DNA from: Escherichia phage Ec_Makalu_001 | Length of the DNA: 64,000 nt | Sequence record: MN894885.1 | Reading direction: 5' to 3' (one strand) | Shown here: one piece after another, positions 1 through 64,000 of the stretch | How the letters are laid out: each line of letters starts with the position of its first letter | Numbering within the stretch: position 1 is the first letter of the stretch | Notes under the pieces: generated by a model | What the model saw: only the letters and a program-made list of their open reading frames with translations | What the model was told of the DNA's origin: nothing | The model's database searches: none | Position numbers and translations under genes: made by a program

Positions 1-27
1 ATTAAGGCAAATACAGGATTCATAAAC

Positions 28-1269
28 ATGACTCATATTTTTACTGAACTGTTGCGGGAATCTACTTCCTCAGTAGCTAACCAGACAGCGCGACCGCAAC
101 TATTATCATTAACTCGCGCGGTAAACAACCTGATTTTCTCTGATCTGGTAGCAATCCAGCCAACGGATCAACCAGTATCTGCATTGTACGGCCTACGTTA
201 TCTTAATCGTGATGGACAGATGACTTTCCGAACTGCTGCAACCTACGGTGGTGCGGTTGGTGGTCGCACAGAGATTGAAGAGTTTTCAAAAGAAAAATCT
301 TATGACGAAGGCGCACTATTCAAATCAGGCGATGTTGTATACGAAGTTGTGACCGCTGGTACAGTCGGTGAAGATGCCGCAACTCCAGAAGCTGCGATCT
401 TTAAAGGCGTAATGACAAACAAAATTCGTTTCTATAGCGATTGTGCATCGGTAGAATACTTTGAAGATAAAAACACCGAAATTGCGTCTACCTCTATGCA
501 GTTTGACAAGTGGCAAGTTAATGTAGGTTCTCGTAAACTGAAAACCTCGTTCACCACTGAATTAATGCAGGATCTTGAGGCAAGCCAAATCAACTCTGAA
601 AACTCTGTAATTGATCTTCTGGCTACTGTTGCTTCCGAAGAGATCAACAAAGATATTATTCAGAAGTTGATCACTGTATCATCTCGCTATAAAATTAAAG
701 GGATCACCCCTGATGGCGTACTTTCTCTCGTTAGCGTTCAGGATGCACCAACACAAGCGCGTGAACTTTACCGCTATGCTTGCGAGATGAGCAATCAAAT
801 GTTGCGGACTTCCTCCTTTGCTGGTACATACGTTTTGGCGTCTTCTCGCGTGGTTGGCCTCCTGCAATCTTCCGGTTGGATGGAAGAAACCGACAATGCT
901 CTAAGCGAAGGTCGTCTACGTTGCGGTCTGGAAGTTTACGCAGACACGACAACACCTTTCGATTATATGCTCGTTGGTTGCAAGCACATGATCGGTGATA
1001 TGGAGAGTGTCGGTTCTCTGTTCTACTCCCCATATACAGAAGCCGACGGCGCTGGCGCGTATAAGAGCGTAATTGACCCTAATAGCTTCCAGCATCATGT
1101 AGCTATTATGAATCGTTATTCACTCTCTGTCAACCCATACACATCAAAAGTTGATCAGGAAGAACACCAGGTCATCAAGGGTGACGATTGGGGTAAAATG
1201 GCTGGACGTTCAGAAATGTCCTACATTTTAGGAATCGAACTGCCACCACTTGAGATTGACAACGCTTAA
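28..1269 (+). CDS. 24: Capsid vertex protein gp24
   Basis: 413 aa ORF; N-terminal region and overall length closely resemble remembered T4 gp24 (e.g. LLRESTxxxxN, LTRAxxxLIxSDxVAxQxTxQPVxAxYGxxYLN); position upstream of hoc/uvsW matches T4 synteny. Confidence 0.88.
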   Translation: MTHIFTELLRESTSSVANQTARPQLLSLTRAVNNLIFSDLVAIQPTDQPVSALYGLRYLNRDGQMTFRTAATYGGAVGGRTEIEEFSKEKSYDEGALFKSGDVVYEVVTAGTVGEDAATPEAAIFKGVMTNKIRFYSDCASVEYFEDKNTEIASTSMQFDKWQVNVGSRKLKTSFTTELMQDLEASQINSENSVIDLLATVASEEINKDIIQKLITVSSRYKIKGITPDGVLSLVSVQDAPTQARELYRYACEMSNQMLRTSSFAGTYVLASSRVVGLLQSSGWMEETDNALSEGRLRCGLEVYADTTTPFDYMLVGCKHMIGDMESVGSLFYSPYTEADGAGAYKSVIDPNSFQHHVAIMNRYSLSVNPYTSKVDQEEHQVIKGDDWGKMAGRSEMSYILGIELPPLEIDNA

Positions 1270-1857
1270 CTAAATATCTAACCAAGACAAGTCAGATCCG
1301 CCCAAGATTTTTTCGACGGCGGATCTATTTTCTTGATGATATAAGTTAAAACATGGTATCCCATGTCTACGGGCAACATAAACAGCAATTCGAGTTCCTC
1401 CCGAAACGATTCCATTAACTTCTTTAGCCCAGAATATCACACAATCTACAGGATCATCAAGTGTCTCACCTAAGACTTGAGCAACATTTCTAGAAAACAG
1501 ATTTTGCATGTATAACGGTATAGAACGAGGATTATCATAAACGTGTTCTAATTCATCCATCGCCAGATTTTTTTGTTCTAAGGTTTGCCATGCAATCACA
1601 TCATGACCGTTATGCTTGTGATCATAAAACTTCCAATTTGGAATGAAAATTTTTCTATAATCTGGATCGTAATACTTCATGAAAGCATTGTCCATACCGT
1701 AAGCCCCTCCAGAATGCGCTACAACGCGATTTTCTGACAATACCCTCCCAATGGTACTAGCCATTATCAAAATGTCGCTAGGCGCTTTTCTAGAGCCTAT
1801 TAAAGCACATCTACGAAGTGGTTTTACTCCAAATAGATCTTGTAACTGGTCAAACAT
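1270..1857 (-). CDS. DprA/Smf-like Rossmann-fold (SLOG superfamily) protein, function unknown
   Basis: 195 aa ORF with GGAGG RBS upstream; motif IGSRKA...VVAHSGGAYGMD resembles the DprA/Smf Rossmann domain signature; occupies the position where T4 carries rnlB but lacks a ligase KxDG motif. Confidence 0.45.
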   Translation of the reverse strand: MFDQLQDLFGVKPLRRCALIGSRKAPSDILIMASTIGRVLSENRVVAHSGGAYGMDNAFMKYYDPDYRKIFIPNWKFYDHKHNGHDVIAWQTLEQKNLAMDELEHVYDNPRSIPLYMQNLFSRNVAQVLGETLDDPVDCVIFWAKEVNGIVSGGTRIAVYVARRHGIPCFNLYHQENRSAVEKILGGSDLSWLDI

Positions 1858-2010
1858 AATATTTCCTCCATAGAAAGCAATATCATACTACAAGTTAATA
1901 ACAAATACAAGTATCCGCGTAGCGGAAGCGAGCACAGCGAGCAATAAAACACTTCCAATAATTGATTAATAAATGTTCGAAACAAATTTTTATTATTCTA
2001 TAAGATAAGT

Positions 2011-2180
2011 CTTCGTTTTGATCATAATTTAATCATACATGTAAAAACGACACAAAAGGATATCGCTTCGCGAACTCCTACGGAGTATAACATTTGTGTT
2101 ACATTATGTGGTGATTAATAATTAATCAAAGATACATTTTCTATGTTCTAAAGATCTTTCTTCGTTTTGATCATAATTTA
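2011..2180. repeat. 21-bp direct repeat pair (cttcgttttgatcataattta at 2011-2031 and 2160-2180) in long AT-rich intergenic region
   Basis: Exact 21-nt match read directly in the sequence, copies ~150 bp apart, inside the 410-bp non-coding gap 1858-2270. Confidence 0.6.
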
Positions 2181-2237
2181 GTCAAACAGTATTAATATTG
2201 TCCATATGTAAACTAAAATTATGTCAGTAATAGATAC

Positions 2238-2261
2238 AAAAAAGCCGCCCCGAAGGACGGC
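2238..2261 (-). terminator. Rho-independent terminator (minus strand)
   Basis: GC-rich hairpin gccgccc-cgaa-gggcggc on the minus strand followed by U-run (A-run 2238-2243 on plus), immediately downstream of the 2271..2708 gene. Confidence 0.6.
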
Positions 2262-2270
2262 TAATGTTAA

Positions 2271-2708
2271 TTATTTGTTGATAACGATCTGATTTCGGCG
2301 AATGGTAACATTACTCTTAGAGATGATCAGATCATCCGGCACTACGTTAGTTTTGTATGGTTGGAAGCGAACAAGCATCTGATTGCGTTTAGACCCTTCC
2401 TTAATCTTGATTTCCATCTGGATATTGTTGCCTACGTGAGCAACCGCAATTTCACCTTTATTCTCATAGACCCACTTGCTGGTAACGTCTCCCGCAAAAG
2501 CCTTAATAACTTGCAATGCTTCGTCGTATGCGGTAGAGCTGTGAACTTTCAGAAGGCCAGCCGTAGCAAGACGGGAGCAGGTGATCGCCGGAGATTGCCA
2601 AACATCAACATTAATTTGCTCAATCAGAGTAACACCGCCCTGATCAACTGCTTTGAATGCTTCGAACATTGCCTTTTTCATTGCTACGTGGTTTTTACGG
2701 AATTTCAT
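2271..2708 (-). CDS. Hypothetical protein (145 aa)
   Basis: ORF with RBS (GAGGTG) upstream and terminator downstream; no recognisable motif. Confidence 0.5.
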   Translation of the reverse strand: MKFRKNHVAMKKAMFEAFKAVDQGGVTLIEQINVDVWQSPAITCSRLATAGLLKVHSSTAYDEALQVIKAFAGDVTSKWVYENKGEIAVAHVGNNIQMEIKIKEGSKRNQMLVRFQPYKTNVVPDDLIISKSNVTIRRNQIVINK

Positions 2709-2754
2709 AATTAGTCACCTCTATTGATTAGTTATTCAGAATATTAATTACAAA

Positions 2755-3030
2755 TCAGGACATTGCCCGTTTGAATGCGTCCATTATAACAGTGTTATTT
2801 GGCTTGTCAACACGTTTTTGAACTTTATTTTTAAATTTTTTGTTTATGTGGTGTTTACGATAAACAACCTTTTCACGGCTGGCGTAAGCCTCGCGTGCAT
2901 CTTTTACCATCAACCATGCCTTAGCCGCATCTTGTCCGCTGATCCCGCCAATCTTCTTAGCAATATCAACAAAATTAAGACCGTGATCTTCGCGTAGCAT
3001 GTAAACCATTAACGCTGTTTTCTTGTCCAT
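2755..3030 (-). CDS. Hypothetical small basic protein, possible DNA-binding
   Basis: 91 aa ORF, lysine/arginine-rich C-terminus; start overlaps stop of upstream ORF 3030..3227 (coupled). Confidence 0.4.
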   Translation of the reverse strand: MDKKTALMVYMLREDHGLNFVDIAKKIGGISGQDAAKAWLMVKDAREAYASREKVVYRKHHINKKFKNKVQKRVDKPNNTVIMDAFKRAMS

Positions 3031-3227
3031 TACTTCGCCTCATTGACGATTAACAGGATAGTGATCAGTACCGGAAACTGGATCATGACAGTACCAATAA
3101 ACCGGATAAACGCATTTTCTGACTTCCACACATGACATGCGACTAGCTGATAGACCATTGTTGCAACCAAAGCCAGAAAATACATCTCGATTGGCGTTTC
3201 TTTGATCAATCGTACAATCTCATTCAT
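3030..3227 (-). CDS. Small hydrophobic membrane protein (65 aa)
   Basis: Two hydrophobic segments (LALVATMVYQLVA, VMIQFPVLITILLIV). Confidence 0.4.
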   Translation of the reverse strand: MNEIVRLIKETPIEMYFLALVATMVYQLVACHVWKSENAFIRFIGTVMIQFPVLITILLIVNEAK

Positions 3228-3391
3228 ACTTCACCTCATACATTCATAAACACAACAACGAATAGGACAGTAACAGTTATTAAAGCCATTTTCAACCCCA
3301 TATTCATAATATTTTCTTCGCCTCACGATGACAGTAGCATGTCGATGCGTGCCATTATAGGCATCTAAATCGCTCTGTCAAGCACAAAAAC

Positions 3392-3416
3392 AAAAAAGCC
3401 ACCCCGAAGGATGGCT
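3392..3416 (-). terminator. Rho-independent terminator (minus strand)
   Basis: Hairpin agccatcc-ttcg-gggtggct on minus strand followed by U-run; downstream of hoc stop. Confidence 0.6.
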
Positions 3417-3427
3417 GATAGATTTCA

Positions 3428-4630
3428 TTAATCACGAATGCGTAGAACTCGCTCTAACGTCTCTCGGTCCAGTTTATGTAACTCTTTGGAATGATACATG
3501 AAACCATTGCGAGATTCCATGCAAGTGCAATCACTATATTTTTCTTCCGCTGCCGCGATTGTCTCCAGATCTTTGGCGTACTTGCTGGTTGAATAAACTT
3601 CTCGGTTACGCCACTCTAACCCAGCCTCATTGAATTTAACAATCTCGTCAAATACCCACCATCCAATGTAGATAAATGAAGTTTTGCGCCACGGGATCGG
3701 GTGTACGTAACGAAACATTTTAACAACTTCCATTGAACATTTTCTACTTGTACTTGTTGCAACTTCTACTGTTTCATCTTCGATCTGTTGATATAGTTTA
3801 GCAACACACCAGAATTTGGCTGTGTCATCGTAAGTAGCACTCTCTTTGAACAGATGACCGTCTAGCATGATAGAAAATCCTTCCAGTGCTTCGCCGACCT
3901 CACTACCGATTAGAGTCGGTGACAGTTGTCCTTCGCGCTGCAAATACCAGTTATGTTTGATCGTCAATGTAGGCATACCGCTAGAATCGCCTACAATGTC
4001 CTCTGACACAACATAATTAAGTGAGATCTCATTACCTAGTGCCACGGTCTTTGATTCCACCACATCCTGTTCTACGTTCATTGTTGCCAGCATGATTTTA
4101 GTCGATGCGCTATCGGCTGAATCTTCCGACTCACCCCACACTTTTACAGTATACACGCCGTTTTTATCTGCTGTAAATTTTTGGATCGTAATATCCTGTG
4201 TTGTGTCTATAACTTCTTCGCCCTTACTCCAACTATAATGTAGTTCATAGTTGTCTGCTGGAGTCTTCCCACCCGAAAATTTTACTGTTGCATGTAATTC
4301 TACGTTTGTTTGTGATGATACGTAGAATTGCTGCGGTTCGGTGATATTTACGATTAATTCAGCTTCTTCCATGAGGAAAACTTCAGATTCTACTGATTCC
4401 ATCGTATCGGTATCTTGTACCGTTACTTTATAGCTACCCGCATTTTCACTTGTTGCGTCTGCTACAGTTAGCGTAGCTGTGCTATTTTCATGCGGTTGGT
4501 CGTCTTTTGTCCATGTATATGTCAAATTGCTGGGTAATGGTTCGTCACCCGCTACAGTCGCCGTTAAGGTGAAACCATCTCCAGCAAGAAAACATCTTTT
4601 GTTGGATTGTATTGATACTGTGAAAGCCAT
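3428..4630 (-). CDS. hoc: Hoc-like outer capsid decoration protein with Ig-like repeats
   Basis: 400 aa ORF; repeated beta-rich Ig-like segments (e.g. YTWTKDDQ...SYKVTVQD; YSWSKGEE...VYTVKVWG) and conserved C-terminal capsid-binding-like region; position between gene 24 and uvsW as in T4. Confidence 0.7.
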   Translation of the reverse strand: MAFTVSIQSNKRCFLAGDGFTLTATVAGDEPLPSNLTYTWTKDDQPHENSTATLTVADATSENAGSYKVTVQDTDTMESVESEVFLMEEAELIVNITEPQQFYVSSQTNVELHATVKFSGGKTPADNYELHYSWSKGEEVIDTTQDITIQKFTADKNGVYTVKVWGESEDSADSASTKIMLATMNVEQDVVESKTVALGNEISLNYVVSEDIVGDSSGMPTLTIKHNWYLQREGQLSPTLIGSEVGEALEGFSIMLDGHLFKESATYDDTAKFWCVAKLYQQIEDETVEVATSTSRKCSMEVVKMFRYVHPIPWRKTSFIYIGWWVFDEIVKFNEAGLEWRNREVYSTSKYAKDLETIAAAEEKYSDCTCMESRNGFMYHSKELHKLDRETLERVLRIRD

Positions 4631-4968
4631 ATAAAGCCACTCCCATAGAAAATCCGAATTTAATTAATTGAAATAGTTGATTGCCATCAACCAGATAACC
4701 ATTGCGAGATTCCAATACATGAGTATTAGAATAGTGATGTAACGAGGCCGAAATAGTATCGATCTCGTCTTGGTATTTGTTCTGTTATAAAGTCTGCTGT
4801 ACTAACAACAATCTTTAACAGAAGTGGATGACCAACGGAGCCATAAACCGGACCTTCTGTTTGATGTAATACATTGATTTTGTTAGACATGTAGTATCCT
4901 CTTTTAATTGCATAACGGAACTACAATTAAAATTATAACAAATATTTCACAACTTTTATCACCCAAAA

Positions 4969-5694
4969 TTACTTGAGTGTGTGGAATTGGCTATGTTTAG
5001 TCTCTCGCACCTTGACAGACCCATCGCGTTTGATATAATAGATCAGTGACTTGAGGGTGTCGTGTACATACGCGTGCGGGAAACGCTCTGGATACTTCTT
5101 CCAATCTGGAGTATTAACGATCCAGTCGAAAATCCACCACGGGCAGGAGTAGTAACCACGACCGCCACCGATCAAGCAAATGGTCGGACGGAAACCAGTA
5201 AGATCACAAAATGAATCAGTGTCATGTGCAGGAGAACGATGCTCTGCTTCGTCAGAGAAAATGTTTGCTACCGGAGATTCCACTTTAACTTCCGGTGCTT
5301 CTTCAACATCTGACTTAACTTCTTCGACCACTGGTTCAACTGCTGGAGATTCTTCTTTTGTTTCTTCAATGACGATCTCAGGTTCTTTCATTGCTTCAAC
5401 CAGAGACGGATCAACTTCGTCGAATACCACTTTATCATCTGCGGTATCTGCTGCCAGAATAAGGTCGTTAATACTGGTTCCTTCTGCCGGAGTTTCTTCT
5501 TCCATTTCGGAAGCCAGTTTAGTTAATTCGGTTTCTACGAACTCGATCATGTTCTCTAGTGATAAAGTCTTTTTGACCTTGATATCAAATTGTTTTGCAT
5601 AGTCTGCTAATTCTGTTTTAGCTGTTTTCTGTGCTTCTTTGTCGTCGGACGCCGCAATAGCGCGGAGTTCTTCGAAATATTCTTTATCAAACAT
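4969..5694 (-). CDS. Acidic protein, possibly Inh-like (prohead protease inhibitor); assignment by synteny only
   Basis: 241 aa ORF at the hoc-uvsW position where T4 has inh; long acidic E/D-rich central region; C-terminal Cys/Trp-rich segment. Confidence 0.35.
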   Translation of the reverse strand: MFDKEYFEELRAIAASDDKEAQKTAKTELADYAKQFDIKVKKTLSLENMIEFVETELTKLASEMEEETPAEGTSINDLILAADTADDKVVFDEVDPSLVEAMKEPEIVIEETKEESPAVEPVVEEVKSDVEEAPEVKVESPVANIFSDEAEHRSPAHDTDSFCDLTGFRPTICLIGGGRGYYSCPWWIFDWIVNTPDWKKYPERFPHAYVHDTLKSLIYYIKRDGSVKVRETKHSQFHTLK

Positions 5695-5720
5695 GCTATT
5701 CTCCTGATTGGGGGTGTTTG

Positions 5721-5728
5721 TATAAATA
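5721..5728 (+). promoter_or_regulatory. T4-type late promoter motif TATAAATA upstream of uvsW
   Basis: Exact TATAAATA ~22 bp upstream of the uvsW start; T4 late promoters are defined by this -10 element. Confidence 0.4.
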
Positions 5729-5749
5729 TTTGTATACTGTATTTATTGA

Positions 5750-7267
5750 GTGAGGCTATTCGCTATGCAAGATATTAAAATTCACTTTCTGAACTACTCC
5801 CACGTTCAAATTGAATGTAGCGATTCAATTTTATTAGAAATGCGAGATTATTTTAGTTTTGAAGTCGAGGGAGCGCGGTTTCAAAAAAGATTTAAGTATG
5901 GCGGATGGGATGGGCGTATTCGTCTTTTAGATTACAATGGAAAGTTGCCAATCGGACTAACTAAAACCGTTGGTATCTTCGCTAAAAATATGGGTTATTC
6001 TGTTTGGGTAGACCCTCGCTTATTCGAGAAAGAACAGGTTACAGAAGAAGAGATCACAAAATGGTGTAACGACTTAGAATTATATTCCGGTGCTAACAGG
6101 ATCACCCCGCATTGGTATCAATCAAAGGCTGTCTTTGAAGGTATTCATCATAAACGCCGTATGTTAGTTTTGCCTACGTCCGCTGGTAAATCTGCGATTG
6201 CTTGTATGTTGTCTCGCTGGTACTTAGAGAACTACGAAGGGAAAGTGCTGATCATCGTTCCTACCACGTCTCTAGTGCTGCAAATGCGAGATGACTTTGT
6301 TGATTATCGCCAGTTTCCTTATGAAGCAATTCATACTATCATGAGCGGTACTAGTAAACACGTAGGTGATCGCCTGATCGTTGTTAGTACGTGGCAATCT
6401 GCATGTAAACAACCTCGTGAGTGGTTCCAACAATTCGGGATGGTTATTGTTGACGAATGTCACAAGGCCACGGCTAAAAACCTGCTAAACATCGTTACTG
6501 ATATGGATCATTGCCAATTTAAGATCGGTATGACTGGTTCCCCTCGTGACGGGAAAGCTAACATGATGCAGTATGTCGGGCTTTTCGGTGATATTTCTAA
6601 GATCGTGAGTATTGACCGCCTGATGGAAGAAGGTCAAGTGACAAAACTGAAAATTAACTGTCTTTTTCTTCGTTATACCGATGAGGAATGTAGCGCGGTT
6701 AAGGGGAGAGAATATGCGGAAGAGATCAAGTATATTACATCTAACCCACGACGTAATAAGTTTGCTTGCAATTTGGCGCTAAAACTCGCTAAGAAGGGCG
6801 AAAACGTATTCCTGATGTTCCGCAACACTAAGCACGGAAAACTTATGTATGATGCGTTACAGAAGGTACATGACAAGGTTTATTATATTGACGGTGGAGT
6901 TAAGACAGAAGAACGTGATGAATTTAAGAAAATGGCGGAAGGTGACACCGGGATCATTTGTGTTGCGTCTTATGGTGTGTTCTCTACTGGTGTTTCCATC
7001 AAGAACTTGCATCATGTTATTTTCGGTCATCCAGTGAAGGAATCAACCATCGTTCGTCAGAGTATCGGTCGTGCATTGCGTAAACATGGTTCTAAGGATA
7101 TTGCTACCGTTTGGGATCTTATCGATCATTTGGCGGTGAAGACAAAGAGCAAGAATGCTAAGAAACAGTTTAGTCACCTTAATTATGCTCTTAAACACGC
7201 GCTTTTGAGGATACAGCTTTACAATACCGATAAATTTGAGTATGCCACGAAAACCATCGAGATTTAA
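5750..7267 (+). CDS. uvsW: UvsW DNA/RNA helicase (SF2)
   Basis: 505 aa; Walker A-like LVLPTSAGKS, DEAH-like VIVDECHKA, helicase C-terminal motifs (QSIGRALR); matches T4 UvsW by length and position. Confidence 0.85.
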   Translation: MRLFAMQDIKIHFLNYSHVQIECSDSILLEMRDYFSFEVEGARFQKRFKYGGWDGRIRLLDYNGKLPIGLTKTVGIFAKNMGYSVWVDPRLFEKEQVTEEEITKWCNDLELYSGANRITPHWYQSKAVFEGIHHKRRMLVLPTSAGKSAIACMLSRWYLENYEGKVLIIVPTTSLVLQMRDDFVDYRQFPYEAIHTIMSGTSKHVGDRLIVVSTWQSACKQPREWFQQFGMVIVDECHKATAKNLLNIVTDMDHCQFKIGMTGSPRDGKANMMQYVGLFGDISKIVSIDRLMEEGQVTKLKINCLFLRYTDEECSAVKGREYAEEIKYITSNPRRNKFACNLALKLAKKGENVFLMFRNTKHGKLMYDALQKVHDKVYYIDGGVKTEERDEFKKMAEGDTGIICVASYGVFSTGVSIKNLHHVIFGHPVKESTIVRQSIGRALRKHGSKDIATVWDLIDHLAVKTKSKNAKKQFSHLNYALKHALLRIQLYNTDKFEYATKTIEI

Positions 7268-7272
7268 TAAAT

Positions 7273-7295
7273 AGGGGCTTTAATGCCCCTTTATT
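7273..7295 (+). terminator. Rho-independent terminator after uvsW
   Basis: Hairpin aggggc-tttaat-gcccct followed by TTATT. Confidence 0.5.
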
Positions 7296-7310
7296 CTACG
7301 GAGATTAAAA

Positions 7311-7547
7311 ATGATTAGCTTTAAACGTTTTTTGGTTGAGGCCGCTATTGACGGTTTCATGAGTAAGATTTATTCTTGTAATACTATCGAGGGATTGAAT
7401 GAACTTGAGGCATATTATGAGAAGCGCAAGAAAGAAACAGAATTGAAACCTGCTGATGATATTTCGATCCGTGATGCCATCGCCGGACGCCGTAAGCAAC
7501 TGGAGGCCGACAACGAGCCAGAAGAGGAGCCGGAAGAGGATTTTTAA
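7311..7547 (+). CDS. UvsW.1-like small acidic protein
   Basis: 78 aa ORF directly downstream of uvsW with RBS; acidic C-terminus; synteny with T4 uvsW.1. Confidence 0.5.
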   Translation: MISFKRFLVEAAIDGFMSKIYSCNTIEGLNELEAYYEKRKKETELKPADDISIRDAIAGRRKQLEADNEPEEEPEEDF

Positions 7548-7552
7548 GATAT

Positions 7553-7577
7553 AAAAAAGCCCCATCAATGATGGGGC
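7553..7577 (-). terminator. Rho-independent terminator (minus strand)
   Basis: Hairpin gccccatcattgatggggc followed by UUUUUU on minus strand. Confidence 0.55.
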
Positions 7578-7610
7578 AAAATAAACCAATTAAAATCGGT
7601 TATCAACAAA

Positions 7611-7787
7611 TTACATTAACAGCATTGTTTGCTCTACGAGTTGTTCTTGTTCTTCGCCGTTCGCATCTTCACTAATCGAACGTTCTGTTACTAGCTGTAA
7701 GCAGTAGCCAGTGTGAACAACGCCGTTTTCTGTCTGGACGGCTAACGCATCCTCGACAGGTTGTTTACAACAAATACAGATTTTCAT
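7611..7787 (-). CDS. Small Cys-rich protein (58 aa), not in the supplied ORF track; possible uvsY.-2 equivalent
   Basis: Own translation: MKICICCKQPVEDALAVQTENGVVHTGYCLQLV...; AGGAGG RBS 7 nt upstream; sits between uvsY and the terminator. Confidence 0.4.
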   Translation of the reverse strand: MKICICCKQPVEDALAVQTENGVVHTGYCLQLVTERSISEDANGEEQEQLVEQTMLLM

Positions 7788-7807
7788 AAAATTCCTCCTG
7801 CATGTAT

Positions 7808-8215
7808 TTAGCGACCAGATTCCAGCATACGCAATTCTATTGCATTCTTGATCGCAAAGCCACGAGATTTAACGATATCAAGTGCGCGACCAGCGAAATC
7901 CATTACCATCTGGTAATATGCAATTTTCGTATCAAGTGGTAAGATCTCGTCATCTGCTGCCATGACAACTTTCAATTCTGATTTCTCATACTCAGCGCGA
8001 CACCAGTCATCACTACGGTTAGTGTAAAAGTCAAGACGATTTTTCATAGCCTTTTTCTTTTTAGCCTCAAGAGCAATCGTCTCTCGCTTCGCCTCGCTGT
8101 AAATCCTTAACCACTTTGAGTATACTACCGGATTATTCAGCGCCTCCCATTGCAACTTAGTCGCATCGATCTTCATGTCAGCTTCTAATTGTTCTTTCAA
8201 ATCGTTTAGGTCCAT
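7808..8215 (-). CDS. uvsY: UvsY recombination mediator
   Basis: 135 aa; strong similarity to remembered T4 UvsY (KLQxEAxNN...YSKWL, C-terminal DxxKSRGFAIK). Confidence 0.88.
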   Translation of the reverse strand: MDLNDLKEQLEADMKIDATKLQWEALNNPVVYSKWLRIYSEAKRETIALEAKKKKAMKNRLDFYTNRSDDWCRAEYEKSELKVVMAADDEILPLDTKIAYYQMVMDFAGRALDIVKSRGFAIKNAIELRMLESGR

Positions 8216-8262
8216 AATATCCCCTTATTCACACTAAGACCTATATCATATCACACGCAAAA

Positions 8263-8661
8263 TCATTTTGCAAGTCTTATGCGTAGTTGTTCAAGATCAT
8301 CTGGGTTATCTATTACTGAAAAGTAGATTGATACTATGATTGAATTATCGTCGTACTGCGGAGTTACTTCTACTGTCAGGTTTCGGACCCGTGGTTCATA
8401 GTTTCGGATTGCCTCATTAATGTTTTTTGATAAGGTATCCACTGTCAGTGGGTTCATGTTCTCAAACAGTGATTTATTGAGGTCACATCCAAACAGTGGA
8501 TCAAATGGACGAGATCCCTTGCGAGTAGTCACGATCAGTAGAATAGAATCCTTAACCGCTTTAATTCCTATGTTCTTTTTAACGTCGTTATTCCACGATC
8601 TGGATATATTGAGATCCAAATCAGTATACATCTGATTAATTGTTGCCATGTTATACCTCAA
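8263..8661 (-). CDS. 25: Baseplate wedge protein gp25 (lysozyme-like fold)
   Basis: 132 aa; TTRKGSRPFDPxFGCDL and FSVIDNPDDxEQ motifs as in T4 gp25. Confidence 0.88.
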   Translation of the reverse strand: MRYNMATINQMYTDLDLNISRSWNNDVKKNIGIKAVKDSILLIVTTRKGSRPFDPLFGCDLNKSLFENMNPLTVDTLSKNINEAIRNYEPRVRNLTVEVTPQYDDNSIIVSIYFSVIDNPDDLEQLRIRLAK

Positions 8662-9287
8662 AGAATTTTAAGGAAACTGGATAGACCTGATAATGAATAT
8701 ACACCAGATTCCCCGCATTCGCATTTGATCGGTACTGCCAGCGTGATTTGATTTCTTGTTAGCTCGTCGATCACTTCTTCCACTTTATCCGTGGTAAGCA
8801 TATCCAACACGCGGTCAAAGTCCTGCGCGTTCAGGTCGTCTATATTGAATTGCTGATCGCCGATCACGATATATTCGATACATGCAATTACCATCTGCAT
8901 AATATCAACATCTTCTGTAAACTTAGGTTGACGAAACTTGATTTTTACTTGTCCTAAGTCTAGAATATACGGTTCGACTTCTGGTATCTGTGTGCGTGAA
9001 ACATCAAGAGAATATACTTTCTCTTTATTGCATACACCACACACCCAAGTAGCATCAATTTTCATCTTATTGAGGCTGTGACACCATAAGAGAAGAAAAA
9101 TATATTCTGCTTCGCATTTCTCTAGCTCTAATGCATTGATCCCCGTACATTCGTATATAATCTCTATAACAACATCTGACAGCTTGCCAGTCTCTTTTGC
9201 TGCTACCAGTTTTTGAAATTCGCCGAAGGTGAAAGCACGGGCGTGTATCAACTTTTCGCCTATTTGGATCTTGAAAAAGTATTGCAT
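8658..9287 (-). CDS. 26: Baseplate hub protein gp26
   Basis: 209 aa ORF coupled to gene 25 (overlapping stop/start); starts MQYFF as T4 gp26; CxxC pairs; synteny. Confidence 0.55.
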   Translation of the reverse strand: MQYFFKIQIGEKLIHARAFTFGEFQKLVAAKETGKLSDVVIEIIYECTGINALELEKCEAEYIFLLLWCHSLNKMKIDATWVCGVCNKEKVYSLDVSRTQIPEVEPYILDLGQVKIKFRQPKFTEDVDIMQMVIACIEYIVIGDQQFNIDDLNAQDFDRVLDMLTTDKVEEVIDELTRNQITLAVPIKCECGESGVYSLSGLSSFLKIL

Positions 9288-9329
9288 AATAAAACACCCT
9301 TTATAAACACATAGAATTATTTAGTATTT

Positions 9330-9337
9330 TATAAATA
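9330..9337 (+). promoter_or_regulatory. T4-type late promoter motif TATAAATA upstream of gene 51
   Basis: Exact TATAAATA 21 bp upstream of the gene 51 ATG. Confidence 0.4.
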
Positions 9338-9357
9338 CCCGAAAGGGGGATTATACC

Positions 9358-10128
9358 ATGAATATTATCCGAATAAAACTACCGGAAGGTGTACAGCGAT
9401 TTAAACCATTCACGGTAAAAGATTATAGAGATTTCCTTCTGGTGTCAACTGAAATTAAGATGAATCCAGAAGAAGAACAAACTATACTGGATGAGCTACT
9501 AGAAGAAATATATCCAGACGTAGACCCTGCATTTCGTGAATATATTTTCCTGAACGTTTTTACTAGCTCAATAGGTAAAACAAAGATACCGCTTTGCTTT
9601 ACTTGCCCGACTTGCAACAAAGAAAGAAAAATGTTGCTCAACTTACAGGTCGAAGCACTAAAACCAATCGTTCTGGAGGCCGCAGGGCTTAAAATAACTT
9701 TCCGGTATGTGAAACCATCAACCGACTATGCAAAAACGTTTCTAGATGCGATAGAGCGTGTCTCTGATGGTGTTAATGATTATCTATGGACTGAATTACC
9801 GGAAGAAGTTAGAGATCAGGTTATCGATTCAATCTCATTTGCTGAATTTGAAGAAGTTGTTAAGCAGATGCACACGATCAAGATCGAACAAAAGATATCT
9901 TGCTGTGAAAGTCATGACCTGAAATACATAGGTCTTCTTCCATTATTCAAATTGTTGTTGAATCCAGATGAGTTATTCATCTTTTATCGAATAAACCATC
10001 TATTGGCAAAATCAAATTATTCTATCAGTGATCTTATGGACATGTTACCCGTCGAGAGAAACATTGCACTGACACTGGTCGAGAAAGACGTAAAAGAGGC
10101 AAACAATGCAAAGAACGGGGTTTCCTAA
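9358..10128 (+). CDS. 51: Baseplate hub assembly protein gp51
   Basis: 256 aa; divergently transcribed from gene 26 as in T4; CxxC...CxxC zinc-binding pairs; synteny. Confidence 0.55.
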   Translation: MNIIRIKLPEGVQRFKPFTVKDYRDFLLVSTEIKMNPEEEQTILDELLEEIYPDVDPAFREYIFLNVFTSSIGKTKIPLCFTCPTCNKERKMLLNLQVEALKPIVLEAAGLKITFRYVKPSTDYAKTFLDAIERVSDGVNDYLWTELPEEVRDQVIDSISFAEFEEVVKQMHTIKIEQKISCCESHDLKYIGLLPLFKLLLNPDELFIFYRINHLLAKSNYSISDLMDMLPVERNIALTLVEKDVKEANNAKNGVS

Positions 10129-11215
10129 TGTCTCAATAAAACTTTATCAGGATTATGAGGCATTTCTAAATCATCGCTTTATAGAATTGGGTGCTACCTT
10201 TGTTACAATGACTCTGCGTGATTCGATTCGTGGGGTGAACGAAGGATTGTTGCAATTCTATGATAATAAAGCGATGCATACAAAATTAAACGGGCGGGAG
10301 ATCATTCAGATTTCGTTATCTACTGCCAACACAGATGAAGTGTTCAACCGAATCTATGGGATCTCTCATAGTAATGTAACGATTGACCAAAAATCCGACA
10401 ACATTTTAACATTCCAGTTAAAGAGCTATCACGAAACACTAAACCTTAAATTTTCTCGCGCATTGACAAATAACGCTGTTAATAACGTAACCAGTATGAT
10501 TGATGCCATCTATAAGGAAGTCCCTTTATGGAAACCAGCTATAAAAGGTGATAACGTTGTTATTCCTCGTTGTCCGTGGGTTAGTACCATAAATGACTAT
10601 ATGGATTTTGTGAGGGCATACGGGCAAAGCGTAGAAACCGAGTCTTTCGTGTATTGTTGGGAAGATTTTGATGGTATAACTATAGCCGGACACGATACAA
10701 TATTAAAAAATGAGCCAATACCAGCTATAATCTGTGAGCCTAGACTCATGGGGCAATTTATTGATATGTCACCTAATCTGATGGTTTTTAATTTCGAGTG
10801 GCAGACTAAGAGCAATGCTAAAGTTAAAAATTCATTTAACAATGTGACATACACGACTATTGATTTTGTTACTAAGCAGTATAATAAAATTGTTGTTGGT
10901 AACGGGGATAACATTGCTCATTTTGCACATGGTGGCGCTTATGGGGAGTTGACTTATAAGAATGCATTTTTGGAAGGTTCTAAACTTGCCACAATAGAAC
11001 AGTATGATTCATATGCTACCGCCGTGTGTCATGGTAATTTTTCATTGCGTCCTGGTATGGTAATTCGATTCTTTGACGAGAAGCAACAAGCACGCAATGA
11101 TTTTATTGTTGACGAAGTGGTGCATGAAATTAGCCGAGAACAATCATTAACTCACCTGTATATGATCGGTAACAGCGAAGAATTACAGGAAGTCAAATTT
11201 GAAGGTAAGATATAA
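10106..11215 (+). CDS. 27: Baseplate hub protein gp27
   Basis: 369 aa; N-terminus (PNxSxKLxxxYxAxxNxRFxELxAT...TLRDS...NEGxLQFYD) matches T4 gp27. Confidence 0.85.
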   Translation: MQRTGFPNVSIKLYQDYEAFLNHRFIELGATFVTMTLRDSIRGVNEGLLQFYDNKAMHTKLNGREIIQISLSTANTDEVFNRIYGISHSNVTIDQKSDNILTFQLKSYHETLNLKFSRALTNNAVNNVTSMIDAIYKEVPLWKPAIKGDNVVIPRCPWVSTINDYMDFVRAYGQSVETESFVYCWEDFDGITIAGHDTILKNEPIPAIICEPRLMGQFIDMSPNLMVFNFEWQTKSNAKVKNSFNNVTYTTIDFVTKQYNKIVVGNGDNIAHFAHGGAYGELTYKNAFLEGSKLATIEQYDSYATAVCHGNFSLRPGMVIRFFDEKQQARNDFIVDEVVHEISREQSLTHLYMIGNSEELQEVKFEGKI

Positions 11216-11733
11216 TGACAGAAACTAAACCTATGTTAAAATTTGTTGTTCCTGTAAAAACTTTAGAGATAAACGGGAAACATATCAAGATCCCAAAAAT
11301 GGGTATTAAGCAACATCGATTATTAAAAGATGTTCGTAGCTGCGATGAAACATTAAAGATTCTTCTTGATTCAATCTGCCCTGGGTTAAACGCTGCTGAG
11401 TCTGAATTGGTTATGCTTAATCTTTGTGCGTTTAATGGTAAATGTCTGGAAGAAAAAGACGGTCTTAAACTATCTGATGTGTATATTTGTACAGAAACTG
11501 AATTTGATTTAAATGGCAAAACATTTAAATTTAAAAATCCGATGTATACTTCTGACCCCATTATCGATGACGCTGATTTCTTGAGTCATCATTATCACGA
11601 TCCTAGTGTAGACTTCCATGACTTCCCAGCTTTTATTATGGATTGGGCTACAGGATTAAGAAAAACTATTGCACTGGATACGCCGGAAGGTACTATCTAT
11701 GGTGGAATTAACATATTGGATCGCCTATCATGA
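11215..11733 (+). CDS. 28: Baseplate hub protein gp28
   Basis: 172 aa, coupled to gp27 stop; size and synteny as T4 gp28. Confidence 0.6.
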   Translation: MTETKPMLKFVVPVKTLEINGKHIKIPKMGIKQHRLLKDVRSCDETLKILLDSICPGLNAAESELVMLNLCAFNGKCLEEKDGLKLSDVYICTETEFDLNGKTFKFKNPMYTSDPIIDDADFLSHHYHDPSVDFHDFPAFIMDWATGLRKTIALDTPEGTIYGGINILDRLS

Positions 11734-13463
11734 ATGACGCATTAACATCATTTCGCGGGATGCGCAAGGAAGCGGAAGAAAATCCGATTGATAAACTTAA
11801 CAAATTAGATAAACTTGATTCTATTGATAATTTGCAAGCCGCTACCGAATTGGTGGCGGAGACAGTAGAACAAAAATCTAATGAAGTTGTTGGTGCGGTA
11901 GAGGATAACACCGCAGCCAATGAATTAACGGCAGAGAATACACAATCTACCGCTGGCAATACCCAAAAAACTTATGAAGAATTGCAAAAACTCAATAATT
12001 TCTCTTCTCAGATGAATGAGAAATTACGTGGTTTTGGCGTTATGATGGAACGTAGATTTGGTGTTGTCAGTAAAATGGCGAGCGGTATTGGTGCGATTGA
12101 AGAAGCACTGAAAAAACCGGAACAACCGCAAACAATGCCATCACCTCAGCCAGTTTTGCCTACTGTACCGGAACAGCCTAATAATGACAACTATCAAGGT
12201 CTTCCAAAGAAAAAACCAGATGTTGATGACCGAAAGAAAAAGAACGCCACAGATAAGCGTAATGCGGATTCTATGGAGAATCTTATTAAAGTTGTTCGTG
12301 GTGGATTTAAAGAAACCATAGGAATCTCTAATAAGGTCTTAGGGATGTTATTTAAGATCACCTTAACCGCAATGGCAGAAGCCGCAAAATGGGGTGCTAT
12401 TTTGATGGGTATTGTTTTCGTCATTGATACCCTGATGGTTCATTTCAGATATTGGAGCGATTTATTCGAAACAAAATTCGATGATTTTATGGATAAGGCC
12501 GGAGAATGGGCTGGACCAATTAGTGATATTCTAACAACTATTCGTCAAGTTCGAGATTATTGGTCTAAAGGCGAATATGGAGAATTAATTAAATCTCTTG
12601 TTATGGGTATTGGTGATGCATTCTATAAAACCTTTATCCAACTTGATCGAATTATCACTACTGGTATTGCTAAAATTCTTCGCATGATTCCTGGTATGGG
12701 TGATTATGCCGATAAGTTAGAATATGGTGCTTTAAAATCTGCTGTCGCTCAAGGATATACGCCAAATGAAAGAGAACTCGAATTAATGGATAAGGTCGAG
12801 TCTGAACACGAAAAAGACAAGTATGGAGAGCGCACAGGGTGGACCGGAAAAGCCCGTGATATTGGCGAAGCTATCGGGGATTCTATTAAGGATAAAGTTA
12901 ACGAAGGTCTTGTTAGTCTGGGTTGGCGAGATCAAAAGGATGTTGACGCAGAGAAGCGACAAGAAGAATTAAAGCGCGGAGAATATGAGTCTGTTTCTGC
13001 TGAACAACGATCTGCTAGTCGTAAACTTAGAATTAAAAGTGAGGGCGCGATCAACAATATTAATGAAGTTATGGAGAATTTGAGCGGTGACTATGACAAA
13101 GAAAGAATGGGAGAGTTGAAAAAGGATATTGATGTTTACCGTGAGAAAGTTCAAGATCCTACATTAGTTGAAAGTGATCGTTCTCAGTTAGAGCGTCTTA
13201 TTGAAAAATTTGATGAGATGTATGCTGATAAAACTAAGGGTGTTGTGCAAACACAGCCAGTTCCTGCAACTGAAACGGAAACAGCAAAACAAGCGGAACG
13301 TACTGAACAAATGCAGAAACAAGCTGCAATCCAGCAACAAACGACAAATCAGACCTCAAACGTAAATAATACACAAATTGTAACAAACAATAGAACTATT
13401 AAACAGGGTGCACCAACAACTAGAATTGATGCCCCAGGTACAATTAATATGGGGAACTTTTAA
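11730..13463 (+). CDS. 29: Baseplate hub / tail length determinator gp29
   Basis: 577 aa, coiled-coil-rich, internal hydrophobic segment; size and synteny as T4 gp29. Confidence 0.65.
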   Translation: MNDALTSFRGMRKEAEENPIDKLNKLDKLDSIDNLQAATELVAETVEQKSNEVVGAVEDNTAANELTAENTQSTAGNTQKTYEELQKLNNFSSQMNEKLRGFGVMMERRFGVVSKMASGIGAIEEALKKPEQPQTMPSPQPVLPTVPEQPNNDNYQGLPKKKPDVDDRKKKNATDKRNADSMENLIKVVRGGFKETIGISNKVLGMLFKITLTAMAEAAKWGAILMGIVFVIDTLMVHFRYWSDLFETKFDDFMDKAGEWAGPISDILTTIRQVRDYWSKGEYGELIKSLVMGIGDAFYKTFIQLDRIITTGIAKILRMIPGMGDYADKLEYGALKSAVAQGYTPNERELELMDKVESEHEKDKYGERTGWTGKARDIGEAIGDSIKDKVNEGLVSLGWRDQKDVDAEKRQEELKRGEYESVSAEQRSASRKLRIKSEGAINNINEVMENLSGDYDKERMGELKKDIDVYREKVQDPTLVESDRSQLERLIEKFDEMYADKTKGVVQTQPVPATETETAKQAERTEQMQKQAAIQQQTTNQTSNVNNTQIVTNNRTIKQGAPTTRIDAPGTINMGNF

Positions 13464-14521
13464 TGAAAATTAGTGTTATCAATGATGCCGTTGATAGCTT
13501 TAAAGCGGGGGTTAAAACCTCCGCTGGTTTTACCTCAAAAAATAAAGGGAAAACATTAACCGCTCAATTCCCCGCTGAACGTGCTAGCGGTAATGATGCT
13601 AGCGGTTATTATATCAACGACTTATATAATAATGGTCTGTTATTCACTGCATACGATTATACATCTCGTACTACCGGATCGTTGCGTGATTTCAGGAAAA
13701 AGAAAAATGTTGCTAGTGGTTTTGGTGGTAGCGTTAATATCGCTGGTTTTGATTTAAATTTGGGTGGGAGAAATGCTGCATTTGACCGAGAGGCAATTGC
13801 TAATATTCTTCTTCCTCGTAGTCAATCTGACGTTGACGCTGCTAGCCATAAGTTTAATGATGTTGGTGAATCTGTTATTTCTCGCGGTGGTGGTACTTTA
13901 GGAGGTGCTCTTTCTAATATGGCATCTACTGCCGTTTTTGGTGGTATCGAAAGTATTACTGGTGGATATCTTGCCGATCACGGTGAACAGATTTATAATA
14001 CTGCTCGAAGCATGTATGCTGGTGCTGACGCACGAACTAAAAACTACGTATGGCATCTAACCCCACGTAGTATTGAAGACCTTCGCAATATTCTAATCAT
14101 ATACGAAACGTTTTTAGAATTGTCTTATGGTTCTAGTGGTATTTCCAGCACCGCAAAAGAATTAAAAGCGGAAGTTGATGCGTGGTATAAAAATACACTA
14201 TTGAGAAAATCCACCCCAGAGGAAGCGAAGAGAAACGATACTCTGTTTGAAGGGATCACCGATTTTCTATCAAACGTAATTACTGTATCTAACCCGACAA
14301 TATGGATGATCTCTAACTTCGGCAAGCGTACATCGTTTGAAGGGCGTAGCGATGCATTTGGTCCCGCTCAGATCTCAAGTGTACGTCTGGACAAGTCGCC
14401 TGATGGTAAGTTTAATGGCCTTGCTATTTCTCCTAACTTGCCGAGTACCTTTGTTCTGGAAGTATCATTTAGAGAGATCTTGACACTTTCCCGTGGTACT
14501 ATATTTGGGAGTGCGGCATAA
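13463..14521 (+). CDS. 48: Baseplate tail tube cap gp48
   Basis: 352 aa; synteny and size as T4 gp48; coupled starts. Confidence 0.65.
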   Translation: MKISVINDAVDSFKAGVKTSAGFTSKNKGKTLTAQFPAERASGNDASGYYINDLYNNGLLFTAYDYTSRTTGSLRDFRKKKNVASGFGGSVNIAGFDLNLGGRNAAFDREAIANILLPRSQSDVDAASHKFNDVGESVISRGGGTLGGALSNMASTAVFGGIESITGGYLADHGEQIYNTARSMYAGADARTKNYVWHLTPRSIEDLRNILIIYETFLELSYGSSGISSTAKELKAEVDAWYKNTLLRKSTPEEAKRNDTLFEGITDFLSNVITVSNPTIWMISNFGKRTSFEGRSDAFGPAQISSVRLDKSPDGKFNGLAISPNLPSTFVLEVSFREILTLSRGTIFGSAA

Positions 14522-15453
14522 TGTTTGATTTAAATGACTTTAACGAACAAGCCGCTAACCTTGACTTTCAGCGATCTAACTTATTCAGCGTGGCATTTGC
14601 CACCACTCCAAGTAATAAGACACAAGCGATCCTAGAAAGTATGGGCGGTGCGGTATATGATATTATACCAAATGCATTAAATGACTATTTCGGGATTACT
14701 CGTGGTGATTATACTGACGCATTAACAAATCTTGCTGTACAGGGTGTTAGGCGTGCTGTTGATTCATCCGGTGTCAAAAAGTATCTTTTAGGTGCAATGT
14801 CATCCCGCGTAGTTCAATCTCTTCTGGGGCAATTTGATGTTGGTACATATGCGCTTGACTGGTTCAATATGGCATATAAGACAAGCGGTCTTCTGGTGTA
14901 TGCTGTTAAGGTTCCAGAAAACAGATTGAATTATGAAATAGACCGTAACCACAATGCGCCAAACATTCGAATTACCGGACGTGATTTTGATCCGCTTGTA
15001 TTGAGCTTTAGAATGGACTCTAGCGCATCAAACTATAGAGCAATGCAGGATTGGGTTAACTCAGTAGAAGACCCAGTTACAGGGCTTCGTGCGCTTCCTG
15101 TTGACGTTGAAGCAGATATTCAGGTTAACTTACATAACCGAATGGGAGTTCCTCACACGATCATGATGTTTAATGGTTGTGTTCCTGTTGGTGTGAGTGC
15201 ACCGGAATTAACCTATGAAAATAACAACGAAATTACAACATTCGATGTTACTTTTGCGTATAGGACTATGCAAACTGGTGCTGTAGGAGAGCAAGCCGCG
15301 CGAGAATGGATTGAGGATAAGGCAATAAACGCAATAACAAACACTTTCGGCAACAATTTACTTGATAGTGGGTTATCTGCTGCTGGTAATGCTTTATCGC
15401 GTCTAAATGGCGTCGGTGGGCGTGTGGTGAATACTGTCACTAACTGGTTCTGA
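14521..15453 (+). CDS. 54: Baseplate tail tube initiator gp54
   Basis: 310 aa; synteny and size as T4 gp54. Confidence 0.65.
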   Translation: MFDLNDFNEQAANLDFQRSNLFSVAFATTPSNKTQAILESMGGAVYDIIPNALNDYFGITRGDYTDALTNLAVQGVRRAVDSSGVKKYLLGAMSSRVVQSLLGQFDVGTYALDWFNMAYKTSGLLVYAVKVPENRLNYEIDRNHNAPNIRITGRDFDPLVLSFRMDSSASNYRAMQDWVNSVEDPVTGLRALPVDVEADIQVNLHNRMGVPHTIMMFNGCVPVGVSAPELTYENNNEITTFDVTFAYRTMQTGAVGEQAAREWIEDKAINAITNTFGNNLLDSGLSAAGNALSRLNGVGGRVVNTVTNWF

Positions 15454-15461
15454 TAAGCGAA

Positions 15462-15492
15462 AGGCGGGGACAATCACCCGCCTTTTTATTTT
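15462..15492 (+). terminator. Rho-independent terminator after gene 54
   Basis: Hairpin aggcggg...cccgcct followed by TTTTTATTTT. Confidence 0.6.
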
Positions 15493-15971
15493 GCTAAATC
15501 ATTGCAATATTTTAGTGCCTTAGTTTGAAACTCTGCGCTGTTAAGTTCTTCATAACGGTCATAATCACCGTTTAATGCTGCCTTTCTTGCTTCTTGTTCT
15601 ATCTGCATGTCAGACATGATAATACAACGATCCCGCGCTTTCATCTTCTCAAGTTGTATAGACTCTTCTTGTTGCTTGCGCAATTCTTCTTGATGCTTCT
15701 TTTCTTCTCGTGCTTTCTCTTCCCGCGCTTCTTTGATTGCATCTTTGAACATCTGCGTTTGTGGTGCTAAACCAACTTTAACGCGATCCACGTCTCGACG
15801 TTCCATTTTAGAAATAAAGCATGATTCGATCTGGTCATCGCTTGCATATGCTGCTTTACATTCACGAAGCAAGAAAACCGGATCTGATTTAGCATTCATC
15901 ATAGCTTCCATGTTAGTACAACCAGTAAGCATGAATGCAGCCGCAAGACCAATCAGTTTAATCATTTTCAT
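15486..15971 (-). CDS. Predicted lipoprotein with coiled-coil
   Basis: Signal peptide with lipobox LTGC (MKMIKLIGLAAAFMLTGC); charged coiled-coil middle; coupled to upstream Alt-like gene. Confidence 0.55.
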   Translation of the reverse strand: MKMIKLIGLAAAFMLTGCTNMEAMMNAKSDPVFLLRECKAAYASDDQIESCFISKMERRDVDRVKVGLAPQTQMFKDAIKEAREEKAREEKKHQEELRKQQEESIQLEKMKARDRCIIMSDMQIEQEARKAALNGDYDRYEELNSAEFQTKALKYCNDLAK

Positions 15972-16792
15972 TTAGTCACCTCACCGAAAATTGTAAATTG
16001 TCTACGATTCTCATCGCCGAAAGATTCTACTACGTCGTTTACCTTGATGCAAGTCCCGCGCGGTAAAATTACTTCACATTCGCAAGGATTCCATGCAATA
16101 GACCCAACAACAAAACCTTTATGATCTTTTACGTCAATTACCCATGATACATTACAAGAATGTTGCATCTTTCCGGTCATTGATTCATATCGATTCTCAC
16201 AATAAAGGCTAGTGCTGTTTGAAAGCCATCCTCCAAAGATGATCGGTGTCATGCTGGTCGATACAAAGTTTTTAAAGGTAAATTCCTTATCTTCAATAAT
16301 ACGCTCTATTGTCTGAATGTCAAGATGTTGACCGCGATAAAGAGTACCGTTTAACTTTTCGGTTTTATCCATGACACAATCCATCAAATCGACAATCTCT
16401 GATATCTCATCGGTCATGTCTTCTTCCCCTAAGAGAGCACCATTTACCCATTCGTATTGTTCAGACACATAATCGCAGATTGCATTATATTCTGCTGGGG
16501 TTATGTTGTTATGTTTGTAATGTTTGAATACATTATCTCCAAAATCTTCGGAATGTACTTCATACATCACATTAATGATTTTCTTGACAAATCCATAATC
16601 TTGCGTTTCTCGCTCAAGGAAACGGATAACTTTCACGTAATCATCAAAGTTAATATGATCGCTGATCATTTCAGTGATCATGTAACCATTAATCCCCTCA
16701 ATGCCATATGTTTCGATGTAATTATCCATACGTTCCATCATTGATTCGCGTGATTCTTCTGAAAGGCGAAAATCCTGTAATTTCTTGAACAT
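15968..16792 (-). CDS. ADP-ribosyltransferase, Alt/Mod-like paralogue
   Basis: 274 aa; ART catalytic signature: YRG (Arg), FVSTS (STS motif), ECEVILPRG (ExE) in correct order. Confidence 0.6.
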   Translation of the reverse strand: MFKKLQDFRLSEESRESMMERMDNYIETYGIEGINGYMITEMISDHINFDDYVKVIRFLERETQDYGFVKKIINVMYEVHSEDFGDNVFKHYKHNNITPAEYNAICDYVSEQYEWVNGALLGEEDMTDEISEIVDLMDCVMDKTEKLNGTLYRGQHLDIQTIERIIEDKEFTFKNFVSTSMTPIIFGGWLSNSTSLYCENRYESMTGKMQHSCNVSWVIDVKDHKGFVVGSIAWNPCECEVILPRGTCIKVNDVVESFGDENRRQFTIFGEVTK

Positions 16793-16816
16793 TTTAAACC
16801 TCCCATATAACAGAAA

Positions 16817-16843
16817 ACGGGGCTAGTATAAAACTAGTCCCCG
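16817..16843. other. Perfect 11-bp stem-loop between the two ADP-ribosyltransferase genes
   Basis: acggggctagt-ataaa-actagtccccgt read directly; weak U-run, so a processing site is as plausible as a terminator. Confidence 0.4.
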
Positions 16844-16871
16844 TTTGAGTCAACCATTATTTCTTAAAAAA

Positions 16872-18923
16872 TTACATTTTAAATTTATCCGGCATAGCGT
16901 CTACAGACACAAGATCAGCGATAAGCTGACGTAGAGTTGCCTTATCTGCTTTCTTACGTTCGGTTTTAGCTTCGGTAATGAAGCTGGAGAAAGACAGGTC
17001 AGAAGCAGGTTTAACAACACCTTCACGGATGAATGCATCACCGTCCGCGATCATCTCACCAGATTCTTGTAATGCTGCCAGTTCATTTTTGTTCATAATA
17101 TGTGCCTCGATGTAATAAGTTTCTTGTGAATCCGTCGATGCCGTAGCACGAGTTACCGTATCAAAGGATAACACAACACCGCGAGGAAGTAAAATCTCGC
17201 ATTCTTTGTAAGCAAATGCTTTGTTACCTACTGGCAATACAGGGATGTTTTCCGCGCCAGCAATGGAGAAAGCAACATTAGCGCCACCTTCACCGCGAGA
17301 TCCAGCCATAGAATCAACACCAGCAACGGCACTAGCCACGTTTGCATTCCATCCACCAAAAATATTAGGTGCAAGGGAAGTGCTCACATAGTTTTTAAAG
17401 TAAAACGCTTTTTGCTTACGTGCAGTTTCCCACATTTGAGAACGGAAGTCCATACCACGATACAAGATAGTACCTGGATCAAGTTTAACACCATAGTTAG
17501 CAAATGCGTTATCCAGTGCATCACACATCTTGACCAATTCTTCTGGGTCTGCGATGCCTTCAAACTCTTCCAGCTTACGGTCGGTTAGGAAGTTGTTCAT
17601 ATTGATGTATGCTGCATCCGCATATTCGCTCAACACAAAACCTTCCGCGCCAGGCAGATCAAGATCAATATCTGCCATCATTTCACCCATGTTGCTAGCA
17701 ATTGCTTCAAACATACCGGAAGCAACATTACGCAGGGCATCGGTTTTAATCTGCGTGATGTGACTACGCAGCATTTCAGCTTTTACATCTGCTGGCATAG
17801 ACTGGTCGACGCGATCCATTGCTAGGGCGGTGATCTTGTTTTCAAACACTTCTTCATTCATGATTTCTTTTAAGCGTTTGATTGATGCTGCGATAACTTC
17901 CGCAGACAACGGATCATATTGATCCTGAACTTTTACCAGTTCGCTTACTGCGTATTTTGCATCGGCTTCGCTTTCAAAAATAGTACGCATGAAACCATAG
18001 CGAGTGATAATATCACTTGTCCAGTCATTCAGAGAACGGGCGGTTGAACGTTCTAAGGCTTGACGGTCAATCAGAGTATTAAACTGTTTCTTAGGTTCTG
18101 CTTCGGTGATATCTTCTTCCGGTTTAAGATTAATTTTTTCTGGATGATTCACATAGTCGCTGTTATAGGTCGCTTGAGTTTTCAGCATTTCTTCTTTAGT
18201 CAAACGAGATTTAGCCGCTACGCGTTGTTCTGCTTCCGCGTTTCGTTCTTCTTCTGACACAAGACTAGCCGCATACGCCTCATCTTTAGTCAGAGATTCA
18301 CCAGTAGCCTTAGATACCCAGCGATCACCTAAATCACTTTCTACTTTAGTGAACAGGGATTCATCGAGTTTAATCCCTTTAATCTTATCAATCGCCATCC
18401 CGCGACGTTTGACAACAACTAAAGCGATCTTTTTGCTGGTCATTACTTCCTGCTGGAATACTTCAAACTTCGGTGTACGACGCACCAAACGCTCTATAAC
18501 GCGCTTAACCAGTTCGGTCTTACCTTTCATGCGGGATACGTTAAAACGGAACATAACAGCGTCTAATTGCGCTTTACGGGCTGTTTCCATAACCACATCA
18601 AAAGCACTTGACATAACTGCAATTGGGTTATCTCCTAGACCATTTTTAAGCTGTACAATACGACCGCTTTTGTTCATTTCGCACAGTACAACATGTGCGG
18701 TCTTGTCACCCATACGAATGATTTTAGGTGTTTTGTTGGTGAAGTTACAAAGACGGACAATCACATCTTTATCGCGTGTCTGTACTGCAAAAAGCTGTTT
18801 AGGATTCTGCTTAGGCTTTAAGCACTGTACCGGAGCAATACTGCCAAAGTTTTCTTCCTCTTCCGTCAACAGCCATTTCTCGAAAGATTCAATCATTAGA
18901 TCGTCGATTTCTAAGTTAAACAT
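16872..18923 (-). CDS. alt: Alt ADP-ribosyltransferase (head-packaged)
   Basis: 683 aa (T4 Alt is 682 aa); C-terminal ART signature ILYRG, YVSTS, ECEILLPRG; synteny after gene 54. Confidence 0.75.
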   Translation of the reverse strand: MFNLEIDDLMIESFEKWLLTEEEENFGSIAPVQCLKPKQNPKQLFAVQTRDKDVIVRLCNFTNKTPKIIRMGDKTAHVVLCEMNKSGRIVQLKNGLGDNPIAVMSSAFDVVMETARKAQLDAVMFRFNVSRMKGKTELVKRVIERLVRRTPKFEVFQQEVMTSKKIALVVVKRRGMAIDKIKGIKLDESLFTKVESDLGDRWVSKATGESLTKDEAYAASLVSEEERNAEAEQRVAAKSRLTKEEMLKTQATYNSDYVNHPEKINLKPEEDITEAEPKKQFNTLIDRQALERSTARSLNDWTSDIITRYGFMRTIFESEADAKYAVSELVKVQDQYDPLSAEVIAASIKRLKEIMNEEVFENKITALAMDRVDQSMPADVKAEMLRSHITQIKTDALRNVASGMFEAIASNMGEMMADIDLDLPGAEGFVLSEYADAAYINMNNFLTDRKLEEFEGIADPEELVKMCDALDNAFANYGVKLDPGTILYRGMDFRSQMWETARKQKAFYFKNYVSTSLAPNIFGGWNANVASAVAGVDSMAGSRGEGGANVAFSIAGAENIPVLPVGNKAFAYKECEILLPRGVVLSFDTVTRATASTDSQETYYIEAHIMNKNELAALQESGEMIADGDAFIREGVVKPASDLSFSSFITEAKTERKKADKATLRQLIADLVSVDAMPDKFKM

Positions 18924-18964
18924 TTTATATCCTCTAGTTGATAACCTATAAACCTATATTTATG

Positions 18965-18985
18965 AAAAAGGGGCTTAACGCCCCC
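18965..18985 (-). terminator. Rho-independent terminator (minus strand); same hairpin recurs at 22987-23006
   Basis: Hairpin ggggc-gttaa-gcccc followed by U-run on minus strand. Confidence 0.5.
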
Positions 18986-18990
18986 ATTTA

Positions 18991-19203
18991 TTATAATGCA
19001 CCATCGAGCAATTGCTCTAAGGTGTATCCTGAATAGTCTTTTTCAATCAGGATATATTTTCCTACTCGTTTAATACAACCGCGCATTTCAACGTATTCTG
19101 CGTAGTTGATGGTGCGAGTTGTTCCATCTTCTAGTAAAGCAGTACCGATTTCGTTAATGCGGTCATAAGTTACGTCGGTAATGATGATTTCGATGTTAGC
19201 CAT
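18991..19203 (-). CDS. Hypothetical small protein (70 aa)
   Basis: ORF preceded by cassette promoter and GGAG RBS. Confidence 0.45.
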   Translation of the reverse strand: MANIEIIITDVTYDRINEIGTALLEDGTTRTINYAEYVEMRGCIKRVGKYILIEKDYSGYTLEQLLDGAL

Positions 19204-19239
19204 TTGATACTCCTTAGTAGTTCGTTTCGGTATGGGTGT

Positions 19240-19268
19240 ATTATGATATACACCCTCTGTTATGTCAA
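19240..19268 (-). promoter_or_regulatory. Sigma70-like early promoter (PeSL-type cassette)
   Basis: Minus strand: TTGACA, 17-bp spacer, CATAAT; conserved leader with GGAG RBS follows. Confidence 0.55.
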
Positions 19269-19274
19269 CAACTT

Positions 19275-19453
19275 TTAGAACATTTTTGAAATTAATTCTG
19301 CTTTGATTTCGCAGAGAACATCTAAAGATTTCTCGTCACCCGCTTTTGCTGCTTCTGCTTGCATTTTTGAAATGGCTTCAATGTCAGTGCAATTATAAGC
19401 CGCTTGAACTTTAGCGATTGCGATGATTGCCGATTCGATGGTTAAGTGTTTCA
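19275..19453 (-). CDS. Small protein (58 aa), not in supplied ORF track
   Basis: Own translation MKHLTIESAIIAIAKVQAAYNCTDIEA...; preceded by cassette promoter and GGAGAATCAAAC leader. Confidence 0.4.
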
Positions 19454-19486
19454 TGTTTGATTCTCCTTTCGTTTCGGTATGTGTGC

Positions 19487-19515
19487 AGTACAGGGGATCG
19501 CCGATCCCCTGTCAA
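19487..19515 (-). promoter_or_regulatory. Sigma70-like early promoter with palindromic GATC-containing spacer
   Basis: Minus strand: TTGACA, spacer GGGGATCGGCGATCCCC (17 bp, inverted repeat, two GATC), -10-like hexamer. Confidence 0.5.
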
Positions 19516-19522
19516 CAACTTT

Positions 19523-20041
19523 TTAGTTATTTTTTAATTGCTCATCTTGCAATAGGGCAATCACATGCTGGCGATGTTCTTCCGATTGAGGAACACCGAA
19601 AAAGTTTGTTTTGTAGAAATACTCTAATCGGTCTTCTCGTGTGCTCTCTTCCATCATGATCGCGGGTAGTCCGAGATTTCGGAAACGTCGCTTTTCTGCT
19701 GGCGTAAAATCACTGTAATACAACATAGAATCATCATTACCAGCAATGCTAAACTCATCCTTCATAAAGGAGAATATTGCGTTTAAACGCTGTTTACCGT
19801 CCACGATTTCGATCTCATAGCGAGAGCCATCATCAATCTTAGCCATTGCGATAGCACCAACCGGAAAATCATTAATCAGGTTTTCGATAAACATACGTTT
19901 GTTTTCGGTGTCCCATACCAAAGGACGCTGATAATCTGGGTTCATGTTGATATAGCCATCTTCTAACCACGCCTCATAAACAGAGATGACAAAGTTTTTA
20001 GTATTGGTATAGTAACGGCGTTTAGGCGTTAAACGGTTCAT
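19523..20041 (-). CDS. DUF262 / ParB-like nuclease-domain protein
   Basis: About 172 aa from the internal ATG at 20041 (GGAG RBS; the longer track ORF to 20077 would overlap the upstream gene); motifs DYQRPLVWD and VDGKQRL match the DGQQR signature of the DUF262 ParB/Srx-fold domain; last gene of a coupled 5-gene operon. Confidence 0.5.
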   Translation of the reverse strand: MNRLTPKRRYYTNTKNFVISVYEAWLEDGYINMNPDYQRPLVWDTENKRMFIENLINDFPVGAIAMAKIDDGSRYEIEIVDGKQRLNAIFSFMKDEFSIAGNDDSMLYYSDFTPAEKRRFRNLGLPAIMMEESTREDRLEYFYKTNFFGVPQSEEHRQHVIALLQDEQLKNN

Positions 20042-20042
20042 G

Positions 20043-20375
20043 TTATAGTCTCCTGAATGGATCATCACGTAAATCAATATCTTTTAAGAACTCATCCCAT
20101 GAATGGCGGATATTGTTCTTAATTCTCCAGATAAGCGCAGGGATTGAACGCTCTCCCATCTGGAAGTAAGGATCATATGATCCATATGCCCAATATGCTA
20201 CTACAATTCCACAATCGGCGCAATAATATTCTATTTCACTTGCTGGCGACCAAAGTCCATCAATATGATCACGGATCTTGCTTTCGATGTTATGGCTATG
20301 GCAATCAGGGCAACGGATGCAATGACCTTGTTTATCGTAATTTGACGTTAGCGAATACTTAAACAATCTCATCAT
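20043..20375 (-). CDS. Zinc-ribbon protein
   Basis: 110 aa; CIRCPDCHSH and YYCADCG Cys clusters; ATGA overlap with upstream gene. Confidence 0.45.
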   Translation of the reverse strand: MMRLFKYSLTSNYDKQGHCIRCPDCHSHNIESKIRDHIDGLWSPASEIEYYCADCGIVVAYWAYGSYDPYFQMGERSIPALIWRIKNNIRHSWDEFLKDIDLRDDPFRRL

Positions 20376-21088
20376 AGATCCTTATTGGCTTCAAATACTG
20401 CCTTTGCGAATCCTCGCGGGGTAAGTGACCTGATAGTCTTTGTTCTGGTTCCTTTCCCGCCTAGCTTAGAATGCTGTTTACTGTACCCTTTATTAATCTG
20501 CAACGGTTTCTTTTCTGGCATTATAAAGCCTTGTCCGGTCCATAAGCAAGTCTTTTTCGGGTACATATCACGGGCGGCAATATACTCAGGAAACGTAGGA
20601 TGCTTATCATCTTCCGGCAAATAACCGCCATATTCCCACGGATGGAACATGTAATCAGGCTTACGCCACATGCTAGAGATAACGCTTACAGGATTCTCTA
20701 TCATGTAGGGAACTCCTAGCCATTCACCCAAATAAGCGGTTATTTTAGCTGCCCTTACATCATGAACTTGAATTAATGGTCCTTGTTCTCGTTTCTTTCG
20801 TTCAAAGTGCGCAGCGCCACTAACAGCTAAATTGGTGCATGGTGGGAATGCAAAGATAATATCCGGTTTCCCCCATTCAAGGTCCATTGCTCTTTCCAGC
20901 CAATTTAAATCAATCCATGTGTTTACATATGTAATGTTTGGATGTTCAAATCGGGTATTATATTTTTTGTATGTACCGTGGTCGCCATCGTCAGCATTAA
21001 AGCAGATCACCTTATGACCTGCTTTAGCCCATTCTAACCCCATTATCCCCGATCCGTCAAAGTTGCAGAATATTAATTTTTGTTTCAT
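20372..21088 (-). CDS. C5-cytosine methyltransferase-like protein (compact; PPC catalytic motif)
   Basis: 238 aa; motif I-like FCNFDGSGIMG (FxGxG), motif IV-like FAFPPCT (PC catalytic Cys), motif VI-like IENPV (ENV); no obvious target-recognition domain. Confidence 0.4.
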   Translation of the reverse strand: MKQKLIFCNFDGSGIMGLEWAKAGHKVICFNADDGDHGTYKKYNTRFEHPNITYVNTWIDLNWLERAMDLEWGKPDIIFAFPPCTNLAVSGAAHFERKKREQGPLIQVHDVRAAKITAYLGEWLGVPYMIENPVSVISSMWRKPDYMFHPWEYGGYLPEDDKHPTFPEYIAARDMYPKKTCLWTGQGFIMPEKKPLQINKGYSKQHSKLGGKGTRTKTIRSLTPRGFAKAVFEANKDL

Positions 21089-21330
21089 ATACGCCCCTTT
21101 AACCCAACACAGATTTTAGAAGGTTCTTTGCCGTGCCACATTAAGTAAATTCCGTTAATGCGTCCTTGTTTTGTATATGATTCTTTTCTGATCTTCTTAT
21201 AGTGTCGTGCTTCCTCAGCCGATTGTTTAGAATGTCGATCATAAAGGAAGAGGAACAAAGGCCAACCATTAGCGGCCTTAATGCAGTTATTCAAAAATTC
21301 CTTATTTCGTTTAATTAATTTTCTTTTCAC
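21085..21330 (-). CDS. Hypothetical protein (81 aa)
   Basis: ORF translationally coupled on both sides (ATGA overlaps). Confidence 0.4.
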   Translation of the reverse strand: MKRKLIKRNKEFLNNCIKAANGWPLFLFLYDRHSKQSAEEARHYKKIRKESYTKQGRINGIYLMWHGKEPSKICVGLKGRI

Positions 21331-21578
21331 GCTGCCCCCATTGGTTTGATAGTAACAGAATCTAAAAGACCTTTGTTAGCCAGTTCGCGGCAAGTTTTCA
21401 GATCCGCAACTTCCCAGCCAGCCGCAATAAGGTTATCAATGAGGCTGTTAGCAACTTCTTCGCTCATGAAAGAGCACTGTTTGCCGATGGTGTAGCGTAC
21501 ACGCTGTAATTTCAGTTTACGGAAGCCTTTAACGTTCAGGTCTTTAGCGATTTTCTTTGCGGTTTCGATGTTAGCCAT
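21327..21578 (-). CDS. Hypothetical protein (83 aa), first gene of the operon
   Basis: ORF with GGAGAATCAAAC leader and cassette promoter upstream. Confidence 0.45.
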   Translation of the reverse strand: MANIETAKKIAKDLNVKGFRKLKLQRVRYTIGKQCSFMSEEVANSLIDNLIAAGWEVADLKTCRELANKGLLDSVTIKPMGAA

Positions 21579-21618
21579 TGTTTGATTCTCCTAAGTGGTA
21601 TCTCGTCTTGATGGTTGT

Positions 21619-21647
21619 ATTGTAGGGGAGTTATCCTCCCCTGTCAA
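21619..21647 (-). promoter_or_regulatory. Sigma70-like early promoter with palindromic spacer (operon 21578->19523)
   Basis: Minus strand: TTGACA, spacer GGGGAGGATAACTCCCC (17 bp), TACAAT. Confidence 0.5.
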
Positions 21648-21661
21648 CACTTTTTATAAAA

Positions 21662-21829
21662 TTATTTGTTAATTTCTGGTGCGTTGCTAGGATAGTAACC
21701 TTCTTTAACTCCGAGGTATTTCGCAACCATCCCTACAATCTTCTGTGCTACTACAATGTCAAATTTCAGATAATCTTCGCCGTGGGTTTCAATGATATAT
21801 GCTTCACATGCTGCTTTAGTCTCGAACAT
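21662..21829 (-). CDS. Small protein (55 aa), paralogue of 24945..25112; not in supplied ORF track
   Basis: Own translation MFETKAACEAYIIETHGEDYLKFDIVVAQK...; nucleotide sequence ~85% identical to the 24945-25112 copy; cassette promoter upstream. Confidence 0.5.
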   Translation of the reverse strand: MFETKAACEAYIIETHGEDYLKFDIVVAQKIVGMVAKYLGVKEGYYPSNAPEINK

Positions 21830-21862
21830 TTTGATTCTCCTATTTCGTTTCGGTATGTGTGT

Positions 21863-21891
21863 ATTATAGGGGATCTCCCGATCCCCGTCAA
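21863..21891 (-). promoter_or_regulatory. Sigma70-like early promoter with palindromic GATC-containing spacer
   Basis: Minus strand: TTGACG, spacer GGGATCGGGAGATCCCC, TATAAT. Confidence 0.55.
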
Positions 21892-21905
21892 CAACTTTTT
21901 TAAAA

Positions 21906-22187
21906 TTATTCGTGATTAGTTTCGATATTGTGCATTTTGCACCAGTTCAGCCAATCGCCAAGATCTTGATAGTTGATGCTTTTATCTGCTGCCATCGTTT
22001 TTGTCTTGATACCCATATGTGCGTTATGAGTAAGCATTTTTACAGTGAACTCAATTTTATCGCCTTTAGCTTTAACATCAACCAGTTTGGTCCACTGGCT
22101 ACCAGCACCGCGAATGTTCATACCAACGATGTTTCCGATGTATGCTTCTTTGTTGTTCAGGATTTCGGTTGCTTTGATGAATTTCAT
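21906..22187 (-). CDS. Hypothetical protein (93 aa)
   Basis: ORF with cassette promoter and leader. Confidence 0.45.
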   Translation of the reverse strand: MKFIKATEILNNKEAYIGNIVGMNIRGAGSQWTKLVDVKAKGDKIEFTVKMLTHNAHMGIKTKTMAADKSINYQDLGDWLNWCKMHNIETNHE

Positions 22188-22220
22188 TTTTGATTCTCCA
22201 GTTCGTTTCGGTATGGGTGT

Positions 22221-22249
22221 ATTATGCTATGTTCTTACTTTGGTGTCAA
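22221..22249 (-). promoter_or_regulatory. Sigma70-like early promoter (cassette)
   Basis: Minus strand: TTGACA, 17 bp, CATAAT. Confidence 0.5.
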
Positions 22250-22257
22250 CAACTTTT

Positions 22258-22527
22258 TTAGATATTTTCAGAAATAAATTTTAAAACTTGACGTAAATGT
22301 TTCTCATCTTTGATAGTCGCCGGAAGTTCTTCTTTTACTTCCTGTGCAAGATAGATATTTCCGTTCCAAGTGAAAGACCCGTCTTCGTTTACGCGATAGC
22401 TGAACATCCATTCGCAATCATTTTCGATTTCATATACACACAGAAGGGTGTAATCTTCAAAGCTATTGATTTCAAGGTCGAAGCCGTGGCGTTTTGCAAA
22501 GTTGGTAGTGGTTTTAGTCAGTGCCAT
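22258..22527 (-). CDS. Hypothetical protein (89 aa)
   Basis: ORF with cassette promoter and leader. Confidence 0.45.
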   Translation of the reverse strand: MALTKTTTNFAKRHGFDLEINSFEDYTLLCVYEIENDCEWMFSYRVNEDGSFTWNGNIYLAQEVKEELPATIKDEKHLRQVLKFISENI

Positions 22528-22567
22528 TGTTTGATTCTCCTAAGTGGTATCTCGTTTCGATGGGTGT

Positions 22568-22596
22568 ATTATGCTATAGGCGTGATCAGGTGTCAA
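22568..22596 (-). promoter_or_regulatory. Sigma70-like early promoter (cassette)
   Basis: Minus strand: TTGACA, 17 bp, CATAAT. Confidence 0.5.
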
Positions 22597-22621
22597 TGCC
22601 TTTTTTAAAATTTTATGCAAT

Positions 22622-22645
22622 AAAAAAGCCGACACTAAGGTCGGC
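22622..22645 (-). terminator. Rho-independent terminator (minus strand)
   Basis: Hairpin gccgacc-ttagt-gtcggc followed by UUUUUU on the minus strand. Confidence 0.55.
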
Positions 22646-22653
22646 TAATAAAA

Positions 22654-22962
22654 TCATTTAGGCAAATAATCATTCAGTGCAATCCGGTCGGCATGTTCCG
22701 GCGTTACATCAATCGCAATCACTTTAACGCGTGCTTTCTTGCGACCTGGGTTTTCTCGTAACCAGTGCTCATGACCGTGAACATTTTTATACTGCGATGC
22801 TTCTTCGAAGGTACGGATCGGACCAGGGTAATCAGCGTAAAGGATCTCTAGGTCATCGGTGATGTAAAAATATACGTTGTAATTACTGTTCTCTAGCTTA
22901 AGCAGAGACTTTCGGAACATTGGGAGATTTTCGCGGGTAAATTCAAAAGTAATATCTTTCAT
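22654..22962 (-). CDS. Paralogue family A member 1 (HxHW...AIDV motif protein)
   Basis: About 102 aa from the internal ATG at 22962 (GAGGA RBS); motifs YFYITDDLEILYADY, HGHEHW, KVIAIDV shared with five neighbouring ORFs. Confidence 0.5.
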   Translation of the reverse strand: MKDITFEFTRENLPMFRKSLLKLENSNYNVYFYITDDLEILYADYPGPIRTFEEASQYKNVHGHEHWLRENPGRKKARVKVIAIDVTPEHADRIALNDYLPK

Positions 22963-22986
22963 AGTATTATCCTCAATAGTTGGATG

Positions 22987-23006
22987 AAAAGGGGGCTTAA
23001 CGCCCC
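22987..23006 (-). terminator. Rho-independent terminator (minus strand), duplicate of the 18965-18985 hairpin
   Basis: Same ggggcgttaagcccc hairpin plus U-run. Confidence 0.45.
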
Positions 23007-23011
23007 ATATA

Positions 23012-23299
23012 TTAAAACAGTCCTTCCTGTACACCGTAGTAGAGTTCGTCGCTGATAATTTCATTAATGCGACGGTGTGCATATTCCTGATTTGCGAAGT
23101 TGTCAGCAAGTTCTACTTTAGTTTCACCGTCATGAGTCCATTTAGTGATAACTTTACCATCTGCAAATTTGAAGTTGAACTCTTTAGCTACTGCATCGCG
23201 TACCAGACGTGCGAACTTGTTGTTACGGATTGCATTATCGGTTTCGTGTGCAGCGTGAGCAAATTTGTTAACTTTCAGAGTGATAGTGATGTATGCCAT
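23012..23299 (-). CDS. Paralogue family B member 1
   Basis: 95 aa; region NAIRNNKFARLVRDAVAKEF shared with 26330..26641 (NAILIREVRKALAKEF). Confidence 0.45.
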   Translation of the reverse strand: MAYITITLKVNKFAHAAHETDNAIRNNKFARLVRDAVAKEFNFKFADGKVITKWTHDGETKVELADNFANQEYAHRRINEIISDELYYGVQEGLF

Positions 23300-23344
23300 A
23301 ATTTGATTCTCCTAGTTAGAAAGTGTATCTCGTTTCGATGGGTG

Positions 23345-23373
23345 TATTATGCTATACACCCGATCTTATGTCA
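23345..23373 (-). promoter_or_regulatory. Sigma70-like early promoter (cassette; palindrome GGGTGTAT/ATACACCC flanks -10)
   Basis: Minus strand: TTGACA, 17 bp, CATAAT. Confidence 0.5.
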
Positions 23374-23382
23374 ACACTTTTT

Positions 23383-23676
23383 TTATAAAATAATTTTTTG
23401 ATATTTTTCTATGATGTTTGTGTAATCCACATCAACCGCTATCACCGTTGCTTCGAATCCACCGTTTAGCCAATGGCTATGGTCATGATCGTGAAAGAAA
23501 CCAAGACCAGTACGAAGACCTTCTTTATATTCGGCGCGTACATTTAGATCATCATCGATAAACAGATAAAACCATGAATTTTTACTAGGATTGATGATAC
23601 AACCTTTCAGATTAGGGAGAATATCACGACTAAGAATAAACTTATCACCTACTTTGAACATAATATTAGTCCTCAC
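23383..23676 (-). CDS. Paralogue family A member 2
   Basis: 97 aa; FYLFIDDDLNVRAEY, HDHDHSHW, VIAVDV. Confidence 0.5.
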   Translation of the reverse strand: MRTNIMFKVGDKFILSRDILPNLKGCIINPSKNSWFYLFIDDDLNVRAEYKEGLRTGLGFFHDHDHSHWLNGGFEATVIAVDVDYTNIIEKYQKIIL

Positions 23677-23989
23677 TTATAAGGTCAAACCAATTGTTTT
23701 TCGCATAATGCTTAATGCGTGCTTGATCTGCTTCCGCTGGTGATAGATTCCATGCAACCACTACAACTTCTGACGCGTCGTCATCCGTTTCTGATACCCA
23801 ATGATTGTGATTCATACAGTTATTTGCGATCGAGTGAGCAAATGATTTCATCACTGGAGACGTATAATCATAGTAACGGATTTTCAGATTTTCATCAACA
23901 TACAAGTAGATCGTATAAGGTTTATATTCAGTAACCAGTAACAGACAGTTACGCAATTCTGGGAAAATCTTTTTAGTTAATTTCATTTT
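23666..23989 (-). CDS. Paralogue family A member 3
   Basis: About 107 aa from the internal ATG at 23989 (GAGGA RBS); YLYVDENLKIRYYDY, NHNHW, VVVVAWN. Confidence 0.45.
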   Translation of the reverse strand, partial: KMKLTKKIFPELRNCLLLVTEYKPYTIYLYVDENLKIRYYDYTSPVMKSFAHSIANNCMNHNHWVSETDDDASEVVVVAWNLSPAEADQARIKHYAKNNWFDLISED

Positions 23990-24206
23990 ATAATCCTCGG
24001 TCGCGGCTATAGTACACGGTACGCCATACAATTTCATGTTTCGTGTCGCTCCAGCACACGATCTCATTTACTCTTAAATCTTTGTTATCAACAAAAGATG
24101 AACATTGTGACGCTTCTTTCATCATTTTATCTGCTGTTTTCTCATCAAATACAGCACAGATTTCTTTATACACTCGATAATCTTTGAATTGACTCTGGAT
24201 ACCCAT
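23988..24206 (-). CDS. Paralogue family C member 2
   Basis: QSQFKDYRVYKEICAVFDEKTADKMMKEASQCSSF shared with 24166..24423; start uncertain (overlaps neighbour). Confidence 0.35.
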   Translation of the reverse strand: MGIQSQFKDYRVYKEICAVFDEKTADKMMKEASQCSSFVDNKDLRVNEIVCWSDTKHEIVWRTVYYSRDRGL

Positions 24207-24423
24207 AATTAACACCATTCCAACCAATTGTTTTTGAGAAAACGTTTATCCACTGTTGAGTGTAGCATGTTTCTTTCCATGATACAATACGAGTAGAATA
24301 ATGGTTTTTGTTTCCAGAAAAGGACGGGCATTTTGATGCATCTTCCATCATCTTTTCGGCGAACTCCGCGTCATATACCCGCAGGATCTGTTGATATGCT
24401 TTATAATCTTTAAATTTGCTCAT
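24166..24423 (-). CDS. Paralogue family C member 1
   Basis: 85 aa; SKFKDYKAYQQILRVYDAEFAEKMMEDASKCPSF. Confidence 0.4.
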   Translation of the reverse strand: MSKFKDYKAYQQILRVYDAEFAEKMMEDASKCPSFSGNKNHYSTRIVSWKETCYTQQWINVFSKTIGWNGVNYGYPESIQRLSSV

Positions 24424-24688
24424 AATTGTTAACTACCTTATCAGCTTCTTTTATTGTTTTTACATCAACTGCGATAATCCGTAAAGGTTCGTCGAAGGTC
24501 CACCAGTGGTCATGAATATCAGCTTGTGATTTATCACCAAAGGAATCACGAATATCATTTTTACATTTATAGCTAATATGGCCTTCATAGTCAACATAAA
24601 GGTAATTATCGAAAATCGGCGTTTTTAAGATCATACCGAAAAATCTTTCTTTGTGTGTCTTATCCAGTGTTGCAGTAATTCGCATCAT
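24410..24688 (-). CDS. Paralogue family A member 4
   Basis: 92 aa; YLYVDYEGHISY, HDHWW, IIAVDV. Confidence 0.5.
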   Translation of the reverse strand: MMRITATLDKTHKERFFGMILKTPIFDNYLYVDYEGHISYKCKNDIRDSFGDKSQADIHDHWWTFDEPLRIIAVDVKTIKEADKVVNNYEQI

Positions 24689-24700
24689 AATATATTCCTC

Positions 24701-24880
24701 TTAGAAAGGGATGGTCATTTCTTGAGCTTGTACATTCTCGTTAGGATTAAACTTCATCCAACCGATATTGTCTACCAGCATATGTACATTTTTATCATAT
24801 CCTACGTGAGTAGTCAACACTAAATGTGCTTTGCCTTCAACGATGATTTCCATGTACTTCTGAACTTCGATAGCTTTCAT
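24701..24880 (-). CDS. Small protein (59 aa), not in supplied ORF track
   Basis: Own translation MKAIEVQKYMEIIVEGKAHLVLTTHVGYDKNVHMLV...; GGAGAATCAAA leader and cassette promoter upstream. Confidence 0.4.
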   Translation of the reverse strand: MKAIEVQKYMEIIVEGKAHLVLTTHVGYDKNVHMLVDNIGWMKFNPNENVQAQEMTIPF

Positions 24881-24912
24881 TTTGATTCTCCGTTTGTTTT
24901 CTTGATGGGAGT

Positions 24913-24941
24913 ATCTTACTACTCCCTTTAATCATTGTCAA
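24913..24941 (-). promoter_or_regulatory. Sigma70-like early promoter (cassette; 20-bp palindrome GGGAGTAGTAAGATACTCCC spans -10)
   Basis: Minus strand: TTGACA, 17 bp, TAAGAT. Confidence 0.45.
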
Positions 24942-24944
24942 CTA

Positions 24945-25112
24945 TTATTTGTTAATTTCTGGTGCGTTGCTCGGATAGTAACCTTCTTTAACACCCAGAT
25001 ATTTTGCAACCATTCCGGTGATCTTCTGTGCTACTACGATATCGAATTTCAGGTAGTCTTCACCGTGGTTTGCTACAATGTATGCTTCGCATTCTGCTTT
25101 AGTCTCGAACAT
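24945..25112 (-). CDS. Small protein (55 aa), paralogue of 21662..21829
   Basis: Track ORF 24945..25178 trimmed to the ATG at 25112, which follows the cassette promoter and RBS; MFETKAECEAYIVANHGEDYLKFDIVVAQK... Confidence 0.5.
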   Translation of the reverse strand: MFETKAECEAYIVANHGEDYLKFDIVVAQKITGMVAKYLGVKEGYYPSNAPEINK

Positions 25113-25146
25113 TTTTGATTCTCCTATATCTCGTTGGTATGTGTGT

Positions 25147-25175
25147 AGTATAGGGGATCTGCGATCCCCTGTCAA
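25147..25175 (-). promoter_or_regulatory. Sigma70-like early promoter with palindromic GATC-containing spacer
   Basis: Minus strand: TTGACA, spacer GGGGATCGCAGATCCCC, TATACT. Confidence 0.55.
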
Positions 25176-25180
25176 CAACT

Positions 25181-25474
25181 TTATAATGCTTTATACGCGT
25201 ATTTCATAAATTTGTCTGCCACTTCATTGGCATGTTCAGATTCTACGCCTGATTCGAGAACAATAGCTAGGTCGGTTTCGTCATTCCCGCCGTACCAATG
25301 ATTTGATGTTCGATTTTTTTCAATTGGAAATTGGTCACTTTTATCTGTGCGACAAAATACATCTAAATGCTCGTCGATGTAAAAGATCCAATCTTCATAA
25401 AGAATAACGGTATTAGCAAGATTTTTATTGCCTTCAACGAAAGGTTCCGCGACAAATAGCTTAGTTTGTTCCAT
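25181..25474 (-). CDS. Paralogue family A member 5
   Basis: About 97 aa from the internal ATG at 25474 (GAGGA RBS); ILYEDWIFYIDEHLDVF, SNHWYGG, AIVLESG. Confidence 0.45.
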   Translation of the reverse strand: MEQTKLFVAEPFVEGNKNLANTVILYEDWIFYIDEHLDVFCRTDKSDQFPIEKNRTSNHWYGGNDETDLAIVLESGVESEHANEVADKFMKYAYKAL

Positions 25475-25490
25475 AGTAATTTCCTCAAAA

Positions 25491-25682
25491 TTATACAGTT
25501 TCGTAAACTTCCCAATGTTCAGCGCCAACACGCTTAACGAAAAGGTTTTCTTTGATGTTATTCATAAACGTCTGGATGGATTTAATGCGGTTTGAAGGTT
25601 TCCATTCTTCGTTGGCATTGCGTCGATACATCATAACATTACCAGTTCGCTTATATTCAGCAACCATTTTAAGACCACACAT
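25491..25682 (-). CDS. Hypothetical small basic protein (63 aa)
   Basis: ORF with GAGGA RBS. Confidence 0.4.
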   Translation of the reverse strand: MCGLKMVAEYKRTGNVMMYRRNANEEWKPSNRIKSIQTFMNNIKENLFVKRVGAEHWEVYETV

Positions 25683-25739
25683 AATATTATCCTCAATTTG
25701 TGGGAGAGTATTACCCCTCCCAATGATTGTTATGTTATA

Positions 25740-26060
25740 TCACACAAAATGGCGTGTCAATGCTTCTTTTGCGGTTCCGCTAAGACTTTCAATCTCGCCT
25801 GGCATAACATCAACCGCCAGAACTTCTACAACATCTTCGGACCCTAACCAGTGAGTATGGCCTTTGTAGAACTTGATAACCAGACCACCTTCCTCGTCCC
25901 ATTTAACGCTATCGCTAGCCCACCACACATCACCGTCGATAAAGTTGATGTAAAGCACACTACGCCACATTGAATTAATTACTTTCAATACTGCGCCTTT
26001 CATCTCTTCCACGGTATGGTCTTCCATTTTGAAGACCTCACCTACCTGAACTTTTGCCAT
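25740..26060 (-). CDS. Paralogue family A member 6
   Basis: 106 aa; LYINFIDGDVWW, KGHTHW, VLAVDV. Confidence 0.5.
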   Translation of the reverse strand: MAKVQVGEVFKMEDHTVEEMKGAVLKVINSMWRSVLYINFIDGDVWWASDSVKWDEEGGLVIKFYKGHTHWLGSEDVVEVLAVDVMPGEIESLSGTAKEALTRHFV

Positions 26061-26077
26061 TTAGTCACCTCTCTTTA

Positions 26078-26257
26078 TTACATAACAATCACGCCAGCCG
26101 TTGAAAGTTGATGTTTCAACTGAGCATTTTCTGCTACCGTCAAATCAATGATTTCTTGTGACGCTGCAATCATATATCCATTGGTGATATTGTTTTGCAT
26201 CAGTTCAATGGTCTCTTCGTTGTAGCGGATTTTAGCGATGATTTCGTTGAAGTTCAT
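26078..26257 (-). CDS. Small protein (59 aa), not in supplied ORF track
   Basis: Own translation MNFNEIIAKIRYNEETIELMQNNITNGYMIAASQ...; cassette promoter and GGAGAATCAAAC leader. Confidence 0.4.
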   Translation of the reverse strand: MNFNEIIAKIRYNEETIELMQNNITNGYMIAASQEIIDLTVAENAQLKHQLSTAGVIVM

Positions 26258-26291
26258 GTTTGATTCTCCTAGTTCGTTTCGGTATGTGTGT

Positions 26292-26321
26292 ATTATAGGG
26301 GAGTTTAACCTCCCCTGTCAA
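26292..26321 (-). promoter_or_regulatory. Sigma70-like early promoter with palindromic spacer
   Basis: Minus strand: TTGACA, spacer GGGGAGGTTAAACTCCCC (18 bp), TATAAT. Confidence 0.5.
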
Positions 26322-26329
26322 CAACTTTT

Positions 26330-26641
26330 TTAAAGTTTTTCCATGATAACGGTCATAATTACATCTTCTGCGCGAGCGGTCAGATTATCAGCGTCAGTAT
26401 GTGGGCGGTTGGTTGTTACAGAGATAACACCGTTGCGCACTGGTTTGATATTGATATCAAGATGATCCGCGAAACGTTCGCCAGTTACAGAATGAATTTT
26501 GGTGTTAAATTCTTTTGCCAGTGCCTTGCGAACTTCACGAATCAGGATAGCGTTTTTCAGTTGGTTCTCCGCGCTCATGGTCTTCTGAGTGTTCATGGTT
26601 CCGTCGAAGTCAATCATTGGCAGCGTTACGATGTATTTCAT
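26330..26641 (-). CDS. Paralogue family B member 2
   Basis: 103 aa; shares NAILIREVRKALAKEFN region with 23012..23299. Confidence 0.45.
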   Translation of the reverse strand: MKYIVTLPMIDFDGTMNTQKTMSAENQLKNAILIREVRKALAKEFNTKIHSVTGERFADHLDINIKPVRNGVISVTTNRPHTDADNLTARAEDVIMTVIMEKL

Positions 26642-26686
26642 TTTTGATTCTCCGTTTAAGAAAGTGTGTTTCGTTTTGATGTGTGT

Positions 26687-26715
26687 AGTATAGGGGATAC
26701 GTGATCCCCTGTCAA
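26687..26715 (-). promoter_or_regulatory. Sigma70-like early promoter with palindromic GATC-containing spacer
   Basis: Minus strand: TTGACA, spacer GGGGATCACGTATCCCC, TATACT. Confidence 0.55.
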
Positions 26716-26728
26716 CAACTTTTTTGAA

Positions 26729-27205
26729 TTATTTTTCTTGATGCTCGCGCTCGTACTTTTCGAAATAAAATTCTACTGGCTGGTCATGAATTGACAGCAA
26801 GCCAAAGCGTTTAGCCGCTCGCAATCCCATATTGCGCTGAATGTACTTCTGGAAGTTCTCGCGTATACACTTACGCCAGTATTCTAAGCCCATACAGCTT
26901 TTATAAAGATTGCATTGCACACACGCCGGATTCATGTTATCAAGTATATCATGCTCCGGTTTATGCATTCCTACAACCTTATACTTCCACGATCCATCAT
27001 CGTTACGGGCAATGCGACCATTTTCATCATAGACTACTTTTGAGCGTCGTAATACTGGTTTGATGTGGTCTGCGTGCCAGCGATCCCCTAGTTCCTCACC
27101 ACAATAGGCACAACGTCCACCGTATTTCATTTTCAGGATCTGGCGTTGCTCTTTCTTTGACAATTTTTTAGGTTTAGGGGCTTTCGCCCCTTCATTATCA
27201 CACAT
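26729..27205 (-). CDS. HNH endonuclease
   Basis: 158 aa; CAYCGEEL...HADHIKP...N...CVQCN fits the HNH zinc-finger nuclease signature; start overlaps the stop of the DNA ligase gene. Confidence 0.6.
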   Translation of the reverse strand: MCDNEGAKAPKPKKLSKKEQRQILKMKYGGRCAYCGEELGDRWHADHIKPVLRRSKVVYDENGRIARNDDGSWKYKVVGMHKPEHDILDNMNPACVQCNLYKSCMGLEYWRKCIRENFQKYIQRNMGLRAAKRFGLLSIHDQPVEFYFEKYEREHQEK

Positions 27206-28700
27206 CGAATACCTCTTTTACTGTATTTGCAGTGGTCTTGTCGTAGCGAATACGTTTGATGATTGGGAGAAATAAAGAGAACTCCGGTTCATCTTCTTTA
27301 CGTGATTTGCTGCGAATGTACCCGTTGCATGTCATCTCAATGACTTTTCCAATCAGGTTATGACGGTCAGCCCATAACATTTCTCGGTCGAGTTCATTTC
27401 GACGATCGAACGGAATTACACGTTCAATACCATCATCATCTTTTTCGGTTGTGGTGTCGGTCAATCCCGATCCGGTGTTAGTCGTCATTCGTCCGCACGC
27501 ACTACGGACAGTAAAACCGCCTACCTTGTTAGGATCTTTACTATGCGGATATACATCAACAATTTCCGCGTCGAAGTCAATCACTTCTTTAAATTTAACC
27601 TGATCTTTACTGCGACGATCTTCAAATACACCATGTAAATTTTTAAGGATAATACCTTCCAATCCCATGTTTACATAGCGATGATATACTTCGCGAGCTT
27701 CATCGATATTGTTAACTACAGTGTTTTCGATTATCTGAACACGAGGATCGTTAAGTTCTTCAACAATCTGTTTTAGTTCTTCGAATCGATCTTTATATTG
27801 CTTCGTTGCTTTCTCGTTTCCGTAATACACATCACGGTCGATAACATCCCAGACAGTGTAAACAATACATTGGGCTTCTTCTTTTGGAATAGTTCCTTTC
27901 AGTGATTTGTTGAGGATACCATTTCCGGTCTGACGGTCTGCAACAACGGATTCTTTCACTGCTTCCGCTACTGGCGTTAATGGCATTTCCTCTTCTTCAA
28001 ATATCCATGATAGAGTACCATCATAAACGCTCTCAACGAAGTTCTGCGCTGGTGTTTGAGAAAGGGTAGGCATATATACCAACTCACCATCTAAAACAAT
28101 TCCACGGCCTCGTAGACGCTCTAAAACAGCAAACAAATCATCCAGCCCCTGATAGGTATTACCTGAACGGGTATAGATTGCTAATGTTTCTCCGTCAATA
28201 TCAGCCATACCACGAGCGCCATCGCTTTTAAGTTGTGCATACGCCGGATATTTGATATTGGCAATAGTCTTATCAGAACATGACGATGCAAGGTGGCAAG
28301 GTTGCTGAGGAATCAGCTTCTTCCATACCTTGTTTGCGGTGGTAGCGGAACAACCGCATTCCAGATCACGATTCAGGACCATCATTGCAACTTTAGCATC
28401 ATCTTCTGACAAGCAAGTCAGAGTATCGGTAACTAGCTGTAATGCAGCATTACCAGTTACTTGACGCGTGGCAAGTTTATTTTTAAAGACCTGTAATGCA
28501 CCGGATAAAGACAATACAGACGAATAGCGAGACGGTTTATCGTATTTCTTTACGCCAAACGTAACCTGCTTGCAATATGCCAGATAAAAGCATTCTTTCA
28601 GCGTTTCATTGCTTGCAGATTCTTTCAGGATCTTTTCTTTCAGCGATGTTTTGTCAGTGGCTGCAAGCTGATTAATGATATTAAGAATTGACATTTTCAC
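27198..28700 (-). CDS. 30: ATP-dependent DNA ligase gp30
   Basis: 500 aa; adenylation motif KSDGARG (KxDG), IILKN, DAEIVDVYPHSKDPNKVGGF; close to remembered T4 ligase. Confidence 0.88.
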   Translation of the reverse strand: MKMSILNIINQLAATDKTSLKEKILKESASNETLKECFYLAYCKQVTFGVKKYDKPSRYSSVLSLSGALQVFKNKLATRQVTGNAALQLVTDTLTCLSEDDAKVAMMVLNRDLECGCSATTANKVWKKLIPQQPCHLASSCSDKTIANIKYPAYAQLKSDGARGMADIDGETLAIYTRSGNTYQGLDDLFAVLERLRGRGIVLDGELVYMPTLSQTPAQNFVESVYDGTLSWIFEEEEMPLTPVAEAVKESVVADRQTGNGILNKSLKGTIPKEEAQCIVYTVWDVIDRDVYYGNEKATKQYKDRFEELKQIVEELNDPRVQIIENTVVNNIDEAREVYHRYVNMGLEGIILKNLHGVFEDRRSKDQVKFKEVIDFDAEIVDVYPHSKDPNKVGGFTVRSACGRMTTNTGSGLTDTTTEKDDDGIERVIPFDRRNELDREMLWADRHNLIGKVIEMTCNGYIRSKSRKEDEPEFSLFLPIIKRIRYDKTTANTVKEVFDV

Positions 28701-29160
28701 CTCGTTTTGTTAAACGTTCACGAATATCGTTTAGGATACTACAAAATTCCGATTCGGTCAATATGGTCTTTAACGGATCAGTTCCACCTATGCTATGACG
28801 CAATTTCTTATTTCCGGTAGCGAGCAATGCTTTACAAAAATCTGGGTTATTTCGTGCCATCGTAACAAATGCCAGATGTACCAGTCTGTAATAATGCTCA
28901 CTCATTCGATGAATCGGGCGACCCTGAAAATATAGCATGTGATTCTCTATCTTTTCAGTCCTTCCGGTTCTTTTTGCTTTGCAGCCGTGCATCAAAAAGA
29001 TTTCTCTTTGTCTCTGAGGGTTCTTAAATCTTAGCCCCTGTAAAAATCCTTCTGTGCTGTTAATATCGCAACCAAATAGACGGAATGGCCTTTTATTGAA
29101 ATTACTCAACTCGCCAGATGGATAAGGTCCACCCGCATAGATATCAATTTCAGAAGTCAT
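28681..29160 (-). CDS. Hypothetical protein (30.x position)
   Basis: 159 aa ORF coupled to the ligase start; no recognised motif. Confidence 0.45.
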   Translation of the reverse strand: MTSEIDIYAGGPYPSGELSNFNKRPFRLFGCDINSTEGFLQGLRFKNPQRQREIFLMHGCKAKRTGRTEKIENHMLYFQGRPIHRMSEHYYRLVHLAFVTMARNNPDFCKALLATGNKKLRHSIGGTDPLKTILTESEFCSILNDIRERLTKRGENVNS

Positions 29161-29359
29161 TGAAACTAATCTCGCTAATCAGAGAGAACGGATCATAATC
29201 GTCATGAGGAATATCGATAGTAATCGAGTGAGGATTTACCCATACACCAAACTGGTCTTCTTCGGTGAATACTTCGGTATGGATTTCGTGGATGTTTACA
29301 TTCATAGTTTTCATAATAAAAATTCCTTAATAATCAATAACTTACAAAATCATATAGCC

Positions 29360-29386
29360 AAAATATAGGCGGGATTATTTCCCGCC
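29360..29386 (-). terminator. Putative terminator (minus strand) after gene 31
   Basis: Hairpin ggcgggaaataatcccgcc followed by a T-rich run on the minus strand. Confidence 0.4.
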
Positions 29387-29397
29387 GTTTAAACTCA

Positions 29398-29721
29398 TTA
29401 ACCGTAAACTACCACAATATTCTGTTTGTGTGTTACAGTCCATTTCAGGTCGATCTCTTCTTCCTTCTTAACGCCGTTAATAACGTCTGGATGAGGAACT
29501 TTATTCATCTTGCCGTGTGGCAGTAGAACAGTTTTACCCAGCAATTCTTTATCTACAGTTTCACCAATATCAATAATCTTACCTACCAGCGGAATCTCGC
29601 CCATAGTGCGCTTTTGCTCAATAATGATCCCCATAGAGCTTTTTACTTCGGTTCCTGCGCTTTCTGCTTTAGCTTCGATAATTACATAATCACCAAGTGC
29701 TTTAGGAGTTTTAACGGTCAT
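29398..29721 (-). CDS. 31: Co-chaperonin gp31 (GroES-like)
   Basis: 107 aa; GDYVII...GIII...VPHP pattern resembles T4 gp31; synteny. Confidence 0.7.
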   Translation of the reverse strand: MTVKTPKALGDYVIIEAKAESAGTEVKSSMGIIIEQKRTMGEIPLVGKIIDIGETVDKELLGKTVLLPHGKMNKVPHPDVINGVKKEEEIDLKWTVTHKQNIVVVYG

Positions 29722-29761
29722 AATTTCTTACCTCTTCAAATCAATACAGTTTAATGATGAA

Positions 29762-30082
29762 TTATTTATAAATTTCGACGATCTGCGCTGGAGTCAGCCC
29801 GTCTACATTAATCAGACTATCAAGCCCAAAACTACGGAAACCTTCAACTGCAATTTCATATACTGGCAAAGATGTTTCTGATTCTTTACGCGGTTTTTCT
29901 ACATTAGGAACTAACCATTTTTCGTATGTTTCAAAAGGCATCAGTACCGGATCTCGCGTGGCGATCATCTCGCGGACAGTACCATCTTTCTTAGTAAACT
30001 GCAAAGAGTGAGTACCGACCGAAAACATTTTCTTTAGTGCTTCACGAAGTGCGATAATATCAATTTGTTCAGTCATTATCAA
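29762..30082 (-). CDS. Hypothetical protein (106 aa)
   Basis: ORF coupled to cd upstream. Confidence 0.4.
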   Translation of the reverse strand: MIMTEQIDIIALREALKKMFSVGTHSLQFTKKDGTVREMIATRDPVLMPFETYEKWLVPNVEKPRKESETSLPVYEIAVEGFRSFGLDSLINVDGLTPAQIVEIYK

Positions 30083-30596
30083 TACCCTTCAAATCAGTCA
30101 GTAATGCTTTTGGAATACGCGTAACCGTAATGTCAGCTTTATCCAAAATATCAGCCCAATCACGCCCACCATTTCGATCATATGTGTCGCAATAGTATAG
30201 ATGTTTAATTCCACTGTTTGCAATTGCTTTAGCGCAATCTGGACACGGTGAAGCCGTACACCACATACTAGCTCCTTCAATCGATACACCGCTACGGGCA
30301 GCAAACAAAATAGCATTTAATTCAGCATGGATCTCGTTTTTCTGTGACCATGCACTATGCTCTGGTCGTTTTTCTGGGATCATTTTACCTTCATCATCCA
30401 GCCAACCGCTTTTATGTGCATGACAGCTACAGTTTTCTTGTCCTGCTGGAGTACCATTAAATCCAGTAGAAATGATTCGCCCGTCTTTTTCAATTAGTGC
30501 GCCTACCTTCCACGAAACACATTTAGAGTTCTTTGCGATCAGGTAGGCGATCTGCATGTAAGTTTGTGATAACATAATATAATCCTCACATATCAA
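30069..30596 (-). CDS. cd: dCMP deaminase
   Basis: 175 aa; zinc-binding HAELNAI and SPCPDCAKAIAxSGIK motifs; close to remembered T4 Cd. Confidence 0.85.
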   Translation of the reverse strand: MICEDYIMLSQTYMQIAYLIAKNSKCVSWKVGALIEKDGRIISTGFNGTPAGQENCSCHAHKSGWLDDEGKMIPEKRPEHSAWSQKNEIHAELNAILFAARSGVSIEGASMWCTASPCPDCAKAIANSGIKHLYYCDTYDRNGGRDWADILDKADITVTRIPKALLTDLKGIDND

Positions 30597-30800
30597 TTAA
30601 CCGTATACGCGAAAGTATTCTACTGACCCGTCGCTATACTGTTTTACATTGAATGTATTCACACCATGATTATTTCTCATGATGACATATAAACTACGAC
30701 GTTCATCGCTAAACGGCATAACTGGTGCTGGTTCAATGTCAACATTAAAACCACGTTTAGCAAGTGCTTCGCCTAATTTCTTGATTTTATCGGTAAACAT
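30597..30800 (-). CDS. Hypothetical small protein (67 aa)
   Basis: ORF coupled between pseT and cd. Confidence 0.4.
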   Translation of the reverse strand: MFTDKIKKLGEALAKRGFNVDIEPAPVMPFSDERRSLYVIMRNNHGVNTFNVKQYSDGSVEYFRVYG

Positions 30801-31678
30801 TAAAAGTCTCCGTAGTTAACCTGAAAACATTCTACACCGATTGTGCGGTACATGTCAACCACTTGGTCACGGTCATCCACTGCCAAAACAACATGATAAC
30901 GTGGTGCAATTTCCGAGAAAAAGATCTCTTTCTTCACTTCATGATCTGGACGTCGATCATTAGTTTCACGCTGGAAGTGATCGCTAGGTTCAATACCCTG
31001 TTCACGCAACCATTGCAGCGTATCTTCTTCGCAAACATCCTCACGCCCTGAGCATGTAATGATACGATAACCATTATCACGATACAGTTTAAGCATTTCG
31101 ATCACTTGCGGACGCGGTTTATCTTCTTTGACCTTTGTCCAGTCAAACGGATGACGACCGCCCTTATCCGCTAATGTTCCATCAATATCAAAGATCACTG
31201 CCTTTGGCAGCATGGTATTCGGTTTGTATACTTCTTGACCCATATATTCCTGCATCAGATAAAATTGGTTACGCAAATGAGATAGCGGAATTGCTTTCTC
31301 GCCGCGATAGAAATTACGTTTCTTTAGTGTCTCAAACGGTTCATTGAACACTTGTTCAGTATACACCGCATTAAATTCTTTTGCAAGTTCTTTGTAGAAT
31401 ACACGATGTTTTTCTTTCAGGTTGGTATCAGAGATAATGATACTCAATCCGCGTGATAGAGTCTCGCGAGCAATCATTCTCTGAACAGACTCTACCAGCT
31501 TTTCCTTTTCCTTAGTATATTTGTATTTCAAAGGTGAGTCAACACCAAACAACATAAGACGAAGATCATCACGATTCACATTACGATAATTACTAAACCG
31601 TTTACACGTTTCCATAGCCCATGTAGTTTTACCGGACCCAGAACAACCAACGGTTAAAATCACTTCACATTTCGGCAT
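30800..31678 (-). CDS. pseT: Polynucleotide 5'-kinase / 3'-phosphatase
   Basis: 292 aa; P-loop GCSGSGKTTWA, HAD phosphatase motif VIFDIDGTLA, C-terminal VDDRxQVVxMWRxIGVECxQV as in T4 PseT. Confidence 0.88.
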   Translation of the reverse strand: MPKCEVILTVGCSGSGKTTWAMETCKRFSNYRNVNRDDLRLMLFGVDSPLKYKYTKEKEKLVESVQRMIARETLSRGLSIIISDTNLKEKHRVFYKELAKEFNAVYTEQVFNEPFETLKKRNFYRGEKAIPLSHLRNQFYLMQEYMGQEVYKPNTMLPKAVIFDIDGTLADKGGRHPFDWTKVKEDKPRPQVIEMLKLYRDNGYRIITCSGREDVCEEDTLQWLREQGIEPSDHFQRETNDRRPDHEVKKEIFFSEIAPRYHVVLAVDDRDQVVDMYRTIGVECFQVNYGDF

Positions 31679-32130
31679 TATTTCTCCTTCGGTTTACACC
31701 GTTCCTCATTGAGTTCTTTGCGATAATAACACATGATCAACTTACTTTCAAGTGTATATCTCTTAATATCAGCCAACCAGACTCTAAATTTTTGGGAGTC
31801 CTCCCATGACATAGAAACTCTAGGCTTACCGTCTATTGTATCCACATTCAGGTCAATGTCAACTTTTTCTATTGGTGCTGGTAGTGGTGGATGTAATTTC
31901 GGTTCCTGTGAATAATGGTCCAGTGTACACGAAGAAAGAGCAAATACAATAGGCACAGCGAAGACATGGATTATGGCGGTCTGAAAATTCTTATGTGTTT
32001 TCTTAAATATCCAGTGTATCACGAAAATTGAAAACACCATCAGGATAATAATGCTTGCACCTATCCACAGATAATCAACCAGATTAAAATTGCTTATCTG
32101 CTCTTGCGTAGGCAATATTTCTATGCTCAT
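31678..32130 (-). CDS. Putative o-spanin lipoprotein (PseT.2-like); start uncertain
   Basis: Internal signal-like segment ending in lipobox ALSSC; Pro-rich periplasmic region; position matches the T4 spanin pair next to pseT. Confidence 0.4.
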   Translation of the reverse strand: MSIEILPTQEQISNFNLVDYLWIGASIIILMVFSIFVIHWIFKKTHKNFQTAIIHVFAVPIVFALSSCTLDHYSQEPKLHPPLPAPIEKVDIDLNVDTIDGKPRVSMSWEDSQKFRVWLADIKRYTLESKLIMCYYRKELNEERCKPKEK

Positions 32131-32501
32131 TTAGTAGCCTCCTTTAATTCTTCGGTAAACTCCTTAAATGAGTCATTAAGCTGTTTCTCTACCAACTTGG
32201 GTTTTTGTGCTACTACATAGCCTCGTGTAGCGTCTTTCATTGCTTTGTTTTGTTCTTCTGCAAACTTAGTTCTTATTCCGTACATATCCTTTTGTAGTGA
32301 GTCTACGACCTTCATCTTTTCATCTGTCTTTTTCTTATACTCTGTAAATTCCTGATTCAGTCGATCTACCTCCTTTTTATTTTCCCACCACATATTGCCA
32401 CCTACCCCCAGCAACACAGATATGATAACAATGTATATCAGCTTTGACATATTACCCCCAACGACAAAAGGCGGGGAACTAGCCCCGCTTATTATTACCA
32501 A
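32127..32501 (-). CDS. Putative i-spanin (PseT.3-like)
   Basis: N-terminal TM segment (LIYIVIISVLLGVGG) followed by charged coiled-coil; ATGA overlap with the downstream lipoprotein gene. Confidence 0.4.
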   Translation of the reverse strand: MVIISGASSPPFVVGGNMSKLIYIVIISVLLGVGGNMWWENKKEVDRLNQEFTEYKKKTDEKMKVVDSLQKDMYGIRTKFAEEQNKAMKDATRGYVVAQKPKLVEKQLNDSFKEFTEELKEATK

Positions 32502-33664
32502 TCAATCTTATCAGCCGGAATAAGTTTCTTATAATTCCGTAGATAGTAAGTTTTCATTGAATCCAGAATACGGTCATAATCAAGGCCATCAAATGCAATC
32601 ATCAGACACATGAAAATATATGCTTGTGCATCACCATGTTTACGTGATTCGATAGTCGCATTTGATGCATATGTCTTTCTGTCTTCTCCAGCGTGTGCGT
32701 TATAAAATTCTGTTGCTGTCGTGAAGGCATTGCGAAGAATAGACCTGAATGCTTCCTCGAATAGCTCGATTCGTTCCAGTGCTCCCGGTTCGCCTTCATA
32801 TGCAGCACGCAAATCATCGGTTTCGCTTTCTACGACATAGTAGATCAAGTTATTAGGAAACATCGATGTATTTTTAATGTTATGCACACCAATATACCAT
32901 TCACTTTTCACCTTGAACATCTGTCCGTCTTTGGTTCGTGCAACAATTCCTTCGATACCTTCTGCGGTCCGAACTTCGTCAAGAATATTGCCAAAACGCG
33001 CTGAATCAACCTGTAACGCATTTACCAGATGAGGACGTAGGATTGCGTCAGCAAATAGCATTTGATGCGGTACGTACTCTCCTGTGACGTTATGGCGTAC
33101 ATTCAGAAGTGTTAGCGACGGTTCAGAATATTCTACAACAATTCGGTTGCTGGGTGCTGTATATTCAAAGTTGAAAGTATAATCAGATCCAATATCGGCG
33201 ATCTTAGCACGTAGTTCCGCATACTTCTCTGAATACAGAAGACCGTTTGCTCTCTCTGCCTGGCTTGAGTACAAGGCCGCTTTAGACTTCAACTGAACAT
33301 AGCCGTTATCAATGTATGTGCTTACTAGACTACCGTCCATTTTGTCCATGACCATTTCCACATCTTCCGGCTTAAAGCGAGCGCGATCATTCTCGCCTAA
33401 ATTAAAAAACTTCTCCATAGGACGAGATGCAATGCGGACCGGACGACCTTTATCGTCAATTTCAAACATGATCCCGCGACACTCTAACGCATCTGGTTTA
33501 TTCCACATTTCCGGTTTGCTCAAGTACAGATAGCTAAAAATGCGCATACGGGTTTGCATCGCCGTAATTTCATCTTTGTAATAGAACGTATCAGATCCGT
33601 CACATAGTGCCATCAGATTTTTGAACAATGCTAAAACTTTTTTGTTGTTTTCTTTTGTTGACAT
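32495..33664 (-). CDS. rnlA: RNA ligase 1
   Basis: 389 aa; KMDGSLVSTY (KxDG), ALECRGIMFE, RIASRPMEKFFNL essentially as in T4 RnlA (gp63). Confidence 0.88.
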   Translation of the reverse strand: MSTKENNKKVLALFKNLMALCDGSDTFYYKDEITAMQTRMRIFSYLYLSKPEMWNKPDALECRGIMFEIDDKGRPVRIASRPMEKFFNLGENDRARFKPEDVEMVMDKMDGSLVSTYIDNGYVQLKSKAALYSSQAERANGLLYSEKYAELRAKIADIGSDYTFNFEYTAPSNRIVVEYSEPSLTLLNVRHNVTGEYVPHQMLFADAILRPHLVNALQVDSARFGNILDEVRTAEGIEGIVARTKDGQMFKVKSEWYIGVHNIKNTSMFPNNLIYYVVESETDDLRAAYEGEPGALERIELFEEAFRSILRNAFTTATEFYNAHAGEDRKTYASNATIESRKHGDAQAYIFMCLMIAFDGLDYDRILDSMKTYYLRNYKKLIPADKIDW

Positions 33665-34061
33665 AATTTGTGTTCCATTCTGGTTTAAATTTGGTGATCA
33701 AAACAGGTTCTTCGATATCGGCAGTGCTTATAATATCCTTACCCGTTGGATTCTCAATATATAACTCAAAGCACTGGCGGTAATAGAATGTTACTGTCTT
33801 ACCTTCCTCTAGCGCCTTATGAATATTCTTACTCTTGCGAGTATCCGCTGTTGGTGTTTGTCTGTTAATGCTAGTCCGATAATAATTGATCCTCTTTCTG
33901 AGATTGACAGTCTGACCAATGTATACCAGTTCATCATCAACCGCAATAGCGTAAAGAACGTTTAAACGGTTCTTCTGAGGAGGCAGAATCACATCACCAT
34001 CTTTACACTCTAAACATGAATATTTAACGAATCCATAGTTTTCTATTAGCTCATTAACCAT
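33600..34061 (-). CDS. denA: Endonuclease II (GIY-YIG family)
   Basis: 153 aa; NVLYAIAVDDELVYIGQTVNLRKRINYYRT matches remembered T4 DenA; 3' end overlaps the rnlA start by ~65 nt. Confidence 0.8.
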   Translation of the reverse strand: MVNELIENYGFVKYSCLECKDGDVILPPQKNRLNVLYAIAVDDELVYIGQTVNLRKRINYYRTSINRQTPTADTRKSKNIHKALEEGKTVTFYYRQCFELYIENPTGKDIISTADIEEPVLITKFKPEWNTNYVNKRKQQKSFSIVQKSDGTM

Positions 34062-34111
34062 TATCCTTTCCTCACGTCACAACAAAGGCGGGATTTCTCC
34101 CGCCCACCTTA

Positions 34112-34510
34112 TTAACTTTCCAGAATATCGCGAGCTTCGTTACGCTCCTTGATGATTTTCAGGACAAATTCCAGTTTTTCTTTGTTTAGTGTTCCGTTTT
34201 CCATTGCTTCTTTGACGGTAAACACTCCGCCACCTTGCCCGTATACAGTGACAGTGATTTCACCTAACATCGTGGTATGAAAACCTCCAATTTTCGGTGA
34301 TTCGAAAGAAACAATTACCTCGCGGACAGTATTACCGTCGTTGATTTCTGAGAGGGTAATGTCGTTTTTGTAGGCGGTTGCTTTAACCATACGGATCAAC
34401 ATAGTCTGATCTGGGGAGATGGTCATTTTGTCCATTGCATGTTGCAATGCAGCGTAACCGAAAACTTTAACGAAGTCCAGAACGTCTTTGCGAGTTTGAA
34501 ATTTAATCAT
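34112..34510 (-). CDS. Hypothetical protein (132 aa)
   Basis: ORF with cassette promoter and leader upstream. Confidence 0.45.
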   Translation of the reverse strand: MIKFQTRKDVLDFVKVFGYAALQHAMDKMTISPDQTMLIRMVKATAYKNDITLSEINDGNTVREVIVSFESPKIGGFHTTMLGEITVTVYGQGGGVFTVKEAMENGTLNKEKLEFVLKIIKERNEARDILES

Positions 34511-34797
34511 CTTGATACTCCTTAGTTGTTTTGGGATGGGAGTATCTTACTACTCCCGTGATATGCTGTCAACTGCTTTTTTATGCAACCGCAAACATCA
34601 ACATTTGAACATTCTTGGCTGTCTGGCTTTCAAAGTTCTGACATTCTTTGATAATGTCCTCTACTTTCTCGCCGGAGATCTCCGCGTAAGTTTCGATTGC
34701 CATTTTCAGTACCGCGTCAAAGTTGTTCATTTGATTCTCCTTAAAGTGTATTTCGTTTCGATGGGGGTATATTACTACCCCCGTTTCATGCTGTCAA

Positions 34798-35016
34798 CTA
34801 CTTTTTAATGACAAGTTCGAATTTTGCTACCTTGCGTCCTCGTTTATTGAAAGCAACCCACGGACGGTTTTCAATGTAGAACAATTCTTCGCCAATAATG
34901 AATACTGGCTGATTGTAAAGGCGACCCATCAGGTCACGCTGGCGAATGGTATTAGATTCGTATACTTCGCCTACTACAAAGTGCTTGCTGATAGAGTCGG
35001 TGCAAGTAAATTTCAT
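34798..35016 (-). CDS. Paralogue family D member
   Basis: 72 aa; MKFTCTD...FVVGEVYE...VAKFELVIKK shared with 37394..37561 and 63252..63458. Confidence 0.45.
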   Translation of the reverse strand: MKFTCTDSISKHFVVGEVYESNTIRQRDLMGRLYNQPVFIIGEELFYIENRPWVAFNKRGRKVAKFELVIKK

Positions 35017-35085
35017 TTTGATTCTCCTTTGTTTCGTTTCGATGGGAGTATCTTACAACTCCCAATATTCAGTGTCAACTGCTTT

Positions 35086-35304
35086 TTACTTGTTGTATTC
35101 ATTCCACCAACGAGTAAGTTTATCGATTATTTTTGTGTTTCTATCCAATTTCTCCCACCGTTTACGCGGGTTTATAAGCCGGAATAGGTAGGGTGTACTT
35201 GTTAAGTGAACTCGGTCAAAATAATGGTTGATAAGCTGGCATTCAATTCTCAATTTCATCTTTTTACGATGAAAATATGCAATTACTTGTTCTTCTGTTT
35301 CCAT
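35086..35304 (-). CDS. Hypothetical small protein (72 aa)
   Basis: ORF with cassette promoter upstream. Confidence 0.4.
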   Translation of the reverse strand: METEEQVIAYFHRKKMKLRIECQLINHYFDRVHLTSTPYLFRLINPRKRWEKLDRNTKIIDKLTRWWNEYNK

Positions 35305-35404
35305 ATGTTCCTCCGTTTCGATGCGTGCATTATGCTATGGCAAGATCCGATTGTCAACACCCAATAACAAAAAAGTCGCCACTATGGGCGACTTAGGTTA
35401 AACA

Positions 35405-35881
35405 TTAATCATGACCGTGGTTGGCAAGATCCGCTCGTGTCTTATCTTTGTGATTTCCTACGTCAAAGACACGATAGCCGTTTTCTCGGAGAACTTTAAT
35501 CACTTCTGGGTTATCCTCAAAGACTCCCACCACTTCATCTTTATCAAATGATTTAATTACCTCTAATTTGATGTGATAGTCTTTACGGGAATCGGTACGG
35601 CCTCTCATAAAGATTTTATCAAAACGCACCCCGTTAGAAATTAACCAATCAATTGTTTCCATGTAAGCATGTGAACTTCGTCCGGTGAGGATGTAAATCA
35701 AATGACCGTTGTCCGAAAGAGCATTGATAACACGAATTACATCGTAAATGGGGGAATCTCCCCCACATGCCTTGTTATATTCGATCCATGACTCGACTTT
35801 ATCAAGATTTTCGGTTGGCATCTTTGCTAGTCGATGCGTTGGATCTGTGATCGTAAAATCTAAATCGACAAAATATATCAT
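35405..35881 (-). CDS. HAD-superfamily phosphatase-like protein
   Basis: 158 aa; N-terminal DxD-type motif FVDLDFT, later ILTGRS and GVFEDNP segments in HAD order; coupled to nrdB. Confidence 0.5.
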   Translation of the reverse strand: MIYFVDLDFTITDPTHRLAKMPTENLDKVESWIEYNKACGGDSPIYDVIRVINALSDNGHLIYILTGRSSHAYMETIDWLISNGVRFDKIFMRGRTDSRKDYHIKLEVIKSFDKDEVVGVFEDNPEVIKVLRENGYRVFDVGNHKDKTRADLANHGHD

Positions 35882-37038
35882 AGATATTTCCCGAATCGGT
35901 TGTAGTCGTCGTCTGTTAAATCGGTATTAACCTGAGATACCAGATACATAATCTCTACTTCTTGCGCCGCGTTTTGAACTTCGTCAGAGTTTAACCACTT
36001 ACGCATCCACGGTAAAGGATGACGACGAACACTAAACGGGCTTTTCAGTCCGGCAGCACGCATACGGGAATCTGCCAGGTATTCTACATAGGTTTTCAGA
36101 ATTTCCGGTGACAGGTTAGGAATTGCCCCCATTGCGAATAAGTGATCTACCCATTCTTTTTCTTGCTCGACAACATCCAGAAAGATTTTCGTTGCTTCGT
36201 CTTCAAGTTCTTCCGCAATCTGTTTCCACTCATCACCATCAGCCCCCGTTTGCCATTGACGAATAATGTATTGTGTTCCTTTTAAGTGAAGTTGTTCATC
36301 ACGCGCAATAAATTTCATGATCTTCGCGTTACCTTCCAGTAAACCACGTTCGGCAAAGCTGAAAGTACATGCAAAGGACACATAAAAACGGATTGCTTCC
36401 AAAGCATTAACGCAGTGTGCACACAGATAAATCGACGCCATCAGATCTCGTTTTGTATCTTCAAAAACTCTTCTTGCATCATCTAATGCTGTCTGGTCGT
36501 CTCGTTCTTCCCAATAGCGGAGATCTTCTTTTGCGTTCTCATACTTACGAATCCAATAAAGAACATCATCATAATATTGCCCGATAGATTCCGCTCGCTT
36601 CATGATAGCAGGGTTATCGATGATCTGGTCAAACTCACTAGCCGGATCAATGAAACAGTTACGCATAATGTGAGTATAACTGCGGCTATGAATTGTCTCG
36701 CTGAATGTCCAGGTTTGTAACCATGTATCGAGAGTTGGATCAGATACAATTGGACCAAATGCTGCGGACGGTGCGCGACCTTGAATAGAATCAAGTAATG
36801 TCTGATACTTCAAGTTTTCTGTAAAGAAACGTTTTTCAACATCGCCCATATTCAGATATTGAATGCGGTCGGTTGCAAGTGAAATCTCTTCTGGACGCCA
36901 GAAAAATGACAGAGATTTTTCAATTAATTCTTCAAATACTTGATGACGCTGAATGTCATAGCGAGCAATCCCTAAATCACTACCCAGAAACATTGGTTCG
37001 TTCATAATATCAACATGTTCGCGGTTAAATACGCTCAT
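35878..37038 (-). CDS. nrdB: Ribonucleotide reductase small subunit
   Basis: 386 aa; di-iron/tyrosyl radical motifs in the expected order; contiguous ORF with no intron. Confidence 0.85.
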   Translation of the reverse strand: MSVFNREHVDIMNEPMFLGSDLGIARYDIQRHQVFEELIEKSLSFFWRPEEISLATDRIQYLNMGDVEKRFFTENLKYQTLLDSIQGRAPSAAFGPIVSDPTLDTWLQTWTFSETIHSRSYTHIMRNCFIDPASEFDQIIDNPAIMKRAESIGQYYDDVLYWIRKYENAKEDLRYWEERDDQTALDDARRVFEDTKRDLMASIYLCAHCVNALEAIRFYVSFACTFSFAERGLLEGNAKIMKFIARDEQLHLKGTQYIIRQWQTGADGDEWKQIAEELEDEATKIFLDVVEQEKEWVDHLFAMGAIPNLSPEILKTYVEYLADSRMRAAGLKSPFSVRRHPLPWMRKWLNSDEVQNAAQEVEIMYLVSQVNTDLTDDDYNRFGKYL

Positions 37039-37393
37039 TAATTCACCTCACTATCACTTTTTAATACAAAAGAACTTAGTATTTCTGTTTATGTCTCTAT
37101 CCTGTTGCAATTCCTGCATGGCTTCAAAACAACTTTGATGTGATGAAAACTCTACGCTGGTAACAGTTCCTTTATTATATACCCCGACACTAACGGAAAG
37201 CAATAACCATAATGTAGCCATTAGTTCACCTTCTGCTTTTCAATGCAATACAGATTCATAAAGCGTTTATTGTCTTCGCGGATAATCTCGCGAGCTTTAA
37301 CGCAATCCTGCTTTGTTGCAAACTCAATGCTTGACATATTTCCGTAATTATACATTGAATTGCTTATTGCAATCAATAACCATACAGTAGCCA

Positions 37394-37561
37394 TTATCCG
37401 ACAACCTCAAAACATTTATCATCAGGAAGAATAGCCCATTCTACGCCGTATTCATCCTTAACGTAGTAGCAAGTCCCATCATGTCGAGCATCATATTCAT
37501 CACCGACAACAAAGCTATCAGCTAGCTCAAAATCTACAGCAACACATTTTAATTTTGCCAT
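37394..37561 (-). CDS. Paralogue family D member (55 aa)
   Basis: Track ORF trimmed to the ATG at 37561, which follows promoter and RBS; MAKLKCVAVDFELADSFVVGDEYD... . Confidence 0.45.
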   Translation of the reverse strand: MAKLKCVAVDFELADSFVVGDEYDARHDGTCYYVKDEYGVEWAILPDDKCFEVVG

Positions 37562-37592
37562 AATAAAATCCTCATTTGTTTTTGATGGTTGC

Positions 37593-37621
37593 ATTATAGC
37601 GGGGATTTCTCCCCGCGTCAA
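37593..37621 (-). promoter_or_regulatory. Sigma70-like early promoter with palindromic spacer
   Basis: Minus strand: TTGACG, spacer CGGGGAGAAATCCCCGC (17 bp), TATAAT. Confidence 0.55.
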
Positions 37622-37629
37622 CACTTATT

Positions 37630-39873
37630 TTACAGTTTGCAAGATGAACATTCGCTAGCGTCTTCCGTACCATCAGCACCATCACGCACGTTAGCGTAAT
37701 ACAGTGTCTTGAGGCCGTAATATTGAGCAAACAGCATATCATCTAACACATCAGCAATATCGACTTTACCAGTCTTATAAGTGCTTGGATCGTAGGATGT
37801 ATTGGAACTAATCGCCTGATCTACAAACTTCTGCATGATCGCTGCCAGTGTCAGATAAGGTTTGTTACCTTTCTTGATCAGTGTCCAAAGCAGGTCAATA
37901 ACATCAGCATTATTCTCTACGTTCGGAATAACCTGATTAAATTGTCCTTCCTTTGATCCTTTAACCGATACAATCCCGCGAGGCGGTTCTATTCCATTGG
38001 TGCTATTAGATACCTGAGAAGACGACTCACAAGGCATCAGCGCCGATAGTGTACTGTTACGAATGCCATATTTTTTCAGGTCTTCGCGCAGTTCTTCCCA
38101 ATCCATCTCATACACCGGGTCAACCAGTTCATCTACTGTCTTTTTGTACCAGTCAATAGGAAGTTCACCGCGACCATAACGTGTTTCGTGCATCAGTTCG
38201 CAAGCGCCCTTCTCTTTTGCTAGCTGCACACTAGCTTTAATCAGAGCATATTGCAAGCGTTCAAACGTTTTATGCGTAAACTCGTTAGCGTCTTCATATG
38301 TGAAGAAATTATCCGCCAGATATGATGCAAAGTTAGTCACACCAACACCCAGAGAGCGACGTTTCTTAGCTGTCAGTGCTTGTTTTACAGGATAATCCTG
38401 ATAATCTAACAGGTTATCAAGTGCACGCACCATAACCATAGCGATCCGCTCTACTTCTTCCATGTTTTCGATATCGAAATTACCTAAAACATATGCTGCC
38501 AAAGTGCATAGGCTGATCTCTGAATCATCACGACCCATCGGTTTTGTCGGCAGAGCGATTTCACAACACAGGTTAGATTGTTTAATCGGTGCTACATTAC
38601 GAATAAACGCCCCGTGATTGTTCATGTTGTCTGTGAACGCTGGATAGATTCGACCAGTGTTAAAACGTTCAATTGCCACCGCTAAAAACAGGTCTTCGGC
38701 TTTAACACGAGTTTTACGAACACTCGGATCTTTTTCCAGTTTTTCATAAAGCTGGCGGAATCCTTCCTCATCTCGGAAGTACAGATCCCACAACAAGCCA
38801 CCCGCAACATCTGGACTAAACAGAGTAATGTAATCACGTTTAAGGAATCGCTCTACCATCAGGTTATTAATCTGTACGCCGTAATCAAGATGACGAATGC
38901 GGTTATCTTCTACCCCTTTGTTGTTCTTCAACACAATAAGACTTTCAAACTCTAAATGCCACATTGGGTAATAGAGAGTCGCCGCCCCGCCACGAATACC
39001 GCCTTGTGAGCATGACTTAACGGCAGTCTGAAAATGTTTCCAGAATGGGATAACGCCAGTATGACGAACTTCACCATGCCCGATCTTAGATCCTTCCGCT
39101 CGAATCATACCAGCATTGATACCGATACCAGCACGCTTACTAATATACTTGATGATTGCATTTGCTGTTTCGTTGATGCCCTGCAATGAGTCATCACTTT
39201 CAATCACCACACACGAACTAAATTGTCGTGTTGGAGTACGCACACCAGCCATAATCGGAGTAGGCAGAGAAATTTGCTTATTCGCAACAGCATTATAAAA
39301 ATCAATCACATGTTCAAGTCGATTTTCTGTCTCTTCTTGATGTAAGCACATACCGATCAGCATATAAGCAAATTGCGGTGTTTCAATGATTTTCTTAGTG
39401 CTGCGATCCTGAACAAGATATTTCTCTTTTAACTGCATTGCACCAGCATAGGTCATTTTAAAGTCAAGTTTATGGTCGATGAATTTCTCCAGATATTCCA
39501 CTTCTTCACGGGAATACTTTTGCAGAATTTCGCGATCATATTTTCCGGTTGCAATATTACGCTCAATATGGCTGTAAAAATCAATTGGTTGGAATTGACC
39601 GTATACTGATTTACGAAGCGCGAACATTGCAAGGTTACTTGCTACATATTGATAATCAGGTGTTTCTACAGTAATGTTATCTGCGGCGACCTTAATCAAT
39701 ACTTTCTGGATATCGTTAGTAGACATACCTTCTGTCAGAAGTGGTTCAACCATATCAAACAATTCATATGGATCAACGTTATGACCTTCGGCTGCCGCTT
39801 CCAGAATTTTCATTACTTTTTCTCTTTCAAACGGAACAGTCAGACCGGAAGACTTAACAACATTTTTAATCAT
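37630..39873 (-). CDS. nrdA: Ribonucleotide reductase large subunit
   Basis: 747 aa; class Ia RNR active-site region (NLCCEIALP; C-terminal CESSS...CSSCKL redox Cys pairs). Confidence 0.88.
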   Translation of the reverse strand: MIKNVVKSSGLTVPFEREKVMKILEAAAEGHNVDPYELFDMVEPLLTEGMSTNDIQKVLIKVAADNITVETPDYQYVASNLAMFALRKSVYGQFQPIDFYSHIERNIATGKYDREILQKYSREEVEYLEKFIDHKLDFKMTYAGAMQLKEKYLVQDRSTKKIIETPQFAYMLIGMCLHQEETENRLEHVIDFYNAVANKQISLPTPIMAGVRTPTRQFSSCVVIESDDSLQGINETANAIIKYISKRAGIGINAGMIRAEGSKIGHGEVRHTGVIPFWKHFQTAVKSCSQGGIRGGAATLYYPMWHLEFESLIVLKNNKGVEDNRIRHLDYGVQINNLMVERFLKRDYITLFSPDVAGGLLWDLYFRDEEGFRQLYEKLEKDPSVRKTRVKAEDLFLAVAIERFNTGRIYPAFTDNMNNHGAFIRNVAPIKQSNLCCEIALPTKPMGRDDSEISLCTLAAYVLGNFDIENMEEVERIAMVMVRALDNLLDYQDYPVKQALTAKKRRSLGVGVTNFASYLADNFFTYEDANEFTHKTFERLQYALIKASVQLAKEKGACELMHETRYGRGELPIDWYKKTVDELVDPVYEMDWEELREDLKKYGIRNSTLSALMPCESSSQVSNSTNGIEPPRGIVSVKGSKEGQFNQVIPNVENNADVIDLLWTLIKKGNKPYLTLAAIMQKFVDQAISSNTSYDPSTYKTGKVDIADVLDDMLFAQYYGLKTLYYANVRDGADGTEDASECSSCKL

Positions 39874-39884
39874 ATTACCTCACT

Positions 39885-40187
39885 TCATATATCAAGCGTA
39901 TTTTCTGGAGTATCGCCGAAAACTCTATTAACGAGATCCGCCAATACTTCACCGTGGCATTTCTTAGGGTAGCAAGTACAACCTAAGCGCATATGTCTTA
40001 ATACTTCTAAATGCGCCCGTGTTATCTCACCATTTCGAATCTTATTATACAACCACTCTTTGTATAATGCAATAGCTTTCTCTCGTCCGTATTCTTTGGC
40101 GGTGTATGGATTTCCCCACATAGTACCACGCTGAATATTAACATCAAAATCGCTATTGTATTTGTTTACAACGCGGCATATTTTCAT
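39885..40187 (-). CDS. DUF4326-like small protein
   Basis: 100 aa; GNPY...LGCTCYPKKCHG pattern; GC palindrome and AAGGAG RBS upstream. Confidence 0.4.
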   Translation of the reverse strand: MKICRVVNKYNSDFDVNIQRGTMWGNPYTAKEYGREKAIALYKEWLYNKIRNGEITRAHLEVLRHMRLGCTCYPKKCHGEVLADLVNRVFGDTPENTLDI

Positions 40188-40223
40188 TTGATACTCCTTG
40201 CGGGGATTCCTCCCCGCATTTGT

Positions 40224-41456
40224 TTATACTGCCATTTGAGCGGTGATTGCCGGATGGCTTTGATAGTTGTGAATTTTAAAGTCTTTCGGAGTTTTTGTCA
40301 ATACCTCATCTAAAGATTTAAATTCCGGCAACTCAATTGTTGGTTTATCAAACGGAACACGGCTTAACTGTTCCATCACTTGGTCAAAGTGATTTTTGTA
40401 AATGTGAGTATCTCCGCCGGAGAAAATCAGTTCTCCTACTTCGAGATCACACATTTTCGCTATGATGTGAGTTAACAGCGCATAGCTGGCGACGTTAAAG
40501 GGCAAGCCCAAAAAGCTGTCTACGCTTCGCTGAAACCACATACAAGACAGTTTACCCTCATTGACATAGAATTGCACGAACGGATGACATACACCTAATA
40601 CAGCATTATGTGTTCCTTGTACGTTCCATGAGTCAATGATGATACGTCGATCCGTTGGATTGTTTTTAATTTGTTCAATCACGTTTTGTAACTGGTCTTC
40701 CCAAATCTTCGGGCGATAGACATATTCTTCATCGTCTTTAGTGCTCGATGTGTCTATGTCCATACTAGCAAAGATCGTGGTATCTGGCGCTAAAATATCC
40801 CCGCCTAGATAATCACTATCAAGCAGATAACCGAAATAACCATCATCTACCCATTCCTGGAATCCCCACAAGCAATATGCATCATTAACAAAATTAGATT
40901 GAGTCTTCCAGTGGTCTGCTACTAAGAATTGATTATATTCAGAATCAAACTCTTCATAACGCATACCACGCCAGATAGCACATAAACGGTCTTCTGTGTC
41001 GTTGGTTGGCGTAAAGTCTTCTACCCACGGGTGTTTAAATGTATGTGTATATTTGCTCTTAACGCGCTTAATTTTGATTTCACCGTGTGGATGAATCGGT
41101 TTGCGTCGCCACGCCATACCATACATATTGCCGACATTATAACCATTGAATCGCAAGGGATTCTTTTCTTTCATATCAAGACAGTTGCCGCGCCAAATAT
41201 CAAATGCTTCCTCGTCAAACTTTCCGCGTGTAATTTCCTGTAAGCGACGGCGGTCAAGTGATCCCTCCATAAACCATAGCAATTCGCCAATTACAGAGGC
41301 TGTAGCCATCTTTTTAGTGGTCAGTAATGGGAAACCCTTGCTTAAATCAATTCGCATCTCTGTGCCGAATTTAGAGAGCGTACCTACCCCCGTTCGGTCT
41401 TCACGAGGCCAGCCATTATCAAGAACATCACGCAATAGTTTCAAATATTCTTTCAT
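40224..41456 (-). CDS. td: Thymidylate synthase with ~115-aa internal insertion
   Basis: 410 aa; TS motifs DRTGVGT, catalytic LGVCHPFVQFYV, QRSVDSFLGLPFNVASYALL (Asn = dUMP specificity), C-terminal AV; ~115 extra residues between the YGxxWR segment and the DRRIIxxSWN segment relative to E. coli and T4 TS. Confidence 0.8.
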   Translation of the reverse strand: MKEYLKLLRDVLDNGWPREDRTGVGTLSKFGTEMRIDLSKGFPLLTTKKMATASVIGELLWFMEGSLDRRRLQEITRGKFDEEAFDIWRGNCLDMKEKNPLRFNGYNVGNMYGMAWRRKPIHPHGEIKIKRVKSKYTHTFKHPWVEDFTPTNDTEDRLCAIWRGMRYEEFDSEYNQFLVADHWKTQSNFVNDAYCLWGFQEWVDDGYFGYLLDSDYLGGDILAPDTTIFASMDIDTSSTKDDEEYVYRPKIWEDQLQNVIEQIKNNPTDRRIIIDSWNVQGTHNAVLGVCHPFVQFYVNEGKLSCMWFQRSVDSFLGLPFNVASYALLTHIIAKMCDLEVGELIFSGGDTHIYKNHFDQVMEQLSRVPFDKPTIELPEFKSLDEVLTKTPKDFKIHNYQSHPAITAQMAV

Positions 41457-41724
41457 CCCACATCACCTTTTTCTTATTGATTGCTTTCTTACGCAGTTTT
41501 GCTACTGTCTCGTCAATATCGATAAAGACAACGCCACGGTCGAATATAGTAGCAGGTCTTGAGATATCGCTATTTTCTTGCACAGGAAGCCATGATGCGC
41601 TCGCTTCATCATAGAGATATTGTAAACCGTAATAATCTACGGCTACTGCGTAGTTTTCACTGGTAGCCGTCCATAATTGAATAATACCGACTTTCATTAT
41701 TGTTCCCGTCCGCAATGTAAACAC
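41428..41724 (-). CDS. Hypothetical protein (about 89-98 aa; start uncertain)
   Basis: ORF coupled to the td start. Confidence 0.35.
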   Translation of the reverse strand: MFTLRTGTIMKVGIIQLWTATSENYAVAVDYYGLQYLYDEASASWLPVQENSDISRPATIFDRGVVFIDIDETVAKLRKKAINKKKVMWDERIFETIA

Positions 41725-41790
41725 CGACTACCAGCAAACATCAAAGATTCACCACAATGTTTGCACTCATAATCTGTAAGAATTTTCATG

Positions 41791-42360
41791 TTACGCCTTC
41801 TTACGTTCTAAAATTTGTTCGCTGATCAGGTAATTATCAAGGAAGTAATTATGTTCTTCTTTGGTTACAAAGTCAAAATACAATTCCTGAATCATTTCCT
41901 TAGAGATACCAACATCATATTCAAATGGATCGTTGATCCCTGAACGCTGAACATACGTTAACACAATACGGTCCGCAAAGTCAACCGCTTTTTCAATCAG
42001 GGAAGGTCCTCCGATAACACTTACCAAACCTTGCGTTTTCTCCAGGACTTTTAACAGATCCTTTAATTCAATTCCAGTATACACATTAGGCTGGTCGCCG
42101 TTTTTGGCTTTCGGTGTCGGCTTGCTGGCATCGGTACTAATAACCACATTAAGACGACCTTCCAGTGCTTTAGGGAGACTTTCAAAGGTATTACGTCCCA
42201 TTACAACCGCCGCAAGATCAACATCTCCCATAGTGCGCATTTTAAAGTTTTCCATGTCCTTTTTGATTGGACGACCCCACGGTAAACCGCCTTTAAAACC
42301 AAAAGCCCAATTTTCATCTGACATTTTAGTGTCACCAATCGCAAATACACATTGAATCAT
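41791..42360 (-). CDS. frd: Dihydrofolate reductase
   Basis: 189 aa; GLPW motif region (GFKGGLPWGRP), VIGGPSL; synteny after td. Confidence 0.8.
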   Translation of the reverse strand: MIQCVFAIGDTKMSDENWAFGFKGGLPWGRPIKKDMENFKMRTMGDVDLAAVVMGRNTFESLPKALEGRLNVVISTDASKPTPKAKNGDQPNVYTGIELKDLLKVLEKTQGLVSVIGGPSLIEKAVDFADRIVLTYVQRSGINDPFEYDVGISKEMIQELYFDFVTKEEHNYFLDNYLISEQILERKKA

Positions 42361-42375
42361 AATATAAATCTCCCA

Positions 42376-42705
42376 TCAAATCAGTTTGAAATAGTTTTCG
42401 TTTACATTTTCTTCTGTGATTGCTGTCTTAAATTCTTGACCGTTATCCGGTGTGATGAAATAACGGTCAGAATAATCACGAAAACGTTTTAAGTGAGATA
42501 CCCCAACATTAACACCATTTTCCCAAAAACGAAAGGTAATCATTTTTGGTTCATATCGATAGTCGCTGGTTAACACAGTGCCATCACCGCGACGGGCTTC
42601 ATAAACCATAATACATTCACGGTTAGCGGCTTTAATACATTCTTCAATAGTGCCACATGCGATAATACTTACTGTTTCATCTACGATTTGTTCTACAGTC
42701 CACAT
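42376..42705 (-). CDS. Hypothetical protein (109 aa)
   Basis: ORF with cassette promoter upstream. Confidence 0.45.
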   Translation of the reverse strand: MWTVEQIVDETVSIIACGTIEECIKAANRECIMVYEARRGDGTVLTSDYRYEPKMITFRFWENGVNVGVSHLKRFRDYSDRYFITPDNGQEFKTAITEENVNENYFKLI

Positions 42706-42760
42706 AATATAATCCTCACTTTGTTTCGATGTTTGTATTATACATCATCTGTGTTCGGCG

Positions 42761-43090
42761 TCAACCTTTTTGTTCCATGAAAAGCGGTGCTGTTTCTTCT
42801 TTCAGTTTAATAACTAGCGCGGAAACTTCATCAAGAAAATCTTTTTCCATATGAGCAAGCAATGATTTAGAATCTTTGATAACTTTCAAAGAATATTCAC
42901 TTAGATTTCCTTTTCCTAACAATAATGCAGGGTACACACTATGCGGTATCTCGATTTCATGATATTCACTCATAGTATAATATTTGTGAATTTTTAAATC
43001 TATATTTCTTCGTTGTACGTCTACATCAGCAATGACATACAGAAGTTCGATTTTATCACTTTTCTGGGAAAGGGTAGCATTCAAAAACAT
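42761..43090 (-). CDS. Hypothetical protein (109 aa)
   Basis: ORF with cassette promoter upstream. Confidence 0.45.
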   Translation of the reverse strand: MFLNATLSQKSDKIELLYVIADVDVQRRNIDLKIHKYYTMSEYHEIEIPHSVYPALLLGKGNLSEYSLKVIKDSKSLLAHMEKDFLDEVSALVIKLKEETAPLFMEQKG

Positions 43091-43135
43091 TGTTAATCCT
43101 CCGTTGTTTCGATGAGTTCATTATACACTATTGGG

Positions 43136-44314
43136 TTACGCTGTCAACTCTTTTTCAAAAGATTTTACGATATACATGATAGTGCTCAATTCAGACGGCG
43201 CTACTGTTTCGGTGTAGCCATCCGGCATATCTTCTTTCGAGATATAGGAAGTCTTGCCTTTCATCGCTTCCTTGATCTTGTTCTCTAATTCTAAGATCTT
43301 TTGACCGTCTTGTAAAGTCAATTCATAAAAGATCTCGTGACCGAACTTTGAAACACGAGATTGGTTTCTCATGCGCTCATGTGTTTCTTTGTTTGTTATT
43401 CCAAATTTCACGCCAACAAAGGAATCATTGTTGGTTAATTTCTGTATATAAAGAGTTCCTGTCTTTAATGCCTGATAACCATGCTTAGAACACAACGGGC
43501 AGCGTGTTCCGCGATTAACAAAATTATCAATAGTTACATCCCATTCATGGTTACGTTCGCATGTCAGAAGTATTCTTGTTAATGCACCTTTCCACTTTCC
43601 TGAAATCCCAATAAATTTTAGTCTGTTGGTTTCGCATATTTTTTCAATTTGTTTTAATCGGTCACTTTTTGTTATTGGTGCTGTTCCGCTACATTTGCGA
43701 CACCGACGACCTAGTTTGAACTTATCATAACTTTGTTCGTAAATGTGATTATTAGGACACTCAAATTTAAGTTTAGTTTTTGTTCCTCTCCATTCCCCAA
43801 TTATACCCAAAAATTTATAATCTCCTTTATTTTCATTTATATAAGATAAGGAATCTTCTTTATCATGCATCTTGCCCCCGTTACATAAAGGACATCTTGT
43901 TTTTTGATGAATGAAATCTGTATATGTTGGTTGGTATGTGTGTCCGTTTGTACAGTTCATAATGAGTCTTGTTCTGCTATTTTTATACTCCCCACCAACA
44001 AAACCAACAAATACATCGTTTGTTTCTTGTTTTATTCTTTCTATCACATTGTTTGGGTTTAATCTTTGAGAATCAACCACACATTTCTTACACGAAACTT
44101 TTTTCCTGATATTTGCTAGAGTTGATGTGTATTCATGCTTGTTATTACATAATATAAGAGCTTTTGTTTTGAGACCAGACCATTCTCCAACAAACCCCAT
44201 GAAAGAATAACCAACTTCCAAACATGAATTTTTTACAACATTTTCCCAATAGAAGGGAGTTTTCGTGTTTCCTTTTATTTCTATACGAATCTCATGTGCT
44301 TGACGTACTAACAT
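43136..44314 (-). CDS. Four-repeat zinc-ribbon protein with C-terminal GIY-YIG-like region
   Basis: Four ~45-aa repeats of pattern F(V/I)G(F/I)xGxWxGxxTxLxxxCxxxHxYxxxxxxFxxxxxC(x2)C; C-terminal LYIQKL...VKFGIT...R...E loosely GIY-YIG-like; start taken at the ATG at 44314 after promoter and RBS. Confidence 0.45.
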   Translation of the reverse strand: MLVRQAHEIRIEIKGNTKTPFYWENVVKNSCLEVGYSFMGFVGEWSGLKTKALILCNNKHEYTSTLANIRKKVSCKKCVVDSQRLNPNNVIERIKQETNDVFVGFVGGEYKNSRTRLIMNCTNGHTYQPTYTDFIHQKTRCPLCNGGKMHDKEDSLSYINENKGDYKFLGIIGEWRGTKTKLKFECPNNHIYEQSYDKFKLGRRCRKCSGTAPITKSDRLKQIEKICETNRLKFIGISGKWKGALTRILLTCERNHEWDVTIDNFVNRGTRCPLCSKHGYQALKTGTLYIQKLTNNDSFVGVKFGITNKETHERMRNQSRVSKFGHEIFYELTLQDGQKILELENKIKEAMKGKTSYISKEDMPDGYTETVAPSELSTIMYIVKSFEKELTA

Positions 44315-44398
44315 ATTTTTATCCTCCGTTGTTTCGATGTGTGTATTATACATTACCACATCAGCACGTCAACACCTTTTTCATAAAATTTTAGGCAA

Positions 44399-44423
44399 TA
44401 AAAAAGCCTCCCCGAAGGGAGGC
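44399..44423 (-). terminator. Rho-independent terminator after gene 32 (minus strand)
   Basis: Hairpin gcctccc-ttcg-gggaggc followed by U-run. Confidence 0.6.
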
Positions 44424-44434
44424 TTTAAAATTCA

Positions 44435-45382
44435 TTACATCGCTAACAGAGAATCCAGGTCATCCAGATCAGAAGCGGAGGAAGTACCGCCACTCAGGTC
44501 CAGAGATGCCATCAGGTCATCAGCGGAAGAATCTAACGCCGTGCTAGCGGCGGTAGTACCAGCGTCGAATGCATTCATCTGTGCGTCAAAATCGTCAAGC
44601 TGGCTGTTAATCGCTGCCGCAGCACTGGAAGCCGCAGCACCAGCTACCATAGACACGCCCATAGTTTTCTTAAATTTGGTTTCCAGTTCGTCAAACGGTT
44701 TAAACTGGCTAGGTGCTACAATCTCACCCAAATCAACCATGTTTTCCATCAGATATTTCTGGTATGCTTCGTCTTCAATTTTCGGAAGCTGTGATTGCTG
44801 CATGAAACGAGAATCATCATAGTTCTGGTGTTTATCAACCTTCTTAGCTTTCAGGAGGAAGTTAGCGCCAGAGAACACACAAGTTACATCTACCGGAACT
44901 TCGCCCATGTCGGTATTCACGTTCACCATCGCAACGATCTTATCATAAATTTTCTGACCGAAGCGGAATTTAAATACCTTGCCTTCGTTTTCTGGTGCTT
45001 GAGGATCTTTCAGTACCAGAATGTTTGCGTAGTAAGACGCTTTACGCTTAATCAGTTGCCATTCGGTTTTATCGGTATTGTACAAATCTTTTTCGTTAAT
45101 ATATTTGCACACAGGGCAAGAATCAAAATCACCGTGGGTGCTGGAGCAGTTTTCCCAATACCATTTTCCATTAACTTTGAAGGAATGGTTTACCAGTTTC
45201 ACAATCGGCAGACCGTCTTCTGTCTTAGACGGCAGGAAGCGAATCAGGGCTTCACCGTTACCTGCTGCATCAGTCTTAATCTTCCACTCTTTCGGGTCTT
45301 CTTTGGAGAAACCGTTGCCACCTTTCAGTGCGGCCAGTTGAGCTTGCAGTTTGGAAGAATCTTGGCGTTTAAACATATTCAC
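44435..45382 (-). CDS. 32: Single-stranded DNA-binding protein gp32
   Basis: 315 aa; LIRFLPSK, HxFxxNGKWY, zinc-binding Cys/His, [12 protein letters not shown], acidic C-terminal tail; as T4 gp32. Confidence 0.9.
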
Positions 45383-45436
45383 TATTCCTTCTTTTGATTA
45401 ATTTACGAGACTATTATACAGATTTAAATTTACTTG

Positions 45437-46117
45437 TCAACTATTTGTTTCGGCTTTTAATTGAGATATTTCTTTACACTCTTTAACGACTTTAACAAAT
45501 AATGCTCTTGCTTTTGCGGCGTCAATAACAAGTAGTTTCTTGTACGCCTTCATTTTAACACTATAAGTTTGCCAAATCAAGTCTTTGGCTACCTTGTCGT
45601 GTTCGTCGATTATATTTAGAAAGCTATCTAACAACATAAACGACTCAAACGATATAATCCGATTTTGCAGTAGTTTAAAGATACCGCTAGTTTCGGTTGC
45701 GGGATTGTATGTAATTAGCTCTTTAAGAGTAACCCCGCGTTTCTCGGAGAAGTATACCAGACTTTTAATGTCATCGTCAAATCGTGTTGCCGCATCGGTT
45801 ATCTTTCCTATGTATTCCATATAAAAGCCGTATGCGTCAACATCAGTGATTTCACCTACCCATGCATCGGTATTAGCTACCAGATTGCTTAGGAATAGGA
45901 AGTATAATTCTCTTAGATTGTACTTTTCCGCTAATTTCGCGAAATAATACTTATCTCTGCGTTTATTGAATGCGGCATCAGATAACCGCATCCTCCAATT
46001 GTATTTTACGCAATCATAACGCCCGTTCATATGAGCTTTCATCATGCAATATAACATATACACAGATTTAGCATTAATTCGCATATCTGGATCTGGAGGA
46101 AGACGGTTTCTGATCAT
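45437..46117 (-). CDS. 59: Helicase loader gp59
   Basis: 226 aa; KSVYxLYxMxKxHMNGxYD, SNLVAN, IISFExFxLLDSFLNIIDxHD as T4 gp59. Confidence 0.88.
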   Translation of the reverse strand: MIRNRLPPDPDMRINAKSVYMLYCMMKAHMNGRYDCVKYNWRMRLSDAAFNKRRDKYYFAKLAEKYNLRELYFLFLSNLVANTDAWVGEITDVDAYGFYMEYIGKITDAATRFDDDIKSLVYFSEKRGVTLKELITYNPATETSGIFKLLQNRIISFESFMLLDSFLNIIDEHDKVAKDLIWQTYSVKMKAYKKLLVIDAAKARALFVKVVKECKEISQLKAETNS

Positions 46118-46126
46118 ACATACCCC

Positions 46127-46396
46127 TTAAATATCGAGAGTGTTGGTCGGTTCGTCGATCACTCCCTTCCTGAGCGTTCTATTTACTATACATTCTTGTG
46201 TGATCTTGTCAATAATGGACACCGGAATATACTTCTGATAGTGACCATATTCGATAGAGTTTTCCTCTACAAACTGCGTTGTCGCTTCAAGATAAGTCAA
46301 TCCCTCTTCAACAACCAGTTTTTCGATTGCAAGACCGTTTGCTGTTTTGTTCGCGGCTTTTACCGCATGTTCATTAAGCATTGAACACCCGATCAT
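46127..46396 (-). CDS. 33: Late transcription co-activator gp33
   Basis: 89 aa; YLEATTxFxEENSI and C-terminal NTLD as T4 gp33. Confidence 0.75.
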   Translation of the reverse strand: MIGCSMLNEHAVKAANKTANGLAIEKLVVEEGLTYLEATTQFVEENSIEYGHYQKYIPVSIIDKITQECIVNRTLRKGVIDEPTNTLDI

Positions 46397-46649
46397 AGAG
46401 TTCTACCGCTTCGTCGCGTTCTGCTTCGAAGGTTTCGCGCTGTTGCTGGTGATATAGTTTAAACAGAATACCCCACATTTTACCATCTACGCCTAATTCT
46501 TCTTTAGCACGCTGTTTGATCTCTTTGATCTTATCGCCGTATGCTTCTTGAATGGTTTTCTGATCGCTGGCTTCTTTAATCAGTTGTGCCAGGGTATTTC
46601 CGTGCACTGCTTCGTCAAATACTACTTTTTCTTTTTTCTGTTCAGTCAT
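46374..46649 (-). CDS. dsbA: dsDNA-binding protein DsbA
   Basis: 91 aa; ELGVDGKM...LYH...FEAE...VELYDxVF as T4 DsbA. Confidence 0.8.
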   Translation of the reverse strand: MTEQKKEKVVFDEAVHGNTLAQLIKEASDQKTIQEAYGDKIKEIKQRAKEELGVDGKMWGILFKLYHQQQRETFEAERDEAVELYDRVFNA

Positions 46650-46653
46650 AATA

Positions 46654-47253
46654 TTAACCCTCTTTAGTCATTAATTGAAAACCACGTTCAGCTTTTGAGA
46701 TTTCGCTAGGACGTAAATCATCATCTACATATTCTAGCATCATTTCTCTGATAATGTCAAGTGCTTTTTCATCACCTGATTTTAACTCGAACTCAAGTTC
46801 ATAATGAGCAGTGTCGCCCAATCCTTCGCCTACTTTGCCATAATAGAAAGTGTCTTTGCACATTTCCACTATACCACAACCCATATCTAGAGTCAATGAC
46901 TTGCGATATGTCATTACTTGCATTATTGTAGTGATATAGTCTGAGTTTACCCCTAGACTATCAATAAAATGGACGAACTCATCCCAATTTGAAAATGTCA
47001 TTTCCTCGCGGTTGAATAGTCCAGATTCATTATCACCCATTTTGACCATGATCTCTGATTTTCTACAGTCAAGTCGTGCATAAATTCCTTTTTGACGTAG
47101 CGCATGGTCTTCGGTATCATAATAAAATTCGTGTTTTAATATGTTATCTCGATCTACGATATTATAACCGTCATACATTGCCACCCACAAATCACAGATG
47201 GTTTCGACGCCAATTTGTGAGTGTGCATAGTATTTTAACTCAAGTTCTTTCAT
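46654..47253 (-). CDS. CYTH-domain (triphosphate tunnel metalloenzyme-like) protein
   Basis: 199 aa; N-terminal ExExK signature (MKELELKY) and C-terminal ExExE-like HYELEFELK, CYTH-like spacing; inserted between dsbA and rnh. Confidence 0.5.
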   Translation of the reverse strand: MKELELKYYAHSQIGVETICDLWVAMYDGYNIVDRDNILKHEFYYDTEDHALRQKGIYARLDCRKSEIMVKMGDNESGLFNREEMTFSNWDEFVHFIDSLGVNSDYITTIMQVMTYRKSLTLDMGCGIVEMCKDTFYYGKVGEGLGDTAHYELEFELKSGDEKALDIIREMMLEYVDDDLRPSEISKAERGFQLMTKEG

Positions 47254-47263
47254 GTGTCAACCC

Positions 47264-48211
47264 TTAGAACTCACCAATTTTCTGCAACATTTTAACTAGC
47301 GCATTTGTTACAAAATAGTTATAAATTTTACCGCGTGGTGCTGGTTTAGATTTTTCCCATGCTAACAAAATTTCATATTCGATGTTATCAGGAATAAATT
47401 CAAAATCAATAAGTTCGCGGTTTTCGTCAAAGCGTCGTGCTTCTTCCTCTGTCATCAAAGACTTTGGATCTTCGGCATCGAAAATTTGCTCTAACCATTT
47501 GGTTGCAATTGGTTTAGCTCGTTCCCCTTCCAGCCGTGAGATAATGAAATCACTACGGCACTTGATAGAAGCTACACCGTCTTTTGCGTCACCCTTAACA
47601 CATTTTACCATAAGGTCTTTGTAAGGACTACCATATTTGCATTTCTTCCATGCTTTCTGTACTGGTGCCCACTGTTTCACATTTTTGTATTTGTGCAACT
47701 GTGTGTAGTCACCATCGCCGGAGTTGATTAGCACCTGGCGACCTTCTACAGAAAACTTTTTAGTTAACACAGCGATTATATCATCTGCCTCAACTTTGTC
47801 AACCTTAATAACGTGATAAGGCATGTTCTCTTTAAACTCTTCGGTGATCTTATTGATTGCAGCAAAGATCATCTCCCAATCACGCGGATCTGCGTCTCGC
47901 TTTTCCTTACGGTTACGCTTGTAATAAGGTGCGATATCACGTCGCCAGTAACCTTTGCTAGAGTCAAAGGCAAGTACCGTAATCGGGTATTGCTCTTTGA
48001 ATTTTGTCATATTATAACGCATGGTGTCAAGGATAAGATGACGAATCATACCTTCGCTAATCGGATCTTCCGGCTTAAATGTATGAGAGATAGTAGCAAT
48101 CATAAGCTGCGACATATCAATCAAATGCACACCTTCCGGCAGTTTATCTTCTGGATCGTCGAAGAAATCATTAAGTGTAGCGGTAGTTTTTGTAAACGGG
48201 TTATACGTCAT
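47264..48211 (-). CDS. rnh: RNase H / 5'-3' exonuclease (FEN family)
   Basis: 315 aa; YWRRDxAxYYKxNR, EADDxIAVL, SxDGDxTQLHKYxNVKQW, PPRGKIYxYF as T4 RNase H. Confidence 0.88.
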   Translation of the reverse strand: MTYNPFTKTTATLNDFFDDPEDKLPEGVHLIDMSQLMIATISHTFKPEDPISEGMIRHLILDTMRYNMTKFKEQYPITVLAFDSSKGYWRRDIAPYYKRNRKEKRDADPRDWEMIFAAINKITEEFKENMPYHVIKVDKVEADDIIAVLTKKFSVEGRQVLINSGDGDYTQLHKYKNVKQWAPVQKAWKKCKYGSPYKDLMVKCVKGDAKDGVASIKCRSDFIISRLEGERAKPIATKWLEQIFDAEDPKSLMTEEEARRFDENRELIDFEFIPDNIEYEILLAWEKSKPAPRGKIYNYFVTNALVKMLQKIGEF

Positions 48212-48213
48212 AA

Positions 48214-48426
48214 TTAAGTTCTCTCCACTCTCACAACAACATATTCGCCAAACGAGTTAGATACTTCACGGTCATACCCGTATTTCTCCATAACTCGCAG
48301 AATTGCATTGTTTAATTCAGCACGGAAATAATTGTAATCCTTATCTGGGATTCTGTCAACTATCCATTTTGCACCGTCTGACAAATCAACTTTAACCATA
48401 ATATCATCCTCTTTTGTTTCTATCAA
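48214..48426 (-). CDS. Hypothetical small protein (70 aa)
   Basis: ORF coupled to the rnh start. Confidence 0.4.
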   Translation of the reverse strand: MIETKEDDIMVKVDLSDGAKWIVDRIPDKDYNYFRAELNNAILRVMEKYGYDREVSNSFGEYVVVRVERT

Positions 48427-48435
48427 GCCTCATTT

Positions 48436-48443
48436 TATAAATA
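48436..48443 (+). promoter_or_regulatory. T4-type late promoter motif TATAAATA upstream of gene 34
   Basis: Exact TATAAATA ~29 bp upstream of the gene 34 ATG, followed by AAGGAG RBS. Confidence 0.45.
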
Positions 48444-48471
48444 TGAACATACTATAAAAGGAGACCCAATA

Positions 48472-51400
48472 ATGGCAGATTTTTCTCAACATTTCAAGGC
48501 CACATTTGGCTTTGACGCTGGTAATGAAAAGGTCGTCAATGTAGCATTGGCTGATAAGAATGTCAACACCGATGCGGTCAACGTTGAATTTTTCAATTAC
48601 CATAATGGTATTACTCAGTATGACACAACTCGCGGTTATGATCAATACGGAACTACAATCTATCAAAACCGTCCGTATTATGCAAAAGAAGATATCACAA
48701 AGCCAGCAGGTGATTTTGACCCGACTAAATGGCAAGCACTGCGCACGGACCCACGTTGGGATTATATTGCAGCAACTTCCGGTGATACTCCTTTAAAGTC
48801 TGGTGATTATATCGCAGCAGATGGTCAATTTGCAAACTTGACTTTCTCTATGCCAACTAAACCAGCAGAGGGAGACACTATAACAGTAAAAGATATCGGT
48901 GGCAAGTGTGGTGTTAACGAATTATCGTTCTTGAGTTCAGGACATGAGTTTTACCATAACGGTAATGTGTATAACCGAAAATGGTATTGCACTACCCCGT
49001 ATGCAATGAACTATTTCATCTTTGTTCGTAATCGTTGGCATGTTTATCAGACAGGAACAGAGCCACGCGGTGTGTACGCACAGCCAGCGATTGATGCTAT
49101 TCAAATGCAGAATGGTGACCAGGTATTTCGTCGTAGTTCGTTGGGTAATATTACCTTAGTGCTTCCTAAGTTTGCCAACAATGGCGACATGATCCAGACT
49201 ACAGACCTTGACGGATTAACCGCAACCAACCACGTTACGGTTAAAGTTCATGAGCACGCAGAAGAACAATCAATTGGCACGTCCGGTCTAAAAGAGATTA
49301 TCGGTAAGCGTAGCGGTCATGGTGTATTCATCTTTGACAAGACGGAAAACTTATGGCGTTTGTGGGATGGTGATCAGTCTGTTCGTCTTAAACCGATCAT
49401 CGATGACACTCGCTTGCAACCTAATAGCTATGTTGCTGTATTTGGTGATCGTGATGTTACTCTGACGCTGCCGACCAATGTCGAGCCGGGTGATCGTATT
49501 CAAGTTTCTATGCAGTATATGAACGGAAACCAGAATTGCCGTATTATCACCGCCACAGAGGATACAAAAATCCTTATGCAGAAAAACATGGTTCAGTTTC
49601 CTAAGCGTAGCGAGTACCCATTCAATGGGACCGATACATGGACGGGAGTATCTGAATTGTCTTTCAACGCTGCAAATGATTATGTACCTTATCTGGAGTT
49701 CTCTTATTCAGAAGGTGATGATGGTAAGAAATACTGGTTGGTGGCACATGCTCACCCGATTGTAGAACGAGTAGATCCGACTCGTAAAGATCGTGTTGGT
49801 GTAATTGCACTGGCTACCCAGACTGAAACGAATAAAAACCATGAAGAGAATCCTAGCGACGAAGTTGCGGTGACTCCAAAGGTTCTGGCTAATAAAACAG
49901 CCAACGAAACTAGACGCGGTATTGCTCGCATTGCGACTCAAGCGGAAACGCATCAAGATACTGGTTCTATCTTCCTGGATGATGTTATCGTTACGCCTAA
50001 AAAGTTAAATGATTGTGTTGCTACCGAAGCCCGTCGTGGCGTGATGGAAATTGCAACCCAGCACGAAACAAATGAAGGTTTAGACGATACCCGCGCTATT
50101 ACTCCTAAGAAATTAGAAGAACGTCGCGCTTCCGAAGATCTCGCTGGTATTGCTGAAATTGTTCAGGCTGGCGGTAGTGCTGCCGCTCGACGTGGCGAAG
50201 CTGGTACAGGGATCTATAACATCAACGACCATGTTAAAATTGTTACGCCACAAAACATCAACGAAGTCAAGGCGACCGAAACTTCCCGTGGTGTTGGCTA
50301 TCTGGCAACTGACGCGGAAGTGCAAGGGGCTACAGAATCAACCCCGCAAGATGCTTTACTAATCACGACTCGCACGCTAACGAAACGTACTGCTACCGAA
50401 TCGCGCACTGGTATCGCTGAAATTGCAACTCAGGAAGAAACAAACTTAGGTCAAAGTGATAACCATATCATCACGCCTAAAAAGCTGCATACTCGCCGCG
50501 CAACGGAAACTTTACATGGTTTAGCAGAAATTGCAACTCAGCCGGAATTTGACGCAGGTCTTGACGATGCTCGCATTTCTACCCCATTGAAGATTAAAAC
50601 CTTCTTTGAGAATGCACAGCGTTTGAAAGTAGATCCGACTCAGGGGCTTAACCTTACTGGTGATTTGTGGCAAGGTATCATGATTCGCGGTCTGGATGCA
50701 ACAGAAGACACAAAAGGTGTCGCTAAAGTTGCTACTACTCAGCTTACTGACGCTGGTCAAGATGATACTACAATCATCACTCCTAAAAAGCTGCAAGGCA
50801 AAAAGGCCACCGAAGGTAAAGAAGGTATTATCCGAGTTGGTACTCAAGCCGAAACCGTGGCTGGTACACTGGCTAATGTAGCAATTTCTCCGAAGAACTT
50901 CAAATATGTTGTTCAGACAGAGGATACATGGAAAGCAACCGAAGCTCGTCGTGGTTTCTTGAAAGTTGCTACTCAGGAAAACTGTTTTGTTGGTGACAAT
51001 CTGCAAGGTTCTACTCAAGAACTAGGAAACTACCAGCATGACGGAATTGCTGTTACTCCGAAAGGATTAAACTACGCACTTGCTAATTTCTTGCCTAAGA
51101 TGGCAACCGCTCAGAATAGTTTGAAATTGGGTAACGTAGAGGCCGCTAAATGGGCGCGTAGAGACATTGACCAGACCATAGAGAGCAATTACACGTTTAA
51201 TAAAAACGTTAACGTGAAGGGCGATTTAGAGTGCTTAAAATCAGGTTCCTTTGAAACTCTGTATGTGACTAAGAACTCTACTGATGATCCGAGTAATGGT
51301 CATCTGGTGTTGGGTGAGCGTGGAGTTGACGGTCACACCGGAATTACTCTGCATGGCACAACCGCATCGGAAGGCATGAAAAACTCCTGGTCTATTATCG

Positions 51401-52212
51401 TTGGTGGTACTGGAACGGCGCAAGCAGTTAATAGTGGCGCTATCGCTTTCGGTCAAATCAATGATGGTGGAGTCGTCGAGCATTACGCCTTTGCTATGGA
51501 ACACAATGGCGACGCGACAGCATATAGAGACTTTATTGCAGGTCGTAACCTGTATGCGAAACAAGGCGGTTTATACATTGTTGACCAGTCTAATCCGGCA
51601 ATGACTCGTTCCCCAGATGGTATGCTGAATATCGGTCACGGTGGAAGTGTTAACATCAAGGCAGGTTCTCAAACGTTAACTACAGAGATCGCCGGACAGA
51701 AATATCAGATCGTACACGCAGGAAACGCCGACGAAGTTCTTAACCGTCGGTTTGTTAAGAATGCTGGCGATACAATGGTCGGTAAGCTGACTATGGATAA
51801 TGCGCCTATTGTTTCTGTTAAACATGAAGCTAGCGCGGCAACCGCTCCGGCAATTGGTAACATCGGTTTCTGGAATATGCGAGTTACTACCCAGAACATC
51901 AAAGAAACTTATCCAGAGAAGAAAAACGGTACTCTGATGCAATGGGGTACTGACGCGGACGGGCTTACCCAGCTTTGGTCCCCTGATGGTACTCATAAAC
52001 ATTATATCCGTTCCGGTACTGGTGGTCAATGGACCGCATGGGGTGAAATTTACACCAAACAGAATAAGCCTACCGCTCAGGAAATCGGGGCGGTAGTTGC
52101 AGAAGGTGGTTTAATGAACTCTATGACGGTTCGTGATTGGATTAAAGTTGGTAATGTTAAAATCATCGCCAATAATCTGACTCGTACCGTAGACTTTATC
52201 TGGGAAGACTAA
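48472..52212 (+). CDS. 34: Long tail fibre proximal subunit gp34
   Basis: 1246 aa (T4 gp34 is 1289 aa); repeated ATExRRG(V/I)AxIATQ fibre motifs; synteny and late promoter. Confidence 0.8.
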   Translation: MADFSQHFKATFGFDAGNEKVVNVALADKNVNTDAVNVEFFNYHNGITQYDTTRGYDQYGTTIYQNRPYYAKEDITKPAGDFDPTKWQALRTDPRWDYIAATSGDTPLKSGDYIAADGQFANLTFSMPTKPAEGDTITVKDIGGKCGVNELSFLSSGHEFYHNGNVYNRKWYCTTPYAMNYFIFVRNRWHVYQTGTEPRGVYAQPAIDAIQMQNGDQVFRRSSLGNITLVLPKFANNGDMIQTTDLDGLTATNHVTVKVHEHAEEQSIGTSGLKEIIGKRSGHGVFIFDKTENLWRLWDGDQSVRLKPIIDDTRLQPNSYVAVFGDRDVTLTLPTNVEPGDRIQVSMQYMNGNQNCRIITATEDTKILMQKNMVQFPKRSEYPFNGTDTWTGVSELSFNAANDYVPYLEFSYSEGDDGKKYWLVAHAHPIVERVDPTRKDRVGVIALATQTETNKNHEENPSDEVAVTPKVLANKTANETRRGIARIATQAETHQDTGSIFLDDVIVTPKKLNDCVATEARRGVMEIATQHETNEGLDDTRAITPKKLEERRASEDLAGIAEIVQAGGSAAARRGEAGTGIYNINDHVKIVTPQNINEVKATETSRGVGYLATDAEVQGATESTPQDALLITTRTLTKRTATESRTGIAEIATQEETNLGQSDNHIITPKKLHTRRATETLHGLAEIATQPEFDAGLDDARISTPLKIKTFFENAQRLKVDPTQGLNLTGDLWQGIMIRGLDATEDTKGVAKVATTQLTDAGQDDTTIITPKKLQGKKATEGKEGIIRVGTQAETVAGTLANVAISPKNFKYVVQTEDTWKATEARRGFLKVATQENCFVGDNLQGSTQELGNYQHDGIAVTPKGLNYALANFLPKMATAQNSLKLGNVEAAKWARRDIDQTIESNYTFNKNVNVKGDLECLKSGSFETLYVTKNSTDDPSNGHLVLGERGVDGHTGITLHGTTASEGMKNSWSIIVGGTGTAQAVNSGAIAFGQINDGGVVEHYAFAMEHNGDATAYRDFIAGRNLYAKQGGLYIVDQSNPAMTRSPDGMLNIGHGGSVNIKAGSQTLTTEIAGQKYQIVHAGNADEVLNRRFVKNAGDTMVGKLTMDNAPIVSVKHEASAATAPAIGNIGFWNMRVTTQNIKETYPEKKNGTLMQWGTDADGLTQLWSPDGTHKHYIRSGTGGQWTAWGEIYTKQNKPTAQEIGAVVAEGGLMNSMTVRDWIKVGNVKIIANNLTRTVDFIWED

Positions 52213-52245
52213 TTAAAGGGGGCGAAAGCCCCCTATGGGGTTATT

Positions 52246-53385
52246 ATGACACAAGAGATAGAATTACGCAACACTGGAATTAGGTTTGCGCATTTCGATG
52301 AGGACTCCGCGACATTTACCAGCATTTCAGAAAACAACTCTGTGATGTATAAGCTGGAAGTGCGCGGATCTAATGCGGATTCTACCAAACCAGCAAGGAT
52401 TAGATTTAATGGAGTGGAGATCGTTGGTACTGGCTATGAAAATGGCCTAAATTTTAAAGTTCTTACTCCAACTGGACAACTACACGAAGAAAAGGTATTC
52501 TATGGTCGCGGTGCTGTTTTGGCAATGCGTGATTATCTTTCTTTGCTGAAAGGTGACTATATCATTGCGATGGCAACGCATGGAGAATTGTTTGCAGATC
52601 CGGTAAGTGATGTTGTATTTTCTAAGCTGGGATCTGTATCATTCCCGAATCACATTTTGTTACAGCAAATGCCTCGTGTATCCTATGCAGCAATTTATTC
52701 TACGAAAATGGGTAAAATTGTGTGCGAAGGTATGCAAGCGACCCACGGGGAAGGACAAGATTCATCTATACAAATTGAGAAAGTCTATGATACTATAGAT
52801 GATCTTGCTATAACAGGAACACCACAACGATTTTTAGATTATCCGGTTGAGTATGTTAGCGAAGATGCCGAACATTTCGAGCTAATACAATGGCCTCACG
52901 ATGAGATCAGCGCCCCACTTGAGGATTTTAACATAAAGGCAGGTGACAAACTATCAATATCCTTTGAATTGTTCCGTGATAGTGCCGCAGCCGCAGCCAA
53001 CGTAACAGCGCGTTTCTATCACAACTACTTCACCGATGGACAATATAAAACTGGTGTTCGATACAATGCCAGCAAAAAAGATCAATGGGAAAAGTTTGAA
53101 GCCGTCTATACCGTACCGGAAGGAGTTGATAGTGTAGTAACTGGTTGTATCAGATATCCAACCAACTCAAATGAAGGTATTGTTAAAATTAGAAACATAC
53201 TAATAACGCCGATCAGTGGAGTCGTCAAAACTACTGGTCCTACTTCATTTGGTGTTAATGGTGTTAGAACAACTCATATTCAGGATAACGGTGATTTTAC
53301 TAACCCTGTAATGAGTCTTCTTAAGCTGCCTAGAGACAATAAACATATCACATCCAACAACTTTAAAGAGTTCGATGTTGATTAA
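52246..53385 (+). CDS. 35: Long tail fibre hinge connector gp35
   Basis: 379 aa; synteny between 34 and 36, size similar to T4 gp35. Confidence 0.6.
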   Translation: MTQEIELRNTGIRFAHFDEDSATFTSISENNSVMYKLEVRGSNADSTKPARIRFNGVEIVGTGYENGLNFKVLTPTGQLHEEKVFYGRGAVLAMRDYLSLLKGDYIIAMATHGELFADPVSDVVFSKLGSVSFPNHILLQQMPRVSYAAIYSTKMGKIVCEGMQATHGEGQDSSIQIEKVYDTIDDLAITGTPQRFLDYPVEYVSEDAEHFELIQWPHDEISAPLEDFNIKAGDKLSISFELFRDSAAAAANVTARFYHNYFTDGQYKTGVRYNASKKDQWEKFEAVYTVPEGVDSVVTGCIRYPTNSNEGIVKIRNILITPISGVVKTTGPTSFGVNGVRTTHIQDNGDFTNPVMSLLKLPRDNKHITSNNFKEFDVD

Positions 53386-53546
53386 CATTTTTTACAAGCC
53401 GATCCATGTGGTCGGCTTTATTTTTATACAGTTGGTTAAAATGTAACCAAAACGAAGAAAGATCTTTAGAATAATAGAAAATTTGTTTCGGTTAAAAATT
53501 AGTCAGTGCCTACGGCACGTCGCGAAGCGATATTTTGTTAACATTC

Positions 53547-53554
53547 TATAAATA
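53547..53554 (+). promoter_or_regulatory. T4-type late promoter motif TATAAATA upstream of gene 36
   Basis: Exact TATAAATA 34 bp upstream of the ATG. Confidence 0.4.
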
Positions 53555-53587
53555 CTCGGAACTATAACTAATTTTTGAGGTTACTTT

Positions 53588-55078
53588 ATGGCAGATTTGA
53601 AATATGGATCTACTGTAGGTGGATCTCCCATTTGGACGCAAGGAAACTTGACGATCCAGCCAGCGGGGGATCAGCTTTTCTACAAAGGTCATAAAATCTA
53701 TACCGCTTTTGATAGACCTTCGGCTACCGATTTTGATGCTGTTAGTGCATCCGAAGGTGGCACATTTCAAAAGCAAGTTCATTTCGAGGAAGGTTTAAGC
53801 GTAGGTAGCGCATCGGCTGGAGAAACCAAAAAGAATGGTATCTTTAAAGGTCAGAGTGACGCTGCTAATTTTGACGGTGTAAGCTGGGGTTTGCATTCAT
53901 GGAAGTCAATCGGCTTTGTTAATGCCCGTGATGGCGTTATCATGGCTTATATTGACACCACAACGGGCGAATTTAAGTCTAAAGGGACTATCGAAGGGAC
54001 AACCATTAAAGACACAGGTCAACGCGTCTATAGCCCTGTTAATAAACCAACGAATAATGATTTAGATTTGGTGTCTCGTCGCGGTGATACCCTCACAGGA
54101 ACATATAATTTAAACACTGTCACTGTTAAACTATCGGTTGATTCGAAATTAATTGCAAGGGAACGTGATTTAATTAATTTTGATGCGACTAAGATCTATT
54201 ATGGTAACGTTCTTGATACGTTGGTATTCCGAAGTAAAGATGAGCCTACCATTTTTGTTAATGGCAAAGAAGGTCGTTTTTATCACACCAACAATAAACC
54301 AACTAAAGCCGATGTGGGACTAGGCAATGTCACCAATGATGCACAGGTTAAACGTGCTGGTGATATTATGGAAGGTAACTTGCAAGCGCCTAGAATGTTG
54401 GCGACAAACGATCCTGCTGGTCCGAATGAATTGGTTCGTTTGAGCTACTTTGAGAGAAAATCAATGGTAGCAAATCCAACCATCATAGGAAACGTTGATT
54501 GGAACACTCTTATTAATCGCGGTATCTATCGTGTGGAAAATGCGGGATCAGGTACTAATAAACCGTCTGATAGCTATTATAACGGCGTTTTGATGGTATA
54601 CCGACCAGAAGATGCGGTCGGTACTCGTCGAATTGTTCAGGTGTATTATCCTGAATCTATTGACCATCCGATGTGCTGGCGTTCTTGTTCTAATGAATCG
54701 TGGACTGCATGGAACTATGTGGATCACCGTAAATTAGCCGATATTCGCTATGTTAACGTAACTGGAGATACCATGACAGGGCCGTTAACTGTTCCGGCTG
54801 CAAATGGCGTTAGAACGGCTAGAGGTGCATATAATGGTGATAACTACTATGCTGGGTTAAATAGTGCCGATGGCACGGCTATGATTCACCGTATCAGCGA
54901 TATTAAAGCCACCGAAAAATTGGGGATCACCCACGACTCAAAGGTCGTGTTTTTCCGTTCTAGAAACAATACTCAAACCGTGGATCGCTATCAGCTTTAT
55001 CATGAAGGTAATAAACCTACTCCGGCTGATGTTGGTGCGGTTCCACTTAATGCGGTGATTGATTTTGGTACTTTCTAA
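53588..55078 (+). CDS. 36: Long tail fibre distal connector gp36 (enlarged)
   Basis: 496 aa; N-terminus MADLKYGSTVGGSPIWTQGN...PAGDxLxYKxxKIY matches T4 gp36, but the protein is about twice the T4 length; contains HxxNKPTxADVG fibre repeats. Confidence 0.75.
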   Translation: MADLKYGSTVGGSPIWTQGNLTIQPAGDQLFYKGHKIYTAFDRPSATDFDAVSASEGGTFQKQVHFEEGLSVGSASAGETKKNGIFKGQSDAANFDGVSWGLHSWKSIGFVNARDGVIMAYIDTTTGEFKSKGTIEGTTIKDTGQRVYSPVNKPTNNDLDLVSRRGDTLTGTYNLNTVTVKLSVDSKLIARERDLINFDATKIYYGNVLDTLVFRSKDEPTIFVNGKEGRFYHTNNKPTKADVGLGNVTNDAQVKRAGDIMEGNLQAPRMLATNDPAGPNELVRLSYFERKSMVANPTIIGNVDWNTLINRGIYRVENAGSGTNKPSDSYYNGVLMVYRPEDAVGTRRIVQVYYPESIDHPMCWRSCSNESWTAWNYVDHRKLADIRYVNVTGDTMTGPLTVPAANGVRTARGAYNGDNYYAGLNSADGTAMIHRISDIKATEKLGITHDSKVVFFRSRNNTQTVDRYQLYHEGNKPTPADVGAVPLNAVIDFGTF

Positions 55079-55082
55079 TTTT

Positions 55083-55107
55083 AGCGGGGATTCTCTCCCC
55101 GCTTTTC
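55083..55107 (+). terminator. Rho-independent terminator after gene 36
   Basis: Hairpin agcgggga-ttctc-tccccgct followed by TTTTCT. Confidence 0.55.
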
Positions 55108-55148
55108 TAAATAATATTATTCTAATAACCGTTTAAGGATTTTATAAA

Positions 55149-58091
55149 ATGGCAGATTTAAGCAGAATCCAATTTAAACGTACTAGCACTAAAGGCCGTC
55201 GACCTGATGCTGGTACGATGAATCCGGGGGAATTGGCAATCAACCTTGCGGATCAATATCTTCTTACTAAAAATGATTCCGGCGCTATTATCAATTTAAG
55301 TTGTCCTCCGGTTTATGACCGTGATGTTACAATGGCGGGTAAGGTTAAAGGAAATAATTATATTTTAAGTAAAACCGCCAATTATCTGGAAGACCAGACA
55401 GCGAGAGATCTTAACTACTTTGGTGCTTTCCGTACCAATAGTCTAGATGGACTCATGGATCTAACCCTTAACGTTCCTCACTCTTCCGGTAAAGCGCATG
55501 GTCGAGGATTTACTTTCCGTTATGGGACTGGCGGATCTCGTGTTGAAACCTATGGTTTTGATGTTCAGGGACAAAAAGCATTTAGTTATAAAATGTATCA
55601 TGAAGGGGATAAACCGACTCCCTCAGAATTGAACGTTTATAGCAAACAAGAAGTTGACCGTATGTTTGTTAAAACCGTTAAACTTGCTACAGTTCCTGTT
55701 GATATCGTTGACGGTTATTTTAAATTAGCAACTGCATTGATTCCGCAAAACGGTCGTAGTGTATTTTTCCGTATTCATGGTGGTAACGGATATAACGTTA
55801 CTGCATACGATCAAGTTGATATTGTAGAAATTGTTATTCGCAGTGGAAATAATCGTCCTAAAGGTGTTAACGTTATTGCATACCGCCGAAATACAAACAA
55901 AGCATTTGATGTTTTGGCTGTTAATACTTCTGGTGATAACTATGATATCTACGTGAAATATCAGCGTTACACTGATAACGTTATTGTTGAATTTGGTAAA
56001 AGTGTTGATGTTGATCTGGTGGTTCATGACGTTCCAGACTTTGTTGTTGATCGTCCTGTTGGTGATAATGTTATTGGCGGTCGCGCGGTAACTCTTTTTA
56101 ACACCGAAAACAAACGAGGTGTGTTGAGTTTTGACGATAACACACAAAATAGTTATGATATTGTTCACTTGAGTAATGATAAAGGTACTGGAAGGAAATA
56201 TATTCGTAAATTCCGTAGTAACTATAATGAAATGATCTGGCATGAGACGGTTCAAGGTTCCAGTTATCGACTCGCCACGGGTAGTACAGATGCTCAGGAA
56301 ATTATAACTATTGAATCTAGTAGCTCAATTGCTGGAACTCATAAAGGTAATATTATTTCTGGTCGTATGCTGTTAAATGGCGGATCTAATGCCATTACAC
56401 TACGCCGACCTGCTGGTCAGTCTAATCATATCGCTTTTCAGGATAACCGCACCGGAGATATTACTCGTCAAGGATGGATCGGTTATGCAAACGCTGATAC
56501 TAACGTTTTTGAATGGTATAGTGATGTAGGCGGTAGTTCTATTCGTCAACATATTGACGGCCAGATAGAACTTCAAACTGGCAATATGAAGCGAGTTTAT
56601 ACTAACGCTCAATTCATCTCAATGAATAGCGACGCCTACCGTATGCTCTATGGTAATTATGGTGCATTCTGGCGTAATGACGGCGTTAAAGTTTATCTTC
56701 TTTCTACTGCCGAAAATGATAAATTGGGCGGATGGAATACTTATCGTCCATTCATTTATGATTTAACTTCCGGTAACGTTCAATTAGGTGGTGATGGTAA
56801 CGAAGATGCATTAACTTTAGAATGTGCTTCTCGTGCCGCTCGCTTTAGTAATGACGTTTACATTAAGAAAGGGCTTTTGACTTTCGACGCTGGGCGCGCT
56901 GGGTCTCGCGATTATATTCGATTTAATCATTGGGGTGATAGCAATAATGCTCGTGATAACGTTTTGTACATAGAAGATAGTCAAGGCCGACATTTTAGCA
57001 CAGAACGTGCGATGGGTACTGGTGCTCTTAAAGCATACTTCTTAGGCGATCTTGAAGTCGGTGGTAAGTTTACTTGGGGTAAAAATACAGCTACATCTAG
57101 CTTTAATATTCGTGCATGGGGTAGTGATTCTCGTAAGCAAGTATTAGAATGCGCGGATGAAAGTGGTTGGCATTGGTATACCCAGCGACCGGGCGGTCCG
57201 GGTACTTCGGCAATTGAGTTTGCCATCAACGGTACTGTTAAGCCTCAAGCAATTCATACTGGCGGCAATATTCTTTTGAACGGTGCCGATATTGAATTTC
57301 GTCGCACCGGTAATAAGCATTTGTGGTTTAGAGATCCAGACGGTTTAGAGTTAGGCTTGATGTACTGCGATGATGCTGGTGCTATTCGCTTCCGTGGTCA
57401 GAAACAAGCCCAGACGTGGAAATTTGCAGATAAAATGATCCAGTTGGAATCTGGTACTGTATCTGGTGGCGGTAATGGCCTGATTCGTGGTGAAGTTGCT
57501 GGCGGTAGTTGGGCTAGCTGGCGTGACCGTCCTGCTGGTCTTATGGTTGGGTGTCCTCAATCCGTTGACTCGGCACATAACGTATGGAAAGCGACGCATT
57601 GGGGTAAATATCATATCGCAGCAATGGGTGTACATGTTCCTAGTGGTACTATTACCAATGCTTTAGCTCGCCTAAACGTTCATGACGCCAACTTTGACTT
57701 TAGCGCCTCCGGTGACCTGTCGGTAGGTCGTAATGGTTCGTTTAACGATGTTTATATTCGTTCTGATGCTCGCCTTAAAATCAACAAAGAAGAGTATAAA
57801 GAGAATGCCACCGATAAAGTTAATCGCTTGACGGTATACACCTATGACAAGGTTAAATCTTTAACCGACCGTACTGTCATTGCTCATGAAGTTGGTATTA
57901 TTGCTCAGGAACTTGAAAAAGAATTGCCGGAAGCAGTAACAACTTCTAAGGTCGGCGATCCTGATAAGCCAGAAGAGATCTTAACAATTTCTAACTCTGC
58001 TGTCAACGCTCTTTTAATTAAGGCGTTTCAGGAAATGAGCGAAGAATTGAAAGCCGTTAAAGCTGAACTAGCGGAACTTAAAAAGAATTAA
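55149..58091 (+). CDS. 37: Long tail fibre distal subunit gp37 with C-terminal intramolecular-chaperone-like module
   Basis: 980 aa; N-terminus IQFKRTxxxGxRPxAxxxxxGELAINLxD...DSGxII(N/D)L matches T4 gp37; C-terminal ~110 aa begins at RS-DARLK and is coiled-coil-rich, resembling self-cleaving tail-fibre chaperone domains. Confidence 0.8.
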   Translation: MADLSRIQFKRTSTKGRRPDAGTMNPGELAINLADQYLLTKNDSGAIINLSCPPVYDRDVTMAGKVKGNNYILSKTANYLEDQTARDLNYFGAFRTNSLDGLMDLTLNVPHSSGKAHGRGFTFRYGTGGSRVETYGFDVQGQKAFSYKMYHEGDKPTPSELNVYSKQEVDRMFVKTVKLATVPVDIVDGYFKLATALIPQNGRSVFFRIHGGNGYNVTAYDQVDIVEIVIRSGNNRPKGVNVIAYRRNTNKAFDVLAVNTSGDNYDIYVKYQRYTDNVIVEFGKSVDVDLVVHDVPDFVVDRPVGDNVIGGRAVTLFNTENKRGVLSFDDNTQNSYDIVHLSNDKGTGRKYIRKFRSNYNEMIWHETVQGSSYRLATGSTDAQEIITIESSSSIAGTHKGNIISGRMLLNGGSNAITLRRPAGQSNHIAFQDNRTGDITRQGWIGYANADTNVFEWYSDVGGSSIRQHIDGQIELQTGNMKRVYTNAQFISMNSDAYRMLYGNYGAFWRNDGVKVYLLSTAENDKLGGWNTYRPFIYDLTSGNVQLGGDGNEDALTLECASRAARFSNDVYIKKGLLTFDAGRAGSRDYIRFNHWGDSNNARDNVLYIEDSQGRHFSTERAMGTGALKAYFLGDLEVGGKFTWGKNTATSSFNIRAWGSDSRKQVLECADESGWHWYTQRPGGPGTSAIEFAINGTVKPQAIHTGGNILLNGADIEFRRTGNKHLWFRDPDGLELGLMYCDDAGAIRFRGQKQAQTWKFADKMIQLESGTVSGGGNGLIRGEVAGGSWASWRDRPAGLMVGCPQSVDSAHNVWKATHWGKYHIAAMGVHVPSGTITNALARLNVHDANFDFSASGDLSVGRNGSFNDVYIRSDARLKINKEEYKENATDKVNRLTVYTYDKVKSLTDRTVIAHEVGIIAQELEKELPEAVTTSKVGDPDKPEEILTISNSAVNALLIKAFQEMSEELKAVKAELAELKKN

Positions 58092-58131
58092 GGAAACTCC
58101 CAGGGAAGGGAACTACTAAGGAGAAACGGCT

Positions 58132-58371
58132 ATGGTCTATAATATCGTCATTGGTGCTTTGTCTAATTTCGGAATGAAATTATTGTCAAAGTTAATTAGT
58201 GAAAAGATGCTCACTAAAATTTTCTTCTATTGCGCTCGTCGTCTTGCGGCTTATACCAATACGCCAATTGATGATCGTTTTGTGGAAGAACTTTATAAGG
58301 AGTTTAATAAAGATCAGTCGGAAGATAGTAACGAGCAAGATAAACCTAGTGATAGTCAACTACCTAAATAA
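58132..58371 (+). CDS. Hypothetical small protein (79 aa) between gene 37 and t
   Basis: ORF with AAGGAG RBS; hydrophobic N-terminus, acidic C-terminus; too short to be a gp38 adhesin. Confidence 0.4.
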   Translation: MVYNIVIGALSNFGMKLLSKLISEKMLTKIFFYCARRLAAYTNTPIDDRFVEELYKEFNKDQSEDSNEQDKPSDSQLPK

Positions 58372-58404
58372 GAGTACACTGTCATAGTTATCTTAGGGCA
58401 TTAT

Positions 58405-59061
58405 ATGCAAGTTTCTGAAAAAGGGAAAGACTTTGCTATCTCAAATGTCCTGCGCGCTATTTTCACAACTAAAAGCACGGAGTTGCTCGTACTTCGTGTT
58501 TTTGCTGCCGTCGTGTTGTCCATATTAGCATTTGTCGTTTATAGTAAAAACGAGTTATTCGCGCTTTATAAAGAGACTCGTTATGAGACTTATGCTCACA
58601 TTCTCCAGGTAGAGAAAGACCGCAATTTTGATAATGCAGCACAGGAGCAGTTACAGATAGTTCATGTATCGGCTGATGCCGATTTTTCTGCTGTTTTTAG
58701 TTTTCGTCCGAAAAACCTAAACTATTTTGTTGATTTGGTGGCATATGAAGGAAAGCTACCGCATACAATCGATGAAAAAAATTTAGGCGGATTCCCTATC
58801 AATAAAACGAGTGAAGAATATCGTAGGCATCTTTTAGGTAAATCCTATTTTACCGATAAAGATTTCCAGTATATTCCATCGAGGGAGAAAAAATTAGAGA
58901 ATATTGATATAGGGTTTATGTATTCTTGTCCTATATTCAATCTCGATAATGTCTATTCTGGTAGTATTGCCATTTCATGGAAGAATAAACCAGATATTGA
59001 TATCGAGAATTTAGATACTCTTTGTAATCAATCTGCCAGAATCCTCGGAAGGATTAGATAA
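58405..59061 (+). CDS. t: Holin
   Basis: 218 aa (same as T4 T); single TM; YKxxxYETYxxIxxxExxxxFxxxAxEQLQIVHxSxxADFSAVxSFRPKNLNYFVDxxAYEGKLP and C-terminal ARILGR as T4 holin T. Confidence 0.9.
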   Translation: MQVSEKGKDFAISNVLRAIFTTKSTELLVLRVFAAVVLSILAFVVYSKNELFALYKETRYETYAHILQVEKDRNFDNAAQEQLQIVHVSADADFSAVFSFRPKNLNYFVDLVAYEGKLPHTIDEKNLGGFPINKTSEEYRRHLLGKSYFTDKDFQYIPSREKKLENIDIGFMYSCPIFNLDNVYSGSIAISWKNKPDIDIENLDTLCNQSARILGRIR

Positions 59062-59065
59062 CTTA

Positions 59066-59099
59066 AAGGGGAAGCCTTTCGGCCTCCCCTTCTTTTTTA
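59066..59099 (+). terminator. Rho-independent terminator after t
   Basis: Hairpin aggggaagcc-tttc-ggcctcccct followed by TTCTTTTTT. Confidence 0.6.
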
Positions 59100-59345
59100 T
59101 TGGCGCATAGAATCCCCTGAATCACATTTTGACGCTGTATGATGAAAACAGGTAGCGTACCAGTCATCGGCTTGTTTGTCTTCGTCAGAAAACGCGTAAT
59201 TTCGTTGTATGCCGTTTTCTACTTTGACCAGTGCAATAGCTGTTTCTGGAAGATCGATCAATCGGACAAAATCACCATCTTCCCACTCTACACGAGCAAT
59301 ATCATAGCCCATCTCAAAGTATACAATCGCTTGTTCTAGTTTCAT
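59097..59345 (-). CDS. Hypothetical protein (82 aa)
   Basis: ORF in the minus-strand early cluster. Confidence 0.4.
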   Translation of the reverse strand: MKLEQAIVYFEMGYDIARVEWEDGDFVRLIDLPETAIALVKVENGIQRNYAFSDEDKQADDWYATCFHHTASKCDSGDSMRQ

Positions 59346-59674
59346 TTTGGAAACTTCCCGTAAATGTTTTCTGCCAGCTTACGTGCATCGATGATAATGT
59401 CATTCATGCTATGCCCGTAGTGTTCAGCCATTGACATAATACAATCAACAAAGAAATTATATCGGCAACGATTCAAGATTTGCTCTTTGCTGTAAACTTC
59501 ATACTTGACGGTCGCGTGTACTTTCTCGATTGCCTTAATCGCTGTATTGACTTCACTGATAATGGTTTTCGCATTGTATGCACCACGACGGATCAGGATT
59601 TGAGTCAATTCTCTTGCAATATCTTGCATTTCTTCATATTCATGTTCAAGCATAATTAACCTCTCAAAATACAA
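59342..59674 (-). CDS. Hypothetical protein (110 aa)
   Basis: ORF coupled to neighbours. Confidence 0.4.
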   Translation of the reverse strand: MYFERLIMLEHEYEEMQDIARELTQILIRRGAYNAKTIISEVNTAIKAIEKVHATVKYEVYSKEQILNRCRYNFFVDCIMSMAEHYGHSMNDIIIDARKLAENIYGKFPK

Positions 59675-59677
59675 TAA

Positions 59678-60010
59678 TTACAGATGAAACCCTGTTACGA
59701 TCACCGCGTCGATCATACCGCTAGGGATAAACGGTTCACCCTCTTTTATCTCAACTTTGAATTGATGCCATTTCGCTAATACTTCTTCCGGTACACCCAG
59801 CGATTCGGCATCTGCTTTAGTTTCATCCATAATCCAGCTAGGCTGCATGAGAGCATAGTTTACATAGTCCATTTCTGGGGTCATGTCATCAATGTTAATA
59901 TATTTGCAGTTGACGCGTTTCAGAATTTCAAATTCTTTTTCATCAACCTGTATCATGTATAATTCAGTAGTTTCTGGAATCAGTTCCCACACAATCAGTA
60001 CATTTTTCAT
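59678..60010 (-). CDS. Hypothetical protein (110 aa), possible distant family A relative
   Basis: LYMIQVDEKEFEIL...KWHQF...IDAVIVTG loosely echoes the family A pattern. Confidence 0.35.
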   Translation of the reverse strand: MKNVLIVWELIPETTELYMIQVDEKEFEILKRVNCKYINIDDMTPEMDYVNYALMQPSWIMDETKADAESLGVPEEVLAKWHQFKVEIKEGEPFIPSGMIDAVIVTGFHL

Positions 60011-60018
60011 AGTTCACC

Positions 60019-60387
60019 TCACTTAACAAAGATTTTCTTTAATGCTTTCAGGATCGTTGCTTCCGGCGCTTCTTCCGGTGGAGGAAGCAATTCTACCACT
60101 TCCTCTTCCAACTCGATATAGTCTACCAGATATTCTACATAGAATGCAAGTGCTTCCATGAAATTAGATGCTACATCCGATTCACCACAAGCGCCTACAT
60201 GCATTGTATAAACGTCACTGCGATCAAGTTTGTGGATGCTTCCCAGATAGTTCCGGTTATACCAGACTTCCCACACTTTCAGTTTTCCGGTTTTGGTTGC
60301 TGTCTTATAATCTGTTTCGTAGTGGTGCAGTTGACGTTGCAGATCATTGATAATAACACATTTTTCGTAATTGTTTTGAATTTCCAT
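60019..60387 (-). CDS. Hypothetical protein (122 aa)
   Basis: ORF with RBS. Confidence 0.4.
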   Translation of the reverse strand: MEIQNNYEKCVIINDLQRQLHHYETDYKTATKTGKLKVWEVWYNRNYLGSIHKLDRSDVYTMHVGACGESDVASNFMEALAFYVEYLVDYIELEEEVVELLPPPEEAPEATILKALKKIFVK

Positions 60388-60397
60388 GATGTAATCC

Positions 60398-60589
60398 TCA
60401 CTTATCGTTAAGAAGTTCTAAAACTTTCTGTCGTACTTTGTCAATATTAGTTGACTCAAATACTGTACGGTATCCACAACTTTGACCGTATGATCGAGAG
60501 CAATCCCCGTATCCCCATTGTTCAACCTGATAGTATTCAAGGAATGGGTGTTGCCGAACTATGATACCATCGCGATTAAAAATTACCAT
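60398..60589 (-). CDS. Hypothetical small protein (63 aa)
   Basis: ORF with GAGGA RBS. Confidence 0.35.
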   Translation of the reverse strand: MVIFNRDGIIVRQHPFLEYYQVEQWGYGDCSRSYGQSCGYRTVFESTNIDKVRQKVLELLNDK

Positions 60590-60612
60590 AATATAATCCT
60601 CACGTCAACAAA

Positions 60613-60891
60613 CTATTTTCGGTTATACTTCTGCCACTTTCGGTAATACTGCTTGTAATGTTGTTTAATGTTTGGCGGTTCGTCACTATACATGTTATCA
60701 ACCATCATGTCAATAAGACCCTCCGGTGTTTGATAGCTCCCCGCTCGAATAAGTTCCTTAATTAAAAGATCTTGCGTCGCTTTATACTCTACAATAACAA
60801 CTGTCTTTTCTGCCTTTCCAATTCCGATCCGGTCGTTAGCTCTCATAGCATCCCACCAGTCTTTTTTAAACTTCATGTTATTGAATTGCAT
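60613..60891 (-). CDS. Hypothetical protein (92 aa)
   Basis: ORF with RBS. Confidence 0.4.
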   Translation of the reverse strand: MQFNNMKFKKDWWDAMRANDRIGIGKAEKTVVIVEYKATQDLLIKELIRAGSYQTPEGLIDMMVDNMYSDEPPNIKQHYKQYYRKWQKYNRK

Positions 60892-60902
60892 AATTTAACC
60901 TC

Positions 60903-61661
60903 TTACTTGCAAACGTATTGATCTACATCAATTGCGCCACCGAATGTAGGATGACGTTTTTCAAATCGAATCGTTCCGTCGTTTGGTTCGAAAACGGAGT
61001 ATTCATATAGATCTTTCTTGCCAACATTCTTATAAAACCCGCCTTTAGTCATAACGGTTTCTTGTACGTTTGCTTTGTGTACATTGTATTCATCAATGTA
61101 CACAAAATCAACCATCTTCCCATTTTTAATAGTTACTTTAAGATCCCCTGGCTGGTTTCCATATTTTGCATACAGTGGAGATTCTTTAATTTTGGTGGAA
61201 ATTCCATCTTTCATACTCCACTCATAACGAACGGTGCATTGATAGGTAAAAGTTTCGACCTTCGGTTCTTCCACCACTTTTTCTTCCTGTTTCGGTTGTT
61301 CTTCTTCAATCTTCGCAGAAGTCTCTGAATCGCTTTCTGACGCGGTTTCTTCTTTAGGTAATACATTCATTAAGTTTTGGATTTGAGCGTTATATACAGC
61401 CTCCAGTGGCTGAATCTGCCCGATATTGATCATTGTATCACGAACAGTTTTATTCCAGTTGCGTTGCTCTTGTTTCAGAGACGGATCAATCTTAACAGCC
61501 TTAACATATACTTCATGAAGTTTAGAATCAAGTGCGGAGATTGACTCGTTAGCACAAATAAACTTCTCTGATTTGGTAGTAGCCTTAGTGCAATCAAAGG
61601 ACGCAGCATTAGCACCGATGGCAGTAGCAGAAAGAAAGATAGCAGCGATAATGTTTTTCAT
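60903..61661 (-). CDS. Secreted protein with LprI/DUF1311-like N-terminal domain
   Basis: 252 aa; signal peptide (MKNIIAAIFLSATAIGANA-AS); motif FDCTKATTKSEKFICANESISALDSKLHEVY matches the Cys-x-Cys-containing DUF1311 pattern; acidic linker and beta-rich C-terminal domain with a second Cys pair. Confidence 0.5.
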   Translation of the reverse strand: MKNIIAAIFLSATAIGANAASFDCTKATTKSEKFICANESISALDSKLHEVYVKAVKIDPSLKQEQRNWNKTVRDTMINIGQIQPLEAVYNAQIQNLMNVLPKEETASESDSETSAKIEEEQPKQEEKVVEEPKVETFTYQCTVRYEWSMKDGISTKIKESPLYAKYGNQPGDLKVTIKNGKMVDFVYIDEYNVHKANVQETVMTKGGFYKNVGKKDLYEYSVFEPNDGTIRFEKRHPTFGGAIDVDQYVCK

Positions 61662-61731
61662 AATATATTCCTCAATGTCTTGTCTTGATGGGAGTATCTT
61701 ACTACTCCCTTAATCCGGTGTCAACTACTTT

Positions 61732-61887
61732 TTAAATTTCTTCTACAGTAAAGTCTTCAATGTTGTTGTGCTCGGAGAACGTTGCCAGACCAGCATTCCA
61801 TGCATCATCCTCAGAGAAGAATACACCGTAACGTTCATATCCTTTAGCGCCTTCAAATTTAATCATTAATTTGTGAGTATGTTTCAT
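61732..61887 (-). CDS. Small protein (51 aa), not in supplied ORF track
   Basis: Own translation MKHTHKLMIKFEGAKGYERYGVFFSEDDAWNAG...; GGAGAATCAAA leader and cassette promoter upstream. Confidence 0.35.
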   Translation of the reverse strand: MKHTHKLMIKFEGAKGYERYGVFFSEDDAWNAGLATFSEHNNIEDFTVEEI

Positions 61888-61919
61888 TTTGATTCTCCAT
61901 CGTTGTCTTGATGAGTTTA

Positions 61920-61948
61920 GTATAGGGGATCACCGATCCCCTGTCAAC
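61920..61948 (-). promoter_or_regulatory. Sigma70-like early promoter with palindromic GATC-containing spacer
   Basis: Minus strand: TTGACA, spacer GGGGATCGGTGATCCCC, TATACT. Confidence 0.5.
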
Positions 61949-61956
61949 AACTATTT

Positions 61957-62169
61957 TTAATTTTTACCCACGCGTAAATTAATGCGCATTTTCTGCATAG
62001 CCATGATCTGGTTTACTGCTTCTTCTTTACGCTCTTTCGTGATAATGTGACCAGATTCCGCAAACGCTTCCGCAACTTCTTCTACGATCTCGCGAACTTG
62101 AGAACGTCCAAAGATGCGATTTCCTTCGTAGCTCATAAACTCTGTTACTACTTGCTCAATAGATTTCAT
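61957..62169 (-). CDS. Hypothetical small protein (70 aa)
   Basis: ORF with cassette leader. Confidence 0.4.
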   Translation of the reverse strand: MKSIEQVVTEFMSYEGNRIFGRSQVREIVEEVAEAFAESGHIITKERKEEAVNQIMAMQKMRINLRVGKN

Positions 62170-62234
62170 GTGATTCTCCTTTCGTTTGGTATGGGAGTAT
62201 CTTACTACTCCCTTTTCTTTACGTCAACTGGTTT

Positions 62235-62477
62235 TTAGAAATTTTTCGCTTCTTCTTCGGTCATCATAACCGAGCATTCGTGCATAACTTTGAAAACCGG
62301 GTCAATCATGTCGAATGCTTCGCGGGACAGTTTACGAGAAGCGATTTTGATTGCTTCTACGTCTTCTACTACAGGAACAAAAACAGTTTTCAGTTCATCG
62401 AGCACAGCAGCTTCTTTTTCATTCAGGAAGATCCCAGCGTCGTACAGTGCAACTTCGATAACATTAACTTTAACCAT
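62235..62477 (-). CDS. Hypothetical protein (about 80 aa)
   Basis: Track ORF trimmed to the ATG at 62477, which follows the GGAGG RBS and cassette. Confidence 0.4.
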   Translation of the reverse strand: MVKVNVIEVALYDAGIFLNEKEAAVLDELKTVFVPVVEDVEAIKIASRKLSREAFDMIDPVFKVMHECSVMMTEEEAKNF

Positions 62478-62540
62478 TTTTATTTCCTCCAGTTCGTTTC
62501 GGTATGGGAGTATAATACTACCGATGACCTTTGGCGTCAA

Positions 62541-62741
62541 CTAGTTTTTATTATTTTCGTGAAAATTTTTCGTCGCCTCATGTGCTTTTCGCTGGGCTTC
62601 TTGTTGTGCTTGCTGGCGTGCTGCCTCTTGTGAAGCCATAACGGAAGCATTTGCAGCAGTTACAGCCGCTACCATCGCTGCGGTATTAGCATTTACAGTA
62701 CATGCACTAGCCAGCAAAGCAATTGCAATCATTTTCTTCAT
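62541..62741 (-). CDS. Small secreted/lipoprotein-like protein (66 aa)
   Basis: Signal peptide MKKMIAIALLASAC with lipobox-like ASAC; Ala/Gln-rich mature part. Confidence 0.4.
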   Translation of the reverse strand: MKKMIAIALLASACTVNANTAAMVAAVTAANASVMASQEAARQQAQQEAQRKAHEATKNFHENNKN

Positions 62742-62923
62742 AGTTTCCCCTTTAGGTTATCTTCGACCTTCATCCATTCCGAGTATTCTTGCGCAGCTAC
62801 TTTCGGATTTAGTCCGTCTTCGTACATTGCATCGAGTAATTCTTCGTCGGTGGGCTTATACCCTAGATAAGCCTCCACCTGATTTTTCCAAATTTTATAC
62901 CAGTTCATATTATCACCAATCAA
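62738..62923 (-). CDS. Hypothetical small protein (61 aa)
   Basis: ORF coupled by ATGA overlap. Confidence 0.35.
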   Translation of the reverse strand: MIGDNMNWYKIWKNQVEAYLGYKPTDEELLDAMYEDGLNPKVAAQEYSEWMKVEDNLKGKL

Positions 62924-63188
62924 GAGCGCGTGTCTCTGCGTCTTCCCATGCTTGATCCATTACAGCCTTAAAAACATACTCTAAGGTATCATCTTTAGAG
63001 AATCCGAAGACTTTAGACGGAATATCTTCGATTGCCACTCCCGCAACTTCTGCATTACGCGCTTGGCAATAATGCAACTCTAAGTTATCGAGATAGCGAC
63101 CGCCTAATTTCTCCATATCGTCCCAGCATTTCCAATAACCGACTTTATCGGCAATTGCTAACACTTTGCTGTTTTTGTTGCTCATCTT
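62913..63188 (-). CDS. Hypothetical protein (about 91 aa)
   Basis: Track ORF trimmed to the ATG at 63188, which follows the GGAGAATCAAAG leader. Confidence 0.4.
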   Translation of the reverse strand, partial: KMSNKNSKVLAIADKVGYWKCWDDMEKLGGRYLDNLELHYCQARNAEVAGVAIEDIPSKVFGFSKDDTLEYVFKAVMDQAWEDAETRALDW

Positions 63189-63251
63189 TGATTCTCCTTT
63201 TGTTTGGTGTGGGAGTATTTTACTACTCCCTTGTTCTGGTGTCAATAGACT

Positions 63252-63458
63252 TTATTTGATTATTTCAAATTTTGCTACCGGGTCGCCGTTTCTTTTGTTG
63301 GCAGTAAGTTGTTGCTTGTCAAAGTAAAACCAAATATAGTCACCATGAACTACATCAAATGTATTTCCGCTATTGTCCGTGAATACATCAACATCATAAT
63401 CACACCCGACACTAAAGCTATAATTGATGTGGTCGGTTTCAATGCAACGTACTTTCAT
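63252..63458 (-). CDS. Paralogue family D member (68 aa)
   Basis: MKVRCIETDHINYSFSVGCDYD...YIWFYFDK...VAKFEIIK; start at the ATG after promoter and RBS. Confidence 0.45.
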   Translation of the reverse strand: MKVRCIETDHINYSFSVGCDYDVDVFTDNSGNTFDVVHGDYIWFYFDKQQLTANKRNGDPVAKFEIIK

Positions 63459-63491
63459 TTTTTGATTCTCCTGTTGTTTCAGTTTGGGTGT

Positions 63492-63520
63492 ATTATGCAA
63501 TGTTTGATTATGGGAGTCAA
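63492..63520 (-). promoter_or_regulatory. Sigma70-like early promoter (cassette)
   Basis: Minus strand: TTGACT, 17 bp, CATAAT. Confidence 0.5.
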
Positions 63521-63533
63521 CAACTTTTCAAAT

Positions 63534-63560
63534 AAAAAAGCCGACCACAAGGATCGGCTT
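63534..63560 (-). terminator. Putative terminator (minus strand)
   Basis: Hairpin agccgatcc-ttgt-ggtcggct followed by U-run on the minus strand. Confidence 0.4.
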
Positions 63561-63569
63561 AATAATCAA

Positions 63570-63965
63570 TTACTTACTAAATTTCTTTTTGGCTTCGTCT
63601 ACTGCATGAGATGCTAGTACCGCTGCCGCATGTGCACTTTTATCTGTGTTACAGAGAACACCCAGATAAACATCACGCCAAAGTTTAATCATCTCGTAGA
63701 TCATATCAATATCATTTTCTTGTTTGTTGGCGATGCTATTCGTCGTTATCTGGTAAGGCAACGGCTTGATCTGTACTGGTTCCGCCATCGGGCTAATCGG
63801 TTTCGGATCGGTCATAATAGGTGCTGTTGTCGGTGATGTTTTCCATACGCCATTATCCCACGGTTTAATCGTTGTATCGTACAGTTTATAAGGATTTTTG
63901 TCTGGATTAACCATCCATGCATGATGATTACCCAAACCATTTGCAGTGATGCGTCGTTCAGTCAT
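63570..63965 (-). CDS. Hypothetical protein (131 aa)
   Basis: ORF with GAGGAAATAAATT-ATG context. Confidence 0.45.
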   Translation of the reverse strand: MTERRITANGLGNHHAWMVNPDKNPYKLYDTTIKPWDNGVWKTSPTTAPIMTDPKPISPMAEPVQIKPLPYQITTNSIANKQENDIDMIYEMIKLWRDVYLGVLCNTDKSAHAAAVLASHAVDEAKKKFSK

Positions 63966-64000
63966 AATTTATTTCCTCTCTGATAATTCTTTCATCAAGC

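Follow-up and report, generated by a model that had tools for sequence, protein, structure and literature searches.

A CYTH gene between rnh and dsbA of Krischvirus coliphages encodes a YgiF-like triphosphate tunnel protein predicted to be a metal-dependent phosphohydrolase

In phage T4, a gap of 8 bp that holds no gene separates the genes for RNase H (rnh) and for the late-transcription dsDNA-binding protein DsbA (NC_000866). The same two genes flank a 199-codon open reading frame in the 64,000-nucleotide stretch of the Escherichia phage Ec_Makalu_001 genome analysed here (MN894885.1; hereafter, the window), and an initial annotation, made from the letters alone and stating correctly that T4 has no such gene, proposed that it encodes a CYTH-domain protein. 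We therefore asked to which family this protein belongs, whether its active site is intact, and what it may do in the infected cell. The gene runs from an ATG to a TAA codon on the minus strand (46654..47253), and Pfam confirms both of its flanks: upstream, the T4-type RNase H / 5'-3' exonuclease gene rnh (47264-48211, minus; RNaseH_C, E=2.6e-37, and also 5_3_exonuc_N), and downstream, dsbA (46374-46649, minus; Phage_DsbA, E=5.4e-22), the start of which lies 4 bp past the CYTH stop codon. The source genome is a Krischvirus, a T4-type coliphage similar to RB49, Phi1 and JSE. The 3.1 kb surrounding the CYTH gene match Escherichia phage Ec_Makalu_003 at 99.2% identity; with almost all of the genus's other 57 records, identity is 95-99%.

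The presence of a CYTH domain in this lineage has been public since 2003-2006. The protein is the homologue of RB49ORF244c (RB49p245), for which Nolan et al. (2006; PMC1524935) tabulated a hit to the CYTH domain (E=0.0026), and the RefSeq record of RB49 notes its similarity to ygiF. That domain table is the only paper naming the gene that our literature search found; the locus is absent from the Phi1/RB49 cassette paper. In the PHROGs collection, the protein falls into family 14893, where its function is unannotated.

Family membership is well supported by both sequence and predicted structure. The Pfam CYTH model (PF01928) matches the phage protein with E=1.4e-7 and 32 bits, against a curated cut-off of 23.2, and alignment to cellular CYTH proteins with hhalign gives a probability of 99.9%; a scan against NCBIfam gave no match. 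[quoted passage not shown] When this model was compared to the PDB using Foldseek, the top matches were all triphosphate tunnel proteins, with E. coli YgiF as the best (E=3.3e-12, TM 0.76), and a profile combining the phage family with its nearest cellular homologues matched YgiF with E=1.4e-51. YgiF is thus the nearest neighbour by both sequence and structure, and the phage protein is a member of the triphosphate-tunnel (CYTH) family, as the domain search and fold prediction suggested by the initial annotation now confirm. A different match, to the TriTu immunity protein 7zhm (phmmer, E=0.03), was rejected as due to chance, as it disappeared with the family profile and had no fold support.

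The resemblance to YgiF does not extend over the whole protein. YgiF is a cellular CYTH-CHAD inorganic triphosphatase of 433 aa (PDB 5a60/5a61), whereas the phage protein is virus-encoded, fast-evolving and only 199 aa long; Pfam finds CYTH alone, and the chain stops four residues past the plug helix. As it has no CHAD domain, the phage protein is YgiF-like in its tunnel only: it has the nearest-neighbour relationship to the YgiF-type CYTH-CHAD tripolyphosphatases (cluster 1 of PMC8233210) and lacks their second domain.

The two-metal catalytic set is complete in the phage protein (E3/E5/K7, R60, K71, R82/E84, R117, E152/E154/E156). Structures and mutagenesis of YgiF and AtTTM3 revealed that E4, E6, R56, K69, E160 and E162 matter (PMC4641920): in YgiF, E4, E6 and E162 are ligands of the catalytic metal and E160 of the substrate-bound one, the catalytic arginine, which is invariant, is R56, and K69 binds substrate (PMC4641920). 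Three independent alignments, namely a MAFFT alignment of 152 sequences, a 92-sequence alignment (A3) and a profile-profile alignment with hhalign, pair phage E3, E5, E156, E154, R60 and K71 with YgiF E4, E6, E162, E160, R56 and K69, respectively. Both acidic signatures named in the initial annotation are where it placed them. The N-terminal ELELK (ExExK; codons 3-7, 47233..47247, minus) is invariant in the family and corresponds to E4/E6/K8 of YgiF; by analogy with that enzyme (PMC4641920), E3 and E5 would be ligands of metal site 2, and K7 would bind substrate. ELEFELK (codons 152-158, 46780..46800, minus) forms the acidic patch of strand beta-8, its E152/E154/E156 corresponding to YgiF E158/E160/E162, and by the same analogy E154 would hold metal 1 and E156 metal 2 (PMC4641920). 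At the start of the C-terminal plug helix (residues 187-195 in the AlphaFold2 model) lies SKAERG (codons 186-191, 46681..46698, minus), in which S186, K187, R190 and G191 are conserved over 151 homologues; R82/E84, R117, D134 and E152 are conserved as well.

Among phage alleles with identities as low as 33-57%, all of these residues, including the catalytic ones, are invariant. Seven of the eight strands are conserved on the side to which these residues belong, and variation is found on the opposite strand face, in the surface helices 13-29 and 90-99, and in two loops. This combination of a conserved tunnel face and a variable surface is the pattern expected of a tunnel under purifying selection.

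Where the phage protein departs from its cellular relatives is the second motif, YARLD (codons 58-62, 47068..47082, minus), a family variant of RxR for which MAFFT, A3 and hhalign agree on the register. Here, Y58 stands in place of the usual small residue (G54 in YgiF), R60 is most likely the counterpart of YgiF R56, and D62 replaces the second arginine (YgiF R58), a position that is Arg in 142 of 151 homologues; additionally, YgiF T67 is replaced by M69. The Asp is common to the wider phage clade, with Asn in one member, and the Tyr is restricted to Krischvirus and its nearest relative. An alignment of the phage family alone (A1) had yielded an HMM alignment in which R60 lay opposite YgiF R58, implying loss of the catalytic arginine, but this register is shifted by two and the three larger alignments disagree with it; we give it less weight, with a reservation kept on the register of R60. 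The charge reversal from Arg to Asp within the tunnel could lower or redirect activity. The position of Y58 is that at which the Trp of thiamine triphosphatase stacks on the thiazole ring (PMC4641920, PMC8233210). Of the W/YxRxR signature of that enzyme class (PMC8233210), the phage protein has the aromatic residue and the first Arg and lacks the second: it reads YxRxD, whereas mammalian thiamine triphosphatase (PDB 5a64, 3bhd), to which it is ~15% identical, carries the full motif. Moreover, the aromatic residue is lost in the most distant phage relatives (Val in P0044, Ile in P0045).

The account that best fits these observations makes the phage gene product a YgiF-type triphosphate tunnel metalloenzyme that stands alone, without CHAD, is competent in catalysis and most likely acts as a Mg2+/Mn2+-dependent phosphohydrolase, a prediction to which we assign a probability of about 0.62. 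In such an enzyme, the triphosphate group would bind the basic half of the eight-stranded tunnel (K7, R60, K71, R82, R117 and K187/R190), one metal would be held jointly by the substrate and E154, and a second, held by E3, E5 and E156, would activate the water that attacks the terminal phosphate. The aromatic Y58 and acidic D62 in the tunnel suggest that the substrate is a triphosphate bearing an organic, possibly aromatic group rather than bare tripolyphosphate. To judge from these two residues, it is possibly a nucleotide-like or thiamine-triphosphate-like compound.

The genomic setting points to the time at which such an enzyme would be made. The gene belongs to a tightly packed, co-directional run on the minus strand comprising an ORF of 62-70 aa, rnh, CYTH, dsbA, gene 33, gene 59 and gene 32. 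The 10-bp gap between rnh and CYTH carries an AAGGG Shine-Dalgarno-like sequence overlapping the rnh stop codon (47254..47266, minus), and a ribosome-binding site is annotated in Ec_Makalu_003 as well. Within rnh, ~520 nt 5' of the CYTH start, lies a perfect sigma-70 consensus, TTGACA-N16-TATAAT, with a TG extension (47775..47802, minus). The 64 kb contain six such perfect sites, compared to 0.01 expected by chance; the other five are at 2783-2810(-), 3354-3381(-), 5012-5039(+), 43120-43147(-) and 45413-45440(-), the last of which coincides with the early promoter annotated before gene 32 in RB49. Makalu, RB49, Skers and G2494 have all conserved the rnh-internal site, as has an 81%-identical metagenomic relative (L006), and it may be an early promoter serving CYTH-dsbA-33-59. 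This conserved site and the close co-directional packing with rnh and dsbA make early co-expression with replication genes likely; the CYTH protein and the products of rnh, dsbA, 33 and 59 would probably all be synthesised early. Our literature search for expression data from Krischvirus returned nothing relevant.

Two other signals were discarded as promoters of the CYTH gene. The T4-type late promoter box TATAAATA does not occur upstream of it; the nearest one (48436-48443, +) serves gene 34, lying 29 nt before the start codon of that gene at 48472. A sigma-70-like site at 47260-47232 overlaps the CYTH start codon, and transcription from it would begin inside the ORF. At the other end of the run, just after gene 32, is a strong terminator-like hairpin (44403-44426, minus) with a 10-bp stem, 6 GC pairs and a T-run, which matches the terminator annotated in Ec_Makalu_003.

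The CYTH gene is confined to one phage genus and a few metagenomic relatives. A tblastn search recovered it from 58 phage records, all of them Krischvirus and identical to the set in which the surrounding block occurs; DsbA, for comparison, was recovered from 1420 records of T4-like phages. No gene lies between rnh and dsbA in T4 or in five other T4-like lineages: a Dhakavirus, Serratia phage 4S, Klebsiella phage TNG87, Aeromonas Biquartavirus and a Slopekvirus. A search of 5.8 billion clustered proteins turned up just 43 close relatives, and a profile search of 1.84 billion representatives returned six matches at E<=1e-10. The three nearest relatives outside Krischvirus, all metagenomic, are 51%, 41% and 33% identical; each lies directly 5' of dsbA and gene 33, with rnh upstream on two of the contigs (gene contexts of P0044 and P0045 were taken from exact-match contig look-ups, and scans of IMG/VR with these two as queries found nothing). 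The initial annotation had described the gene as an accessory insertion into a conserved replication block. The slot is indeed empty in T4; the idea of a sporadic insertion is contradicted by the presence of the gene in every one of the 58 Krischvirus records and, at the same position, in three distant relatives, which indicates an old lineage-specific resident rather than a recent arrival.

Other small genes are found around rnh. In Acinetobacter phage AM101 (Lazarusvirus; L013, 1921-2151), an unrelated hypothetical ORF of 76 aa occupies the rnh/dsbA slot, and this junction seems to tolerate different cargo among T4-like lineages. The ORF of 62-70 aa directly 5' of rnh (48214-48426, minus) has no Pfam match, is kept across Krischvirus and is absent in T4, making it a second lineage-specific gene flanking rnh; the metagenomic relative L006 has an 85-aa ORF before rnh, known by position and size alone.

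In contrast to its surroundings, the CYTH gene evolves rapidly. The neighbouring proteins are 97-100% identical to those of RB49 and Skers, except for the ORF upstream of rnh (92% identical to that of Skers), whereas the CYTH protein is 84% identical to its RB49 counterpart and 57% identical to that of Skers. Similarly, in the distant metagenomic relatives, the neighbours DsbA and gp33 are 69-81% identical, compared to 33-51% for CYTH. The divergence is unevenly spread along the gene: dS over codons 1-150 is 0.46 against RB49 and ~3, which is saturated, against Skers, while the 3' third (codons 151-199; 46654..46803, minus; alignment A1) is near-identical in all alleles, with a dS of 0.11-0.20, and the flanking genes have a dS of 0.08-0.30. 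This contrast in dS argues for allele replacement by recombination with a breakpoint near codon 150. Overall, dN/dS of the gene is 0.25-0.29, indicating purifying selection. In one isolate, phage vB_EcoM_G2494 (L005, 1501-2096), a 1-nt deletion in the I-Y-A-R codons and several unique substitutions are found, and the gene is split into two annotated ORFs. The split copy may be a true pseudogene or stem from a sequencing error; in the first case, the gene is dispensable in culture.

Mobile genes are also present in this region. Between genes 59 and 32, Skers (L002, 6802-7398) and G2494 carry an HNH homing endonuclease gene and T4 carries SegG (L003, 2410-3042); the window has no homing endonuclease at that place. 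Downstream of gene 32, the window contains a 407-aa ORF (43136-44359, minus) that encodes a treble-clef zinc finger and four CapR homology domains in tandem (PF21817, E=1.3e-29). Its homologues bear the labels 'endonuclease' (RB49) and 'GIY-YIG nuclease' (Skers), and the ORF is probably a mobile gene resembling those of homing endonucleases. The homing endonucleases between genes 59 and 32 may contribute to the local recombination by which alleles are swapped.

The initial annotation speculated that such an enzyme could interfere with nucleotide-based immune signalling of the host, an idea for which the rapid, mosaic evolution of the gene is the one indirect hint. In this reading, the same hydrolysis would serve to counter host defence, by destroying a triphosphate-bearing host signal or by-product, with the diversification of the surface reflecting an arms race. 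Candidate targets would be alarmones of the pppGpp/pppApp type, linear ppp-oligonucleotide immune messengers, a signalling dNTP, or the tripolyphosphate produced by a dGTPase-type defence; E. coli Dgt releases tripolyphosphate from dGTP (Kornberg 1958, as listed in PMC9478638). In favour of this explanation, CYTH is by far the most divergent gene in a block of 97-100% identity and shows allele replacement with an internal breakpoint, its surface varies around a conserved tunnel face, and it belongs to a single lineage, in which one isolate (G2494) does without it. On the other hand, none of the PADLOC models matches the protein, our literature search found no paper linking CYTH proteins to phage counter-defence, dN/dS is below 1, fast evolution is common in non-essential phage genes whatever their function, and removal of tripolyphosphate would not restore dGTP. 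We consider a role in counter-defence unlikely. Its more specific form is a shade less probable again: a tunnel hydrolase retuned by its YxRxD motif (compared to xxRxR) would degrade a nucleotide-type triphosphate used in host defence or stress signalling, or the tripolyphosphate left over by defence enzymes that deplete dNTPs, and its alleles would diversify and be swapped as host immunity senses or inhibits the enzyme. If true, this would be the first CYTH-family phage counter-defence protein. A different use of nucleotide hydrolysis, exclusion of a nucleotide from phage DNA in the manner of a dCTPase, is not obviously needed, as the DNA of RB49 presumably contains unmodified cytosine.

Another explanation is that the protein works exactly as YgiF does, as a specific inorganic triphosphatase or short-chain polyphosphatase that cleans up metabolites during infection. 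YgiF, its closest solved relative, is a relatively specific tripolyphosphatase (PMC3440374), and the metal and phosphate ligands are complete in the phage protein. However, the change from Arg to Asp, the gain of Tyr and the change of YgiF T67 to Met remove charge complementarity for a bare polyanion, and the CHAD polyphosphate-binding domain is missing. Furthermore, YgiF accounts for a small part of total cellular tripolyphosphatase activity, most of which already comes from the host pyrophosphatase, and its physiological role is described as unclear (PMC3440374). Strict equivalence to YgiF is accordingly improbable.

More doubtful still is an RNA 5'-triphosphatase, which would strip 5'-ppp RNA of its gamma-phosphate and thereby speed processing or decay; such RNA could be primers made by primase, adjoining the substrates of RNase H, or the mRNA ends of host or phage. 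Cet1-type enzymes have the same fold and two-metal chemistry, viral triphosphate tunnel enzymes in the BFVD fold library are mostly capping triphosphatases, and the CYTH gene adjoins rnh, the product of which removes RNA primers. Yet the phage protein has no match to the Pfam mRNA_triPase model (PF02940) and Cet1-like RNA triphosphatases are not its closest fold, adjacency in T4-type genomes is a weak sign of common function, and other T4-like phages do without a CYTH gene. RB49-type phages are not known to cap their mRNA. The Cet1-type capping triphosphatases of giant viruses and poxviruses, and the scattered CYTH proteins of jumbo phages, share with the protein its fold and their viral origin; they differ in that no capping domain is joined to the phage protein, the structural matches of which to them are distant (TM 0.4-0.55). 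The CYTH triphosphatases of jumbo phages have been noted as possible NTP-degrading enzymes (PMC7824862).

Finally, a class IV (CyaB-like) adenylate cyclase raising cAMP in the infected cell, an option offered by the initial annotation and an 'adenylate cyclase' label attached to three GenBank records (phages KMB43, AV108 and PHB13), is very improbable: CyaB (Yersinia pestis 2fjt/3n10; Aeromonas CyaB) and the phage protein have the CYTH fold and ExExK in common, but all three cyclase hallmarks of Vogt et al. (PMC8233210) fail, since no HF four residues before ExExK (HFxxxxExExK) is possible where ExExK begins at residue 3 after M-K, R60 is kept where the first Arg of RxR should be a small residue, and E156 is kept, and invariant, where the second Glu of ExE should be Ala.

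With none of these hallmarks present, the 'adenylate cyclase' label is unsupported, and our analysis corrects an annotation that is spreading in phage records. If instead the protein is, as predicted, a YgiF-type, metal-dependent phosphohydrolase, then RB49-like coliphages, a group isolated widely for use in phage therapy, would make an early triphosphate-hydrolysing enzyme that is absent from T4 and most of its relatives. Five residues stand out from this analysis: Y58, R60, D62, E154 and E156. The identity of the substrate could reveal a small molecule important in infection, and could place the YgiF-type enzymes, which are poorly understood, in a physiological setting.

Follow-up and report, generated by a model that had tools for sequence, protein, structure and literature searches.

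An S74-type chaperone domain on gp37, a gp38 gene predicted outside the window and a P18-like ORF beside the holin in the distal tail-fibre module of a Krischvirus

In Salmonella phage S16 and coliphage T2 (PDB 6F45), gp37 ends in an S74-type intramolecular chaperone (IMC) with the motif x^SDxRxK, and gp38, encoded next to gene 37, is an adhesin that combines a Gp38_N domain for docking with a glycine-rich domain that binds the receptor. Autoproteolytic release of the IMC has been shown by experiment in S16, T2, T5 and K1F, and in both the L-shaped fibre of T5 (pb1) and the endosialidase of K1F (MEROPS S74; PDB 4UW8, 3GW6) the chaperone likewise forms the very C-terminal end of a trimeric fibre of beta-helical type. 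The T4 tip is of the needle type, and its folding depends on the chaperones gp38 and gp57A. For RB49, gp37 has been described with a self-cleaving chaperone domain and g38 as "displaced to a distant locus", its former place being taken by a small ORF, and in five krischviruses gp38 has been located about 55 kb downstream of gp37.

We analysed a 64-kb stretch of Escherichia phage Ec_Makalu_001 (hereafter the window) containing the distal long-tail-fibre genes. The source phage is a Krischvirus, that is, an RB49/Phi1-like T4-type coliphage, with 96.5% identity to Ec_Makalu_003; gene 37 was likewise 96.5% identical in DNA to that of Ec_Makalu_003, and 27 database records covered at least 80% of the query. 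Gene 37 (55149..58091, + strand) encodes the distal long-tail-fibre subunit precursor of 980 aa (phrog_1699, "long tail fiber protein distal subunit", E = 5e-196), and gene t (58405..59061, + strand) encodes a T-type holin of 218 aa (PF11031, Phage_holin_T, E = 4.5e-61; 48.5% identity to T4 t). As in T4, whose t is homologous, gene 37 lies between gene 36 and t. In RB49, Phi1 and JSE the order gene 36-37-ORF251(Dc5)-t is the same as here, the lengths agree (gp36 496 aa, gp37 969-980 aa, ORF 79 aa, t 218 aa) and DNA identity to the window locus is 86-96%, the differences being allelic only and confined to the gp37 shaft (aa 560-760 relative to Phi1 and Makalu_003). The late promoter consensus TATAAATA was found upstream of genes 34 and 36 and not upstream of gene 37, the 79-aa ORF or t, with a total count not above chance. 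As a whole, the locus is the usual distal module of the Krischvirus long tail fibre, and the findings have all been published before (Trojet 2011; Krupovic 2007; Efimov 2022), leaving current understanding unchanged.

With high confidence, we read the krischvirus fibre module as an S74-matured gp37 combined with a displaced gp38 adhesin and a P18-like ORF in the gp38 slot. The proposed mechanism is that gp37 would be made as a 980-aa precursor, the last 109 residues of which, an S74-type intramolecular chaperone, would make the chains trimerise and the beta-helical tip of the fibre fold, and would cut themselves off between Arg871 and Ser872 via a Ser872/Lys877 dyad. Cleavage would expose a conserved tip, on which a separately encoded T2/S16-type gp38 would dock by its N-terminal Trp-containing domain, so that the hypervariable receptor-binding loops and the control of host range would reside in gp38 and not in gp37. 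In this genus the gp38 gene has moved downstream, to a site on the circular map about 55 kb from gene 37 and outside the window, and the old gp38 slot holds a gene for a small PM2-P18-like protein, a probable lysis protein that would form one unit with holin t.

A profile search for Peptidase_S74 at the gp37 C-terminus was positive, with gp37 aa 872-931 covering profile positions 1-58 of 58 of PF13884 at 45.1 bits (E = 1.3e-11), far above chance and above the cut-off of 22 bits. Profile position 1 fell on Ser872, and the same family was present in all 42 homologues found. The domain extends over aa 872-980 (57762..58088, + strand) and opens with the motif NDVYIR-S872-DARLK877, in which Ser872, Asp873, Arg875, Leu876 and Lys877 were invariant in 31 aligned homologues and Lys877 lies five residues past Ser872, the spacing of Ser1264/Lys1269 in T5. 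In an AlphaFold2 model of gp37 (a monomer with overall pLDDT 72 and pTM 0.44), most of the S74 domain reached pLDDT 78-93 and formed a mixed alpha/beta fold with a long C-terminal helix (aa 949-979). When this domain was compared with the PDB by Foldseek, the top match was the MyRF ICA domain (7dc3; E = 1.5e-4, probability 1.0, TM-target 0.69), and the GA-1 IMC (3gud; probability 1.0, TM-target 0.56) and the endoNF IMC (3gw6; probability 0.98) were also retrieved. The Pfam match, the invariant residues and the predicted fold agree, supporting the view, already taken in the initial annotation, that gp37 ends in an S74-type intramolecular chaperone. The motif named there was confirmed, while the approximately 105 aa said to follow it became 109 aa from Ser872 to the end, and the description "coiled-coil-rich" applies to the last ~30 aa (the terminal helix), the rest being mixed alpha/beta. 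The likeness drawn to the chaperones of T5 pb1 and endosialidases holds for the domain family, the Ser-x4-Lys dyad, the C-terminal placement and the predicted fold, with low sequence identity (10-15%) in the structural alignments of IMCs of T5/K1F type with gp37; T2/S16 gp37 is nevertheless a better analogy than T5 pb1.

The predicted autoproteolytic site between Arg871 and Ser872 (57759..57764, + strand) reads DVYIR^SDARLKI and is nearly identical to the published fPS-phage site DVYIR^SDGRLKI, which has been aligned to S16 DLNVS^SDRRIKK. Solved relatives are cut on the N-terminal side of the serine, T5 pb1 being cleaved between Thr1263 and Ser1264, and the cut predicted here likewise precedes Ser872, instead of following the serine as had been proposed. 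Such a cut would free 109 aa, compared with the 113 aa released in S16. Judging from relatives and the literature, gp37 of this phage would indeed be processed in this way. Alternatively, the S74 domain could be a decayed remnant that stays uncleaved on the mature fibre. For T5 and K1F, an Arg/Asp "folding sensor" from the neighbouring subunit (oxyanion hole) has been described; here Arg861, at a distance comparable to that in T5, was not obviously conserved in the homologue alignment, and Asp867 and Arg871 were at least 90% conserved. However, a decayed remnant is hardly credible given that both catalytic residues (Ser and Lys) and the nearby motif are invariant across the 31 homologues, that the S74 domain is 95-100% conserved among krischviruses, and that gp38 docking in S16 needs the IMC to be removed.

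Upstream of the putative self-cleaving chaperone, gp37 resembled T4 gp37 over the first 71 aa only and contained a Gp34_trimer-like domain (aa 439-537; 56463..56759, + strand; PF21446, E = 2.3e-23) with a sequence match to the T4 gp34 crystal structures 4uxe/5nxf (E = 4e-14). A Pfam scan of gp37 gave no match to the gp37_C needle domain (PF12604), and a T4-type gp38 chaperone is absent as well, in agreement with the earlier suggestion that the tip is built differently from that of T4. Comparison of five krischviruses showed that the gp37 shaft is variable at aa 280-480 and 560-760, whereas aa 841-871 are 90-100% conserved; the most conserved stretch of gp37 in the genus is the last ~140 aa. 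The distal end of mature gp37 (aa ~721-871; 57309..57761, + strand), which can be aligned with the tip of S16 gp37 as solved in complex with gp38 (6f45), is predicted from this alignment, its conservation and predicted beta-strands to be the docking tip for the gp38 adhesin, a role that it would have by analogy with S16.

No match to the RB49/T2-type gp38 was obtained anywhere in the 64-kb window by tblastn with the RB49 protein, nor was T4 gp38 matched there (best E = 0.49), and the possibility of a gp38 hidden in the window was rejected on these searches together with a negative glycine-rich scan of all ORFs of at least 150 aa. The sole plausible gene between 58091 and t is the 79-aa ORF, and the initial annotation was right that this ORF stands alone there with no T4-type gp38. 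Krischvirus relatives do carry an adhesin gene: a gp38 of 258-259 aa (PF05268 plus PF21721) is encoded in RB49, Phi1, JSE, ECD7, Ec_Makalu_003 and other krischviruses, including all krischvirus relatives that were also among the top matches for the gene 37 region. RB49 gp38 lies at 45367-46143 on the - strand (PF05268, E = 7e-72; Gp38_N, PF21721, E = 6e-18) and contains Trp7 and Trp20, and the Ec_Makalu_003 gene at 45280-46059 was assigned by homology. The domain composition is that of the S16/T2 adhesin, whereas the location differs: on the circular map the krischvirus gene follows gene 37 at a distance of about 55 kb, on the opposite strand and in a small-ORF cluster near rI/tk. The corresponding position is outside the window, where gp38 of this phage is probably encoded, as relatives suggest; the slot after gene 37, occupied by gp38 in S16/T2, holds the PM2-P18-like ORF here. 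In RB49-like phages, a gene 37 without a neighbouring gp38 should not be taken to mean that the phage has no adhesin, because the gene for the receptor-binding protein is found ~55 kb away.

The initial annotation had concluded that host range is determined by gp37 itself, which amounts to a mature gp37 tip that binds the receptor after IMC cleavage, as in T5 pb1, with no separate adhesin in existence. Neither type of gp38 is in the window, the IMC is real, and T5 pb1, the matured tip of which itself binds the receptor, shows that an IMC-matured tip can be a receptor binder. The conclusion could not be upheld, however, because relatives have gp38 adhesin genes about 55 kb away and because the RB49 host-range mutations E230K/Y231S are located in gp38, a protein that has been modelled on OmpA. 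The cleavage motif and tip also align with the gp38-docking gp37 of S16 and the fPS phages, and the 90-100% conservation of the tip fits a gp38 dock and not a receptor-binding tip. Where a tip binds the receptor, it usually varies more than any other part. We therefore regard direct receptor binding by gp37 as very improbable, and favour a matured tip that, unlike that of T5, is the predicted dock for a separate adhesin, with gp38 presumably docking and recognising the receptor in this phage, as relatives and published systems suggest. For annotation of RB49-like phages and prediction of their host range, the gp37 C-terminus would then be treated as a folding module that is discarded, together with a conserved surface for docking.

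The 79-aa ORF in the old gp38 slot (58132..58371, + strand; RB49 ORF251/Dc5 equivalent; phrog_402, E = 5e-20) is preceded by an AAGGAG ribosome-binding site and is homologous to P18 (gp l), a lysis protein of PM2. Precomputed Pfam annotations placed PF26925 (Phage_PM2_Gpl) in 15 of 15 homologues, and a profile of the ORF built without PM2 matched PM2 gp l (17.8 bits, 43/51 aa) and not gp k; a Pfam scan with a model set without PF26925 returned a sub-threshold TPR_LAA1_C match only. RB49 and Felix O1 have been named as carriers of P18 homologues. In PM2, P18 adjoins gp k, and the 79-aa ORF is likewise next to a holin gene, though it is longer than P18 and has an acidic 20-aa tail.

Because it directly follows gene 37, and its homologue in Suspvirus mistaenkt also follows a tail-fibre gene, the ORF could be taken for part of the fibre, acting in place of gp38 as a chaperone or adhesin of miniature size. 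In Suspvirus mistaenkt, however, the upstream fibre is of the T4 gp37_C type without S74, and the homologue is directly upstream of the annotated holin, indicating that the constant neighbour is the holin and not a type of fibre. A tie of the ORF to S74-type fibres was likewise rejected on this homologue and on the unrelated contexts of distant ones, those of Vibrio and Grimontviridae not adjoining fibre genes. The homologues moreover belong to the gp l family of PM2. This phage has no tail, and its P18 contributes to lysis by outer-membrane disruption, a function known for PM2 only. The ORF is also nearly invariant among krischviruses, unlike adhesins. Taken together, these points make a fibre component very improbable, and homology to P18 probably groups the ORF with holin t.

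In this phage, the position beside holin t is what speaks for a lysis role of the 79-aa ORF. Such a role is also suggested by relatives and the literature, in which an outer-membrane role of the P18-like gene in tailed phages has been proposed since 2007 on the basis of homology. Because the T4-type spanins pseT.3/pseT.2 are also present in the window, any such role would be accessory. That the PM2-P18-like gene is functional in disrupting the outer membrane and is expressed together with holin t is a tentative idea that we consider less likely than not; if true, krischviruses and Felix-O1-like phages would have a second, spanin-independent outer-membrane route beside pseT.3/pseT.2.

Gene 36 (53588..55078, + strand), encoding the distal-half connector of the long tail fibre, matched phrog_16472 over its full length and is related to the "hinge connector" family phrog_1425; a PDB sequence search with gp36 gave no match. 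T4 gp36 (221 aa) aligned to aa 1-171 with 37% identity (E = 1e-27). At 496 aa, the length found in all krischvirus relatives examined, gp36 is 2.2 times as long as its T4 counterpart, consistent with the approximate doubling noted previously.

The 3.9-kb segment spanning gene 37 to t was 96.5% identical to Escherichia phage Ec_Makalu_003 and 86-93% identical to ECD7, Phi1, RB49 and JSE. These phages belong to Krischvirus ("pseudo-T-even", RB49-like). Gene order and gene lengths exactly matched Phi1, annotated as rnh, 34, 35, 36, 37, ORF252, t. Gene 37 (55149-58091, + strand; 980 aa) was followed by a 79-aa ORF preceded by AAGGAG (58132-58371, +) and by t (58405-59061, +; Phage_holin_T, E = 4.5e-61). 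ORF content between 58091 and 58405 agreed with the initial annotation, in which just this small ORF separates gene 37 from t; it was the sole credible gene there. The facts observed in that annotation are correct; each element has been described before in RB49-like phages, which makes the finding an ordinary one.

The annotation had also placed an intramolecular-chaperone-like module at the end of gp37, with an RS-DARLK motif followed by ~105 aa. The motif was present (NDVYIR871-S872-DARLK877), while the length was 109 residues, counted from Ser872 to the C-terminus. The Peptidase_S74 search proposed for this end was positive, with PF13884 matching aa 872-931 over profile positions 1-58 of 58 (45.1 bits, cut-off 22 bits; E = 1.3e-11), which confirmed the predicted module. 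A homology search with gp37 aa 720-980 returned 42 proteins, all 42 carrying PF13884; when 31 of them were aligned, Ser872, Asp873, Arg875, Leu876 and Lys877 were invariant and Asp867 and Arg871 were at least 90% conserved. An AlphaFold2 model of the C-terminal part, built from this 31-homologue alignment, had pLDDT 78-93 across most of the last 109 residues; in it, upstream beta-strands are followed by a unit of mixed alpha/beta structure and, at the terminus, a helix of 30 residues. Foldseek against the PDB ranked the auto-processing intramolecular chaperone (IMC) domain of MyRF first (7dc3; E = 1.5e-4, probability 1.0), followed by the IMCs of K1F endosialidase (3gw6) and the GA-1 neck appendage (3gud), and a PDB sequence search matched the gp37 C-terminus to Salmonella phage S16 gp37 in its complex with gp38 (6f45).

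T5 pb1 is cut at Thr1263|Ser1264, the serine, which Lys1269 activates, departing with the chaperone; S16 gp37 is cut at DLNVS^SDRRIKK, releasing 113 residues and exposing the gp38 docking surface; and Tequatrovirus fPS phages carry DVYIR^SDGRLKI at the position aligned to the S16 cut, where gp37 here reads DVYIR-SDARLKI. From comparison of these sites, cleavage is predicted at Arg871|Ser872, N-terminal of the serine and not after it as first annotated.

The absence of a T4-type gp38 before t was borne out, as neither RB49 nor T4 gp38 gave a tblastn match anywhere in the 64-kb window. The location of gp38 has been addressed by Trojet et al., and a 2026 preprint reports that in five krischviruses it lies ~55 kb downstream of gp37, and includes a model of RB49 gp38 on OmpA. 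RB49 gene 38 (GenBank 45367-46143, -), annotated "similar to T2 and RB69 gp38 adhesin", encodes 258 aa with Pfam GP38 (E = 7e-72) and Gp38_N (E = 6e-18), glycine-rich motifs and N-terminal tryptophans. By megablast, the gene occurred in 83 phage records, including every krischvirus among the top matches to gene 37 and its surroundings. Ec_Makalu_003, the closest relative, carries gene 38 at 45280-46059; its gene 37 ends at 153288 of 162,966 bp, so that on the circular map gp38 follows after about 55 kb. The window extends only 5.9 kb past the end of gene 37.

Alignment of gp37 with Phi1, Makalu_003, RB49, JSE and Makalu_002 showed divergence concentrated at aa ~280-480 and ~560-760 and 90-100% identity over the last ~140 residues (tip and IMC), a pattern that agrees with a conserved adhesin dock and not with gp37 itself forming the receptor-binding tip. 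Host-range mutations map to gp38 E230K/Y231S (Efimov et al.). The presence of gp38 in relatives, these mutations and the conserved tip contradict the earlier proposal that gp37 itself sets host range. The tip is most probably a T2/S16-type two-protein design with a relocated adhesin gene, the gp38 of this phage being putative; a T5-like self-sufficient gp37 tip was rejected in its favor.

Displaced gene 38, although a late structural gene, lies on the "early" strand amid small ORFs near rI/tk. Directly upstream (RB49 46144-46200; Ec_Makalu_003, positions 2925-2982 of locus L010), a hairpin (GCCCC-TTAATT-GGGGC) precedes a T-run and resembles promoter-stem-loop shuffling motifs reported for T4-like phages, and the TATAAATA late promoter was absent from these stretches. 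On a 25.7-kb E. coli contig, a 303-aa protein (P0024) carried Gp38_N and the first half of GP38, with a Peptidase_S74 domain at its C-terminus; it represents a gp38-IMC chimera or else an assembly/frameshift artefact. Proteins P0010-P0016, annotated "tail fiber domain-containing protein" on Salmonella enterica contigs of 184 kb-1.1 Mb, shared 53-56% identity across all of gp37 aa 720-980 (tip and IMC). Their long contigs suggest prophage or tailocin fibres, indicating that the predicted gp38-docking tip module circulates beyond T4-like phages.

The 79-aa ORF was nearly invariant among krischviruses and was assigned to phrog_402; by tblastn, 387 phage records contained a homologue, most of them Felix-O1-like, Erwinia and Vibrio phages. 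In Suspvirus mistaenkt, the homologue likewise lies between a tail-fibre gene and an annotated holin, but the fibre there is of T4 gp37_C type without S74, unlike the S74-bearing gp37 here, indicating that the small ORF tracks the holin and not the fibre type. In one Vibrio phage and one Grimontviridae phage it lies away from fibre genes. All homologues in a large protein collection carried precomputed Pfam PF26925 (Phage_PM2_Gpl), and a family profile built without PM2 matched PM2 gp l (17.8 bits) but not PM2 gp k; Krupovic and Bamford (2007) report that PaP3, Felix O1 and RB49 encode homologues of P18 (gp l), a PM2 lysis protein. On homology and synteny, the ORF most likely serves lysis as a partner of t and does not belong to the fibre genes. 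Adjoining pseT, homologues of the T4 spanins pseT.2 and pseT.3 (31693-32378, -; 38% identity, E = 3e-19 and 34% identity, E = 3e-10) give the phage canonical spanins alongside the P18-like ORF, so any lysis role of the latter would be accessory. In a 170-kb krischvirus-like metagenome contig (ERZ27295289 k141_165622), three extra ~100-aa ORFs (locus L015, 5047-5950), none with a Pfam match, separate gene 37 from the P18-like ORF, marking the former gp38 slot as a hot spot for gene insertion.

Gene 36 (53588-55078, +) encodes 496 aa against 221 aa in T4, the roughly doubled length noted initially. T4 gp36 aligned to residues 1-~171, and the C-terminal extension (~275 aa beyond T4 gp36; aa ~200-496) gave neither an above-threshold Pfam match nor any hit in a PDB sequence search, with aa 288-396 matched by PHROG profiles of unknown function. 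Directly 3' of t on the opposite strand, an 82-aa ORF (59097-59345, -) scored 27.9 bits (E = 3.4e-6; cut-off 25 bits) as Tad2-like (Thoeris anti-defence 2), a weak assignment that recurs on krischvirus metagenome contigs and makes it a candidate anti-Thoeris sponge. In a 252-aa ORF (60903-61661, -), residues 24-76 matched the LprI lysozyme-inhibitor domain (26.5 bits, cut-off 22), which is curious in a phage that uses lysozyme for host lysis.
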